Source: Hyphochytrium catenoides
Taxonomy: Eukaryota > Protista > Hyphochytriomycota
NCBI GenBank assembly: GCA_900088475.1
Contig: FLMG01004727.1
Span: forward strand, 1 to 55,486
Direction of reading: 5' to 3'
DNA: 55,486 nt
Part shown: positions 1 to 55,486 of the stretch, one piece after another
Position numbering within the stretch: position 1 is the stretch's first letter
Layout of the letters: each line of letters starts with the position of its first letter
The notes under the pieces: generated by a model
Seen by the model: the letters and a program-made list of their open reading frames with translations, nothing else
Told to the model about the DNA's origin: nothing
Databases searched by the model: none
Position numbers and translations under genes: made by a program

Positions 1-2626
1 AAGCACGGGATGAGCGTCTCAACAATACTCTCGCATAACATATGTGCCACTTACGTATAAGCTGCCCTGGCAGTGAGGGTATGACTGTTTCGGCAAAAGA
101 GAGCGAGAGATAGGCAAATTTAGACCAGGTATCTAAATAAAGTGTACTAGAGCGCGGTCATCGAACCTTTCTCCGCAGTTCCAGTCCTGGTGGCCGAGGA
201 CGGCATGGAAACCTCCGCGTCCCAGGCGCCTGGTTCAAGGGGCATCCTCCAAGCACTGAGGGACGGCTCCATTGGGAGCCTCACTCAAGGAGCCAGCCTA
301 CAAAAGCTATGAAGTATCTGATGTGTCATCAGTCTCGGGCGGCTCGTCTGCTTCAAGCGAAAACGTAGTACTAGCGTGGGTTGGCGCTCTATCAGATGCT
401 AGATTACAAGCTTTAGAGAGCGATGAAGGGAATCTTCGTGCCTTCAGTTCCGCTTTTATAGAGCAGGTGTAGGTGTATGTCCGCCCTGGACGCAGTCGTT
501 TGCTAGTCAAGCATCGGCAATAAACAACAGCGGGCTTGTCCACGGTGCACTTAGATGGTGGACTATGCAATGGATTAGGGTGAGATGCAGCTAGTGAAGC
601 GCTATGGCAGAGTCGCGGAGACCTACGAAGAAAAAGAAAAGATCCTGGCCCTAGCAGTTCACTGCAGCAGGTCCGCTCCTCGTCTTCCCCAGACGGCAAT
701 GCTCGTCGCCGCGGCAGGTATCGCCGCCTTCCTGCGGCGGCTGTAGTTCTACAGTATAGTGGAGAACTATAGGGCGCTCTCTTCGCGCGGGAAGGGCATT
801 TAAACTTCATAGCGGCCTTTACTTTTCTGAACCTGTACGACGTAGTATCCTATGTTACTACATATGTGTGGTGTATACTAACGTTACCCGCTTGGCAGTA
901 TTTTTCAAGTATGGGGAATGACAAGTCCGGACTTGCTTCGACGACTTAAATTTGGTTCATCCGCTTGGTGTTCTTCCTCTACTTGTACTTGTACAACTGT
1001 AGAACTTAGCGATGAGGCCAACCATGGGCAAGTTTAGACGATGCTCAATGCTACTAGAATCTCCGATGTTGGTGAAAATAGCGTTGTCTACCATTTATTG
1101 GGAAGTAGATCTAAAGAAGGATTATTACCGTTGGACCTGCATGCTGTTATCCTAAAAGCTATTCTTTCCACATGGTCTAAAGTACAACTATACAAGCCAA
1201 CCATGGCTTTTTGGAGTCGAAATGAAGATTCAAAGACAACCAACCCTGTTTGTATGAAGAGTTACCTGTACCGGTAGAACTAGTTCTATGGTTAGAAGGT
1301 TCGCAGATTGAACCAAGTGCATACACTGTACAAGTAGGAACTGCATTTCTACCATTCTTGGCAATTGGACAAAACCCAGATTGAATGAGGGCTGCTTTGC
1401 TATCTTGATCACATTCTTTATTCGAGATATAGTTGTCAACACTGACCAGGAAAGAGTATAATCGATAACGTAATTCCTGATAAGACTAGATTTAGTTTAC
1501 TTTAAGTGAAGGTGTGAACGGGAGACTTGCAGGAATAGTAATACTGATCTATGGCGCTTTCACAAAAGTTTCCCCTGCATTATAGGATATCTACTTCAGA
1601 CGGTAGTAATACGACTTGGACGATTCGAGAATTGGAAGAGCAGCCCATCCGCTCCCTCACATGATTTGAATCCAACGTTCCTTTGTATTCATAATCCATC
1701 CATTATAACGTACGTTTTGAGTCATATGCTTTGCTAATGTCAGGAATAAGGTGGTATGTTAGCCTGTTGGACAGACGCCCACCCACCATCGATAGCCTCC
1801 CAGAAGTCATTTCACCATATCTCACGCCACTTATTCACCATAGTAAATGCGAGAGATTGTTCACTCTGTCTCCCGACAACATGGGAATCTAAAAACCTGG
1901 AGCCTCTAACCCGTCAATTCCTACTCTCTCCCTCTGTCTTCCTCTTACATAGCCACCCCAGCTATAGAACTTCTACCACCAGTTCCTAGGACAGAGTAGA
2001 CACATTTCCAGTCGGAAGCTCCACTAATTTGGAGTAGTAATATTTTCAGTGAACCTCTTATAGTGCCACACAAACCTCGAGGATACTAATAGTAGGCGGG
2101 CTAGACAATGGTCTGGGCCTTCTCCATCATTCAAATCGGCCTCCCAACTCCTAGCCGCCGCCTACTCTGCCCTTCTCCGCATGGAGAGACAGAGTGAGGT
2201 ATTACAGCTAGAGATACTTTGAAGAGATATATTCAAGGCAAGGCGCGACGACGTTCTCTGTCCCGTCATTATTACCTTTCTTTGCCTTGCTTTTTGCCTG
2301 ACAGTGAAAAGCCCAGGTCACAACGCTCTTATCGACCACCTTGCGCGTGGGATCCTTTCTTTCATAGGACCAAGGCACCGACCGTGTCTCTCCGTTGCTC
2401 TGCCTTTCAGTCTTTGGTCGGCCATCTGACAAACAAGGAGCCTGACGATTAGAAAATTCAAAAAATCACTTAGGGTTTCCCAGGCCCCAGGCTTGCCCTC
2501 CTGTCTACCGTGAGTTTCTCTCTTTCCTCTCTCGGCACTTCGTGGACGTAGACGACCTTCACACTGACCGCAGATCCGCTCCTCCACCCGCAGTTTCCCT
2601 GTTCCCTTCGGGCGTCCTGTGGCGAC

Positions 2627-3601
2627 ATGAACGCCCAACTCGCTGGAGCGAATCAGCAAAATGTTCCCGATAATGCGGCTAACCGCAGGGACAAAGAGGA
2701 GGGAGATGGCGGTGGCTCTAAGCGCCGCGGCCGCAGACCAGGCTCCACAAACTATGCCTTCGAGGACCTTGAGCGTAAGATCCTAAGACACCTTCTGAAC
2801 TACCAGCTATAGCTTTGCAGTGCTCACGCTGTATCTAACCGCTTCCCCGTAGGAATGGTCCAGCTCGTAGATGAAATGAAACCAATCTCCCTCCAAAGCT
2901 GGAATGAAGTGGTAGATAGATTTAACAACTGGGCACAGAGTCAGGGCCGTCCTGTCAGGGACGTAGACGCCTTCAAGCGCAAGTTTGAAAAGATTGCAAA
3001 CTCAAAGCTGGAAGCGACAGATCCTGCTGAGAATCGCATCGCCAAGAAAGCAAAGCAGGTCTATCAGCAGATGGGCAACCAGAAGGCAGGACTTGACCCT
3101 GCTGCCACGCCGAAAAAGAAGAAGCTGGCTAAGGGTCTAAAGAAGTCTGTGAAGAAGCTGGGCGCTAACAAGGCTGCTTCTGGTGGTGCACCCAGCTCCA
3201 CCAAGGCAGCTAATGCCGCCGAGCCTAGTGGGCCCGTTGACCCGAATAAGTCAAAGCTCATGCAGTTCTTCCATCAGAATGTGGCGACGACACTGGCAGC
3301 CAATCAAATGAGGACAGAGCAGGAACTTGCCCAGTTCCAAGGCCGGCTGGATCAGCTTTTGAGCAATAATCAGTCACGACTTGAGCATCAGCTGGCAGAG
3401 CTGCGCTTCCAGGTCCAGCAGCAGCATTTGCATACTCAAGTTATTTTGCAGCAGTTGCAGACCATCCATGCTATTATCATGATGAATCGAGAGTCCAATG
3501 CCTACCCTGAGCCCCAAACACACTCGCCTCCCCCTCCACAGCAGCCCCCTGCCAAGAAATCTGGGGAGAAGGGCGCTGGGAAAGGCAAAAAGAAGATGTG
3601 A
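2627..3601 (+). CDS. DUF6818 / Myb-SANT-like DNA-binding protein with Q-rich coiled coil (2 exons; intron 2775-2852)
   Basis: A GT..AG intron joins the two ORFs in frame (EDLE-R-MVQL). The motif GRRPGSTNY...PISLQSWNEVVDRFNNWAQSQGRPVRDVDAFKRKFEKIANSK...TDP...AKKAK fits the DUF6818 pattern. A basic NLS-like stretch (PKKKK) is present. Confidence 0.7.
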
Positions 3602-4152
3602 GTCATTGTCTTTACCTTATGGTGCGCTAGCCTTGATGATAGAGGACTTATAGCGACGGCGCCCTTGTGTTATATGCTGCCCTCCAGGACAAAAGCCGTC
3701 TAGTCTGGTGCCTTTAATTTGCGCAGCGGAGCTAGAGGAGGCTATTGAGACGGACAGCCGGCAGGCTGGCCATTGTACTTTTACGCCCCGCCTGATATCA
3801 CATGCCAGCTCGCATCCCTCTCTACGCTTTGACATTCAGTTCGTTCTGTCCCCTCTTCTTCGCCGGTCCTCCTTATCCTCCTCCTTTTCTTCTCTATCAT
3901 CCCCCACCCCATGCCCGGAGCTCCGTATAATATAGGAGTCATAGAGCCGACTGGGCCTGCAGGTGGACCACCTCCCGCCTAAGCTAATATATTCTCGAGT
4001 TGGAGCAGCCGTCACCCCATCCTAATTCTTGGCTTTACGTGCTGCAAATCTGGATACACCCTTGAAGCTTTCGCCCGACCTCTAGAACAGAATGCTAACC
4101 AGCGCTTTCAATGATCATATTCTGGGTGCACCACTGGGTGGCCCAGCGTCAT

Positions 4153-4750
4153 CTAGTTCTTCAGTCTCTTTAGCATTTCGTCGACAGCCATTTTTGCCGA
4201 CTCTTCGCTGCGAAAGCGGCCCAAGTAGATTGCCCCTTTGGACCGAAGGACTTTGGCGTCATAACCCTTCTTCCGTCTGCGTATGGCCCACTGGGTGTCC
4301 TGAGGACCTTGTTTGCCCTTCCTTTGTAAAGACTGCTCTGACTCTGTGGAGCGTGCGGATACTGATTCTCTGCTGCTTGATTGGTTTTCCCGTGGAGAAG
4401 AATAACTATGATCTACTCTACCACTGTCCTTCTCTGGCTGTTGAGTTGAGCTTGTGGGAGACTCCTGCCATGCCGTCTTCCGCACTGGGCTGGGAAGGGG
4501 AGCAGCTGTAGCAACAGTAGCGTTTTGCGAGTGGATAGGAGCCTCTCGTTGGTCAACCTCATCATGCTTGACAGAAAGAATCTCTCTAAGCTCAAGTGAG
4601 TCGTTGTCATCCTTCGAGGTCGGCGAGATCTTTGACTGTCTACGGACCGGGAGCAGTCCGCTAGCCATGCGGATCATCTCACTTTTGATTACCGTCTGAG
4701 ACGGAGTTATTGAACTCTTTGACTTCCTTTCATGTCCAGGGAAAGGGTCT
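4153..4750 (-). CDS. AP2-domain DNA-binding protein (3' exon; 5' exons probably extend towards ~4.9-5.0 kb)
   Basis: The C-terminal WAIRRRKKGYDAKVLRSKGAIYLGRFRSEESAKMAVD matches the AP2 pattern (YLGxFxxEExA). The frame stays open upstream of the listed ORF; the start was not resolved. Confidence 0.65.
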
Positions 4751-5626
4751 GAGTCACTTCACTAGTGTAGCTACGTCCTACCCGCGGTGGTGATGCAATA
4801 GTCCTCGACGGCAAGGCCCAGAACTCTCTACGAGTGACTTACAAAGCGTGAAGACTTCTGCTTACAGCCAAAGCTTCATGCCAGTGGACGCCTCTGTGTC
4901 CGGCACTTGATCAAGGGCGTCTGAGGCGGCTGGTGGAGGAGAGAGAGGAGGAGGAGGGGAAGGCAGGCGGTGGCAGCCAGCGCGAGCAAGCCAGCGATTC
5001 TGATGCTATCACTGGGGGCAGTTTCAGGTTGATGGGTATTTAACGATAGGCTCACTGTTAGTCCTCCTATGACTCTCAAACCCTTAAAGACCCCGGGTAG
5101 GGCAGCCGCTAACGGTAGAATAATCGACCAATCTGATGAGCTCCCAAGGTCAAGATTGGGAAGCGGCTACTCTCCAGCTTCGTCATGCTCTGGCGGCGCC
5201 CTCATCTGCGGCGCCTCTGCTGGTCCCTGACACTAGCATCAGCCCCTCAGCATGGCGCTAAGATTGGTCAGGCTGTCTCTGTCTGTTGTCTGATCCTGAC
5301 AATCTGGGAAGGAAGAGCGAACGCACTGCCTGGAGCTCCACTTCGTATAGTTACTACTAATGGTGGTTGTTGGCTTGGCCCAGATGAGGCAGAGGCTCTG
5401 TAGGCTTAGTTGATATTGTCTATAACGCCCAATGTCCCGCGGCATGCTGAGCCCTCGCTGTTGCAATGAGCGTATATAGAACTCCGCAACGAATAGAATG
5501 TTGGCATATACCACAGAGTTTTTCATTTAGCAGATTGACCTCTGTCTCTTAGAATGGATGGTAACAATGTTGTGACCTCGGCTTGCCCTTGTGTGGCCAG
5601 CCTTACAGCCAGTCCCTTCTTCCTTG

Positions 5627-7547
5627 TCACGCCTCCGTTCCAGTTGAGGGCTCGAAAGGGTTCTGAGTCCCACAGTTGGCACCTACGAGAGGAGACCATA
5701 AGCCAACACCACAAGAGCAGGCGGCAGAGCAGTCTACTACGATGGGTAGAGCTAGCTGTATAAAGCAGCAGCCCGCGCAAAGAAAGCCCTGAGTGAAATA
5801 CTTGTCCAGAAGGCCATTCTTGACGCACCGTAAAAACCTGAAAAGCATTTGCATATTCCTGCGGAACAGAGAAGCCATGTAAGCGTGCTATCTAGTCAGG
5901 CTGAGCACCAACTCACAATGCGTTGTCAGTACCTGTCTTGAAGTCGCAGATGCCGCGGTTGGAGCAATCAACATGGCAGATGTTGCCTGAAAGTCCTATA
6001 CCGTGGCCTCCCATCGCCGTCTTTCCACTGCAATCTAGCTCGTTCTCGTCTGTCATTGGGTCATCTCCGGTAGGACATCGTCCTGAGAGAGGTTATAAGG
6101 AGAGGGCAAAGTGCAGAACAGGATACTCTTTAGCATTAGCGTCGTCATCATCTGGGCAGGCAAAAAAAATCAAACAGCCACTGCAAAAACTCACGCAAGC
6201 TGCAGTCTGGTCCGAAATACTCTGAGTCCTGAACCTGCCCAGGTCCCAGACCGACCTCCCACGCTGAGTCGCAGACTGCCAATACATGGAAAGAGCACGA
6301 AGAAGTAAGTATGGCGACCATCCCACTACTAAGCAGGAGTTGAACCCTACCGCAACCGTAGCTTCCCTCTTGATCCCAGGTTGAGCTTTGCTGCATGGAG
6401 TCGCAAGCAATGAAGGAATAAGCGCTTGAGATCAGGCATGGCAACCACAAATGATAACCTTCCTTTAGGATAGATAGGAAGAGGAAAGGGACGAGGAGAT
6501 GCAGAGGTACCTGATACCCTTCATACAGAGTGGGCGGCGATAAAGGTGTTCCACTGCTCATCCGGGCAACCTGCCGCATATTCATACAGATGCCGTGCCC
6601 TGAGCAGCTATTTGGGCAGCTCCCTAAAATGCAAAAAAACGTCTTAGATCACTACTCTCTCGTCTTTATAGCTCTCTCCTTCTCCAGAGCTAGCGTCACA
6701 CAGCGCTCTTACGTCTGTTGCAAGCCCGGCCCTCATATCCTTCAAAGCAATCGCAGACGCCTCGCGCCCTGTCACAAAGCCCGCCGTTGCTGCACTCCGC
6801 CATCGCGTGAGCGGCGGCTCCTAGAGGCATATCGGCCCACGCTTTGCCTGTTATTAGTAGCAGCAACAACAACAGCGAGGAAGTATTAAGAGTTAGAGAG
6901 GGCAAGAAGACGATGATGAAGGTGGGTTCCTGAGAAACCAGCAGAAAGTACTAATAACTCGGAGACGGCCTAGAGCTTAGCGCTCCCCCGTATTGGCAAC
7001 GCTTCGCTAGCTATCGTCTTCCCGTATCCCTTACCTGCGGGACAGACGCCTAGTAGGAGACAGCATGTCATGTCATGGAAAAAGCATTCGGACAGAGGAG
7101 AGAGGGTAGCGGAGGTTAGTAGATTCGACAGTGCAGAGACAGTACTGCATAGGATCGTAGCTTTCCCATGGACTTACGAAGGGAGCAGTCTGGAGATTTA
7201 TAGTATGAGACGTCTGCCGTAGAGCCCCAGCCATGATAGCAATTGCACGTCTTGGAGACAGGGTTGCACGTGCCATGACCATTGCAATTATTAAGCATCT
7301 GGCATCCCACGCCAAGCCCAACCGGAGTAATGGGACGAGCAAGGACACTGGATAAGAGACGGAAGATGAGTTAGTTCAACTGCTCCCTTTTAATTAGCTG
7401 ATATTGTTGGGGATGATGGTGGTAGCTTAACGTCGCGAGAAAGAAGAACAGATAAAAGATGGCGAGTTACCTGCGAGGGACAAGCATGAGCTCCAAAGCT
7501 GCCAAAGCAAACAGTACATGGAGAGCCGAAGGAGCATAAAACGACAT
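5627..7547 (-). CDS. Secreted EGF-repeat protein of the stramenopile tubular mastigoneme / Sig1 (Ocm1-like) family, multi-exon
   Basis: Signal peptide MSFYAPSALHVLFALAALEL. Spliced exons give [109 protein letters not shown]. Includes a 15-nt micro-exon at 7035-7049. Stop at 5627. Confidence 0.8.
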
Positions 7548-9840
7548 GGCGCTGGCCACGGCTCTCTTTTCTCTTTGTTCCATCTTGATGCGTTTAAAAG
7601 TTCCAAGCGCTATGGCAGGAAGGGCGACTGCGTTTCTCGTCCGCAGACTAATAAGGGATCGAACCGCCACGGCGATGGAAGCCCTGATATTTAATGCCTT
7701 GCTTGTAGCCTAGTAACGCAAAAGATTTGATGACAAGAGTGATTGAAGTCTCCGCTCGCGTCCTCGCGTCAGGCTATTTGTTTCTCTCTAACGGGCGTGT
7801 CAGGTAGTAAATAACGGAGCTGCGAGGCATAGGAAAGAGAAGCGCGATCCCATCTTGATGTGGTGACTGTCATCTTCTCCCTCCTCTTCTTCCAGTGTCA
7901 GGCTACTTTGGACTCTCTCCTAACAGTGTAAGAAGAAGGGTGCCTCTTACCTGCCTAAACACTGATTAAGGTGTAATGATTGACGGAGGCGTTATTAGGT
8001 AGATGGGGTCGTGTAGGTAGAGAGACCAACAAAGCGGCTCGGTGGTAGAGAAGAGTAGAAGGGACTGCTGCTGCCAGGTCGTACTATTTCCGCCTCTTTG
8101 CCTTTGGCTCTTCTCTTGTTTGCTGCCTCTTCTGCTGCTGCGATGTCTCGGCGGCCGGTTTTGAAGAAGAAGCTTTTACCTGGGCTTTTCTACCTTTCGA
8201 GCTGCTATGCCTTACGGCTTCCTAGCTACTAGCGTCGAAGCTCTATCACTATGCCACCCGTAATAGCTATCCTTCCTCCTTATCTACTTCCGTCGCCATC
8301 ACCTTTTATCATGGCTGCCACCCCAGATCCCTACGGTCTGCGCCCTCAGATGACTGACGCTATAAATTTCTGACAAGAAGCACAACTCCGCTTTTATGAC
8401 AGAGCATTCGTGATGCGGTAATTTCTTCAGTCCGCGCGACGGCACTGCTGCAATTTTATCTGATGACCAGTCCAACCTCCACCATGGAGCCGCGACACTA
8501 CTTCTCTGTCTTGGTTCCTCCGACAAGCGCTTCCTCTTGTGCTCTTCTTCTCCCGCTGGAGACCCCTACATATAACAGCTTCTCTTCGCCTTGTGTTCCC
8601 TCCTCTCGCTCACTTCTACTTTCTGCTGATCGGTGTCTCCTCCCTTTTCCTCTCTGCAGCAGGTGAGGACGGACACCACAGGCCTTCCTCCTTCTCTCTA
8701 ACTTCTAGCTGGCCTCTTTATCTTCACAGCTGGCCTGCGCCTCCTCTTCTACTCTACCCGCTGAAGATCTCTTTCTCCTCCTCTCCCTTCGCCGCCTTTT
8801 CCCTTTGCATGCATTCGCTTCTCTGCAGTCTCAACCAGAGCAGGAAGAAGAAGACAGCCCGGCACCTCTCTTCTGTGCTCTCACTCGCTTCCATCGCTCT
8901 GTGTGTCCATCTCTCTGCGTTTCTTTCCTCACTCATACTGCTGCTCCACCGCCACTCTGTCTCGTTTCCTCTATATCTCTGTCTCCTCTCTGTCTTGCTC
9001 TCTGTCTGTCTGTAGATCTCTGCCTCTGTCACTTACTCTGTCTCTGTCTTCTGCGTCTCATCCACGATCTCCCTACATTTTATTCCTCCATACAACGAAA
9101 CGTCGTCAATATTGGGCTCCAGTCCCCTCCTCCAGCCCCCCAGGAGATCCGTGCGTCGTACGCGTACAGCAAGAACCTGGAACAGACGTTGTTTACTGGG
9201 AATAACGCCGCTAACGGCTAGTATTCGCGCCAAGAAACTTCGTCTGTATTTGCAGCACTGATTTCTCTCTGAAGACGACTGCAGGCAACAGTGAGTTCCC
9301 ATCATGGAGATCTTCAATTGTGAGATGGTGAGGTGATGACGCAGGCAGCGCCAGGAAGACTAGCAGAAGCATCAGTGGGTCTGCTCGTCCAAGAAGCGGC
9401 CTTGGATTGCTCTGGTCTTTATCGACCTAGCAGGCGTCTAAGCTAGAGTCCGTGACTGAAGGAAGGCAGGTCATTATTCCCAGGTGCTGCTTTAGCAACA
9501 GGAAGTGGAGAAGAATATGCTATAGTAAGCGGTGGCTGAAGGGTGATTACCACTTGGGACAGGTCTATGGCCAACAGGTCAGCGCATAGCACCTCGCATT
9601 AGGCTGCAATCTTCAGCAGGTTCGGCTGACGTCTTCCCCGTCCTTCGCCTCTGACTTTGCGCTGACCTCACTACCTTCTTCTAGCACCTCTTAAGCTCTA
9701 GACACATACCATCACTGCCTAGCTAAGCACTCTATTCACAGTGGCTTCGCATGAAGGAATTGAGGTAGTGAGGGCCATTGATTATCAACAACTACCCCAG
9801 TGGCCCAACAACCTTGTCCATTCAGAGGGAGCAAGAGGCT

Positions 9841-10656
9841 ATGGCGTCCAACAGCTCCAAGGCAAAGCAGATGGACAAGGATGGCGGTCCTCCAGGCGCT
9901 GAGAGCAATGACGCTCTCGTGGAGATGCTTGCAGACTTCCTGGAGGTCATGACGCATATCACCTTGTACGTTCTCTCTAGCTGTCCTCATCCTCCCTCCA
10001 CGTTCCTTGCTCACGCTAACCACCGCCAGGTTTGCTCGGCAAGTCTACCCGTCAGGTGAGTCCGTCTCAGCACACGAAGGGACTGGTTGAGTTCATGCTA
10101 AGTCTATGATCAAGCAATCTTTGAGCGACGGCAAAAGTATGGCGTCCCCGTGTGGATGAGCCGGCACCCAGCGCTGAACTCATACATCAAGCTCGTGACA
10201 GAAGGAGCCAAGCCTTTCCTAGCTGAGCATTCTCTTGAAAAGTTTGTCATCGCCATACGAGGGAACAAGGATGCCGAGCGAATGGTCATCAAGTTGAACT
10301 TTGCCTTTTCTCAGGCTGTTGAGAACTGGGAAGACCTTGGCGATAGTTCCCAAAAGCTACAAGGGCTGCAAGAGCACTTCCGCGGCTGCATATTGAAGAC
10401 CCTAATCATCGATGACTCTCAGAAGCCTGTCATTCCTGAACCTTCCTTTGAAGTGTTTCTATACTCGCGCCCAGCTGGTGCAAGCGTAGCCAAGGATGCG
10501 GCGGTCTACTTGCCGTCTCTAGATGTGAAGAAGGCCTGGGTGACAGCCGAACCTGGCCGTGCGGAGATCTCCGAGCCGCTTATTCTGCCCATCAAATCGG
10601 CAACGGCCTCCGCAGCTATAGGGCTCGAGGTTTACATGGAATCATCTAATGTCTGA
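9841..10656 (+). CDS. REV7: HORMA-domain protein REV7/MAD2L2 (Pol zeta accessory subunit); exons 9841-9965, 10030-10055, 10115-10656
   Basis: The spliced product LADFLEVMTHITLFARQVYPSAIFERRQKYGVPVWMSRHPALNSYI is the REV7 signature; it ends in the C-terminal ILPIKS strand. Introns are canonical GT-AG. Confidence 0.92.
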
Positions 10657-10738
10657 CACTATTGGCACACTCACTTGCATTGTTTTGAGAAAACGAGAAG
10701 CAGGCGCGAGGAGAACGAATGATAACGGTAAAGAGGTG

Positions 10739-11825
10739 CTACTGCCGCCGCTTGGTGCTTTCCTCCCCTTTTGCTACCCTGCCCTTGAGCAGTCGCGGCA
10801 CCATGAAGCCCAGGATGGCGATGGCCACTAGCTGCATGTTCGGTGGAGCGAGGTATTAGAGAGGGGAAAGAGCCGGAAAGGAGAAGGGTAAGGCTGTGTA
10901 ATAGTGGAGCTGGTGGGAGGAGATGAAAGACGGTGAGCTTGGTGGCGCTGGCTAAAACATAGACAGACAGAGAGGAAGGGGAATAGATATTAAGAGACAC
11001 CAGATTGGCCCCGAGACAGGGATAGAAAAGGCAATGAGAGGCAGTAGGACTCACCTGCAGCGTTGTACTTCTATCCATAATCTCACTCTTAGAACGCAGC
11101 TCGCCCAGGATGACTCCGGCTTTACAGCTTAAAAAGTTATACGGCGTGAGCCCCATCATGATAGCCAGCGAGAAGTGTGAGACAGGGATATGGAGATGAG
11201 GGGCCGAGACGTTCATGAACCAGTTTGGAGTGAAAGGGAAGATTCTCATGGACGTCATGTACCAGACTAGATCCCCACGATGAGCGTCCAGCTTGCGACG
11301 AAGCTCTTCCATCTTATCCTCAAAGAAGTGCGTAATGAGGTTATGTCCAAAGAGCTTGGAGAGAAGATAGAGGAAGACGGAGCCCACGGTGTTATAGAGA
11401 AGGCACAGAGGATAGCCCAGCGTCACACCGTACAGAGCGCCACCTAGAAGGTTGAAGAAGATGGTACCGGGAATAGCAAAGGTCTGAAGAAAGAGATAGC
11501 AAGCTGCGTGTCCCACAAAGACCTCCATAGGGTGCCGGGCAGAGTAAGACTCCAAGAACTTGCCCAGCTTCTGCACTTCTTGAAGGTTGGTAGGGAGGAC
11601 AACGGCGTCTCTTTCCACAGAGGAAACGTGCGCGAAGACAAAGTATTTGAGGAAACTCATGAGCCCAACGACTGCACCGAGGAAGAGAAGGAGCACAATG
11701 AACAGATCACGCTTCCAGGACGCCGCATCCTTCACTTTCGCTATAGAAGCGCTGCCTTGTGAGCCTTTGGATGCTGAAGGCCTCTGTCTAACGCTTCCCC
11801 CATTCTTAGTCTTAGAGCTCGCCAT
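10739..11825 (-). CDS. TMEM41: TMEM41 / VTT (DedA, SNARE-associated Golgi) membrane protein; exons 11825-11055, 10831-10739
   Basis: The motifs YLFLQTFAIPGTIFFNLLGGALYG and MRIFPFTPNWFMNVSAP are diagnostic for TMEM41A/B. A GTGAGT...GCAG intron gives the terminal helix LVAIAILGFMVPRLLK. Confidence 0.9.
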
Positions 11826-12213
11826 CCCTGTGCTGTCAGGTGGAAGAGGAGCGGATAACCTCAACAATCTGTGGTACACCAGGGAGTTTAGTAGAGGACA
11901 ATGCAGTTGCGGCGGCTGGGCTCTAGGAAACTGTCGCTTCCCCAGCCTAGAATCCCCTCTGAGCAGCGACACACCACCAAGGTTATCCTTTCTCTTCTTT
12001 CGCCGTGGAGCTAGCACCGCGTAGGATTTGTCCTGCTTGGTCCAGCTTATGAAGTCTCCGGCGGTAAGGGGAGAGAGCCTGCTGGAGCGCCCAAGCTGGT
12101 CAGCCGCGACGGTGATTCGGAAAGGAAGGAAGTCGAGGTGGTGTGAAGCTGGGAGATGCGGCACTGGGATGAGGGTCAAGGTACAGGGTACGAGGAGGAA
12201 GAGGCCGAACTAC

Positions 12214-12268
12214 AGAGAGAGAGAGAGAGAGAAAGAGGAGGAACGAAGCACCATCTGTCTGTTCCAGA

Positions 12269-12319
<51 letters not shown>

Positions 12320-12346
12320 CTCTGTCTCTCTCTCTCTCCTCTCTCT
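12214..12346. repeat. (GA)n tract followed by (CT)n tract
   Basis: Dinucleotide microsatellites seen directly. Confidence 0.95.
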
Positions 12347-12622
12347 ATCACACGGAAGCCCTTATAGAGAGCGAAAGTAAAAATGCCGTTTTGCCAGTAC
12401 AGTAACTGTACACTCTCACCCTAGCTTCTCAGTAATCCTCCAGGACTCAAGTATGATAACGCCACAACTCTTACTGAACAGCCATCATTGCGACTGCACT
12501 ACTAAGAACTACTACCGACGTTTGAAGAAGAGGAGACGCCGGTGCTGCGCAGCCTGAGCGACATCAGGCTCCATTTGCCTCGCTAGGAGTATCAGCTCAG
12601 ACCTCTTGATTTGCCCTAACAG

Positions 12623-14223
12623 TCAGAGTCCGTTTGATAGGAGGAAGGGCATGATGATGAGAAAGATCGTTTTGGCTTCTACTTGGCGGGTTGTTGGATG
12701 ATCTGCCTCCGCATCATCTAGTGATGAGTGCAAGTGCAGCCGGCGGGTGTCTGAGTTGGGAATGACAATGTGGAGGTTGTTGATTTGATTAGTGAGAGAG
12801 GGCACTGCGAGTACACTATGCCTTTTCCGTCAGGCACTGCTGATTAATAGTGGTTTTCTTCTTGTAGATAATGTGAAGTGTCTCCCACCATTTCCATACA
12901 ACCACGAGTTAAGAGGTACTGGGCAAGATAAGAGCACCAGAGAAGAGGAGCGCAGCCCGTCAGCTTGCTAGGAAACTTCGGTGGCAATGGGTCCAAGTGC
13001 AAGAGTCTGATGACGACCACGTTTAGCTCCCCAGTGCCTGTGATTCATTACCCAGGATTTGATCTTTGCTGTCACTTCCCTTTCTAAGCAAACGATCAAT
13101 GGCAATGGCGAGGGTCAACGCAGGATGTCTTTGCGGGACCTACACTAAGCGATGCTCCAGTTGCGAGTTACTCTTTATCTCATTCCCAACAGGTAAGGAT
13201 TGATTGCTCGCAGCGCGGCCATCAAAAGCGCATATATTATGGAGTTCCCACTGGTTGCCAGGCATAGTTGGTGTTCATCCGTGAAGCGAAACCACGTCAG
13301 TCTGGTAAGAAAGGAGGGACTACAGATGGGTTCTGTTAACGCACCTTCAACCATAATGGTGACGGCTGGAAGAGCTGCACGCGGAGATGGATGACGGGCA
13401 GATGAGGCCGATAGCAAGGTAAAAACTAAGGACACATGTTGATGTCAGTCATAGCCCCGATAGCTCAATGCTCAGCCCAGGATAAGGATCCTGCTCCCCG
13501 TACCTCTTCTTTCACCGAAATGATGTGCCAGTCTTGAGCCTCCCCTTCATAATGAGGGTTACGCATTAGATGATGCCGCGGAAGGACTGTTTGCCACTTT
13601 CCCGATAGGTCTCCCTTAATATTCTGCGAACATCCGTGCAAATCGAATGCGTTGACGCTACCGCCTTGTCTGGCGGCAGAGATTCCATTCCTTGCCTCTC
13701 TTCCATTGATCTCTTCTTTCTGATCCCTCGACACATTGGTCAACCCGAATCCAGGCAACATAGTAGTTTTTGAAGACGAGGTACTGGAAGGCATGTGCGG
13801 AATCAGGCTGTCTAATGGAGAGATGCAACTCGAGGGTTTCACACCTTAGTGCACCGGACTTCTTCCTATCAGATATCGTCACTACTGTGGGAAGGACGCC
13901 TTCTTCCTCTACGTCCATCTCATCATCCCATGGAGAGCCTCTATTACGCTAAAGAACACACTGCTAATCTCCCTCTCTCCGTAGGCCACATGTCCGCTCC
14001 ATCGATCTCCAGCTTCGATGGATTTCTCTCTCATCAGAGGTAAAGACGGCCAAGGATCCTCAATCCTCAAGCTTAGCTCTTGAAGCTTCTTGTTGCCGTC
14101 GAAGCGGCGCGGCAGCTGCAGGAGGCGTGTCAGGGGAGAGACATCGAGGTCTTGCTCCACAGCCGGACCGCGGGAGAGACAGATGTCAAAAATGGGCTGA
14201 GGTATAAATGCCGTTAACGGCAC
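12623..14223 (-). CDS. Probable multi-exon hypothetical protein; boundaries uncertain
   Basis: A series of minus-strand protein-like ORF segments (13909-14223, 13465-13842, 13175-13435, 12623-12805) with plausible splice sites. No family recognised. Confidence 0.3.
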
Positions 14224-14339
14224 TGTGAGTTAATAGAGCCGCTAACGACGCTGAGTACAGCGTTTGTCAGGAACGGGGATCTACGGCGGCGAACAGGCGA
14301 ACAGCAGAGGCGTTTCTTGTTCCTTTTTGGCTTCTGACA

Positions 14340-14340
<1 letters not shown>

Positions 14341-14396
<56 letters not shown>

Positions 14397-14414
14397 TTGC
14401 TCTCTCTCTCTTTG

Positions 14415-14450
<36 letters not shown>

Positions 14451-14460
14451 TCTTTCTCTC
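14341..14460. repeat. (CT)n microsatellite
   Basis: Seen directly. Confidence 0.95.
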
Positions 14461-14915
14461 GTTTCATTATTGTGCTCCAACCTGAGCTCCAGACTTCATC
14501 AAACTCCTTGCAGCTCTCCTTGCCCTCCTCTCTCGTCTTCATCTCAAGCTCTCAGTGTCTCTTACCCTATGAAGAGAAACATTCCAGTCATGACCGGCGG
14601 CAGTTCCCCGCTGTCCTCCTCAGATGTCAGTGAGGCCAACGACGCGCTGATAGCGTTCGTCGCTTGATGGGAAGGTCAGTTGGTCCGTCAAAGGATGTTG
14701 AAAGGTAAGAGCGGCTTGTACGGGCATAAGCTGAAGATCAGACAAGCTCTTCACGTGAGGAGAAGGCTGCAATGCGTGGTACAGGCCTCAGATACCTAGA
14801 GGAAGGGCGACCCGATCCTCCTTGCGGGCCTCTGACGAATCAGAAAGGGAAGGCAGCGGTCTCACAAGGTTCTTCTCCTTGCTCCTCCTTGGCGGTCATA
14901 CCAGCAAGGATCACC

Positions 14916-16687
14916 ATGCAGCCCGCGCTACTCTCTGCCCTGAGAAAGGAACAGATAGTCTCGTCTCCAATGGCTCCTGCAGAGATGGAAGGCGTATTGT
15001 CTCCGGGCGGCACCTCCGGCACTGATGATCAGCAGCTGCCCAAACCGCCGCCGACAGAGCAACGTAGACCTCACGTGGAGCCGTTGTCTTCTTCCCCTTC
15101 GATCTCGCCACCTGCAGCTCCTCCTGGGCACATCATGCAGCCAGCACTTCTCGCCGCCCTTAGAAATGGTCCATCATCCGAGGAAGGGGATCGTTCATCT
15201 GCGTCTTTAGCATCAAGTCTGACAGGGATTAATCATCAAGCAGCGGCTCTCCAGTCTCTCCTGCGACCGTTGAGGTTCGACAACGGTAACGCGAGAATAG
15301 GGACCGGCAGCAACACCAGCAGTCCGGTGACGGCAGAGATGAAACAGTTTGAGAAGCTTATCCAGAACCCGAAGAGCTTCACGGTGCGCAACTCATATTG
15401 TCCTTAAATCCTACTTTCTCTGTCTTACTTGGGCTGAGCTCTTGCTTCTGCCATCCTCCCTCCTGTTCGTCGTTATGGCTAGGACCTGATGCGTATTGCG
15501 GAGGACAGGAGACCGGTGACTGTCACTATTCAGATGAGGGCGCTAGACTGTCTCCGCTTCTACAGGCCATCAGAGGAGGAAAGAGAGATTCTTGGCGTCA
15601 CCCGAAGCACGGAACGACTGAGTTTACACGTTACAGAGGATGTAAGCATACAAGGAGGTCTAACATTGGGCTATATACTGAGTGGCTGGCGTCTATCCCC
15701 AGGTTATAGCTCTGTGTGGTGGCCGGCGGGGTGTGCGCTTCAGTACTCAGGAGGTAAAGCAGTTTTCAAGCTGGCCAAGAGCTCTGGAGGCGGTCTTTTT
15801 GCGGGTGGACGACAGCTTCAAAGAGCTTCCTGGAAGCTTAAAGCGAGCAGTGCTACAGAAAAACAACGGCAATGCGCTGTACGCGGAAGGGGAAGAGCTC
15901 TCTCCGTTCGTCAATGCCGCCAATCAGTATTTGGATGGTTTCAAAAGGCTGCACACATTTATCTCGACGAAGAGAAACGCGCTGGCGGTCGAAGCAGGGA
16001 CAGCTGCGGACGTGACTGGAGAAGTCAGAGAGGCCAGTAAGTCACTAGTAACACATAATTGAGAATGAGGAAAGGCCGGGGCAGTTATCTGACAAACCTT
16101 TCCAAGGTGACGAGGACACGGCAACTGCATCTAAGGCGCTTCCAGAGTTTTTGGAGCTCCTTAGCAGCCGCTATCGCAGGTAAGGTACCCCTAGGAACTC
16201 TCCAGTCAATATCTGTGCCCTATGAAAGGTCAAGTGTGGATGCCCTTCTGCTGCTCTCTGATCTCTTTAGTTGGCCCTCTCACGTTGCTCCAATCTCTAG
16301 CCACTTTGGAATGCAGCCATGGCTGCCAGGTACTGGACCTGTCGTGAACTCTCTAGGACACTTCTCACGCTTCCTGGCTGGCTGCGCTACTGCGGCTGCA
16401 GAGCTTACTGAGGCAGAGCAGTCAGCGTTGGCGTACCTCCTGGATATGAGGTCTGCATCATTCTTTTGTCTGAGTTTCTTGACCATGCCTGTTGCGGACT
16501 TTCTTCTAACTTGTACTCTTTCCTTCTCTCTGGCTCTGGCAGCGTCCGTACTCATGACCCTGCCCATACTGAGAAGCTTACCTCAAGACAGCTGGCAAGA
16601 AAGATCTTCCGTTTCTTATCAACGGTCAGGGAGCTACGGACCGTCCCGAAGGACGAAGCGGCCATAAATGCTGTCACTTCCAATTAG
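14916..16687 (+). CDS. Multi-exon hypothetical protein with a Pro-rich N-terminus and a duplicated MQPALLxALR motif (may start at 14772)
   Basis: Consecutive ORF segments can be joined through GT-AG introns (…NPKSFT|DLMRIAED…VTED|VIALCGG…). The C-terminal half is predicted helical. Stop at 16687. Confidence 0.5.
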
Positions 16688-16945
16688 GCATCAGTTCACC
16701 TCCTACCTATGGAAAGATGTGTGGCTTTCCTCCTCATGTCTGTCGTACGTTATATCTCTAACTGATGTCTCTGTGCTCTGTTGCTCACTCTCTTGATTGT
16801 CATTTGTGCATCTCCTATCGCCATTGGTGTGCACCTCAGTTCCCGAGAAGCCTCGTATTTATTGCCCTGTAGGACCCAGGCTCAGACCCCATAGATCCTA
16901 TATTAACATAAATAATTAACTCCATCGCTCCTTCCAGCAGGCTCC

Positions 16946-18122
16946 TTAGGTATCTTTCACAGGCAGATATACACCCCCTGCCAGCGACTTCCAGCTGGGT
17001 TTTGGTGGCTGATAGAAGGGATCAACCTTACGAGGCGGACTAGGGTCTCGGGCAACCTCGTCAAACAGGTCATGAGTCCACTCTGTTGAAGAGCAAAAAG
17101 CATGAGAAAGGAGAGAATCCTTAAACGAAGAGCAAGAGAGCAGACGAAAATACTGTCTTACGGCGGCGCTCGGGAGAGAATCTGCGGTCAACGCTCGGAC
17201 TTCGGCTTCTGCTGTCACTTCGACTTCGTCGGCGCCTAGGTGGGCGTTCCTGACTTCTGGATCGTCTGATAACGGTAGTTCAGAAAGCGAGGGTTCATGG
17301 GAAGGAAAGAGGGAGAGTCAAGAGAGGTCTTCAATGCTACAATCAGCTTCAACAACATAAGGAAAGAAGCGGTTACCTCTTCCGCCGGTATGGGCGTTTA
17401 CCATCCGGTCCGCGTTCTCGATCATCATGCTGCAAAGCGAGGAAAGTCCAGTCAGTTCTTGCCTGGCGAGGTGAATGCGCGACCTTACCTCTGGACGCCT
17501 GGGATCAGGAGGTGGTTCTCGGCCCTGAGCCCTTCTTGGACTTCTACTCCTGCTACTGCTACTTCTGTGGCGGCTGCTACTCCTACTTCTGCTTCTGCGG
17601 CTGGCCCGAATCCGGCTTCTGCTTCTGCTACGACTGCGGCTCCTTAAAGATCTTTGATTTCTCAGGCTGGGAGGAGACCTGCTTCGGCTCCGTGGGTTTG
17701 ATACTGCATCAGCATTTCGAGGTCGAACTCTGCCAAACTCGTCTAACTCTTCCCTTTCTTCAGCTCGAGAAATTCCTGGAGCCTCTTCCAGCGAATCCGT
17801 ATCCTTTGACTTCTTTTTAGACTTCACCTTCTTCTTCTTGGACGGGATCAAGGATCTTTCTTCCTCTAGCTGGCCGTCAGGATCAGCCTGTTGCTTCTGC
17901 CAGTTCCGCCAGCGCATCATTTGCAGTTCTTGTTCGGTGAAACCCGACGCCGCGGAAGATGGAGCGATACCTTCTGCCTTATCGCCATCTGAAGACGACG
18001 TTTTCTTCCTGACAGGTTGGCCCCTGGCACAAGCAATAATGAGCGTTATGGTCTCGGACATGGATTGACCTCAAAAAGAATCTGACTCACCTCCAGTCTA
18101 GCAAGACCTCTTCTGACGCCAT
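16946..18122 (-). CDS. RS-rich nuclear protein with a Btz (Barentsz/CASC3-like) domain, multi-exon
   Basis: Long RS-dipeptide tract. The spliced PRRPE|HDDRERG and the downstream EWTHDLFDE match the two conserved Btz motifs (HDDR ... WxHDxF). First exon is MASEEVLLDWR|gtgagt. Confidence 0.6.
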
Positions 18123-18909
18123 TGTGTACAGACATATAGAGTAAAGCTGCCGCTGAGCCTCTTCACTCTCTCATGCTCGAACGAAAGGTGCGAGCCTATA
18201 GCGACCCTTCGCAGTTGAGGCCTCCAACCACATGGTCTAATGAGAATCACGGGTTCCTATACATAACGAACAGAATTGGAGGGAAGGCCACTACTCTGCG
18301 TGGTTTGCGTCCGCAACACTCCTTGCCCTCTCAAAATTGTACAAGCCGCTAATGAGGAGCTTTACTGGAGCCGTCCTTGAGTGCCACACGGATCACAAGC
18401 TGAGTCTGCAAGTTCCCTACATGGTGTCAAAGAGCTGAGACCGATGACGGCGTGACCGATGTTCCAAGCTCTGAATGAAGCTCCACCGGCGATCAAGAAT
18501 CGCAATAACCTCTCTGGTATAAAGATAATCTCAGTCTAATCTGCTTTGATTACCGATAATTAGGAATGCTTGATCGTAGTCGCTGCATATTACTACGTTG
18601 AGATTTTACAAAAGTCATCAACATAACAGTGTATTACTACTTTCACCCTCAGGATGTCGTTAGCGGCTTTCCTGTTGGTATCAATTGAGTGGTGGGCGTG
18701 TGTCATCCTTTACCGCCTTCCTCGGTCACCTGGTCCCTTCTAAAGTCTATACAGAGCACAGCAGCCGCCCAGCGCCCACCAGCCAGCGCCGCGCTCGACG
18801 GGGGAACTTTGTTGGCCGCTGCTCGCTCTCTTTGCCTTCGCGGTGATCGGTCTGCTTTAGAGTCTTCGCACTCATTGTTCCTCCGGCAATCTGTCCATAA
18901 ATCTCTACC

Positions 18910-20130
18910 ATGGGTCGCGTTATTAGAGGTCAGCGTAAGGGTGCAGGCTCTATCTTCAAGGTATGTGCTGAGGGCTAGACGGTCTGTGAGGGCTATCCAT
19001 GTACAGAGATGGGATTGTCGAGAGAGTCTTCGGCGGTGAGATGAGGCTGCTCTGCTGGGTTATCCCTGGTTGTCGTGACGGTTTCTGGGCACAAGATAGA
19101 GATCCATAGTTCGACAGACGACAATCTAGAACAGTGAGGTTTGGGGAGTGAATAGTAAGGTGCGCATGCGCTTTGCCTCTGCGATCTCTGCGCGAAACAC
19201 GTGCCCTGCGGGAGTCAATTTCCTTCGACAACGTCTGAACAGTCATATCTCACTGGCTTTCTTCTCCCGGGTCTTTTGTTCATTATCTCCCTCACATCTA
19301 TAGAGTCACACCTCCAAGCGCAAGGGCAAGGTCCAGTTTCGCCACTATGACTTTGCTGAGCGCCACGGGTACATCAAGGGCGTGGTGCGGGAGATTATCC
19401 ACGACCCAGGGCGTGGTGCTCCTCTTGCTAAAGTAGAGTTCAAGAACGCATACAAGTACAAGAAGGACAAGGAGCTCATGATTGCCTGCGAGGGCATGTA
19501 CACTGGCCAGTTCGTCTATGCTGGCAAGAAGGCTCAGCTTGCTGTTGGCAACATCCTTCCTCTTGGTCAGCTACCTGAGGGTACCATTGTCTGCAACGTG
19601 GAGGAGAAGATCGGAGACAGAGGAAAGATGGCCAGATGCTCCGGTGACTACGCTGTCGTTGTTGCCCACGATGAGGAGAAGAACAAGACCAAGATCCGTC
19701 TTCCCTCAGGCGCAAAGAAGAGTGTTCCTTCAAGGTAAATGACGGACGACACACTTGCATTAGAATAGAATGTGTCTGGCTCAGTATCTGATGGTCTCAA
19801 CTCTCTCGCGGCTTCCCCATTCTTCTCTTGCAATGCAGCGCTCGTGCTATGGTTGGCATCGTCGCTGGCGGTGGCCGTACCGACAAGCCTATCCTTAAGG
19901 CTGGTCGTGCCTTCCACAAGTACCGCGTCAAGCGTAACGAGTGGCCAAAGGTTCGTGGTGTGGCAATGAACCCCGTAGAGCATCCTCATGGTGGTGGTAA
20001 CCACCAGCACATTGGACACCCGTCCACTGTCCGCCGTGACGCTCCTGCTGGTAAGAAGGTTGGTCTTATCGCTGCGCGCCGTACTGGCCGCCTGCGCGGT
20101 ATCAAGAAGGTGGCTGCTGACAAGGAGTAA
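18910..20130 (+). CDS. RPL8: 60S ribosomal protein L8 (uL2); exons 18910-18960, 19304-19734, 19839-20130
   Basis: [17 protein letters not shown]|SHTSKRKG..., [12 protein letters not shown] and [25 protein letters not shown]; canonical splice sites. Confidence 0.99.
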
Positions 20131-21089
20131 ACTTAACTCCCTGACAGAAGCATCATTATTTTTCTTTAGTCGGACTATGGAACAGAGAGTGGCGAATAAA
20201 GTTTGCTATGCGGCCCTAGCCAGCCTCCCGCTTTCTTCTCTCTTTTTCTCCCAACCAGGAGACTATCTTGGTCATCAGAGTGTGAGAAGAGGTGGTACCT
20301 GGCTATCCCTTAGGGTAAGAGTGGGAGGAGAGGACAATGGAAGAGCAGAAAATCGAAAGCCTATTCCATTGTAGGGCTACTTGATAGTGCGTGACTGAGT
20401 GGTGGTGAAGAAATATCTATATCCTTGGCATCAGACCAACCTGTAGAGCGAAAGCATGTGGTGCCTATGCCTCCTCTCCCCAGCATCGTGTGGAGTTGCA
20501 AAGCCTACTATGAAGGAGGTAGCCCGTCCTCCTCAAATCTAGTCACACCATCCGTCTACTGCCGCTTATTGTCTCTACTCTTCCTGGCATTCTTTAGCTC
20601 ACTATCCTCCGCCACGGCCATCTATCTTGAGATTGACTCTTATGTCATTCCTACTTAAGGTCATGGGACAATTTTCCAGGCGACAGAAGCTAGAGACTCA
20701 GCGCATCCTTGCCCTAGAGACTGCAGGGTGCCGCGAATAATGCTTTACCACCGATCACAATCCTTTTCCTTACAAATGTTATCTAGTCTCGTGTCACCGT
20801 GCTCCAGACACGAAAGGAGTCTATACGCCTCATAGTAGCTGGGCTGACGCATGTCCTGCTTTGCTACTCAGCAAAGGCTTCAATTGGGCAACCGTAAGGT
20901 TCTTACAAAAGCCCAAATCAGCTAGCAGACCCACACTCTCACTCATGGCGTTCTAAGAGCAAGAGCAGCGCTTCTCTGGTGAGCTCTTCAAGGAACATGT
21001 ATATATCCGCACCCCATCGTCAAAGCATGCCACAGAAGTAACATTAGGTAACCGAAACAAGTCTCGCAGCCCATGCTTGACAGATGTAA

Positions 21090-24000
21090 CTAGAGTGTCC
21101 GGACAATGCTCTCCGCAAACTCTGCAAGCGTCTGCTCAACTTCCATGGCCCCGTCCTCTAACAGCTCGGCAGATATTTCATCCGAGAGCCTATGATCAGG
21201 TTTGAGAAAGTGACCAAGGTATAATGGGATGCAAGAGCAAACGTAAGGTCAGATGTCTGGAACAGGGCCACGGTGGAAGGGAACCACTCACATCTCTATG
21301 ATCTGCCATTGCTCTAGGAAGCTTCCCTCGAGAGCGGCCTCTACATATCTTCGGTGCCTACAAGTGCGATGAAACCACTTAGTAGACTCACAGCTATGAG
21401 AAGGTCTAAAGGTAGTTCCTACCTACTGAAGGCCTCACGCTGTTCTGCAAGCCGGAAAGGTAAACCAGGAGGAAAGCAAAGCTTTAAACTCGGAGCTGAA
21501 ATCGAGGAAAGGCTTTTACTCTCGGCACTGTCAGGACATAACTGGCCATCAGCCCTTGCCCTGGTGACACAGAGACCCGCATAAGTTCAGTCGGAGAAGA
21601 CAGCGGCCGCCTCTAAGCACCAGTACCTTTCACCTAACGGATCCTGCAGCCACTTTGTTCGAAGGTTATCCTCCAGCTCGGATAACTTCGAGAGGGCTGT
21701 TTGCAAGTTCTAGTTGACACCAGACCGTCCGTTAACAAGAAGACCTATGGAAACCGAGGGAGTATGCACTCACAGCAACTTTTTCGGCATGTAATGCATC
21801 GTCCGCGGGTTCAGGACCTGTGCTCAGTTCTTCCGCAGTCAGCCGCAGAGCTATTTCCTTCAATAGGTCGTCGAGCAAAAGGTCCACCAAGGGTTCCTGT
21901 TGACTAATAACTCTCTTCACGTTCTCATGGGAAAGCGGAGCAGTCTGCATGTTGGACTAGATGCAATAAGATTTTTGGCTAAATCCTGGCTTCCGCATGC
22001 CTGACCAACCTGGGCAGGCACATGATGCCTTCCTGGCATTTGAGATGGACCTCCAAGCCCTTGACGCTTGCCGTCATCGCGATGTGCTGCATGAAGCTCT
22101 CTGGAAAATCTGTCAAGGAAGGAGTCAAACTCGGTCTGTACCGAGTGCTATCAATGAGAGCTGCCTTGGACATAGAGGTGATAACAGACGTCGTACGTAC
22201 CCGAAGGGCCGAGATGAACGTGGACGTGAAAGCTTCCTGTGACTAAGACCATCCGTCTCTGTTAAGTTCCTTTCGTATCTAGACTCTAAGACAAAGAAAG
22301 CTGCCTCACCTTATCGTGGAGCGGCTCACTTCCTGCTGGCCCGTCCGCCGGTCCTCGGAAGTGCTGAAAGGAGGGATGATCAGGAGTGGGCAGAGTTTAT
22401 CGCCTATCTTTGATCTGCTGACGCCTAACACTTACATATAACTCAGGATCTTCTGCTTCCGGCTCGCTATCATCGTCCATGGAAGCGGGAGAGAGCGATA
22501 CTGCGACGGCAAAGCCGATCCACTCGTCGATATTAACAACTCCTTCTGTCTTCCCGGACAAGAGGCTGACAAAAGCATCCATCTTGCCAAAAGACGGTTT
22601 GTGTCAGGACGCTCAAGCTTCATCAGACAGGGGCATGGCGCTCTCTGCTTACCTGATACCGAGAGGCTGTCAAACCGACCTCTTTTAACATGGCGGGTAG
22701 CAGGGTGGCGGGCACTAGTCCTACATCCTGAGTGTCATAGCTGTGAAAGACACGCCATAGAAGCTGCGTTTGACTCTCTGAGCATCCCTCGTCTTCTGAG
22801 TCTTCATCTGACGCTGTTTCTTCCACCTGTGCGACGTCTTGTTCCATCTTTTGGTCATCCATTGCCTCCCCCGCTCTGACTTCTGACGGCCTTCCGTCCA
22901 GACTCTTCGTCTCTTCACTCTCTTCTCCACGGAGCGACAAAATCGACTCATTCCCGTAACTCTTCATACTGTCTCTCACTGTGGACGAAAGAGAAGCCTG
23001 TGATGACTGTAGACCCAAAGGAAACGCCAAGCTGCACAGCTGGCAGTGCATGGGAGGGCCACGAGGATACCGAAGGAGGGGATATATTTGAAGCGACAAG
23101 AGGGGAACAGAGTAGGTAGCGCATGCTAGAAGAACGGCTTAAAGACAGGAAGGAGTAGGAGAAGGAGCGTCAGTACAAATGGATAGGTGACCTGCTTGAC
23201 GTGATCCATTATGTCTGGGAATATCGCCGAGGCTTTGCTGGCCCATGGTAGCTGCGACCCTCGCTCGGGTACCTTTACGCGCTGGCACCTGACGTCCGTC
23301 AGCTCGCAAGAGCTCGTTCTTCTTTGTCTTGGGATCGAAAAGGCCCGGAGTCTTCAAGTCATCGTTCCAACCTGGCCGCCGCGCTAGAGGTAGAGAACGG
23401 TTTTAGGCGAAGCACGATACAGCTTCACAGTCGAGAGGAATTAACTGAGCAGAGTCACTTACCCTTTGCGGTGACGGGGCGATCTACTGGCCGTTCAAGA
23501 GAAGCGCGCTGGGAGACTGAGGGGCCCCTCGCCTTCTGTCTGACCGCTGTCCTAGAAACCACGTTCAAGCGGGTGTCAGTAGCACGAGCTCTGGCCTTGG
23601 CCTTCGGCGGCTGGACAGCGGCTTTGATGCCTGCCTTCAGTACTTCCTTTCTTTGATGGGCCGGCGAGCGGGAGGCAGATCTTATGAATGAGTTCTCCTT
23701 CTGAACTTGCCTCTGCTCTGGGAATTGCGTTCGAAGGTAGAGCGGCCCAGGATGCGCAGGGACATGGGAGGAGGAGCCGTTAGTGCGGCGCGTAGGGCGG
23801 TGGCTAAGGGCAAGCTGCTCCTGGGGATGCGGCAGCGCCATGAAGATTTATTCTCTGCGGCACTGCGCTGCACGGCTCCCAGGGACGGGTGGCAGAAGGC
23901 GGAGCTAAGATCAACCTGCAAATCAGACGGGGAGATGACAGGGCCACATCTCCTGTCCCTATATCCTCAGTGCTGTGCGGGGCTGCGCCATGAACAGCCA

Positions 24001-24376
24001 ACAAGCCAAGACAGTGCTTTCAGTGTAACAGCGGCCGCAAGAGGAAGCCTTCTGTCACTGCTATGTGACGGCAGTAGCTCACGGGCATGCCGTCGGGGGT
24101 CCTGAAGCCATCATGATGACAGCAGGAGCCCGCCGGTGAGCTTCCATTCTCACCCAATCTCGCTCGCGGCTGCTGGGCAGAGGAAGGCACCTTGACCTTG
24201 ACATTGAACACCTGCTTAGTCCTGCGCTGCGCTGCACTTCTACCTGCACGAGAACTCACAGAAGCAGCAGCAGCTGGCCTCCGCCTTGGTTGGGGTGCAG
24301 GCGGAGGGCGGAGGGCCTTGAGATCCGTGCAGAAAAGACGGGAAGTTGCGGAGGAAAGGTCCCAAACTCTCTTCAT
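21090..24376 (-). CDS. Large multi-exon protein with an EF-hand-like pair and a Moonraker (KIAA0753)-like C-terminal helical motif; putative basal-body protein
   Basis: The segments LWRVFHSYDTQDVGLVP and LSGKTEGVVNIDEWIGF are EF-hand-like. The spliced C-terminus QREAFSRHRRYVEAALEGSFLEQWQIIEMLSDEISAELLEDGAMEVEQTLAEFAESIVRTL* resembles the KIAA0753 C-terminus. The N-terminus is basic and disordered. Internal exon structure is only partly resolved. Confidence 0.5.
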
Positions 24377-24460
24377 GTCGCTTTCTTAAATAAACAGCCG
24401 TTAGCGGCTTTGGATGCGAAGCACAGAGTAAGCAACCATCAGAAACTCTCGGGTCCTGGT

Positions 24461-24461
<1 letters not shown>

Positions 24462-24510
<49 letters not shown>

Positions 24511-24535
24511 CCCTCTCCTTCTCTCTCTCTCTGTC
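24462..24535. repeat. (CT)n microsatellite in a divergent intergenic region
   Basis: Seen directly. Confidence 0.95.
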
Positions 24536-24721
24536 TGTCACTTCCCCATCTTCATTTGTCGTCTCTTTGATGGCCCACAGCTTCGGGGGTTCCACGCAGC
24601 CAAGAGACACATTCTCCATCATTTGGGTGCGGCCCCATCTGAAGCGGCGCTGGACAGCTCCTGAGAGACGGCGCCGTGAACCCAAACTGTAAAACGAGGG
24701 GACAGGAGAGAAGCAGCAGCG

Positions 24722-27700
24722 ATGTACGGCGGGGTGGACAAGTACGGCGGCGCGGTAGTGGGCGGGACGGTGGCAGGTGGCGTGGAAGGCGAGACTCTGG
24801 AGGAATGCATGCAGAACTCCAGCGTCGGGGAGACCCTGGTCCTCAAGCAGCTCACAGAGCAGGTTCCACAGCTTTCCCTTTACTCTTTGCTGTTTCCGGA
24901 TCCTCTGACTCTCACCGCCGCTCCAGGGCGAGGAGGTGGCTATACTGCTCCAAGCGGCGCTAGAGCCACGGTACGGCGGTTTGACATGGCAGCCAGTGAG
25001 TACACTGCACAAAGAGGATGGCTTTCTCAGGCTGCTGCTGCGCTGACCCCTTGCGTATACTCTGATGAAAGGTGGAAGACACTGGGACGGCGCTAAGCAC
25101 CGCTGTGGCAATGAGTCAGATGACCTCGATGCTGCACGACCAGGACCGGAACAATAAGTACGAGGAGGCGATACGGAGGACCATCGAGAAGTTCCAGCAG
25201 AGAGAAGGACGGGATCCCGTGGTAAGCTTGCATGTACACTCTGCCCGATCTCAGGCCTTCCTCAGCTCTTACTATGCGATGTTTAGGTGCTCGATATCGG
25301 CACTGGCACGGGCCTCCTGGTAAGCCATCTCGCGAGAGAGCCGGCGGTGTACTTTGTCTCACTTCGCTGTCCCCATTTGTCCGTCCCTGTCTAGGCGATG
25401 ATGGCAGCAAGAAGCGGGGCAGAGAAAGTCTACGGTTGCGAGCTGTTCCCAGCAATGGCTAACATCGCGTCGCACGTCACAAAGGAGAACTTTAAGGATG
25501 GGCGGATCACCATCATCCCTAAGAAATCAACTGACATGACTGTGGGAGAAGGAGGAGATATTCCTCAGCGGGCCGATCTTCTGGTGACAGAGATCTTTGA
25601 CTCTGTGCTTCTGGGAGAAGGAGTCCTCCCGAGCCTGAGGCATGCCTTTGAGTCTCTCCTGGCGCCAGGTGCCAAGGTGGTGCCTCAAAGAGCTCGAATC
25701 TTCGCCCAAGTGATCCAATGCGAGGAGCTTCTGAACTTCTACCGCTCTCCAGGTATGGGACTGAGGGCACATGTCGAACCCTCCTTGCTAAGCACTAAAG
25801 GCTTTCTCACTTTCTGCCCAGGATCCTTGACAACAAATCTCCAGTTCTATCGCAGCGATACAGCTAAGTCCTGCGATGGAGGCGTTGTGCCCCTTCCCCT
25901 GCACTGCCAAGCCCTCTCCAGTCTCCGACCTCTCTCTGACTCGTTCGAAGTGTTCTCCTTTAGCTTTGATTCCTCCGCAATAGACGCAGAGCCTGAGACG
26001 CGAGAGATCCAGGTCTCAATTCAAACTTCAGGGGAGGTTCATGGGCTCTTGCTCTGGTGGGAGCTATACCTCGACGAGACTGTCACCTACTCTACGGCTC
26101 CTGGCAAGGAGAACTGGCAAGACCACTGGACGCAAGTTGTCTATCCTGTGGGGTCTCAAGCCTTTGCTGTACAAGCACGGGATGTCGTCCGTGTCGGCGC
26201 CTCCCGAAGCGACCTGAATGTCTGGTTCCAGCTGAAACCGGAAGCGCCGCAAGAGCTGGCGGAGCAAGAGATAGGAAGATCTAGGAAGATGATGAAACTC
26301 GCCAGTCATGAGCCAGCGCAGTGCATTTGTGGCATTCATGCGCTGCTCAACCATGAGAGGATCCAGTTGCTAAATGACAAGGATTATATAACGGCCTATG
26401 CAAGAGGTGCGCGCCCGCTGTCACTCACTGTGTTGGGCTTTGTGCTTGAGGCCCCTGAAAGCTCAGTCCTATTACTCGTCGTTGTGCAGCTATCAAGAGG
26501 GCAATCGATGAGTCACCTACGCCAGAAGATGTCGCGTGCTTAGACGTTGGCGATGGTGGGCTTTGTGCTCTACTAGCACTGTCGGCTGGCTGTAAGACAG
26601 TGACCACCATTGAGGAGAAGTTCTTCTCAGGCGTCTTGCTGAATCAGATAGCAAAGTACAATGGCCTTGCTGACTACCTCTCTACCCTGCATTCTGGTGA
26701 GAGCCTGCTCTGTATCTAATGTCTAAGTCCCTTCAACTGCCGCTGGGCAATGAACTCCTTTTTTAGGGTCTGATTGACTACCTTGGCTCTGTAGGCACAC
26801 AGGACCTCGAGGTGGCTGACCTACAGGACGAGAAGAAGATTTCTTTGCTACTAGGAGAGCCTTTCTACTATCAAATGCAGAGCTTTCAGGTTTCCTATGA
26901 GTTTTTAAAGATCGTTAGAGTGTCATAGCCTCACACCCGCATCATGCCCTCTCTTCTATTGTAGACGTGGCAAGCGGCCAACTACTGGATCATGCGCTCT
27001 GCGGTACAAGGTAGGAAAGATCCAGCAGGCTGCGAATGGAAGCGCTAGATAGCTCTGTGATAGCACTCTCGGCTAGTCCTTCTCTAACATGTCTCACTAT
27101 TGCGTTTCTCTACTGCCACACGTGACATGGCTTGTGGCTCTGTGTACGGAATGGTTCTCATCGTTCGCTTCCTTCCGGCAATTATTCATAGAACTGTTGG
27201 CACCCGAAGTGAGGGTTATACCATGTCAGGCACGCGTTATGGCTGTTGCTCTGGAGCTGCCAGACCTCTCAAAGAGCTTTGGTGCGGTCGGGGCCGTCAA
27301 TGGTTTCGATCACCACTTTTTAGACGCAGTGCAGGTTGGCAACCCGTGTCCTGATTCCCGCTCCGTCGATAGCTCACAACTTATAAGTAATGTGTCTCAC
27401 ATGTATGCCTGGCACGTAGGCTAACGCAGTTGACAAGGAGTACCCTTTTCCTCTCTGGATGTACGCCAACCGCCTCCTCTCGACACCCTTTGAGATTCTT
27501 AGCTTTGACTATACTGGAGCCGCGCAGACAGTGGAGCGAGAGGGAAGTGTGAGCTTTACTGAGGATGGCACCCTCCACGCTGTGGCTATCTGGGTAGACT
27601 ACCAGCTTGACGAGGTGAACTCTGTCTCTTTGGGCTGGCGAGAAGGTTAGTGGAGCCATTACAAACAAAGATCTCTTGTCTTTGACCCATTCTCTTCATT

Positions 27701-27859
27701 GCACTCGCAGGCCGCTGGCCGCTCCACTCGAAGCAGTCATTACGAATCTTCCGTGCCTACGAGAACATCTGCGCGTCAGGGAGCACTCGCCTTGTCTTCA
27801 AAGCCTCCTTTCAGGTTGATACGGCTGCGCTGCACTTCGCGTTCTCGCTGAACAGATAG
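24722..27859 (+). CDS. PRMT7: Protein arginine N-methyltransferase 7 (two tandem PRMT modules), multi-exon
   Basis: MLHDQDRNNKYEEAI, VLDIGTGTGLL|AMMAARSGA (SAM-binding motif I), LLVTEIFDSVLLGEG (double-E loop) and WQDHWTQVVYP, followed by a second degenerate module (CLDVGDG, LLLGEPFY, NGFDH, AVAIWVDY). Stop at 27859. Confidence 0.92.
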
Positions 27860-27907
27860 GCTGCGAAGGTCCATTGCTCAGTTCCTAAAAAACGCCACCA
27901 CAAGCGG

Positions 27908-29041
27908 TCAGACAAGTCTTAACCATCGGCCCGAAGGTTGAGGCGGCTTCCATTCTTCGCCTGTGGGCAGGATTGGTCGACTCTCGATACCTTCCAGCAC
28001 GAGGCGAACAAAGTCCTCGGTTGCTTCTCGCGCGATAGTCTGCGCTAATGGATCGAGAAACTGGTCTTTCTGCAGGTAGCGGTTAAACGCTTTCAGGTTG
28101 ACTTCTAGCAGCCATGGCGTCCCGTTGGCATCAAAAATAAAGTCATAGCCGCACCAATAGAGGCACTGCGGACGAAGGCTGTGCCGTGTGGCACCATGAG
28201 AACTGACCACAGCGTCGTATATTGCTCGCACGCTATAGCTTCGGAAGCGGCCCTGTGGAAAGAGCGCCGCAATCTCCTCTTCGCTGACATTGTTATATGC
28301 ATAATATTTGCCAAAGTCCGGGTCGTGGATTTGGACTTTCTTGTTGGTAAGGACAGTCTTCTGCGAGCCTAGAGCCACAGCCGCTGTTTTACCTCGAACC
28401 CTGTCAAAGACGAGCGCGTGATCCCGTGTGAGAAGCGCCCAGATACGGACGTCAAATTTGGAAGGACCCTTGGGCAAGAGAAGAGTGGGCGGAATGGCAT
28501 GCTGCACTATAACCACTTTTGTTTCGCTCAGCAGCTTCTGCACGAGGCTGCCAGCCTCAAGCAGCGTCTGCGCATAAAAGACTCCGCAACCGCCTCCTTT
28601 ATTGGGATGCTTCACATAGTAGCCGTACTCGCAGGGACTTAGTTGGTCCTCAAGCGACGTAGCATCTTTGATGCTGGTAGTGATGGGAAAGAATGGGGCA
28701 ATATTTCTGCGACTGCAGTGCCGCCAAAGAAGAGAGTGAAGCTTTGCCTTGTTACCCAGTGAGGGACATATGGGGAACCAGACTAGCGGGTCAAGCGGCG
28801 TACATTCGCTTAGCTGTAGATCAAGTTTCTCTGCAGCTCTGTGGCCCTTATTCAATCGGATGGCCTCTTTACGCGAGACAAGGACGATGACGTGCCTAGT
28901 ATCATGTGTCCCCGACGCCATATCCCCAGTAGCACCGTCAGGTACGTGACAACCATTGCGGACGAATGCTTCCGAGAGTAAATCTCCTGCCGGCAATTGG
29001 TTGTCTATGTCGGAATCAATAACCTTCACCGCTAAAATCAT
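27908..29041 (-). CDS. Tubulin-tyrosine ligase (TTL/TTLL) family ATP-grasp peptide ligase, single exon
   Basis: 377-aa ORF with YYVKHPNKGGGCGVF, IVQHAI.P.LL, KFDVRIWALL, LTN, GYDFIFD and PWLLEVN, the full ordered TTL motif set. Confidence 0.85.
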   Translation of the reverse strand: MILAVKVIDSDIDNQLPAGDLLSEAFVRNGCHVPDGATGDMASGTHDTRHVIVLVSRKEAIRLNKGHRAAEKLDLQLSECTPLDPLVWFPICPSLGNKAKLHSLLWRHCSRRNIAPFFPITTSIKDATSLEDQLSPCEYGYYVKHPNKGGGCGVFYAQTLLEAGSLVQKLLSETKVVIVQHAIPPTLLLPKGPSKFDVRIWALLTRDHALVFDRVRGKTAAVALGSQKTVLTNKKVQIHDPDFGKYYAYNNVSEEEIAALFPQGRFRSYSVRAIYDAVVSSHGATRHSLRPQCLYWCGYDFIFDANGTPWLLEVNLKAFNRYLQKDQFLDPLAQTIAREATEDFVRLVLEGIESRPILPTGEEWKPPQPSGRWLRLV

Positions 29042-29689
29042 CCTCTTCGATCGCGGCTTGATAGGTTGCCAGGGAGCATGGACCGTCGAAACAGCTTCAA
29101 TCTGCAGTCCTGTTCATGCTCGAAATCAGCCGCGCCGTAAGTAATAGGTCAGAGCAACTCTTTCGGATGGCGAGGGAGAAAGAGCCTCTATAGATTCAGC
29201 AGTAGAGGAGCCAAGCCGCTGCAGTGACTCACGCTTGTCCTGGTCGACCTCTTCGGCTGATGAGAAGGCGTCTGGAGTCTGGAGTCTGTGAGCCTGGTCT
29301 GGGTCTGTGAAGCTCTGCCGTGTGTGTGTCTGTCTGTCAGCCTCTGGCGGCGAAGCTGGAGAGGATCAACAGGAAGCGGAGAGGGGGAAGAGTTTTGTTT
29401 GTGTGCATGGGGCGTTGTACCTGTAAGAAGATGTTCGCTTTCTGTTAAGGTGTACAGTGGGACCACTACAGAATGGTTGAATGTTCCTATTCCGAAGGAG
29501 AACCATTTCTTAGATCCTACTGCACAGAATGTTCCATGTACAGTATGTCCAATTAGACCAGTCACTCATTATTCTGGATAGAGAGATGTCGGTTCACCAG
29601 TGTGTAGTACATGTACTGTCCTGTACCTGAAAGTAGTTGTACACTCTTAACCGAAGGAAGAAAGTAGAGAAATGCAGGCTCCGGGACTG

Positions 29690-29766
29690 ACAGACAGAGA
29701 CAGAGGAATATAGAGAGAGAGAGGGAGAGAGACAAGAGAGGAGAGAGGCAAGGGAGAGAGAAAGAG
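29690..29766. repeat. Imperfect (GA)n tract
   Basis: Seen directly. Confidence 0.85.
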
Positions 29767-30178
29767 GCAATCCACTCGGCCCGCCGGCGGCACGACATCG
29801 GTGCGGCATCCTCCGCATGGCCAGACCAGGGACAGGCGAGTCATCGGCCGCGAGAAGTGAAGAAGAAGAAGCGATCCGAGCACGGAAGTGCCGCTCGAAA
29901 ACTTCTACTAGAGATACTCTCGGAGTATTCTTCCTGTTAGATAAAGAAGGCAAAAGGATCATCATCCTCTTGCCGTGCCGAACTATGAGCACCCAGAATT
30001 ACCTCTCGCCCTTCTTCTCATAGATCTTCCTCAATCTGGTGGCAGAGTAAGCAACTGAAGCCGATGGTGAGCCCAGCAAAGCCTTCTCCCATCGGATATG
30101 TGAGGTCAATAATCTGTTGTGAGGAATGAGCCATGTCTTAAACTCACCTCCTTCGAGGTTGGCATCAAACTTGTCAGG

Positions 30179-32690
30179 ATGGTGCGAAGTGCCTATTCCT
30201 GGGTGTACTACGCCTCGACTGCCTTGATACTGGCATCACAGATAGGAGTCCACGGCCTGGAGAAAGATTGTAAGTGGAGTTGTTGCTTCGTATACACCGG
30301 CGCGGTGCAGTGCTTTCCTTTTTCTAAGCTTAGCGATGCTTCCACGGCTCGCTCTTTTTACTTCATCCCTACCACCATCTCTGCACCACAACCGACGGCA
30401 AATGATCACTTACAATTCCTGGTCGATGACAGCGCTCATTTATTCTTGCGAGAAGGCCGAGAAACCAAGTGTCAGCTTTTGCTCCGATGTCTCTTGGCGA
30501 TCGGCCCAAGTTTTCACTGGTCAAAGCCTCGAGCCTCAGGTTCCCATCATCTCCTCCACGATAGATGCCTACGCCAAGCAGCATCATGCCAAACTGGCGG
30601 TGATGACCAACGATCCCGCATGCGTGGATCAGATCAGGAGGTTCACCTGCGCTGATTACTTCCCCCACTGTCCGTATGTGGGCGCAGGGGCTGGCTATCA
30701 GGTTAGACAGCAGCGTTCTTGTTGAGTTGAATACCAGCTCCGCTCCCTTGGCAGTGATGATTCCATAACCTCGGCGTCTTGGCACGCTCCATTTGCTGAC
30801 GACTTATATCTCCTGTCACTGTTTGCAGCTCGTGTGTCGGGTCGAGTGCGACCGTGTAAATGAGCTATGTGGGGATAGCGTGAACGTGAATTGCTCTGCC
30901 TTTCCGTCCACCAATTGCTTCCTCTTTCCGAGGAAGACGTCTTTTCTTCTTCCAGTCAACCGAGGGCCTTATGGGATGCTCCCTCTTCTCTATGTTTGCC
31001 TCTTATTCGCCTGGTGCGTTCTGGTGAGTACATTTTAGAGTTTGTTGTTTAGCGACGCAGCTATACATTCTAAAAGGTCTGCCATCCTTCAGGTCACATG
31101 GTGGGCTTACCACGCCTTTGTTCGCCACGGGAAGTACTCTTTGCTCTTGACACGGGTGCTAACTTCCGTGCCTATCTGCAAGCTAGTCGTTGTGTCAGTG
31201 TGCCTGATCTTTTGGCTGACTTGCCTCAAATGGCAATATTGCAGCTTCTGGCTGGGCGTCGCCTGTATAACTTGCCAGGTGGTCTTTGAGGCCTCAGTCT
31301 ACTTCAGGTGGGTGGAGTTGGCTTAGGTTCATCTCTCATAGTCTTCCCAGATGTTGACACTCGACTTTCAGCATGCTTGTCATAGGCAAAGGATGGGGAA
31401 TCACGGTCGACGGCTTTGACAAGCGGGAATGGCGGGATATTGTCCTTATAATGTAAGCGATGACGAGTTGTCTATCCGTTTTGATACGAGGAAGAGGGAA
31501 GAACAATAACTAGAATGGGGTTGCTGCCGTCACTAAGATGGCAAGGAAGGAAAGAAGGACTATCATATCCATACAGCTAAAATAATTCTCTTCTTAGATT
31601 CTCTGCTAACCCGTGTTCTCATGGAACAGATCTCTCTTTTATTTATTCACCACGGGGCTGCTAACTCTCCGTCGGACGGGCATGGATCAGGAACAGTATT
31701 GGCTCCTGACCTCCGTTGCCTATTCTCTGATCTACTTGCTGATAGCGTACGAGACGTGCAGGAATCTCTACATACTGCGCCTTCAGGTGGGCTCATTGAT
31801 CGCCTATATCATCTTCCTTACTGAGTGCTTCCGCGGCCTGTACAGGTATTTCTGGCGGAGGGAGGAGCCTCTCCGGCAATACTCAGCGCGATCAGAGCCA
31901 AGTATTATATGTTAACATCCTTTCTCCTGTTCGTCGGCCTCTACGGGATAGTGGAGGTCGTTTCCAATACTCTCCAAGTCCACTATCCAAGCCTCTGGGT
32001 GTCTCTCGTCTTTCGAGAGCTGCTGGAAGTGATCGTCTTTACGTCAATTGGCTACGTCTTCCGGCCGGCAGAGTATAATATATTCTTCTATATGGTGCCG
32101 GTCAGTGCTTTGTCCTCCAACTATCTCGTAGCATCCTAAACAGTTTATGCTAATCTCCCTCCTTACATTGCGCGCTGATGCAGCTAACGACACCCGGAGG
32201 ACGAAGGGTGCCACCATTTTTCACGGTGGAGCAGCAACCGAGTTCAGTCCCTGTTGATAAGCTCAGCTTGAAAGCCTCCAAGAAACCCAAGCAGGAAAGG
32301 CGCGCTGTGGTGGTTGTCCAGCACCCTGATGGTGAATGTTCCATCGGCGCCGCTCATTGTATGTTAAGGGCTCCCGTCACCCTACGCCCGCTGTGGGGCT
32401 TTCGCAGCCGGCGGAACAACAAGACGATGGCAGAGGATCGTTTGTCTCTGTCTTCATCATCCACAACTGACAGTCCAGAGGCGCACACGACCTCTGCACT
32501 TCTACGACGGACGCCTCCAGAGTTTCAGGAAGCCACCCCAAGGGACAATGCTGAAGGTCCACCCGACCTAGAGTTCACTCCAGATCAGTCTCCCTCTCTA
32601 GCACCAGATGAGGATGAAGCCCAGGGCCTGTTGCTTCTTTCACATCCACGAGGGACAGCAGACGGGATAGCTACACCCATTGTCTCTTAG
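30179..32690 (+). CDS. Signal peptide + Frizzled-type cysteine-rich domain + 7TM region of GPR107/GPR108/TMEM87 (GOST, lung-7TM) type, multi-exon
   Basis: Ten-cysteine Fz pattern (YSCEK, FCSD, PACVDQIRRFTCADYFPHC, VCRVECDRVNELC, VNCSAFPSTNC). It is followed by seven hydrophobic segments with LVIGKGWGIT, RAKYYML and IGYVFRP motifs, then a Ser/Pro/acidic tail. Confidence 0.75.
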
Positions 32691-33499
32691 CATCCTATGA
32701 GCGTAGCTCAGTAATATCAGATCGTCCAGTACACCTTCCCATTTGCAAAGCTGACTTTTGCTGTTATGCTAGACTCTCGCTTGATCCTCTACTTCACGCG
32801 TCCACTAGATGGCTGTCGCTCCAACTTACGGTCCTTTGCTGATGGCCATAGTAATTATACCGCGGCTTTTCGATCTCAGACCTGTCAGGTAGCGCAACCC
32901 ATCAGGAGACCACCGCCAGCAATATCGTTGCTTCTGCGTCAGTGCCGGGTGGGGCTGCTGGCGAAGGCAATAAGGTTCACAGGCAGCAGGGAAGAAGCAG
33001 GGAAGACGTTGTGACGGGAAAGCAGAGGGTGACAGACAGGATGAGGCTTAGAACCTTGCTTGGATCTGGGATGGGACATGGGGCATCATGAGTTTCAAAT
33101 GGTTCCGAAGATATTCCATCGTTCTAGTAAAGGGTGAGCCCAGATGATGTGATCTGTGCAATAGATTCGCCGATTGATCAGTATGAGAGGGCTTGACCAG
33201 TGAGGGCTAGGATGTACTCGGCTGAAGAGAAAGGAGGATGGATGCCTTGGGCGCGGCCTCTACCCGCGACAGCTACCCAGCAGCAACAGCTGAAATTGGT
33301 TTTGTGCTCTCTTCAGGTGCAGAGGGTCAAGGTCAAAAATACCTGGTTGTATGCACTGCTTGAGGGGCTTCACAGGGCGACCTTGACGGTGGGAATGAGG
33401 CTTAGGCTTGATAGATACTAGAGGACGGTCCTCTGGGTGCGCGGTAGTGAGGACGAGGGCAGCTTCATCATTCTGCTGCTGAGGATTCAAGCCTCACGC

Positions 33500-35456
33500 A
33501 TGATGATGCGTGTACCACAGACTCTCCTCGGTGAAAGGATGGCTTGGTCTAGTCGTAGCTTGCAGCACTGTTCGTCATTCGGTGGTATCCTCTTCAGACC
33601 ATCCAGGTACGCCGCTCTTTGTCGGGCGTCAGACACCGCGATGATTGTCTAAGGGCCCCATCTCTTTCAGAGTCCGTCAGTCCTCGTCAGTTCTAAGGCT
33701 TGACACCAGCTCTCGCCTTCGAATGGACTTACATACGTTAAGATTGACGGAGGAAATGGGGAAGAGGCCGTTCACCCACATGTTCCGCAGGCGGATGGCA
33801 ACCAAGACGACTGAGGAGCAGCTCCCAGCACTGAAGTCGTTGCTCTCTAGGGAAGGGAGGACGAACTTCATAGGCCACTGTGCCTACCTCTCTGGTGACA
33901 TCCTCAGACCCATGCCGTGGCTAAGCCTTTCTTCGCTGACTGCTTCTTGTTCCCTCTTCAGCGCTAGTGGAGTACAGTCAGACGGACATTCTCCTCCTTC
34001 GGTGCGCTGCCATCTTTGGCTCCTCTTTGGAGATGATATTTTGCTATAGACAGGTGCACGTTTAGATTGAGCGACCATTGCCAGTCTTCTCACGCTAGCT
34101 TGTCGACAGGCCAAGCCGATATGGATCCCAATCTTCTGGAACGGCGTCTTCATTGCTCTGAATCTATTCCAGATTTACCTGCTGCTGGAAGCAAGGTGAG
34201 GATAACCTCTCGGGTTCTTCCTAACCTTGGCAACAGGCCGTTAAGCACGATAGGGTCGAGTGTTTATCGCAGGAGCCCACGTGACGAAAGACAGCAGCGA
34301 CAGACAGCGTGACAGACAGCAGTGGGAGCATGTTTTGATTTTTAGCGGACAGAAGGGAGACTTGCTTGGACGGACGCCGTTTAATTAACGAGTCCTAACT
34401 GCAGGATGACTTCCGTTAATCTGACGGCTGAAGAGGCTGAGTTGTATGCGCTCTGTGTCAAGCATCAGGACAAGAAGCATACCATCAGCCCTTTCCAATT
34501 CCAGAAATTGCTGAAGGCGGGCTATTGGGTGGATATTGAGCCCACCACGGAGCTTGTGGCACAGAGCAAACAGAATGACAAAGTCTGGCTCATTCAGGAG
34601 GGCAACCTGGCCGTCATGCACAAGGTCTGTCATCTTCTGCACGTCCAGTTGTTTGCTTGTGCCTTCTCCTTACTTATCTGCGGGTTAAGGCTATGAGTCA
34701 TGTAAAGCATTGTTGGCAGGCATGGATGGACCATCCTTTCCCTTGTCTTAAAGTAGCTTGAGACGCACGCTTCTTCTCATACTGCTATGGTAGGACCAAA
34801 GGGTGGGAACTATCTTTCCCGGAGACTTTGTCGGAGAGATCATGTTCCTCCAGACCGCTAACACAGAAAATGTGGACGAGGTGGTCGCCCATGCCACCGT
34901 CAAAGCGCAATCCACAGTCAGAGCCTTCTGCTGGGAGGTGAAAGCTCTGCAGTCTGTGCTTGACGAAGACCAGGATCTTGCTACGGCCATGGTCTTCACC
35001 TTCACAGAGGATTTGATAAGTAAAGTGGTCCATGGGAGCTCTAGGTGAGAGATCAACCAAGTCTGTCCATATATGGCCCAAAGAACTTGACGACGACCGG
35101 TTTCCCTATCCATGAACCCTTTGTCTATTGAACCCTAGCGCAAGACAACGGCACTACGGAGGGCTACTTGATATGGCCCTTGTTTCTAACGCCCTCAGCG
35201 AACAGCAAAGGTAAGTTCTCTTATGTTTCAGCGCCTAAAGTACTGACAGCGTACTTCTCATCGTTTGTCAAGGTCTCTGCTGGATGACTACCGTCAATTA
35301 CACGGTATATCATACACTGAACACCTAGACGAACTGCATCGCCGGGGTTGGTCGGAAGATGAGTACGTGCGGGGCTATCAAGGAGAAGAGGGACCCGGGA
35401 AAGGAGTCTCTCCTACAAGAGTTCTAGTCCGTTCTCTTAGCACTACTTCCAGCTAA
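33500..35456 (+). CDS. Popeye-type membrane protein with a cyclic-nucleotide-binding (CRP-like) domain, multi-exon
   Basis: Spliced TM region FIGHCAY..ALVEYSQTDILLLRCAAIFGS..IWIPIFWNGVFIALNLFQI, then EEAELY..ISPFQFQKLL, VWLIQEGNLAV, IFPGDFVGEIMFL, ATVKA..VRAFCWE and DLISKV. The C-terminal helical domain reads LLDDYRQLHGISYTEHLDELHRRGWSEDEY. Confidence 0.8.
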
Positions 35457-35681
35457 ATATGGCGGTTCAATCCACTGCGTAGCTCCAGACCCAACCCCAC
35501 TCATAACATTGGTTATATGTGAGAAGTAGTCTTAAGCTCCCAGTCCAAATGCGGGGGCATCTTTATGTACAAGTTAGCGCCTAATATCAGCAAACTAGGC
35601 CACTAGGAGGATGATATGTCCCCAGCTACAATCGCTATCCGGAGGTGCGGATGGCTCGTGAATCAGTCTTGTCAAGCCGAG

Positions 35682-36453
35682 TTAGAGTCCATAAAGAACC
35701 GCCAATACGACCAGAGCTGTAGCTGGTGACGGTAAGAAGTCCTTAAGGCCCTCTTTCCACAAATTGGAGTCATGGTACAGGAAGTCCATGCTGGACCTTA
35801 GAGAAGGATGAAGCAGGGAGCCATAGTTCTCAAATTGGAACATCACCACCGCCCAAGTGAGCGTGGCAAGAGCCGGATACACCTTGCTAAAATTCATCGA
35901 AGAGAAAGGGGAGAGCCCATCTGCTGAGAGCTTTCTGAACTGAGCTATGATGATCCTGGAAAGCAGGTACATCACGATTTGGTAGTTCACTGAGGAGTAC
36001 TTGGACCATACTAGATAGCCGCCTACGCCTCCTGCCACTAGTGCATGCCATGGCGCTGCAGGTCTACCATTGGATTTGGCAAACGATCCCGTGATGGCGC
36101 TCTGAAAGAGCCGCAAAGCCTCCAACGATGCCTTGTACGTACCCACAAACATGGCTAGGTTCTTGGTGTGCTCATAAGTCAGCATTAGAACCGCACGTAT
36201 CTTGTCCCGCAGTTTACCGGGGCGGAACAAAAAAGTCATGACAAAAGCTGTAGATGGCAAAACAGAGAGCGGGGCATGATGGTCAGAGTTAGCAGCAACC
36301 CTTGAGCATTCTATCTGTGCCGTTTTTACCATGAGGAAGACGAATCTTCGTTCCATAGTAGGCTCCATTTCTGATGCCGCGGAGGATGTAGAGGAGGCTG
36401 CTGTATTGAGCTGAATCAGCTCTCAATAACCAGGAATCTACGACCCCCGCCAT
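35682..36453 (-). CDS. PXMP4: Peroxisomal membrane protein 4 (PMP24, Tim17 family); exons 36453-36330, 36247-35682
   Basis: Spliced RGIRNGAYYGTKIRLPH|AFVMTFLF, then HTKNLAMFV, VNYQIVMYLLSR and LRSSMDFLYHDS, all PXMP4 signatures. Confidence 0.93.
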
Positions 36454-37134
36454 GCTTACAGCTTAGGTCCCACTTCACTGGCCTTCGCCAGTATCAGTAA
36501 CTCTTCGGGCACTGAATAAAGAGTAAACCCGAAGGGCACTTTGGATTCAGAAAGCACGGATTGCCCTCAGCACATCAGAGAGCATAACACAGCTGGAAGA
36601 CTGCCCTAATAAACTTTGTTGACGAGTGAGAATGAGAGAGATAGCTTCTGGAGAGAAGCTCTTCACTGTGCCAACGCGCAGATACTGGGTGGCGCTCTAT
36701 AGTTAACAAAGCGCCGAACGAGATGGGCCCTGTGATGTACTCTACCTTGACCTGTAAGAAGGTGATTCTCTTCTATGCTGTCGCTGCTACAGTTGAAGAG
36801 CTAATCCATCTGGTCATCTTCTCGTGTCCTGAGTCCTGACACTTCAAGGACTGCTGCCTGTTCCGCCTGTGTGTGGATGCGACCTGTGCGACGGGCTATT
36901 TTCCCTGCTGCTGTTAGTGCTTTACAGATCCCCTCAGTGTTACTCCTTCACACGGCAGCATGTAGGGCCGAGCGGGACGAGCTTGGTGTGGGCCTGCAAG
37001 TACACGTACAAGTACAAGTACTAAAGCGAGGACCAAGTATAAGTACTTTTAGGAGATTTTTCCACATAACTTCGTACCACCTATGAACTCTAGTAAGTAG
37101 CAGCAGCAACGTTATTAGTGAAAGAAGGAAGTCT

Positions 37135-37235
37135 ACGAGGACTTTGTAGCTCTCGATTTGTCTTCAATTTCTTCTTCTTCTTCTTCTTCTCCTTCTCCTT
37201 CTTCTTCTTCTTCTTCTTTTTTACGTCTTCTTGGT
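37135..37235 (+). repeat. Copy of a dispersed (TTC)n-tailed repeat
   Basis: aggactttgtagctctcgatttgtcttcaatttc followed by (TTC)n; similar to 46693-46769 and to the reverse complement of 42700-42790. Confidence 0.55.
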
Positions 37236-40052
37236 TAGTAATAGTAGTAGTAGCTATTATCCCTCTTCTTCAATGAACCATTATAAATAATAAGTAAAAC
37301 AAGGGGGATCAACAAAGAACAAGAAGGAGATGACGACAAAAGGATTGAGGAAGAAGAAGAAGAAGCAAGGAACTGTTGTTGGTCTCCTCAGGTCTCTGCC
37401 CTCCCTCGGCCATCATTTACCAAAAGAGACGAATCATACTCGGAGATGGGCTTCCTCATCGGCACCAGCTAATAAATAGCAGGAAGCTGTTCCCATATTA
37501 TTATCAGAGGATGGTAGTGACACTCTCCTGCGATGATGAAGACAGCAAGAATAAAAGCGGGTACTCCCTGGACAGCGGCAAAAAAAACGCGCGCGTTCCA
37601 CAGAAGTAGCGAGGAGTCATGATGGTATGCAATTCTACTCTTTCTTCTTTCGATCGTGCTGCTGAGGTTGATCGTTCTTCCCTCAACCAACAAGCAGGCG
37701 TTTTGAAGAAGGAAGAGAACATCAGTACTATTATGATAATCAACCTCAGCTTGACGGAAGAACTACACTCCCTCTTTCTCCTTCTTGTCCTCTAGTCATC
37801 GCAATGATCCAACAAAGATAGTAAGCTAGCGGCGGGGTGGTGGGCATAAGAAGAACGAGTAGTTATTAGCAGTAAGGATGAATGGTTGAGAAAGATCATC
37901 TTCATTTCCTGCCGAGACCGGCCGAAGTCTGACTTTAGGGCTACCGGATATTGCGCTACTTTCCTTGATCAATTGTTGCAGAGACTTTCTTGTCAGCACG
38001 CTGCTCTTCTATGCAACAGACACCTGCTGCAACAGCTCTTCTTCTCTCTTCTTTCGTGACAAAGAAAAGGAGGCGACAATCATCATCATCATCAACAACA
38101 ACACGTGTGTAAATCTCCCCTAAATAGAGCAGGAAAGTATCACAAACACCACGTAAGTGGAGAAGTTAATCTCCCAAGAGTGAAGAACGAGAAGTAGGGC
38201 GGACGGAAGGATCGAAAGACGGCGCATCCTCCTCTCTGCTGGTGGTCATCATCGAACAGATCGATACATTAACTTCTCGAAGAATCCAAAGGAGGTCAGT
38301 TGCTACACCACCTGTTCTTTTTTTATTTCCTAAGAAGAGTATTGAAAGGTTAGGGCTAACAGACCCTTGACCAACCCTTGATGAGCAGGATTTGGTTGCC
38401 TGGAGGTGAGCTGCTGCTGTTTGTACTCGTAGTAAACAAAAAAGACTTGAGGAGACGGAGCGAGCGGACCTTACTCAGTGGCTTCTCGATGGTATTATCC
38501 TATATTATACTTAGTTATTAGGGCCCCCATGCAACAAGACTACTTTTACCACACATCAACCTTGAAGTAAAGGGATGCAATCGATAGACCTCCATTGCTT
38601 CAGGCAGATCACAGTTACATCAGCTATTAGTTCTACATCAAATCACCACAAGGAGTGGAGGCCAGGTATTTTCGATGTGCGGAGGGGCCGGGCCCCCTTA
38701 CAATACAACAACCAAAGAAGTGATCACGTTTTCCGTGACCATTTACTGGGCGAAGGATGGGTGGGCTGCGGTGGGGATGATGCCGTCCCCACACGAATGA
38801 GGCGCCCATAGAACGTCCGTTACCAAGTTATGCCCTTTCTATATCTGTGCGGGTAGACCCTTTGTTCAGAGCTGTTCAATGGAGGAAGTCATCTCCAGCT
38901 GCCCTCACTGCCCCACCAGAGGCAAGAGAGAGCACAAGCAAGAACGAATGGGAGGAAGGGCAGAGTGCAGCCCATCACCACCACGGAAGGCCGTCAATAG
39001 AGTATTGCATAACTCCGTGTGAAAGTAACTTGCACAGACAGGAGGGTAAATGGCCAGGCGAGGCATGGGAGAGCAGCTATGGCAACTGCTGCTTTAAAAG
39101 CCTGCCTCGGCCGGGAGGATGGGGAACGTGGTAATACTTCCTTTTTCTTACGATCTTCTTCAGAAAGAAAAGCATAGAACAGGCCACGCATTTTCAGATA
39201 AAAGCAAGCCCGATCAGCAGGCCTGCATGCCTTTGCGCAACTGCGTCCCTCAGCCCTGGTGTCGCACCTTTCCTTTTTATGATGAGCATAAATTTGTGTG
39301 AGCGTAACCGAAGCTGGAGGGATGCCATTGTACCTATGATTGAGACCATACTCATAAAAGACTGAAGAAGCATTATCATCCCATCAGGAAAGGAAAAGGA
39401 TGTGGTAAGGGAAAGTGTCATCGTCTAAGGCAACCAACCATGCCGACTCTGCATTAAATGGCAGTGCTCACCATCTGCGTCTTGCATGCACGAACATAGG
39501 ATGACTTGGAAGACATGGAAGAAGAAGAGGGGGATGGGAACTAATTGAATGCCACTTCTTCACTCTTCGGAACGAAGTGAGGCTGGCTGGCCAGCAAGGT
39601 ATTCCCCTGTTCCCCAGAGCCTATCCTGCATCTCATCGGCGATCAGGAGAAGTCGTCTCTCTCTTTCTGAATATAAACATACACTCTACTACGCCCTCTG
39701 ACCTATCTTTCTGCGTCGCTCTCCTCCCAGCGAACCTCATCAGCGTGATGATGACGATAGAACAACCGCTGCACAATTGGATAAGCTGACGCCCCTCTGT
39801 TTTGTATTGTCAGTTAGTTCCTTCCTTTTCAGCTCAGAAACGCGGCAGTAGCTCACTAATAAAATCTTGTCCCACCGCATATAATAAAGAGTACTACGCA
39901 GCCCAAAGGTGTATGCTGACAGACAGGCTGTGGAAGTAAAGGCTATTTCAATCGCCCGGTTGCGAGAAATTTTCTTGTCCTCAGCCTCTTTCTCTATAAG
40001 TACATGGCAATTGATCTATCGCCTTCTTTGCAAGACCTAATCTGCGATAACA

Positions 40053-41920
40053 ATGGCACATGACGGCGTAGATCTTGCTCAACAATCAATCACTACTACT
40101 ATGCCACCAGCCCTGGCAGGTGACTATGTTATCCCTACCTGGGACTCTCAGCTCATTTTACTCTCATTTGTTGTCGCGGTTATGGGTAGCTTCACAGGTA
40201 CTTACTAGCTTTCCTTAGCAGTCTGGAGATTCTCGTTGTTAACCACTTTAATGCCTCCGGCAGCTGTCCTTTGTATGGAGGTTAGAAGGAGATTTTACCT
40301 AGATGACAAGTCCAAGTGGCTCCAGCGGCATCTTTTGCTATGGATATCAGCTCTGAGCCTTGGTGGCGTTGGTATTTGGACGATGCACTTTCTTGGAATG
40401 GAGGCAATGAAGCTCGAGTCTCCTCAAACAAACCAGTATCTGAAGATCCATTATTCTCTTGATCTGACAATCATCTCCCTCGTGGGCGCCGTCTTGCTCA
40501 TGTACGTCGGCCTTGTTGTGGCTTCTTTGGATGGATATGATGATATCTCCAGCCGCAACAGACAAGAGGTGGTGGTGAGTAGGCACTAGACATCACAACA
40601 AACAGTAAGAGTATTATAAGGACCATTCAGCTCACTTTGGGCCGTTCAGATGGAGCTGGTAAAGGACAAGTTGAGCTTGAGTGCCATGCTCCCGAACCAG
40701 CATAAAAAAGGTCTTTGTTGCGGCGGCGGTAGACTGCAGACGATGGTAAGTCTCTTCTGAACCTGCCCAACCTTCATCCAAGTGTAGTAGATGATGATGA
40801 TGCAGGTCGGTTCTGTTATTTATTTGGTACCATTCCTCCTTAGTGCCACAATACTTTTCTTCTCCACTGGACCATCTGCTATTGCTTAGTTTTTTCTGTC
40901 TCTCAGGGCAATGAGAGGGAAGTATGAATACTACTAGGTGGCTAACATGCAGTCACTTATATAGGCCACCATCCTTCTTCATGATCCCAAGTATATTATA
41001 TTAGGTGGGATTATTGCAGGAGGAGGAGTGTTGGAGATGCACTTCCTAGGTAGGACACTGTTTTGAAGATAGATGAAGTTCCATTATTATCGGTTTATCT
41101 CTTATTATGCTCTGACTTATGTTAGGGATGGCTGCAATGCATCTGGAGGGCGAAATAGAGTGGATTCCAGAGGTCGTGGCAGCTTCTTGCTTTATTGCGT
41201 GCACTGTTGCCACCATTGCGTTCTGGATAATGTTTCGTCTGGTGAGAACTGCGAAGAATAATAATTATCGACTTTCAAACAACCTGAGCAACGGACTCAG
41301 AAACCTGAGCAACGGACGGTTTCTCGTCCCCAAGCTTCTGGCTTCTTCTCACCATATCTCCGTTGTAACTGCTTTGCTCCGTTCCTTAGTTGGCCTTGTA
41401 CAGCCACTACCAGAGCCTTCGTCTCTTATCTTCTCTGGTGATGGGTCTTGCCGTTTGTGGCACGCACTACAGCGGCATGTACGGAGGTGAGATATCTGTT
41501 GGCCTTCCTTTCCTACTACCTACTAGCTTTCTTCGAGCTTTGCCTTGCTCATCAAAAGTTTTCCGTCGGTTTGTTATTTCTTCCCCTGTAGCGAGGTATA
41601 GATACGTCCCTCCTGCTGCGGCTGCTGAGCTGGAGGGTCTTCTAAGATCCTCCCGGGTTATGGATGGCGAAAAGGCTAGCAGGATCGCTCAACAGACATC
41701 AATGGCATGGTGCTACTTTATCGTGGTGCTTGTCATAATCCCCGTGGCGTTCGACAAGACTGGCTTGAATAGGGTTCTTCCATCACCGCCAAGAAAGTCC
41801 AAAATGAACTCCTCCCTATCCACCCGAAGCAACTATCCCGGTGCTCCAGACGTTATCAAGAGCGCTAATGTATTACCCAGCAGGATCATGCCTGATAATA
41901 ACCCCACGCTGCAACCTTGA
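40053..41920 (+). CDS. Stand-alone MHYT-domain integral membrane sensor protein, multi-exon
   Basis: WDSQLILLSFVVAVMGSFT|A, then three repeats GGVGIWTMHFLGMEAM, GGGVLEMHFLGMAAM and GLAVCGTHYSGMYG. Introns are GT-AG. No output domain was seen. Confidence 0.88.
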
Positions 41921-42409
41921 GAAGTGAGAAGATTAGGCGGCCATTTCATAAGGAACTCTACCTTTCCCCATCCAAAGGACCACCTGTACTCTTCTCCCAG
42001 CACAAATAGCCTACTATTATAGCACCGTTTTCACCTCCCAAACGGCTAATAACTTATTAGTAGCCCTACCTCATGGTAGCTTCGCTGGTGGAGAAGGCGG
42101 GTTGGCTAGATAAAGCCTCTACAAACAAGTACTCGTAGTAGGAAGAGAGACGGCCTTCTTAAATTCAAATTTTTTTTTTATATCTATAAACCATAGTCTC
42201 TATCATCATCATATTGGAGGATCATCATGGAGCAGTAAGTCACGAAGAGTAGATCAGTGTTCGGGAACAACAAGAGCTGAAGATATATACTAGGACTGCT
42301 CTTATAGTATAAAATATTTAGAAAAAAAAACATCATGTAACGAACCAGGAGCGAACACACATGTCGCCACCCCATTTCTTTGGATACGCGGTATAATATT
42401 ATTGCTATA

Positions 42410-42905
42410 AAAGAAGAAGAAGAAGAAGAAGAAGAAAAAGAAGAAAAAGAAGAAGAAGAAGAAGAAAGAGACGAGGGAGAAAAAGGAGAAGAAAAAGAGG
42501 AGTGAAAAGGAAGAAAAACAGAAGAGACAACAAGGGCGATAAAGCCTAGGTGGTAAAAATGCGGCAAAAGATTCCTCGTCGGTATAACTCTTTGCCCTCT
42601 TTCACTACTTCGCCTCCTGAGAATAATATTACGAAGGAAGAAGAGAAGTAACAGAAGAAGCAAAAGGAGAAGTAACAGAAGAAGAAGAAGGAGAAGAGGA
42701 AGAAGAAAAAGAAAAAGATAGAAGAGAAAGAAGGAGAAGGAGAAGAGGACGAAGAAGAGAATACAGAAGAGACAAGAGCTACAATTCTGGGCTCTTCAAC
42801 GCGCTCAACCGCTCTAGCCGTGCAAGCTAGAGCGAGTCCAACTGCTGACAGCGGAATGCGCTTTACAATCTGTAGCACATTATCTTCAAACCGCGAAAGA
42901 GATTT
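42410..42905 (-). repeat. Tandem copies of the dispersed (TTC)n-tailed repeat, with an F-box-like head
   Basis: Two modules (translated IVALVSSVF / IALVVSSVF), each followed by TTC-rich tails. The head at 42790-42905 is similar to 48130-48265. Confidence 0.55.
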
Positions 42906-44462
42906 TTATTTTTGGCTGCGTGGGTGGTGAGGCCCCGAGTGAGGTTACATCGACACCGCTCCATTGAGTGTCCGGTCCCTCTTATTTATAGACGATCGTG
43001 AGAAAAACACTGTGAGGGGATACTTTTATAAATAAGAGATAGCTATTCTTCCTCTTCAACTGCCCTCCTTCTTCTCTTCCATATCTTCTCTCGTCGTCTT
43101 CTGTTTTATTCTTCTAAGGTATCGTGCCGAATGAATATGTGCTGAATCTGATGAGTCGTTGGTCGAATAGCTGCTACTAGAGGTAGAACTACGGTAACAC
43201 TCAACAAGGTTTTTCTCTCTCACTCCCTTCTACTTCTATCTTCTTTGCATGTGTTGCACTTTCATCGTAGAACTTGGATATAGGAAGTAGTTCAGTAGTA
43301 GTGATAGCTAGTAAGTTTGCGACTTTATAAGTAGTTTAGCTAGTTAGCTCTAGAAGAATCACTAGACAAGAGCTTGATGAGCACTTGGTCACTTTGATCA
43401 ATCGATTCATTCCACAATCTCCTACGAAGAGCACAAGTCCAACAACACTACCTCTCAGCAAGCACTCAGCTAAAAATACTCTATGACATCCTCACAGATC
43501 TCGCTAATAAGAAGTTGTAAAACATAATACGGCCAAGAATGAGGCCAAATGAACCTTGAATGATTGAGGTGATTCAATAACCTCGCTGTCAAGCTGCCGC
43601 GCCGTAGTAGATCTAGGGCGGCGGACGTGCCGAATATTGACACCGACATGTCTCTCTTCTCTTACATTTCGATTGGAGTACTAATTACTAAGTCCTTAGA
43701 CTAACGGCCCGAAAAATTTCATTTCGCTACCTGTCGTTGTGGACCTTCATCTGGCGCTCCTTCCAGTAGTAGACACCTCCCATTCGTCGTTCTTTACCCT
43801 TCTACACAACGGATACGGACAATCACTTTGAAAGCAGCAGTATATTATTCTATTAGGACATGTTATGCGCTTTCCCTTCCTTGCTCTCTCGCGACAAAAC
43901 AATCGATATCAAGTAGCAATGCAGCAGGATTTGTTCCTACGTTGAGGAAGATCTTTGAGATCAAGGCGCAAGAAGAAGTGTAGGGCATCAAGCATGGAGA
44001 ACGAAGAAGAGAAAAGGAGAGCTTAGCGAGAAGAATAACAGCCCGGAAATAGCAATATAGCAAAGAGGTTCGAGAGAATGTATAAAGCGAAGAAGAGACT
44101 GCCGAGTGACGAGGCAAGGCTAGGTTGTTAATCATAGTCGTGGGGATGACTTCATGCAAACAGTCGTTGTTTACTCATTGATATGTATGTATAAATCATA
44201 ATCTACAGGATATCCTCATCAGGAGCTGGGTCGTCTTCTTGCCCTTTCCTGCTTTACTTCGCAAGCCCATAAACGCTAAAGCTAGCTCTAAGTCTCCCCT
44301 TAGCAGTGACTCTCGAAGATGTAAAGAACGACCGGACAAGCTCTCCTATGGAGGGACACCCATCAGGAAAGATCACGCTATGCTCTCTCTGTTTCTGCAT
44401 CTTTGGCCATACTACTTCCATTCAAGTTCCAGTCTACTCTGGTTTATAGCCTCTCTGTCGCT

Positions 44463-45373
44463 TCAGACAAGGGGGAAAAAGCGTCCTGGCGTCCATGAAA
44501 CACCTGAGTCAGCTTTGGATTGGGTAGTGGTCTCGGTCTGTGTGTTGACAGGACCAAAAAAGGCATTGCCTTGGCGAACCATCTTGACACCCGCTTTTGC
44601 AGAGGCGCTGCCGCCAGTGGAGAACAGAGCTGGAGAGCCACCTTCAGCCCGGGCATCAGACCTTCCACTAACAGGGTTGCTGCTCCCTCCAAAGAAAGGG
44701 ACAATCCTGTGGTAGACCACGCAGTCAACGATTAGACGATGCAAACTAAATAGAAGAAACCTAAAGGAGAGAAGACACTTCACACATAATACGATCAACA
44801 AGGAGAAACCTCAAGACCAAGTGCGCCGGTAATCGGAGAGATGCGAAACAGAGATAATACGGATCCCCTTCTTACAGTAAGGGTGAGAACTAGGTCATAA
44901 TAGCGGCATGCGATCATTTTGGAAAGAGTGGCAAGAACCGCAGAGGAACGGACAGTATCTCTTGCTTTTTCTCTTGGGTCATTTGCCTTCACTTACACAT
45001 TCTGAGAGTCCACTCTGACATCAACGCCTGCCTTTGCAGGTGGCTTTGGAAAGAGGAAAGTTGGCCCGTTTTGTGCGTCCGCAGAACCCTGAGCATCCAC
45101 TACTGTTCCGTCCCACCCGGCGCCCATGTTAAGCTCAGCATTGGACCCTGCAGAACCGCCGCGACCAGAGGACTCTCCCTGGCTTACCACATCTGCGCTA
45201 GTGACGGTGCCGTCGTAACCCACGACAGTGCCAGATACACGAGAGACTGCGATGTCCTGTCCGTTATCAAAGAGTCTCCTGAGGGACCTCTTCTCTGTTG
45301 ATGTCTCAGCGCTGGCACCGACGGTGAGGGCGAGGAATACGAAGATAGGGCCGGACGCTGAAAAAAACTTCAT
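44463..45373 (-). CDS. Small secreted Gly/Ser/Ala-rich protein with RSLRRL after the signal peptide; exons 45373-44997, 44706-44463
   Basis: Signal peptide MKFFSASGPIFVFLALTVGASA followed by ETSTEKRSLRRLF. A GTAAGT...CACAG intron joins the two ORFs in frame (SQNV-IVPFF). Confidence 0.7.
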
Positions 45374-46769
45374 TTTGCTGTTGTTGGGCTTGAGCTTGTC
45401 TAACACGCCAGAACCGAGGATGGGGCTTGTAAAATTGGGAAAATGCTTTTAAGACGCCTGCCTTCTTGCTGCTTGATACCCGTGCGGAATCTTATAGAAT
45501 GAAAGGGCTTGCTCGGTTCCTATCTTCCACGGTTTGGCTCTTCACCACCATGTCCTCTTCCATACCTCTCTCCACCCTATAGGTTTGAAAATCCTGTTCT
45601 CCGTAGAACTATGCTTTCTAGGTTCTACCTACTTTCAATTCAATCTGTTCCAAATAGAACCCCTGCCAGAACTGGAGAGAAAAAAGGAAGTAGCGCTCAG
45701 CTGAAACGCATCTCTTTGTCCATCCGAACCTGGAGAATCGTGACGCATCACATCAGAAAAAAGCGAAACTCCACCTGAAGAGCAGGTATTTCTACCACCA
45801 AAAGAAGACTACGACAGACAGGTCCAGAAAGGGCAGTAATAATTGTAATTAAGAGCCGGGAGCTGACGTGACTGGTGGTTTGAGTGATAGAGTCACACCA
45901 AAGACAAATAAGAGGTTCAGGGAGGGGAACATAGCAAGGGTTGCCCAGTCGAAGGAGAGGATAAACAGGTGAGAACGTCCTTTCTCAAGAACTGAAACTA
46001 GGATGAAGAGCAAGCCAGAAAGAGCAAGACCGGAGCCTGTGAGGAAACATTCGGGACGTTTCTTTGTCCCAAGAGCCCTACAGAACCTTAGGTTGCACCA
46101 ACAAAAGTTTACGGAGTTGCTCCGGCTCTGCGGTCCTGCTTGACTCAAGACTCTCCTTCCCTCTAATTATAGGTATAAATTACAGGACTATAATAAGCAA
46201 AGTACTGACAGCCAGTAGTAGTCACACACAGTATCGTACTAGGTTGAGCGGGGCGTTGCATCCAGAGCAGACGACCAGAACGACGACGAGGCGACATATC
46301 TGTGGGAGGTTCTCCTCGTCGAAGGAGAAACAAAGAATAGAGCTCAGCCAATAATGAAGGGTTTTATTCTTGGTCAGGGTTTCTTGATTTGAGGTGATCA
46401 TTGCACTAGAACTATCCCTAGGAACTAGGAACAACTTATTAGCTCTTCTTTGTAGTAGGACCATGAACACCTCTCATCTTTCTTTGCCCGGTCCTTCCTT
46501 GCCAGAGGTCGGAATGTTATGTATGATCATTATGTTTTTTATAACTGTTTTTATGCTAACTCAAAAGTGACTAATAGGCAGCGCTGCGAAGAAAAAACAG
46601 AATCGCTAGGATCTAGTTGGCAGCGGGTCTTCTAAAAGAAGGAGAGAAAGAGGTGTGTACCATGAAAAAACTTCGAAGTTGAGGAAGAGTCCAGGACTTA
46701 TGTAGTTCTGTCTCGTCTTCAATTTCGTCTTCTTCTCCTTCTTTCTCTTCTCCTCATCCTCCTACTTCT

Positions 46770-46863
46770 NNNNNNNNNNNNNNNNNNNNNNNNNNNNNNN
46801 NNNNNNNNNNNNNNNNNNNNNNNNNNNNNNNNNNNNNNNNNNNNNNNNNNNNNNNNNNNNNNN
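46770..46863. other. Assembly gap (N run)
   Basis: Run of N directly after a TTC/CTC-rich repeat tail. Confidence 1.
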
Positions 46864-47576
46864 CTTGCCTGATGAGGCGGTGTCGGAAGAAGTGGACATC
46901 GCGTTTTTTTAAAAAAATAAAACCATCATTATTTATGAAATCAGGAGCAAACGGCGTCGTCGCCATTTCCTTTGACTGAAGAAGAGAAACAAACGGCACA
47001 TTTTACCGCAAAAGAGTTTTCTTATGGGTAAAATCTAATTCTACACATATGTCTAAGAATTCTACAAGAAAGGACTACAGCACAAGTGAAGAGATGAGAC
47101 AAGCTGCCATCCGAATATTTTATGAGGGGCATAGAATCTCGAGAAAGCTGTTCTTTGCCTCTTCTGTTCTCCTCTTCGTTTTCTGTTTCTCCCAGGTCTA
47201 CAGTCGTTCCTACCGAATGATAGAACTGCTGAGTGCCGATGATGACTCGCAGCTCGAAACGCTGCTAGAAGTACGAGTAGAACTATGATAGTACATAGTG
47301 CTTTTCAGTCTCCTGCTTTCTCTCTTACGGTACATCAGAGGTGCACGCTGACAACTTCGGAAAAGGAAAATCCCCGGCCCAGTTGGCTGACACACCCGAG
47401 AGCACACAGAATAGGCTCGTCTATATCTTAGTCACGCCTATCACTGCCGGTCACAAACCCTGGTGATTGAGGCATGGCTTGGCTCTCTCCAATGACTGCC
47501 AAGCGATGCAGGCTATTATTTTTTTTCTCTTCCTTGCTGCCTCGCAGCGTCTAAAGTTGATGATGATGACAGCAGC

Positions 47577-48265
47577 GTTTGATGGTTCACCTCCTCCTCC
47601 TTCTTCTCCCCCTTATTATCACTGAGGAAATCAATTATGATTCTTCCTTTACTGATGATGGGCGTGGAGGAGATCGAGTTGAGGCGGAGGAGACCAAGGC
47701 TATATATAGCCTTCCTTGTTTCTTTTCTTCTTCTTCGTTATATACTTCTTCTTCTTCCTCCTCTTCTTCTTCATCGTTCTTCATCCTTTACTTCTTCTTT
47801 TACTTCTTGGTAGTTATTAGTATGGAAAAAGGAGATAAAATAGCAGAAGGAGTAAAAGCAGAAGTAAAAAATGAAGAAGAAGAGGAAGAAGAAGAGTATA
47901 TAGAACGGATGATAGCTAATACCAAAAGAAGAAATAAAAGGTGAAGAAGAACAAGAATTAGAAACAAGAAAAGCTAAAACACCTTGGCTCAATCTCCTCC
48001 ACGCTCATCATCAGTGAAGGAAGAATCATATTTGATCTCCTCAGTGAGGAGTCCTCAGCGTTAATGTGATAATAATGATGGGGAGAAGAAGGAGGAGGAG
48101 GTGAACCACCAACCACAATGTCATAAACCGTCAAGCTTGACCGCGCAAGGCAAGTAGACCTAAGCGAAAGGTCCAACGTCCAACTGTCCAACTGCTCAAC
48201 AAGAGGAATACGCTTCAAAATCTGAAGAAGCGCATTTTCTTCATGAAACGCCATAGAGATTCTCG
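47577..48265. repeat. Inverted (tail-to-tail) pair of repeat copies forming a long foldback
   Basis: 47580-47690 (ggttcacctcctcctccttcttctcccc...atgattcttcctttactgatgatgggcgtggaggagat) is the reverse complement of ~47985-48110. The spacer is TTC-rich and then GAA-rich. Confidence 0.85.
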
Positions 48266-51020
48266 TGTGAAGGGGTAAAAACCATGGTCAAACGGGACCA
48301 TTGACCAGTTGCCGAGAAGCATCAAGAGCAGAGCGGTCACACTGAAGCTTCACCAGAAGATGTCTTACACAATCAACGACGACGCCCGACATAGCTCCCC
48401 CAAACGGCTCCCAAACCAGTGGACAAATTGCAGCCATACAACCTTACAAGGTGCCTCATACTTCTTCAACACTTCGCCTTCTCATTCAGACAAACGACCT
48501 TGATAGCCGGCGGGCGTGGAGTGCTGCATAAGGAAGGGTTCTAGAGGTTAGGGTTAGTCAAAAATTAAAAAGAGTGTTTCCTAGTTGACTACTGTTTGAA
48601 GAACAAGGGAGATCCAAATATGTACCACGAAGACTAAAACGAGAAACAACGAAGAACTATAGTAGGCCAAAAAGAAAAGAAGAGCAAAGGAGCAAGGACT
48701 TCACCCGGCCCTCTAGGGCCAGGCATTGACGGGAAGCGGCTGTGGGGCCACCAGCAGTCGCGATGGGGCGGGGAGCTCGTCCTCGACTCCAATGATGCTA
48801 GAGAGGAATAATTGTAGATCTTCCTCCTCACGACCAACGACCACAAGGGTATAGTCAGGAGCTGGAGCTGGGGCTGGAGCACTGGCAGGAGCGGGAGAAG
48901 AAGCAGAAAGGAGAGGAGTAGAAGAGATAGAGCAGAGAAGACGAAGGGTGAAAGGCGGCAAGCAAGGGCGCTAAAGGCGGTAATCTGGTAACTATCGTCG
49001 TACCGGCGGCCTCCTCATGTAAAGCCAAAGACACTTGTTTAATTTAAGCGGTGACGAAAGAACTGTACATCGCGTTTCAAAGCAAGGGTTCGGTCGGGCT
49101 GGGCAGCACAAATAGTAGTGACAAACGCCGCAACGGAGGCAGAGCCCCCACCAAAGGACTCCCAAACTAGAAGGAGGAAGTCGATCTGGTGGGCATGGCA
49201 AGCAGCCAGGTACTTGTGGCTCTTACGGTCCTCAACCGCAACCATCTGATATTCAGACCGTTCCGCTGCATAACGAAGGTACTTTATCGCAGCGGTTGGG
49301 TGACAGAGATATCAAAGGCTGTGACTAGGAACTGATTACTATATCCAGGGAACGCCAGGTCACCAGGGCGGGAGAAGGGAGAGCGAGAGAGCAAGTAGAG
49401 CGGCTCCGAGAGCAGCGTTATCTGGCGTCCGACCCTGCAGAACTTAAAAGGGAGAGTATATGATTATGACGGCGGGAGGCGACGTCGTGGGCATCCATGT
49501 CCGCTCTTCGGCAACTCTCGCATACAGCAGGGGCTGTAGAAGAGGAAGACCAAGGAAGCGCCGAGGCATAGCCCGAAGTAAAATGGCGACTGAGCCTTAT
49601 GCAGCAGAGCCCCACGATGAGAAGCGGCAAGGAAAGCCCCAGCATGCGGGAGAGAAACAGAACAAAGACGAGCCGGAGAAGTAGGAGAGGGAAGAAAAGA
49701 AGACGGAATTGAGTGCACTTCCAGAGACAGTGACAAACTTTTTGCTGTAACTCCTTGACGCCAACAAGCAGAAGGAAGCCATGGCGCTTCTCTGACTGCT
49801 CCGGCAACCGCATGTCATGGTAGAGGGAACGAAAGGAGCACTCAACCGCCGCAGGACGGCCTGCAGGTGATCGGAAGGCAAGCCTAAGTGTCAAGACACA
49901 AGTTCATAAGAGAGCGCTAGGGAACCAACGAAAGCAAGGCGGGAGATAGCGGAAGCAGGCAGGAGACCCAGACCGCCAAGCTTGATGGTAAGAGAAGCCT
50001 GCTTTTATCATGCAGAATCACGAAAGGGGACCGTGGAGGCCCAATCCACAAGACGCCTTTAAATCCGCTTATCCCTCAGGTCAAATTCAGGCAACTGACA
50101 GAGAAGAAGAGCCGGGGGACAAGTGCGGAGAAGGTGATTTATCCTGACCACGCTTATGCAGCCCCTGAACATTGCGATACGAACTTGGAGTTCTTCAACC
50201 TGATCGAGAAGAGAATCAAGAGAAAGGAGGCGTGCAAAGAGAGAAGACAAGAAGGAAGTAAACGAAGGCCGGGGAGCCTATAGGGTCCCAGAAGCTCTAT
50301 TCCACACGGAGAGACACGTATTATCGCCGGGGGAAACTCCTCCGGAGAGGAGGCTCGGGAAGGCCACCAAAACCCACACTTAGCAAGGTTCAAAGAGAGA
50401 CCAAGGGAAGGGGAGAAATCGTTAATGAGCTTGAGAGCCTGGAGAACAGAAGCCTGGCATCCTATCAAGGTGCCATATGCATCATCAAGGTACCAAGTAT
50501 GCAGAAGGAGATCAGGTACCGACTCCCGCAACAACGTAAGGACCAAGGGCTGTTGTATGCAGCGCACTAGAAAAACGTAGAAGTGGACCCAAAGGATCAC
50601 CCTGCTGGATCCCCGAGAGCTAGAAAGACGGAAGGGGCCATGAAAGAGATGGGACGGCTGGCCATAACAGAAGTTAACCCAGGGATAGAGAGAGTGAAAA
50701 TGGAGGCAAATCTTCTGATCAAGTAAAAATTTAGATCTGCTAATACGAATAAAAGCATTATTGGAAAAGTCCACCTTGAGCATAACCAGGTCTGGATCGT
50801 CACCATGTTCGTTGACCACTCGTCTCACTGCATGAACAATGGCTTCCGACCCCGCCCGCACAGCATCCACCCCAACCTGGAGAGGAGAGAGGTAATCATC
50901 ACTAACTTCAGACTTCACCTTGGAGCAGCAGCAGCTGTTGGCGGCCGACCTCCGAAATGTTTCACCCAGCGCTATAGGCCTTACACCTCTTCTGAATCCT
51001 TCCAAAGCCCATAGAGAGGG

Positions 51021-52096
51021 TGTTTTATGTGTATCTTCTCTGACGGCTGCTAACCACCTGATTGCGCAATGGACACGACGGATCGGCCGTTGTATTATGG
51101 GAGGATGTGACTCCTCCTCCTCTCTGAGAGTACTCTCAGGGCGGGTAGTCCTGACTAGAGTCGGCAACGAATGGCTCTGACGAAGGATGCTCTCTTTCGT
51201 TCCCTTTCTTCTTCTTCCTCGTTGTGTGTTTTAGGATAACCTGTTGACATAACTTCTCTTGCATGTTACTACTGGCTCAGTCGACGCTCAATGTGATTAG
51301 ACATACTCCTCCTCACGTACGATGTGACCCTGAAGCATATTCCGGGGGCACTCAACTTGGTAGCCGCAGGAGACCGAACCATTTAACAGCGCTAGAGCTT
51401 AACACTGCAGGAGTTACCTACTCGGAAGCGGGGTGTGAAGGTGGCAGAAGACGACCTATGCGAACGGATGTTGAAGGGTTTCAAGCAGGATGGGTACTTT
51501 AAGGAGCTTTGGACGGTGCTAAAGAACCCTGGAAAGAAGACTAAGGTCACTCTAGCCCGACTCAAGCGCTTCCCGTTATGTCCTAACACGAGCCTAATTC
51601 TGGCCCTCCGAGCGAGAAGGAAGCGGAGCTGATAGGATTTGCATTCCCGGGGCAGACAAGGAGCTCGTCACTCAACTCTTGGTGGAGGCACACGACACAA
51701 GGTCTACGACTCACACTCTGCTATCAGCGCGACACAAAAGCAGTAATGGGCCTTATTTTTCTGTCCCACAGACATTAAGCGCTTCATCAACTCTTGCATC
51801 AACTGCGCGAGAACCAAGAGCAAGAACCGACGGCACGGAGTCGTCCATCCCATCAAGAGCCCTGCGAATAAGTGGCACACGGTGTCGATTAAGAATATGT
51901 AAGGAGGAAGAGGACAGAAAGGGGAAGAAAGAGAGCATCCTTCGTCAGAGCCATCCGTTGCCGACTCTAGTCAGGGCTACCAGCGCTGCTGAGAGTACTC
52001 TCAAAGAGGAGAGGTCACATCCCATAATAATACGGCCGATCCATGTCCAGTGCGCAATCAGGTAGTTAGCAGCGTCAGAGGACATACACATATACA
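51021..52096. mobile_element. 1,076-bp TG...CA insertion with ~200-bp inverted terminal repeats enclosing a Ty3/gypsy pol fragment
   Basis: 51021-~51225 is the reverse complement of ~51895-52096. The flanks gaggg / gagtg look like a 5-bp TSD with one mismatch. The core encodes YDVTLKHIPGALN, RICIPGADKELVTQLLVEAHDT and DIKRFINSCINCARTK. Confidence 0.85.
51300..51860 (+). pseudogene. Ty3/gypsy pol remnant (RNase H C-terminus to integrase H2C2 zinc finger)
   Basis: Motifs occur in gypsy order, with internal deletions and frameshifts. Confidence 0.8.
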
Positions 52097-52312
52097 GAGT
52101 GGCATTGGCCACGAAAGGGGCTACATCCGTCCAGAAGAGCACTTGCTTACTTATCTTCATCTCCTCCACACTTCTTCGCTCTTATTTGTATATAATAAGT
52201 GCTCCACACTTCGCTTTTATCTATATATGGGACTATATAGGTGTAACCCTCACCAACAATCCTCGAAAACAGGCGAATCGACATGCTGCTGACGTGTTCT
52301 CCTTTTGCTTAT

Positions 52313-55300
52313 TCAGCTTTCAGTTACCGCGGCGCGACAACGTGACGAGTCTAGAAGGGATTGGTCTTCTTGAATATATTGCCTGGCTGCGTCAAACAGG
52401 AGGAAGCTCTCTTTCGGCTCCACGAAATGAAATGCGTAGAGGATGGAGTGTTTGCCATTGGCCATGTTAATGACAAGAGCCTCCTTCCAGTGGCCTGGGC
52501 TGGATAGTCTTAGCTGCTTATTACTTGAACAGGCATTCACGTGGTGCTCACGAGCATAAGTGTTTATTCCTGCTGAACGTGGTGTATGCGCTCCTCCGAG
52601 GGTGCGCTGATTGACTCGACGAGCTCATTCGCCGGGTCAGCTCCCACCTCCTCACACGCAACCAGGACTGTAGCCTAAAATCCCCGCAAACGGTCTCCCC
52701 CTGCCTTTCATAAGCATCGATAAGAGTCAATCTGCGCAATTTCGCAGCCGCCCCACGTAGGTGAATGGAGATCTTCATCAGGCTGACTCTTTCTGTGGTT
52801 GCATTGCACTGTCGGCTGGCAGGCTCCGCTGTAGCAGCCGCAACCTTTGAACTTCCTAGAACAAAGCAAATGATAAATGCCTCTGGTGTTGTCCCACAAA
52901 GCACTACTAGTGCGGCTTCTTCCATATTAACAGACCCACACGCTGTTGGTCAGTAGTAATGAGAACCTCAACGACGAGTCTGCCTTTTTTTTTTTCCCCG
53001 GTGGAAGGGAGTAGAACTAGTCCAGTAAGACATAGAAATAAGGCACTGTTCTGCTGTGGTGGGGAAAAGTGTGAGCAGCAGGACTAGCTAATCAACAACT
53101 AACGGAGTTCTTGTCTTGCCTCTTGGGCTGGCCATCAGGCCTCAGTGCCATCCTCTAACTGCACCAGGAGAAACTATTCATCATATATGACAGGCATAGT
53201 TTACCTATTCTATAGGGCTATCTCCTTCTCATTGCCTGCCTGTCTTGGGGTTGATCGAGTCTGCGCCAAGGATCGAATCTGCAGACTGATTTCTGAAGCC
53301 GCAATAAGCTTCAGATATCTGTCGACCTACCAATAACGAAAGTACTAAGAGGACTATCTGAGCTGGCAGCGCAACAGTCCGAAGAGTGGGAGGAGAGGGA
53401 AAAGAGAGAATGAACAGGCGAGAGGGAAAAGAAAAGGGAGAGGAGAGAGAGAGAAAGACAGAGAGAAAGAAGAAAAAGAAGAGGAGGGCAGACGTCGGCA
53501 AAAGCGCTGCTTTGCAAGCATCCAAAAGGCAATGGCGGCCACAATCATAGGTAGTACTTGCAACCACGCTCCTGTTCCAGCTTAGCGTTAGGAAAGAGGG
53601 CGAGAAGGAGAGAAGTGCGAGAAAGAGAGAAGCAGGATAGTGTGAGACAGTATCAGAGAGGAGAGAGCGATAGGGAGAAGAAAGATGAACAAATCAGAGG
53701 AGGGCGGCGAGAAAAGAAGAGTATTTAGCAAAATGGGACTAAGGGCAAATGAGGAGAAGAGGCACAGACCTAGTGATGTTTCTGGTCATCACTAAAGGGC
53801 CACATTTGACTCCTCGCTCCTTTCTTTCAGCCCGCTAGCTCTTGTTGGTGGGACGGGCAGTGTCGGGTGGCGGTTATTACTTGGGAGCAATAGGCGAGAT
53901 GAAGCAGTTCTTTTTGAGAAGGGCGAATTCCTGGTGCTGCGGTGGTTCTACCACCGGCGGCGTTCTAGCGAATCAACTCCTTTCTTTTTCCTCTTTCTCT
54001 TCTTTCCCCCTGCTGCTCGACGTATCTGCTATCGAGGTCCACCCATTCTTCTTCGTAGGCTTCCTGTTGCTTCCATTCTAAGCCCTCCTCTGCGCACTCT
54101 ATTGTATGGGTCTCCTGCTAATTTGCTTTTCATAGAGATGGAGCACTTGTGCAGCACACACGTAAAAGCGTAGCTTATCAATAGTTACCACCCACAACTC
54201 ATCTTCTTCATGCAGCCAATAGAGCTTTCATCAAAACTGACTCATTTAATCCCTTTCCGAGGCACCGCCGCATCAGCTCTGCACTCCATTACATCTTTTG
54301 CATTCTCCCTCTTCCACTAATCATTTCTTCTAAGTCTGAGAAGCAGCCTCAATAAAGTTGTCATGGGTAGCCTTCCGCCCGCTTTCTTGTTGTCCTCTCC
54401 TCTTCTTTGTTGTCCTCTTCTCTTCTAGCACCCCAGAAAACGTCTCTTCTATGAACGTACATTCTCTCCCTTCCCCTTGATTACTTTCCATCGACCGCGT
54501 GTCATCCTGCCTGGCCCGCTGCCGTCGACACTGAAACGAGCAGTAGTAGACAACCCTGAGTGGAATTTGAAGGCGGACCAGCCCTTGGTCTCAACCAGGT
54601 TCACCCTATGGGCCCTGATAGTGTACCACTGCCCTCTTACTGCCCAGCTGCAATGGCAGGCTGCCGTCTTCGAGTGGGGGGGGACACACACACAGAATAA
54701 AACTCTTCATAGAGCCTAGTTCTATAGAAAGGAAAGAGTAAGTCACCGTAGACAGAAGCGACAGGAGTGAAAGGGAACAGACAGAGCCAAGAAGTGGAAG
54801 GAGATTGGAGGGAGGTAACAAGGAGGTAGACACTACGACTGTCTCTGCTGTCATTTGTAAGGATTGTTGCCTCTGTGGAACCGACTCTCCCTTGCCTTCT
54901 GTTTAGCTTTCTTGCCCCCTCGAGTCTCATCTTGGAAAAACGGAACATCACTTCCTGCTCAATCCGCAACCATTGTCGGACCACAAGGTGGGGAGAGAAG
55001 GGAGGAGGGACTGAAAAGTGAGGCGCAGCAGAGGTCATTAACAGAAGGGATATCAGATAGTATGGCTGGGAGCTAAGGCACGGAACTATACAGAGTAAGG
55101 CAGGAGAAATGTCCTTGGCCGTGTGAGAGGAACTAAAGATGGGAGAGAGAGGTGAGGGGAATGAATGAGAAAGAGAGAGGTGGAGAGAGAGGAAGGGACT
55201 CTAGAGGGACTACATGCAGGGAGGAAAGCTTCAATAGAGCCGTCTTGGACAACTGTCTCTTTCGAACGGTAAGCTGTCAAGGACGACGGTCTTAGTTCAG

Positions 55301-55319
55301 CTTGCTGTTGATTGGGCAT
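52313..55319 (-). CDS. Possible intron-rich hypothetical gene (may be degenerate)
   Basis: Short protein-like segments separated by pyrimidine-rich intron-like tracts (e.g. VRQWLRIEQEVMFRFSKMRLEG, VNLVETKGWSAFKFHSG, and hydrophobic LQVLPMIVAAIAFWML). No complete model was built. Confidence 0.25.
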
Positions 55320-55486
55320 CCTCTATTGTCTTTCTGTTTCCATTCTCACTCTGCCGAATCTCTCTCGCCTTCAGCATTTCATCTAAGTCCCTTAATCTAG
55401 TTTTGCTCTCCCTGTTTCTCTCTTTTTGTTTGTTTTCCTTCGTATTCTCTGTAGGTAACTCTCCATCTCTCTCTCTCTCTCTTCTC

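Follow-up and report, generated by a model that had tools for sequence, protein, structure and literature searches.

A Frizzled-type cysteine-rich domain in the place of GOLD on a predicted GOST-type seven-helix protein of Hyphochytrium catenoides

In the GOST superfamily, a GOLD beta-sandwich precedes TM1 of a seven-helix (7TM) body in which an H5/H6 slot leads to the outer leaflet (Hoel et al. 2022), and all GOST proteins have been described as GOLD-bearing (PMC12716839, PMC9711517, PMC11605061). They are proteins of the Golgi and endosomes whose 7TM cavity opens both into the lumen and towards the outer leaflet (PMC9711517, PMC11605061). Wntless (WLS/Evi), another member of the superfamily and the functional template for the mechanism proposed below, holds the palmitoleate of Wnt in this cavity and is the sole GOST protein with a known cargo (PMC9711517). 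We found no description of a GOST protein carrying a Frizzled-type cysteine-rich domain (CRD) in the GOST literature.

The window analysed here is a 55,486-nucleotide stretch of H. catenoides (contig FLMG01004727.1, positions 1 to 55,486). Ordinary GOST genes are present elsewhere in the same genome: GPR180/TMEM145-type genes on contigs C4646 and C3571, and GOST_TM-type genes on C1661 and C1627. The protein encoded in the window differs from TMEM87A/B and GPR107/108 (LUSTR family, PF06814) in having a ten-cysteine helical CRD instead of the GOLD beta-sandwich, and sequence identity is only about 15-16%; most members of its family fall under the Pfam cut-off. GPR180/TMEM145 (PF10192) is the most frequent sub-threshold Pfam match of the family's 7TM body, but the family lacks the GOLD domain of these proteins and differs from them at the end of TM7 and in the tail. 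In contrast to MuSK, Ror2/Nrk, Frizzled, sFRP and Smoothened, the CRD sits on a predicted GOST body and not on a kinase or a class F 7TM region.

Gene structure and the CRD-7TM fusion

A three-frame reading of positions 30100-32750 yields eight exons on the plus strand that encode 589 aa (Table 1). The joined exons form a single open frame of 589 codons, and all seven introns (59 to 177 nt) have GT..AG borders. The start codon is the first ATG of its frame and follows an in-frame stop. Exon 1 ends at a GTAAGT donor (30270), the frame being regained on joining to 30433; it is too short and variable for homology support, and a rival ATG at 30336, within intron 1, would also yield a mildly hydrophobic start, such that translation may begin there instead. 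Ahead of the exon 6 acceptor is a CTAAC that resembles a branch point. Homology support for the frame of exon 8 reaches to about position 32355 and does not cover the final third, and a GTATGT within this exon, at 32359, is a candidate extra donor.

Table 1 Exons and motifs of the CRD-7TM gene, in window coordinates, with matches to the family profile A1
Feature	Position	Strand	Content	A1 profile positions	E value
Exon 1	30179..30269	+	Signal-peptide-like N-terminus with the start codon (residues 1-30); ends in phase 1		
Exon 2	30433..30701	+	CRD first half, Cys1-Cys5 (C36 at 30447)	12-106	1.4e-9
Exon 3	30829..31023	+	CRD second half, Cys6-Cys10 (C150 at 30916-30918), spacing C-x3-C-x6-C-x7-C-x7-C; short GPY linker; TM1 start	113-185	4.0e-12
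Exon 4	31093..31307	+	TM1 end, TM2, extracellular loop 1, TM3 start	176-245	2.9e-13
Exon 5	31372..31452	+	TM3 end with VIGKGW, intracellular loop 2, TM4 start	249-285	1.8e-4
VIGKGW (exon 5)	31379-31396	+	TM3 motif		
Exon 6	31630..31786	+	TM4 and TM5	276-331	1.8e-3
Exon 7	31846..32100	+	Intracellular loop 3, TM6, TM7, GYVFRP	327-415	2.1e-15
GYVFRP (exon 7)	32050-32067	+			
Exon 8	32184..32690	+	Cytosolic tail, HPDG motif, ExxxLL, stop codon		
HPDG motif (exon 8)	32304-32354	+	Hydrophobic strand and HPDG		
ExxxLL (exon 8)	32616-32633	+	Residues 566-571		
Stop codon (exon 8)	32688-32690	+			

Database searches and family scans were run with single exons or natural relatives as queries, and the joined model was compared locally with the relatives fetched in this way (BLASTP, MAFFT, tree). 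Profile A1 was constructed from 24 relatives and contains no window sequence. When searched against the contigs of the genome (61.0 Mb, 4,759 contigs), it matched six window exons in order and on the plus strand, with E values from 2.1e-15 to 1.8e-3; since these ordered matches were obtained with a window-free profile, the gene signal is not due to chance. The same search of the 61-Mb genome gave no match outside this locus, and the gene is therefore single-copy. A paralogue search with exon 7 in the same genome returned a lone match, on C2989 (E 0.63), which was dismissed. The joined model is colinear with the relative P0002 over residues 30-476 (BLASTP, E 5e-74, 29% identity). As far as homology between sequences can do so, these comparisons confirm that the gene model is real and support its splicing.

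The sequence-only reading had proposed that the CRD and the 7TM region belong to one protein, and the relatives bear this out. In L017, an NCBI assembly contig, the entire protein is one uninterrupted frame of 586 codons, and L023, a contig of the Ectocarpus fasciculatus assembly, has an uninterrupted frame for CRD and 7TM that is 67.6% identical to residues 19-576 of P0007. The fusion is therefore independent of the splice sites in the window. An associated protist may be the source of the intron-less Ectocarpus fasciculatus contig. On L018, a 416-kb metagenomic contig, a CRD exon lies about 180 nt upstream of an annotated 7TM gene on the same strand. In the window itself, exon 3 contains the end of the CRD together with the start of TM1, and TM1 is completed in exon 4; CRD and 7TM region are therefore not separate genes; with the relatives colinear as well, a two-gene reading was rejected. 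The existing annotation of L023 covers the 7TM part only.

Ectodomain, membrane body and tail

Residues 1-25 form a hydrophobic, signal-like stretch. The predicted signal peptide fits this stretch, but it lies in the exon that homology does not reach. The ectodomain has ten cysteines, from C36 to C150, with spacings of 10, 46, 8, 6, 12, 3, 6, 7 and 7. The window protein shares with its family a cysteine core of x8, x6, x12-16, x3 and x5-6, which we take to be the canonical Fz signature (cf. the CRD of FZD8); the Cys2-Cys3 stretch of the family, at 46-62 residues, sets it apart from known Fz-type CRDs. The Pfam Fz model (PF01392) matches exon 2 alone with an E value of 0.003 (18.5 bits) and 20 of the 24 family members with a best E value of 1.8e-7; the bit scores of exon 2 and of the individually listed members (15.6 to 30.1) are all below the gathering cut-off of 32.1 bits. 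The precomputed annotation of the protein collection assigns PF01392 to several members. Searched against all PDB sequences, profile A2, which covers the CRD only, had Fz-type CRDs as the best 35 of 36 matches, at marginal E values (0.011 upward).

The structural evidence comes from two models, both of the relative P0002, which is 29% identical to the window protein. Its CRD was modeled with AlphaFold at a pLDDT of 85.9 and a pTM of 0.81, and the 50 best Foldseek rows for this model are all Fz-type CRDs; the model has the helical CRD fold of FZD, sFRP, MuSK, Ror and SMO. Together with the cysteine core and the Pfam match, the fold upholds the assignment of a ten-cysteine Fz domain. The sequence-only reading had likened this domain to the CRDs that bind Wnt and to that of Smoothened. 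It is of Fz type, as that comparison implied, but it is nearest to the CRDs of MuSK and Ror and not to those of FZD or SMO. The closest CRDs, those of MuSK and ROR2, are not clear lipid binders, and some MuSK/Ror-type CRDs are without an open lipid groove.

Signal peptide and TM1 are approximately 140 residues apart, a space that the helical CRD fills, and GOLD/EMP24 Pfam models gave no match in the 24 members. The GOLD domain is absent and the CRD takes its place, as the proposed domain swap had stated. A short linker of about 15 residues, ending in G-P-Y, connects the CRD to TM1.

Hydropathy places seven TM segments in residues 169-408. The model of P0002 residues 1-440 has a pLDDT of 74 overall and of 80-94 in the helices, and its best four PDB matches in Foldseek are all human TMEM87A (E 3e-5 to 3e-4). 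The nearest ESM Atlas clusters carry GOST_TM. P0055, a member from the Ectocarpus assembly, exceeds the GOST_TM cut-off (28.7 versus 25.2 bits), its match covering positions 9-243 of the 246 in the profile, and two further members span the whole PF06814 profile below the cut-off (E 0.021-0.065). The GPR180-TMEM145_TM model (PF10192) matches six of the 24 members with a best E value of 4.3e-5, the listed members scoring 16.6-17.9 bits, which is sub-threshold. Single TM exons of the window, which are too short for such matches, gave none in Pfam. Sequence searches of the PDB with the family profile and with P0055 as queries did not reach TMEM87A; the link to GOST is thus structural and by Pfam. 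By way of the P0002 model, the 7TM body is predicted to be of GOST type and structurally homologous to TMEM87A, in agreement with the GOST-type body that had been proposed for it.

The motifs quoted for the TM region fared less evenly. GYVFRP is literally present, whereas LIGKGW is not, the TM3 motif reading L-V-I-G-K-G-W. The attribution of this motif to GPR107/108-like proteins needs correction. The GPR180-type gene on C4646 has I-G-K-G-W-x-I at the end of TM3, as does the window family, whereas the TMEM87/GPR107-type gene on C1627 has GLGYG in place of KGW, which indicates that, within the superfamily, the TM3 motif points towards GPR180/TMEM145. An hhalign comparison of the family with the GPR180-type ORF of the same genome gave 78.6% over only 39 columns, around the KGW block; this is too weak for a subfamily assignment to GPR180/TMEM145, and none was made. 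Extracellular loop 1, encoded by exon 4, holds a W-x-C-S-F-W block that is conserved in the alignment with the relatives.

The cytosolic tail extends for about 170 residues after TM7. Three motifs are conserved in the tails of the family: R-P-I-P-I-I-E, an acidic dileucine (E-x-E-L-x-P-L-L), and K-M-V-x-V-R-N-P-D-x5-G-x-S; two of the three are strand-like. The window protein keeps the third as A-V-V-V-V-Q-H-P-D-G-E-C-S-I-G-A-A. The dileucine site of the family is degenerate in the window protein, which has a canonical ExxxLL downstream of the HPDG motif. Motifs of the form [DE]xxxL[LI] bind AP adaptor complexes, and the dileucine motifs of the tail fit with a protein that moves back and forth between TGN, endosomes and surface.

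Distribution and divergence of the family

Word-indexed searches of 5.8 billion proteins returned 16 clusters with P0002 as query and 21 with profile A1, and exon 7, searched against the whole protein library with phmmer, matched no more than 16 proteins; several have lengths of 505-586 aa, and the match occupies the same relative position. The family is small, at about 20-30 clusters. All of the clusters lack a functional name, being labelled at most 'hypothetical' or 'unnamed protein product', and a feature search of the ESM Atlas gave no large cluster combining Fz and GOST_TM, the best scores (0.79-0.81) being at noise level. The architecture is therefore not one already catalogued as a widespread family, a finding that would have counted against the sequence-only reading. 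The named sources are Paraphysomonas (MMETSP1103), Mallomonas annulata (EukProt) and the Ectocarpus fasciculatus assembly. Taxon labels are available for three members only, all of them ochrophyte stramenopiles, and the rest derive from metagenomes or transcriptome assemblies. No member with an oomycete name was among the clusters found in the 5.8 billion proteins, although this does not in itself show that oomycetes lack the family.

The window protein is the most divergent member. Full-length members share about 37-53% identity with P0002, whereas the window protein is 27-31% identical to full-length members and lies on a very long branch in the family tree. Of the 72 positions with at least 90% conservation across the family, it retains 50; the 22 that are replaced include the R of KGWSITR and the SP of SPFFF, and its function may have drifted. 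The evidence supports a stramenopile family that is new as a CRD-bearing GOST variant, with the window gene as a divergent member.

Alternative explanations and proposed function

Two alternatives concern the identity of the protein itself. The gene model could be an artefact that joins two transcripts, or the locus a decaying pseudogene whose frames are open by chance; the very long branch, the 22 altered positions among 72, and two stretches beyond the reach of homology, exon 1 and the final part of exon 8, count in favour of such an explanation. However, the GT..AG borders of all seven introns and one 589-codon frame across eight exons speak against it, as do the retention of all ten CRD cysteines and of the W, KGW and FRP landmarks, the same colinear architecture in every full-length relative (in some within an uninterrupted frame) and the sharing of TM1 between exon 4 and the exon that ends the CRD, and we consider it very improbable. 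The protein could also be a divergent true class F receptor (Frizzled/Smoothened), given that a CRD followed by a 7TM region is the class F layout and that Fz-bearing Frizzled homologues have been reported from fungi and amoebozoans (PMC12716839). The Frizzled TM model (PF01534) matched none of the 24 members, and KTxxxW after TM7 is absent from every one of them, so class F identity was rejected, in line with the earlier placement of the TM region outside class F; it retains next to no probability.

For the function, we lean, with little more than even confidence, towards a cycling cargo or lipid receptor, that is, a GOST protein with a CRD in place of GOLD and an adaptor-sorting tail. The role of the CRD as a GOLD substitute in such a receptor is drawn by analogy with the described GOST proteins, from which we also infer the ligand class, the localisation and the hand-off from CRD to cavity. 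The protein would be a multi-pass protein of type I orientation, with its signal peptide cleaved and its CRD facing the lumen or the outside, and it would cycle between the Golgi/TGN, endosomes and the surface, as other GOST proteins do. In place of GOLD, the CRD would recognise a hydrophobic or lipid-modified ligand by its exposed or soluble part, and the membrane-embedded part of the ligand would be accommodated in the lipid-exposed 7TM cavity. For sorting, AP adaptors would be brought in by the acidic dileucine of the tail.

A surface sensor, in which the CRD binds a sterol, fatty acid, glycan or protein and the 7TM region signals in the manner of a GPCR via G proteins or other partners, is unlikely but has some chance of being right. 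The succession of CRD, short linker and 7TM mirrors Frizzled and Smoothened, receptor ectodomains (MuSK, Ror, FZD) share the CRD fold, and the long conserved tail could dock signalling partners. However, the 7TM region is predicted to be of GOST type and not class F, the KTxxxW motif for Dishevelled is lacking after TM7, and the tail has dileucine signals of the sorting type. Moreover, G-protein signalling has been shown for no GOST member (PMC9711517, PMC11605061, PMC12716839), and in TMEM87A the G-protein site is obstructed by helix 8 (PMC9711517, PMC11605061). It is improbable that the protein conducts ions or regulates a channel, as in the cation or mechanosensitive channel proposed for TMEM87A, with the CRD as a gating or assembly module modeled on the Mid1/FAM155A CRD that serves NALCN/Cch1 channels. 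No channel activity was seen with purified TMEM87A, whose cavity is closed off towards the cytoplasm (PMC9711517), and the sequence of the window protein shows no sign of a pore.

A bolder version of the cargo receptor, to which we give a small chance, is a self-contained lipid or lipoprotein shuttle that unites a Wntless-like cavity for an acyl chain or sterol and a Frizzled-type CRD for uptake from solution. If so, one chain would combine two halves that are kept apart for Wnt in animals, the CRD would be a functional replacement for GOLD, and lipid handling by GOST plus CRD would predate Wnt signalling and exist outside animals. We know of no Wnt or Hedgehog ligands in stramenopiles. If the CRD binds lipid, the family would provide a simple model for the hand-off of lipid from a CRD to a GOST cavity. 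In this family GOLD has been replaced in nature by a different, well-understood ligand-binding module, suggesting that the predicted GOST body works with another ectodomain. This offers a handle on what the ectodomain contributes, namely the capture of cargo above the lipid-exposed cavity, and adds a predicted GOST body to the class F receptors, kinases and secreted proteins already known to carry Fz-type CRDs.

A related CRD is present on another membrane protein of the same genome. The A2 profile matches an ORF on C4433 (E 6.7e-6) that reads as signal peptide, CRD and multi-pass body, and hhalign aligns its CRD with that of the family over 66 columns (95.4% probability, E 2e-8). The F-C-x4-W start is shared with the window protein, as is a G-P that directly precedes the first TM helix. 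The two fusions suggest that one juxtamembrane CRD module has been reused in this lineage on different membrane bodies, and that stramenopiles employ it on several membrane machines.

The CRD module and the standard GOST complement

Alongside the gene that joins a Fz-type CRD to a GOST-type 7TM body (CRD-GOST), the H. catenoides genome carries putative ordinary GOST genes, two of the GPR180/TMEM145 type and at least two of the GOST_TM type. In this genome, then, the CRD form supplements the usual GOST set instead of taking its place. A further ORF, on contig C4433, has a CRD homologous to that of the CRD-GOST family (hhalign 95.4%, E 2e-8), and both share an F-C-x4-W start and a G-P immediately ahead of TM1. 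This homology, together with the common motifs, suggests that a single CRD module has been placed repeatedly on differing membrane bodies.

Features located in the window, in other contigs of the H. catenoides genome (G000; L021 is its contig C4433), and in contigs of other origin (L018, L023)
Feature	Location	Strand	Details
CRD-GOST family gene	L023:9527-11164		Ectocarpus fasciculatus assembly GCA_964200205.2, CAXNAF020000522.1; uninterrupted frame
CRD-GOST family gene	L018:2442-2681 and 2860-4062		ENA ERZ25071330 contig, 415,910 bp; separate upstream exon + called gene
Putative GOST, GPR180/TMEM145-type	G000:C4646:5357-6049	-	
Putative GOST, GPR180/TMEM145-type	G000:C3571:46222-47174	+	
Putative GOST, GOST_TM-type	G000:C1661:36097-36465	-	
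Putative GOST, GOST_TM-type	G000:C1627:4013-4978	+	
ORF, 377 aa	G000:C4433:571-1704 = L021:571-1704	-	signal peptide, Fz-like CRD, multi-pass body
VTT-domain membrane protein ORF	window 10671-12179	-	E 7.4e-12
PRMT-type arginine methyltransferase ORF, C-terminal part	window 25398-26543	+	E 4.9e-9
TTL-family (tubulin-tyrosine-ligase) ORF	window 27908-29041	-	Pfam TTL, E 1.6e-10
Tim17-family ORF, weak match	window 35682-36368	-	E 7e-4

Under-called family members

The L023 gene is annotated as a 'partial' 264-aa protein (CAM9388168.1) and is under-called; its open frame spans CRD, 7TM, and tail, with 67.6% identity to residues 19-576 of the family protein P0007. Since an intron-less gene is unusual in a brown alga, this contig may come from an associated protist. 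The metagenomic L018 gene is a further, wrongly called family member: the 406-aa protein as called lacks the CRD, the first half of which lies in its own exon upstream on the same strand.

Cytosolic tail and neighboring genes

Family tails share three conserved motifs, R-P-I-P-I-I-E, E-x-E-L-x-P-L-L, and K-M-V-x-V-R-N-P-D-x5-G-x-S (counterpart region in the window, 32304-32354); the two strand-like ones have no known function. In the window protein the family dileucine site is degenerate, but an ExxxLL is present near the C-terminus. Within exon 8, which encodes this tail, a GTATGT (32359-32364) is followed ~50 nt downstream by an acceptor-like ...TTTCGCAG, and the pair could delimit an additional short intron; splicing it out would change the reading frame and leave a shorter tail. 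The upstream neighbor of the CRD-GOST gene is the TTL-family ORF, in divergent orientation on the opposite strand.
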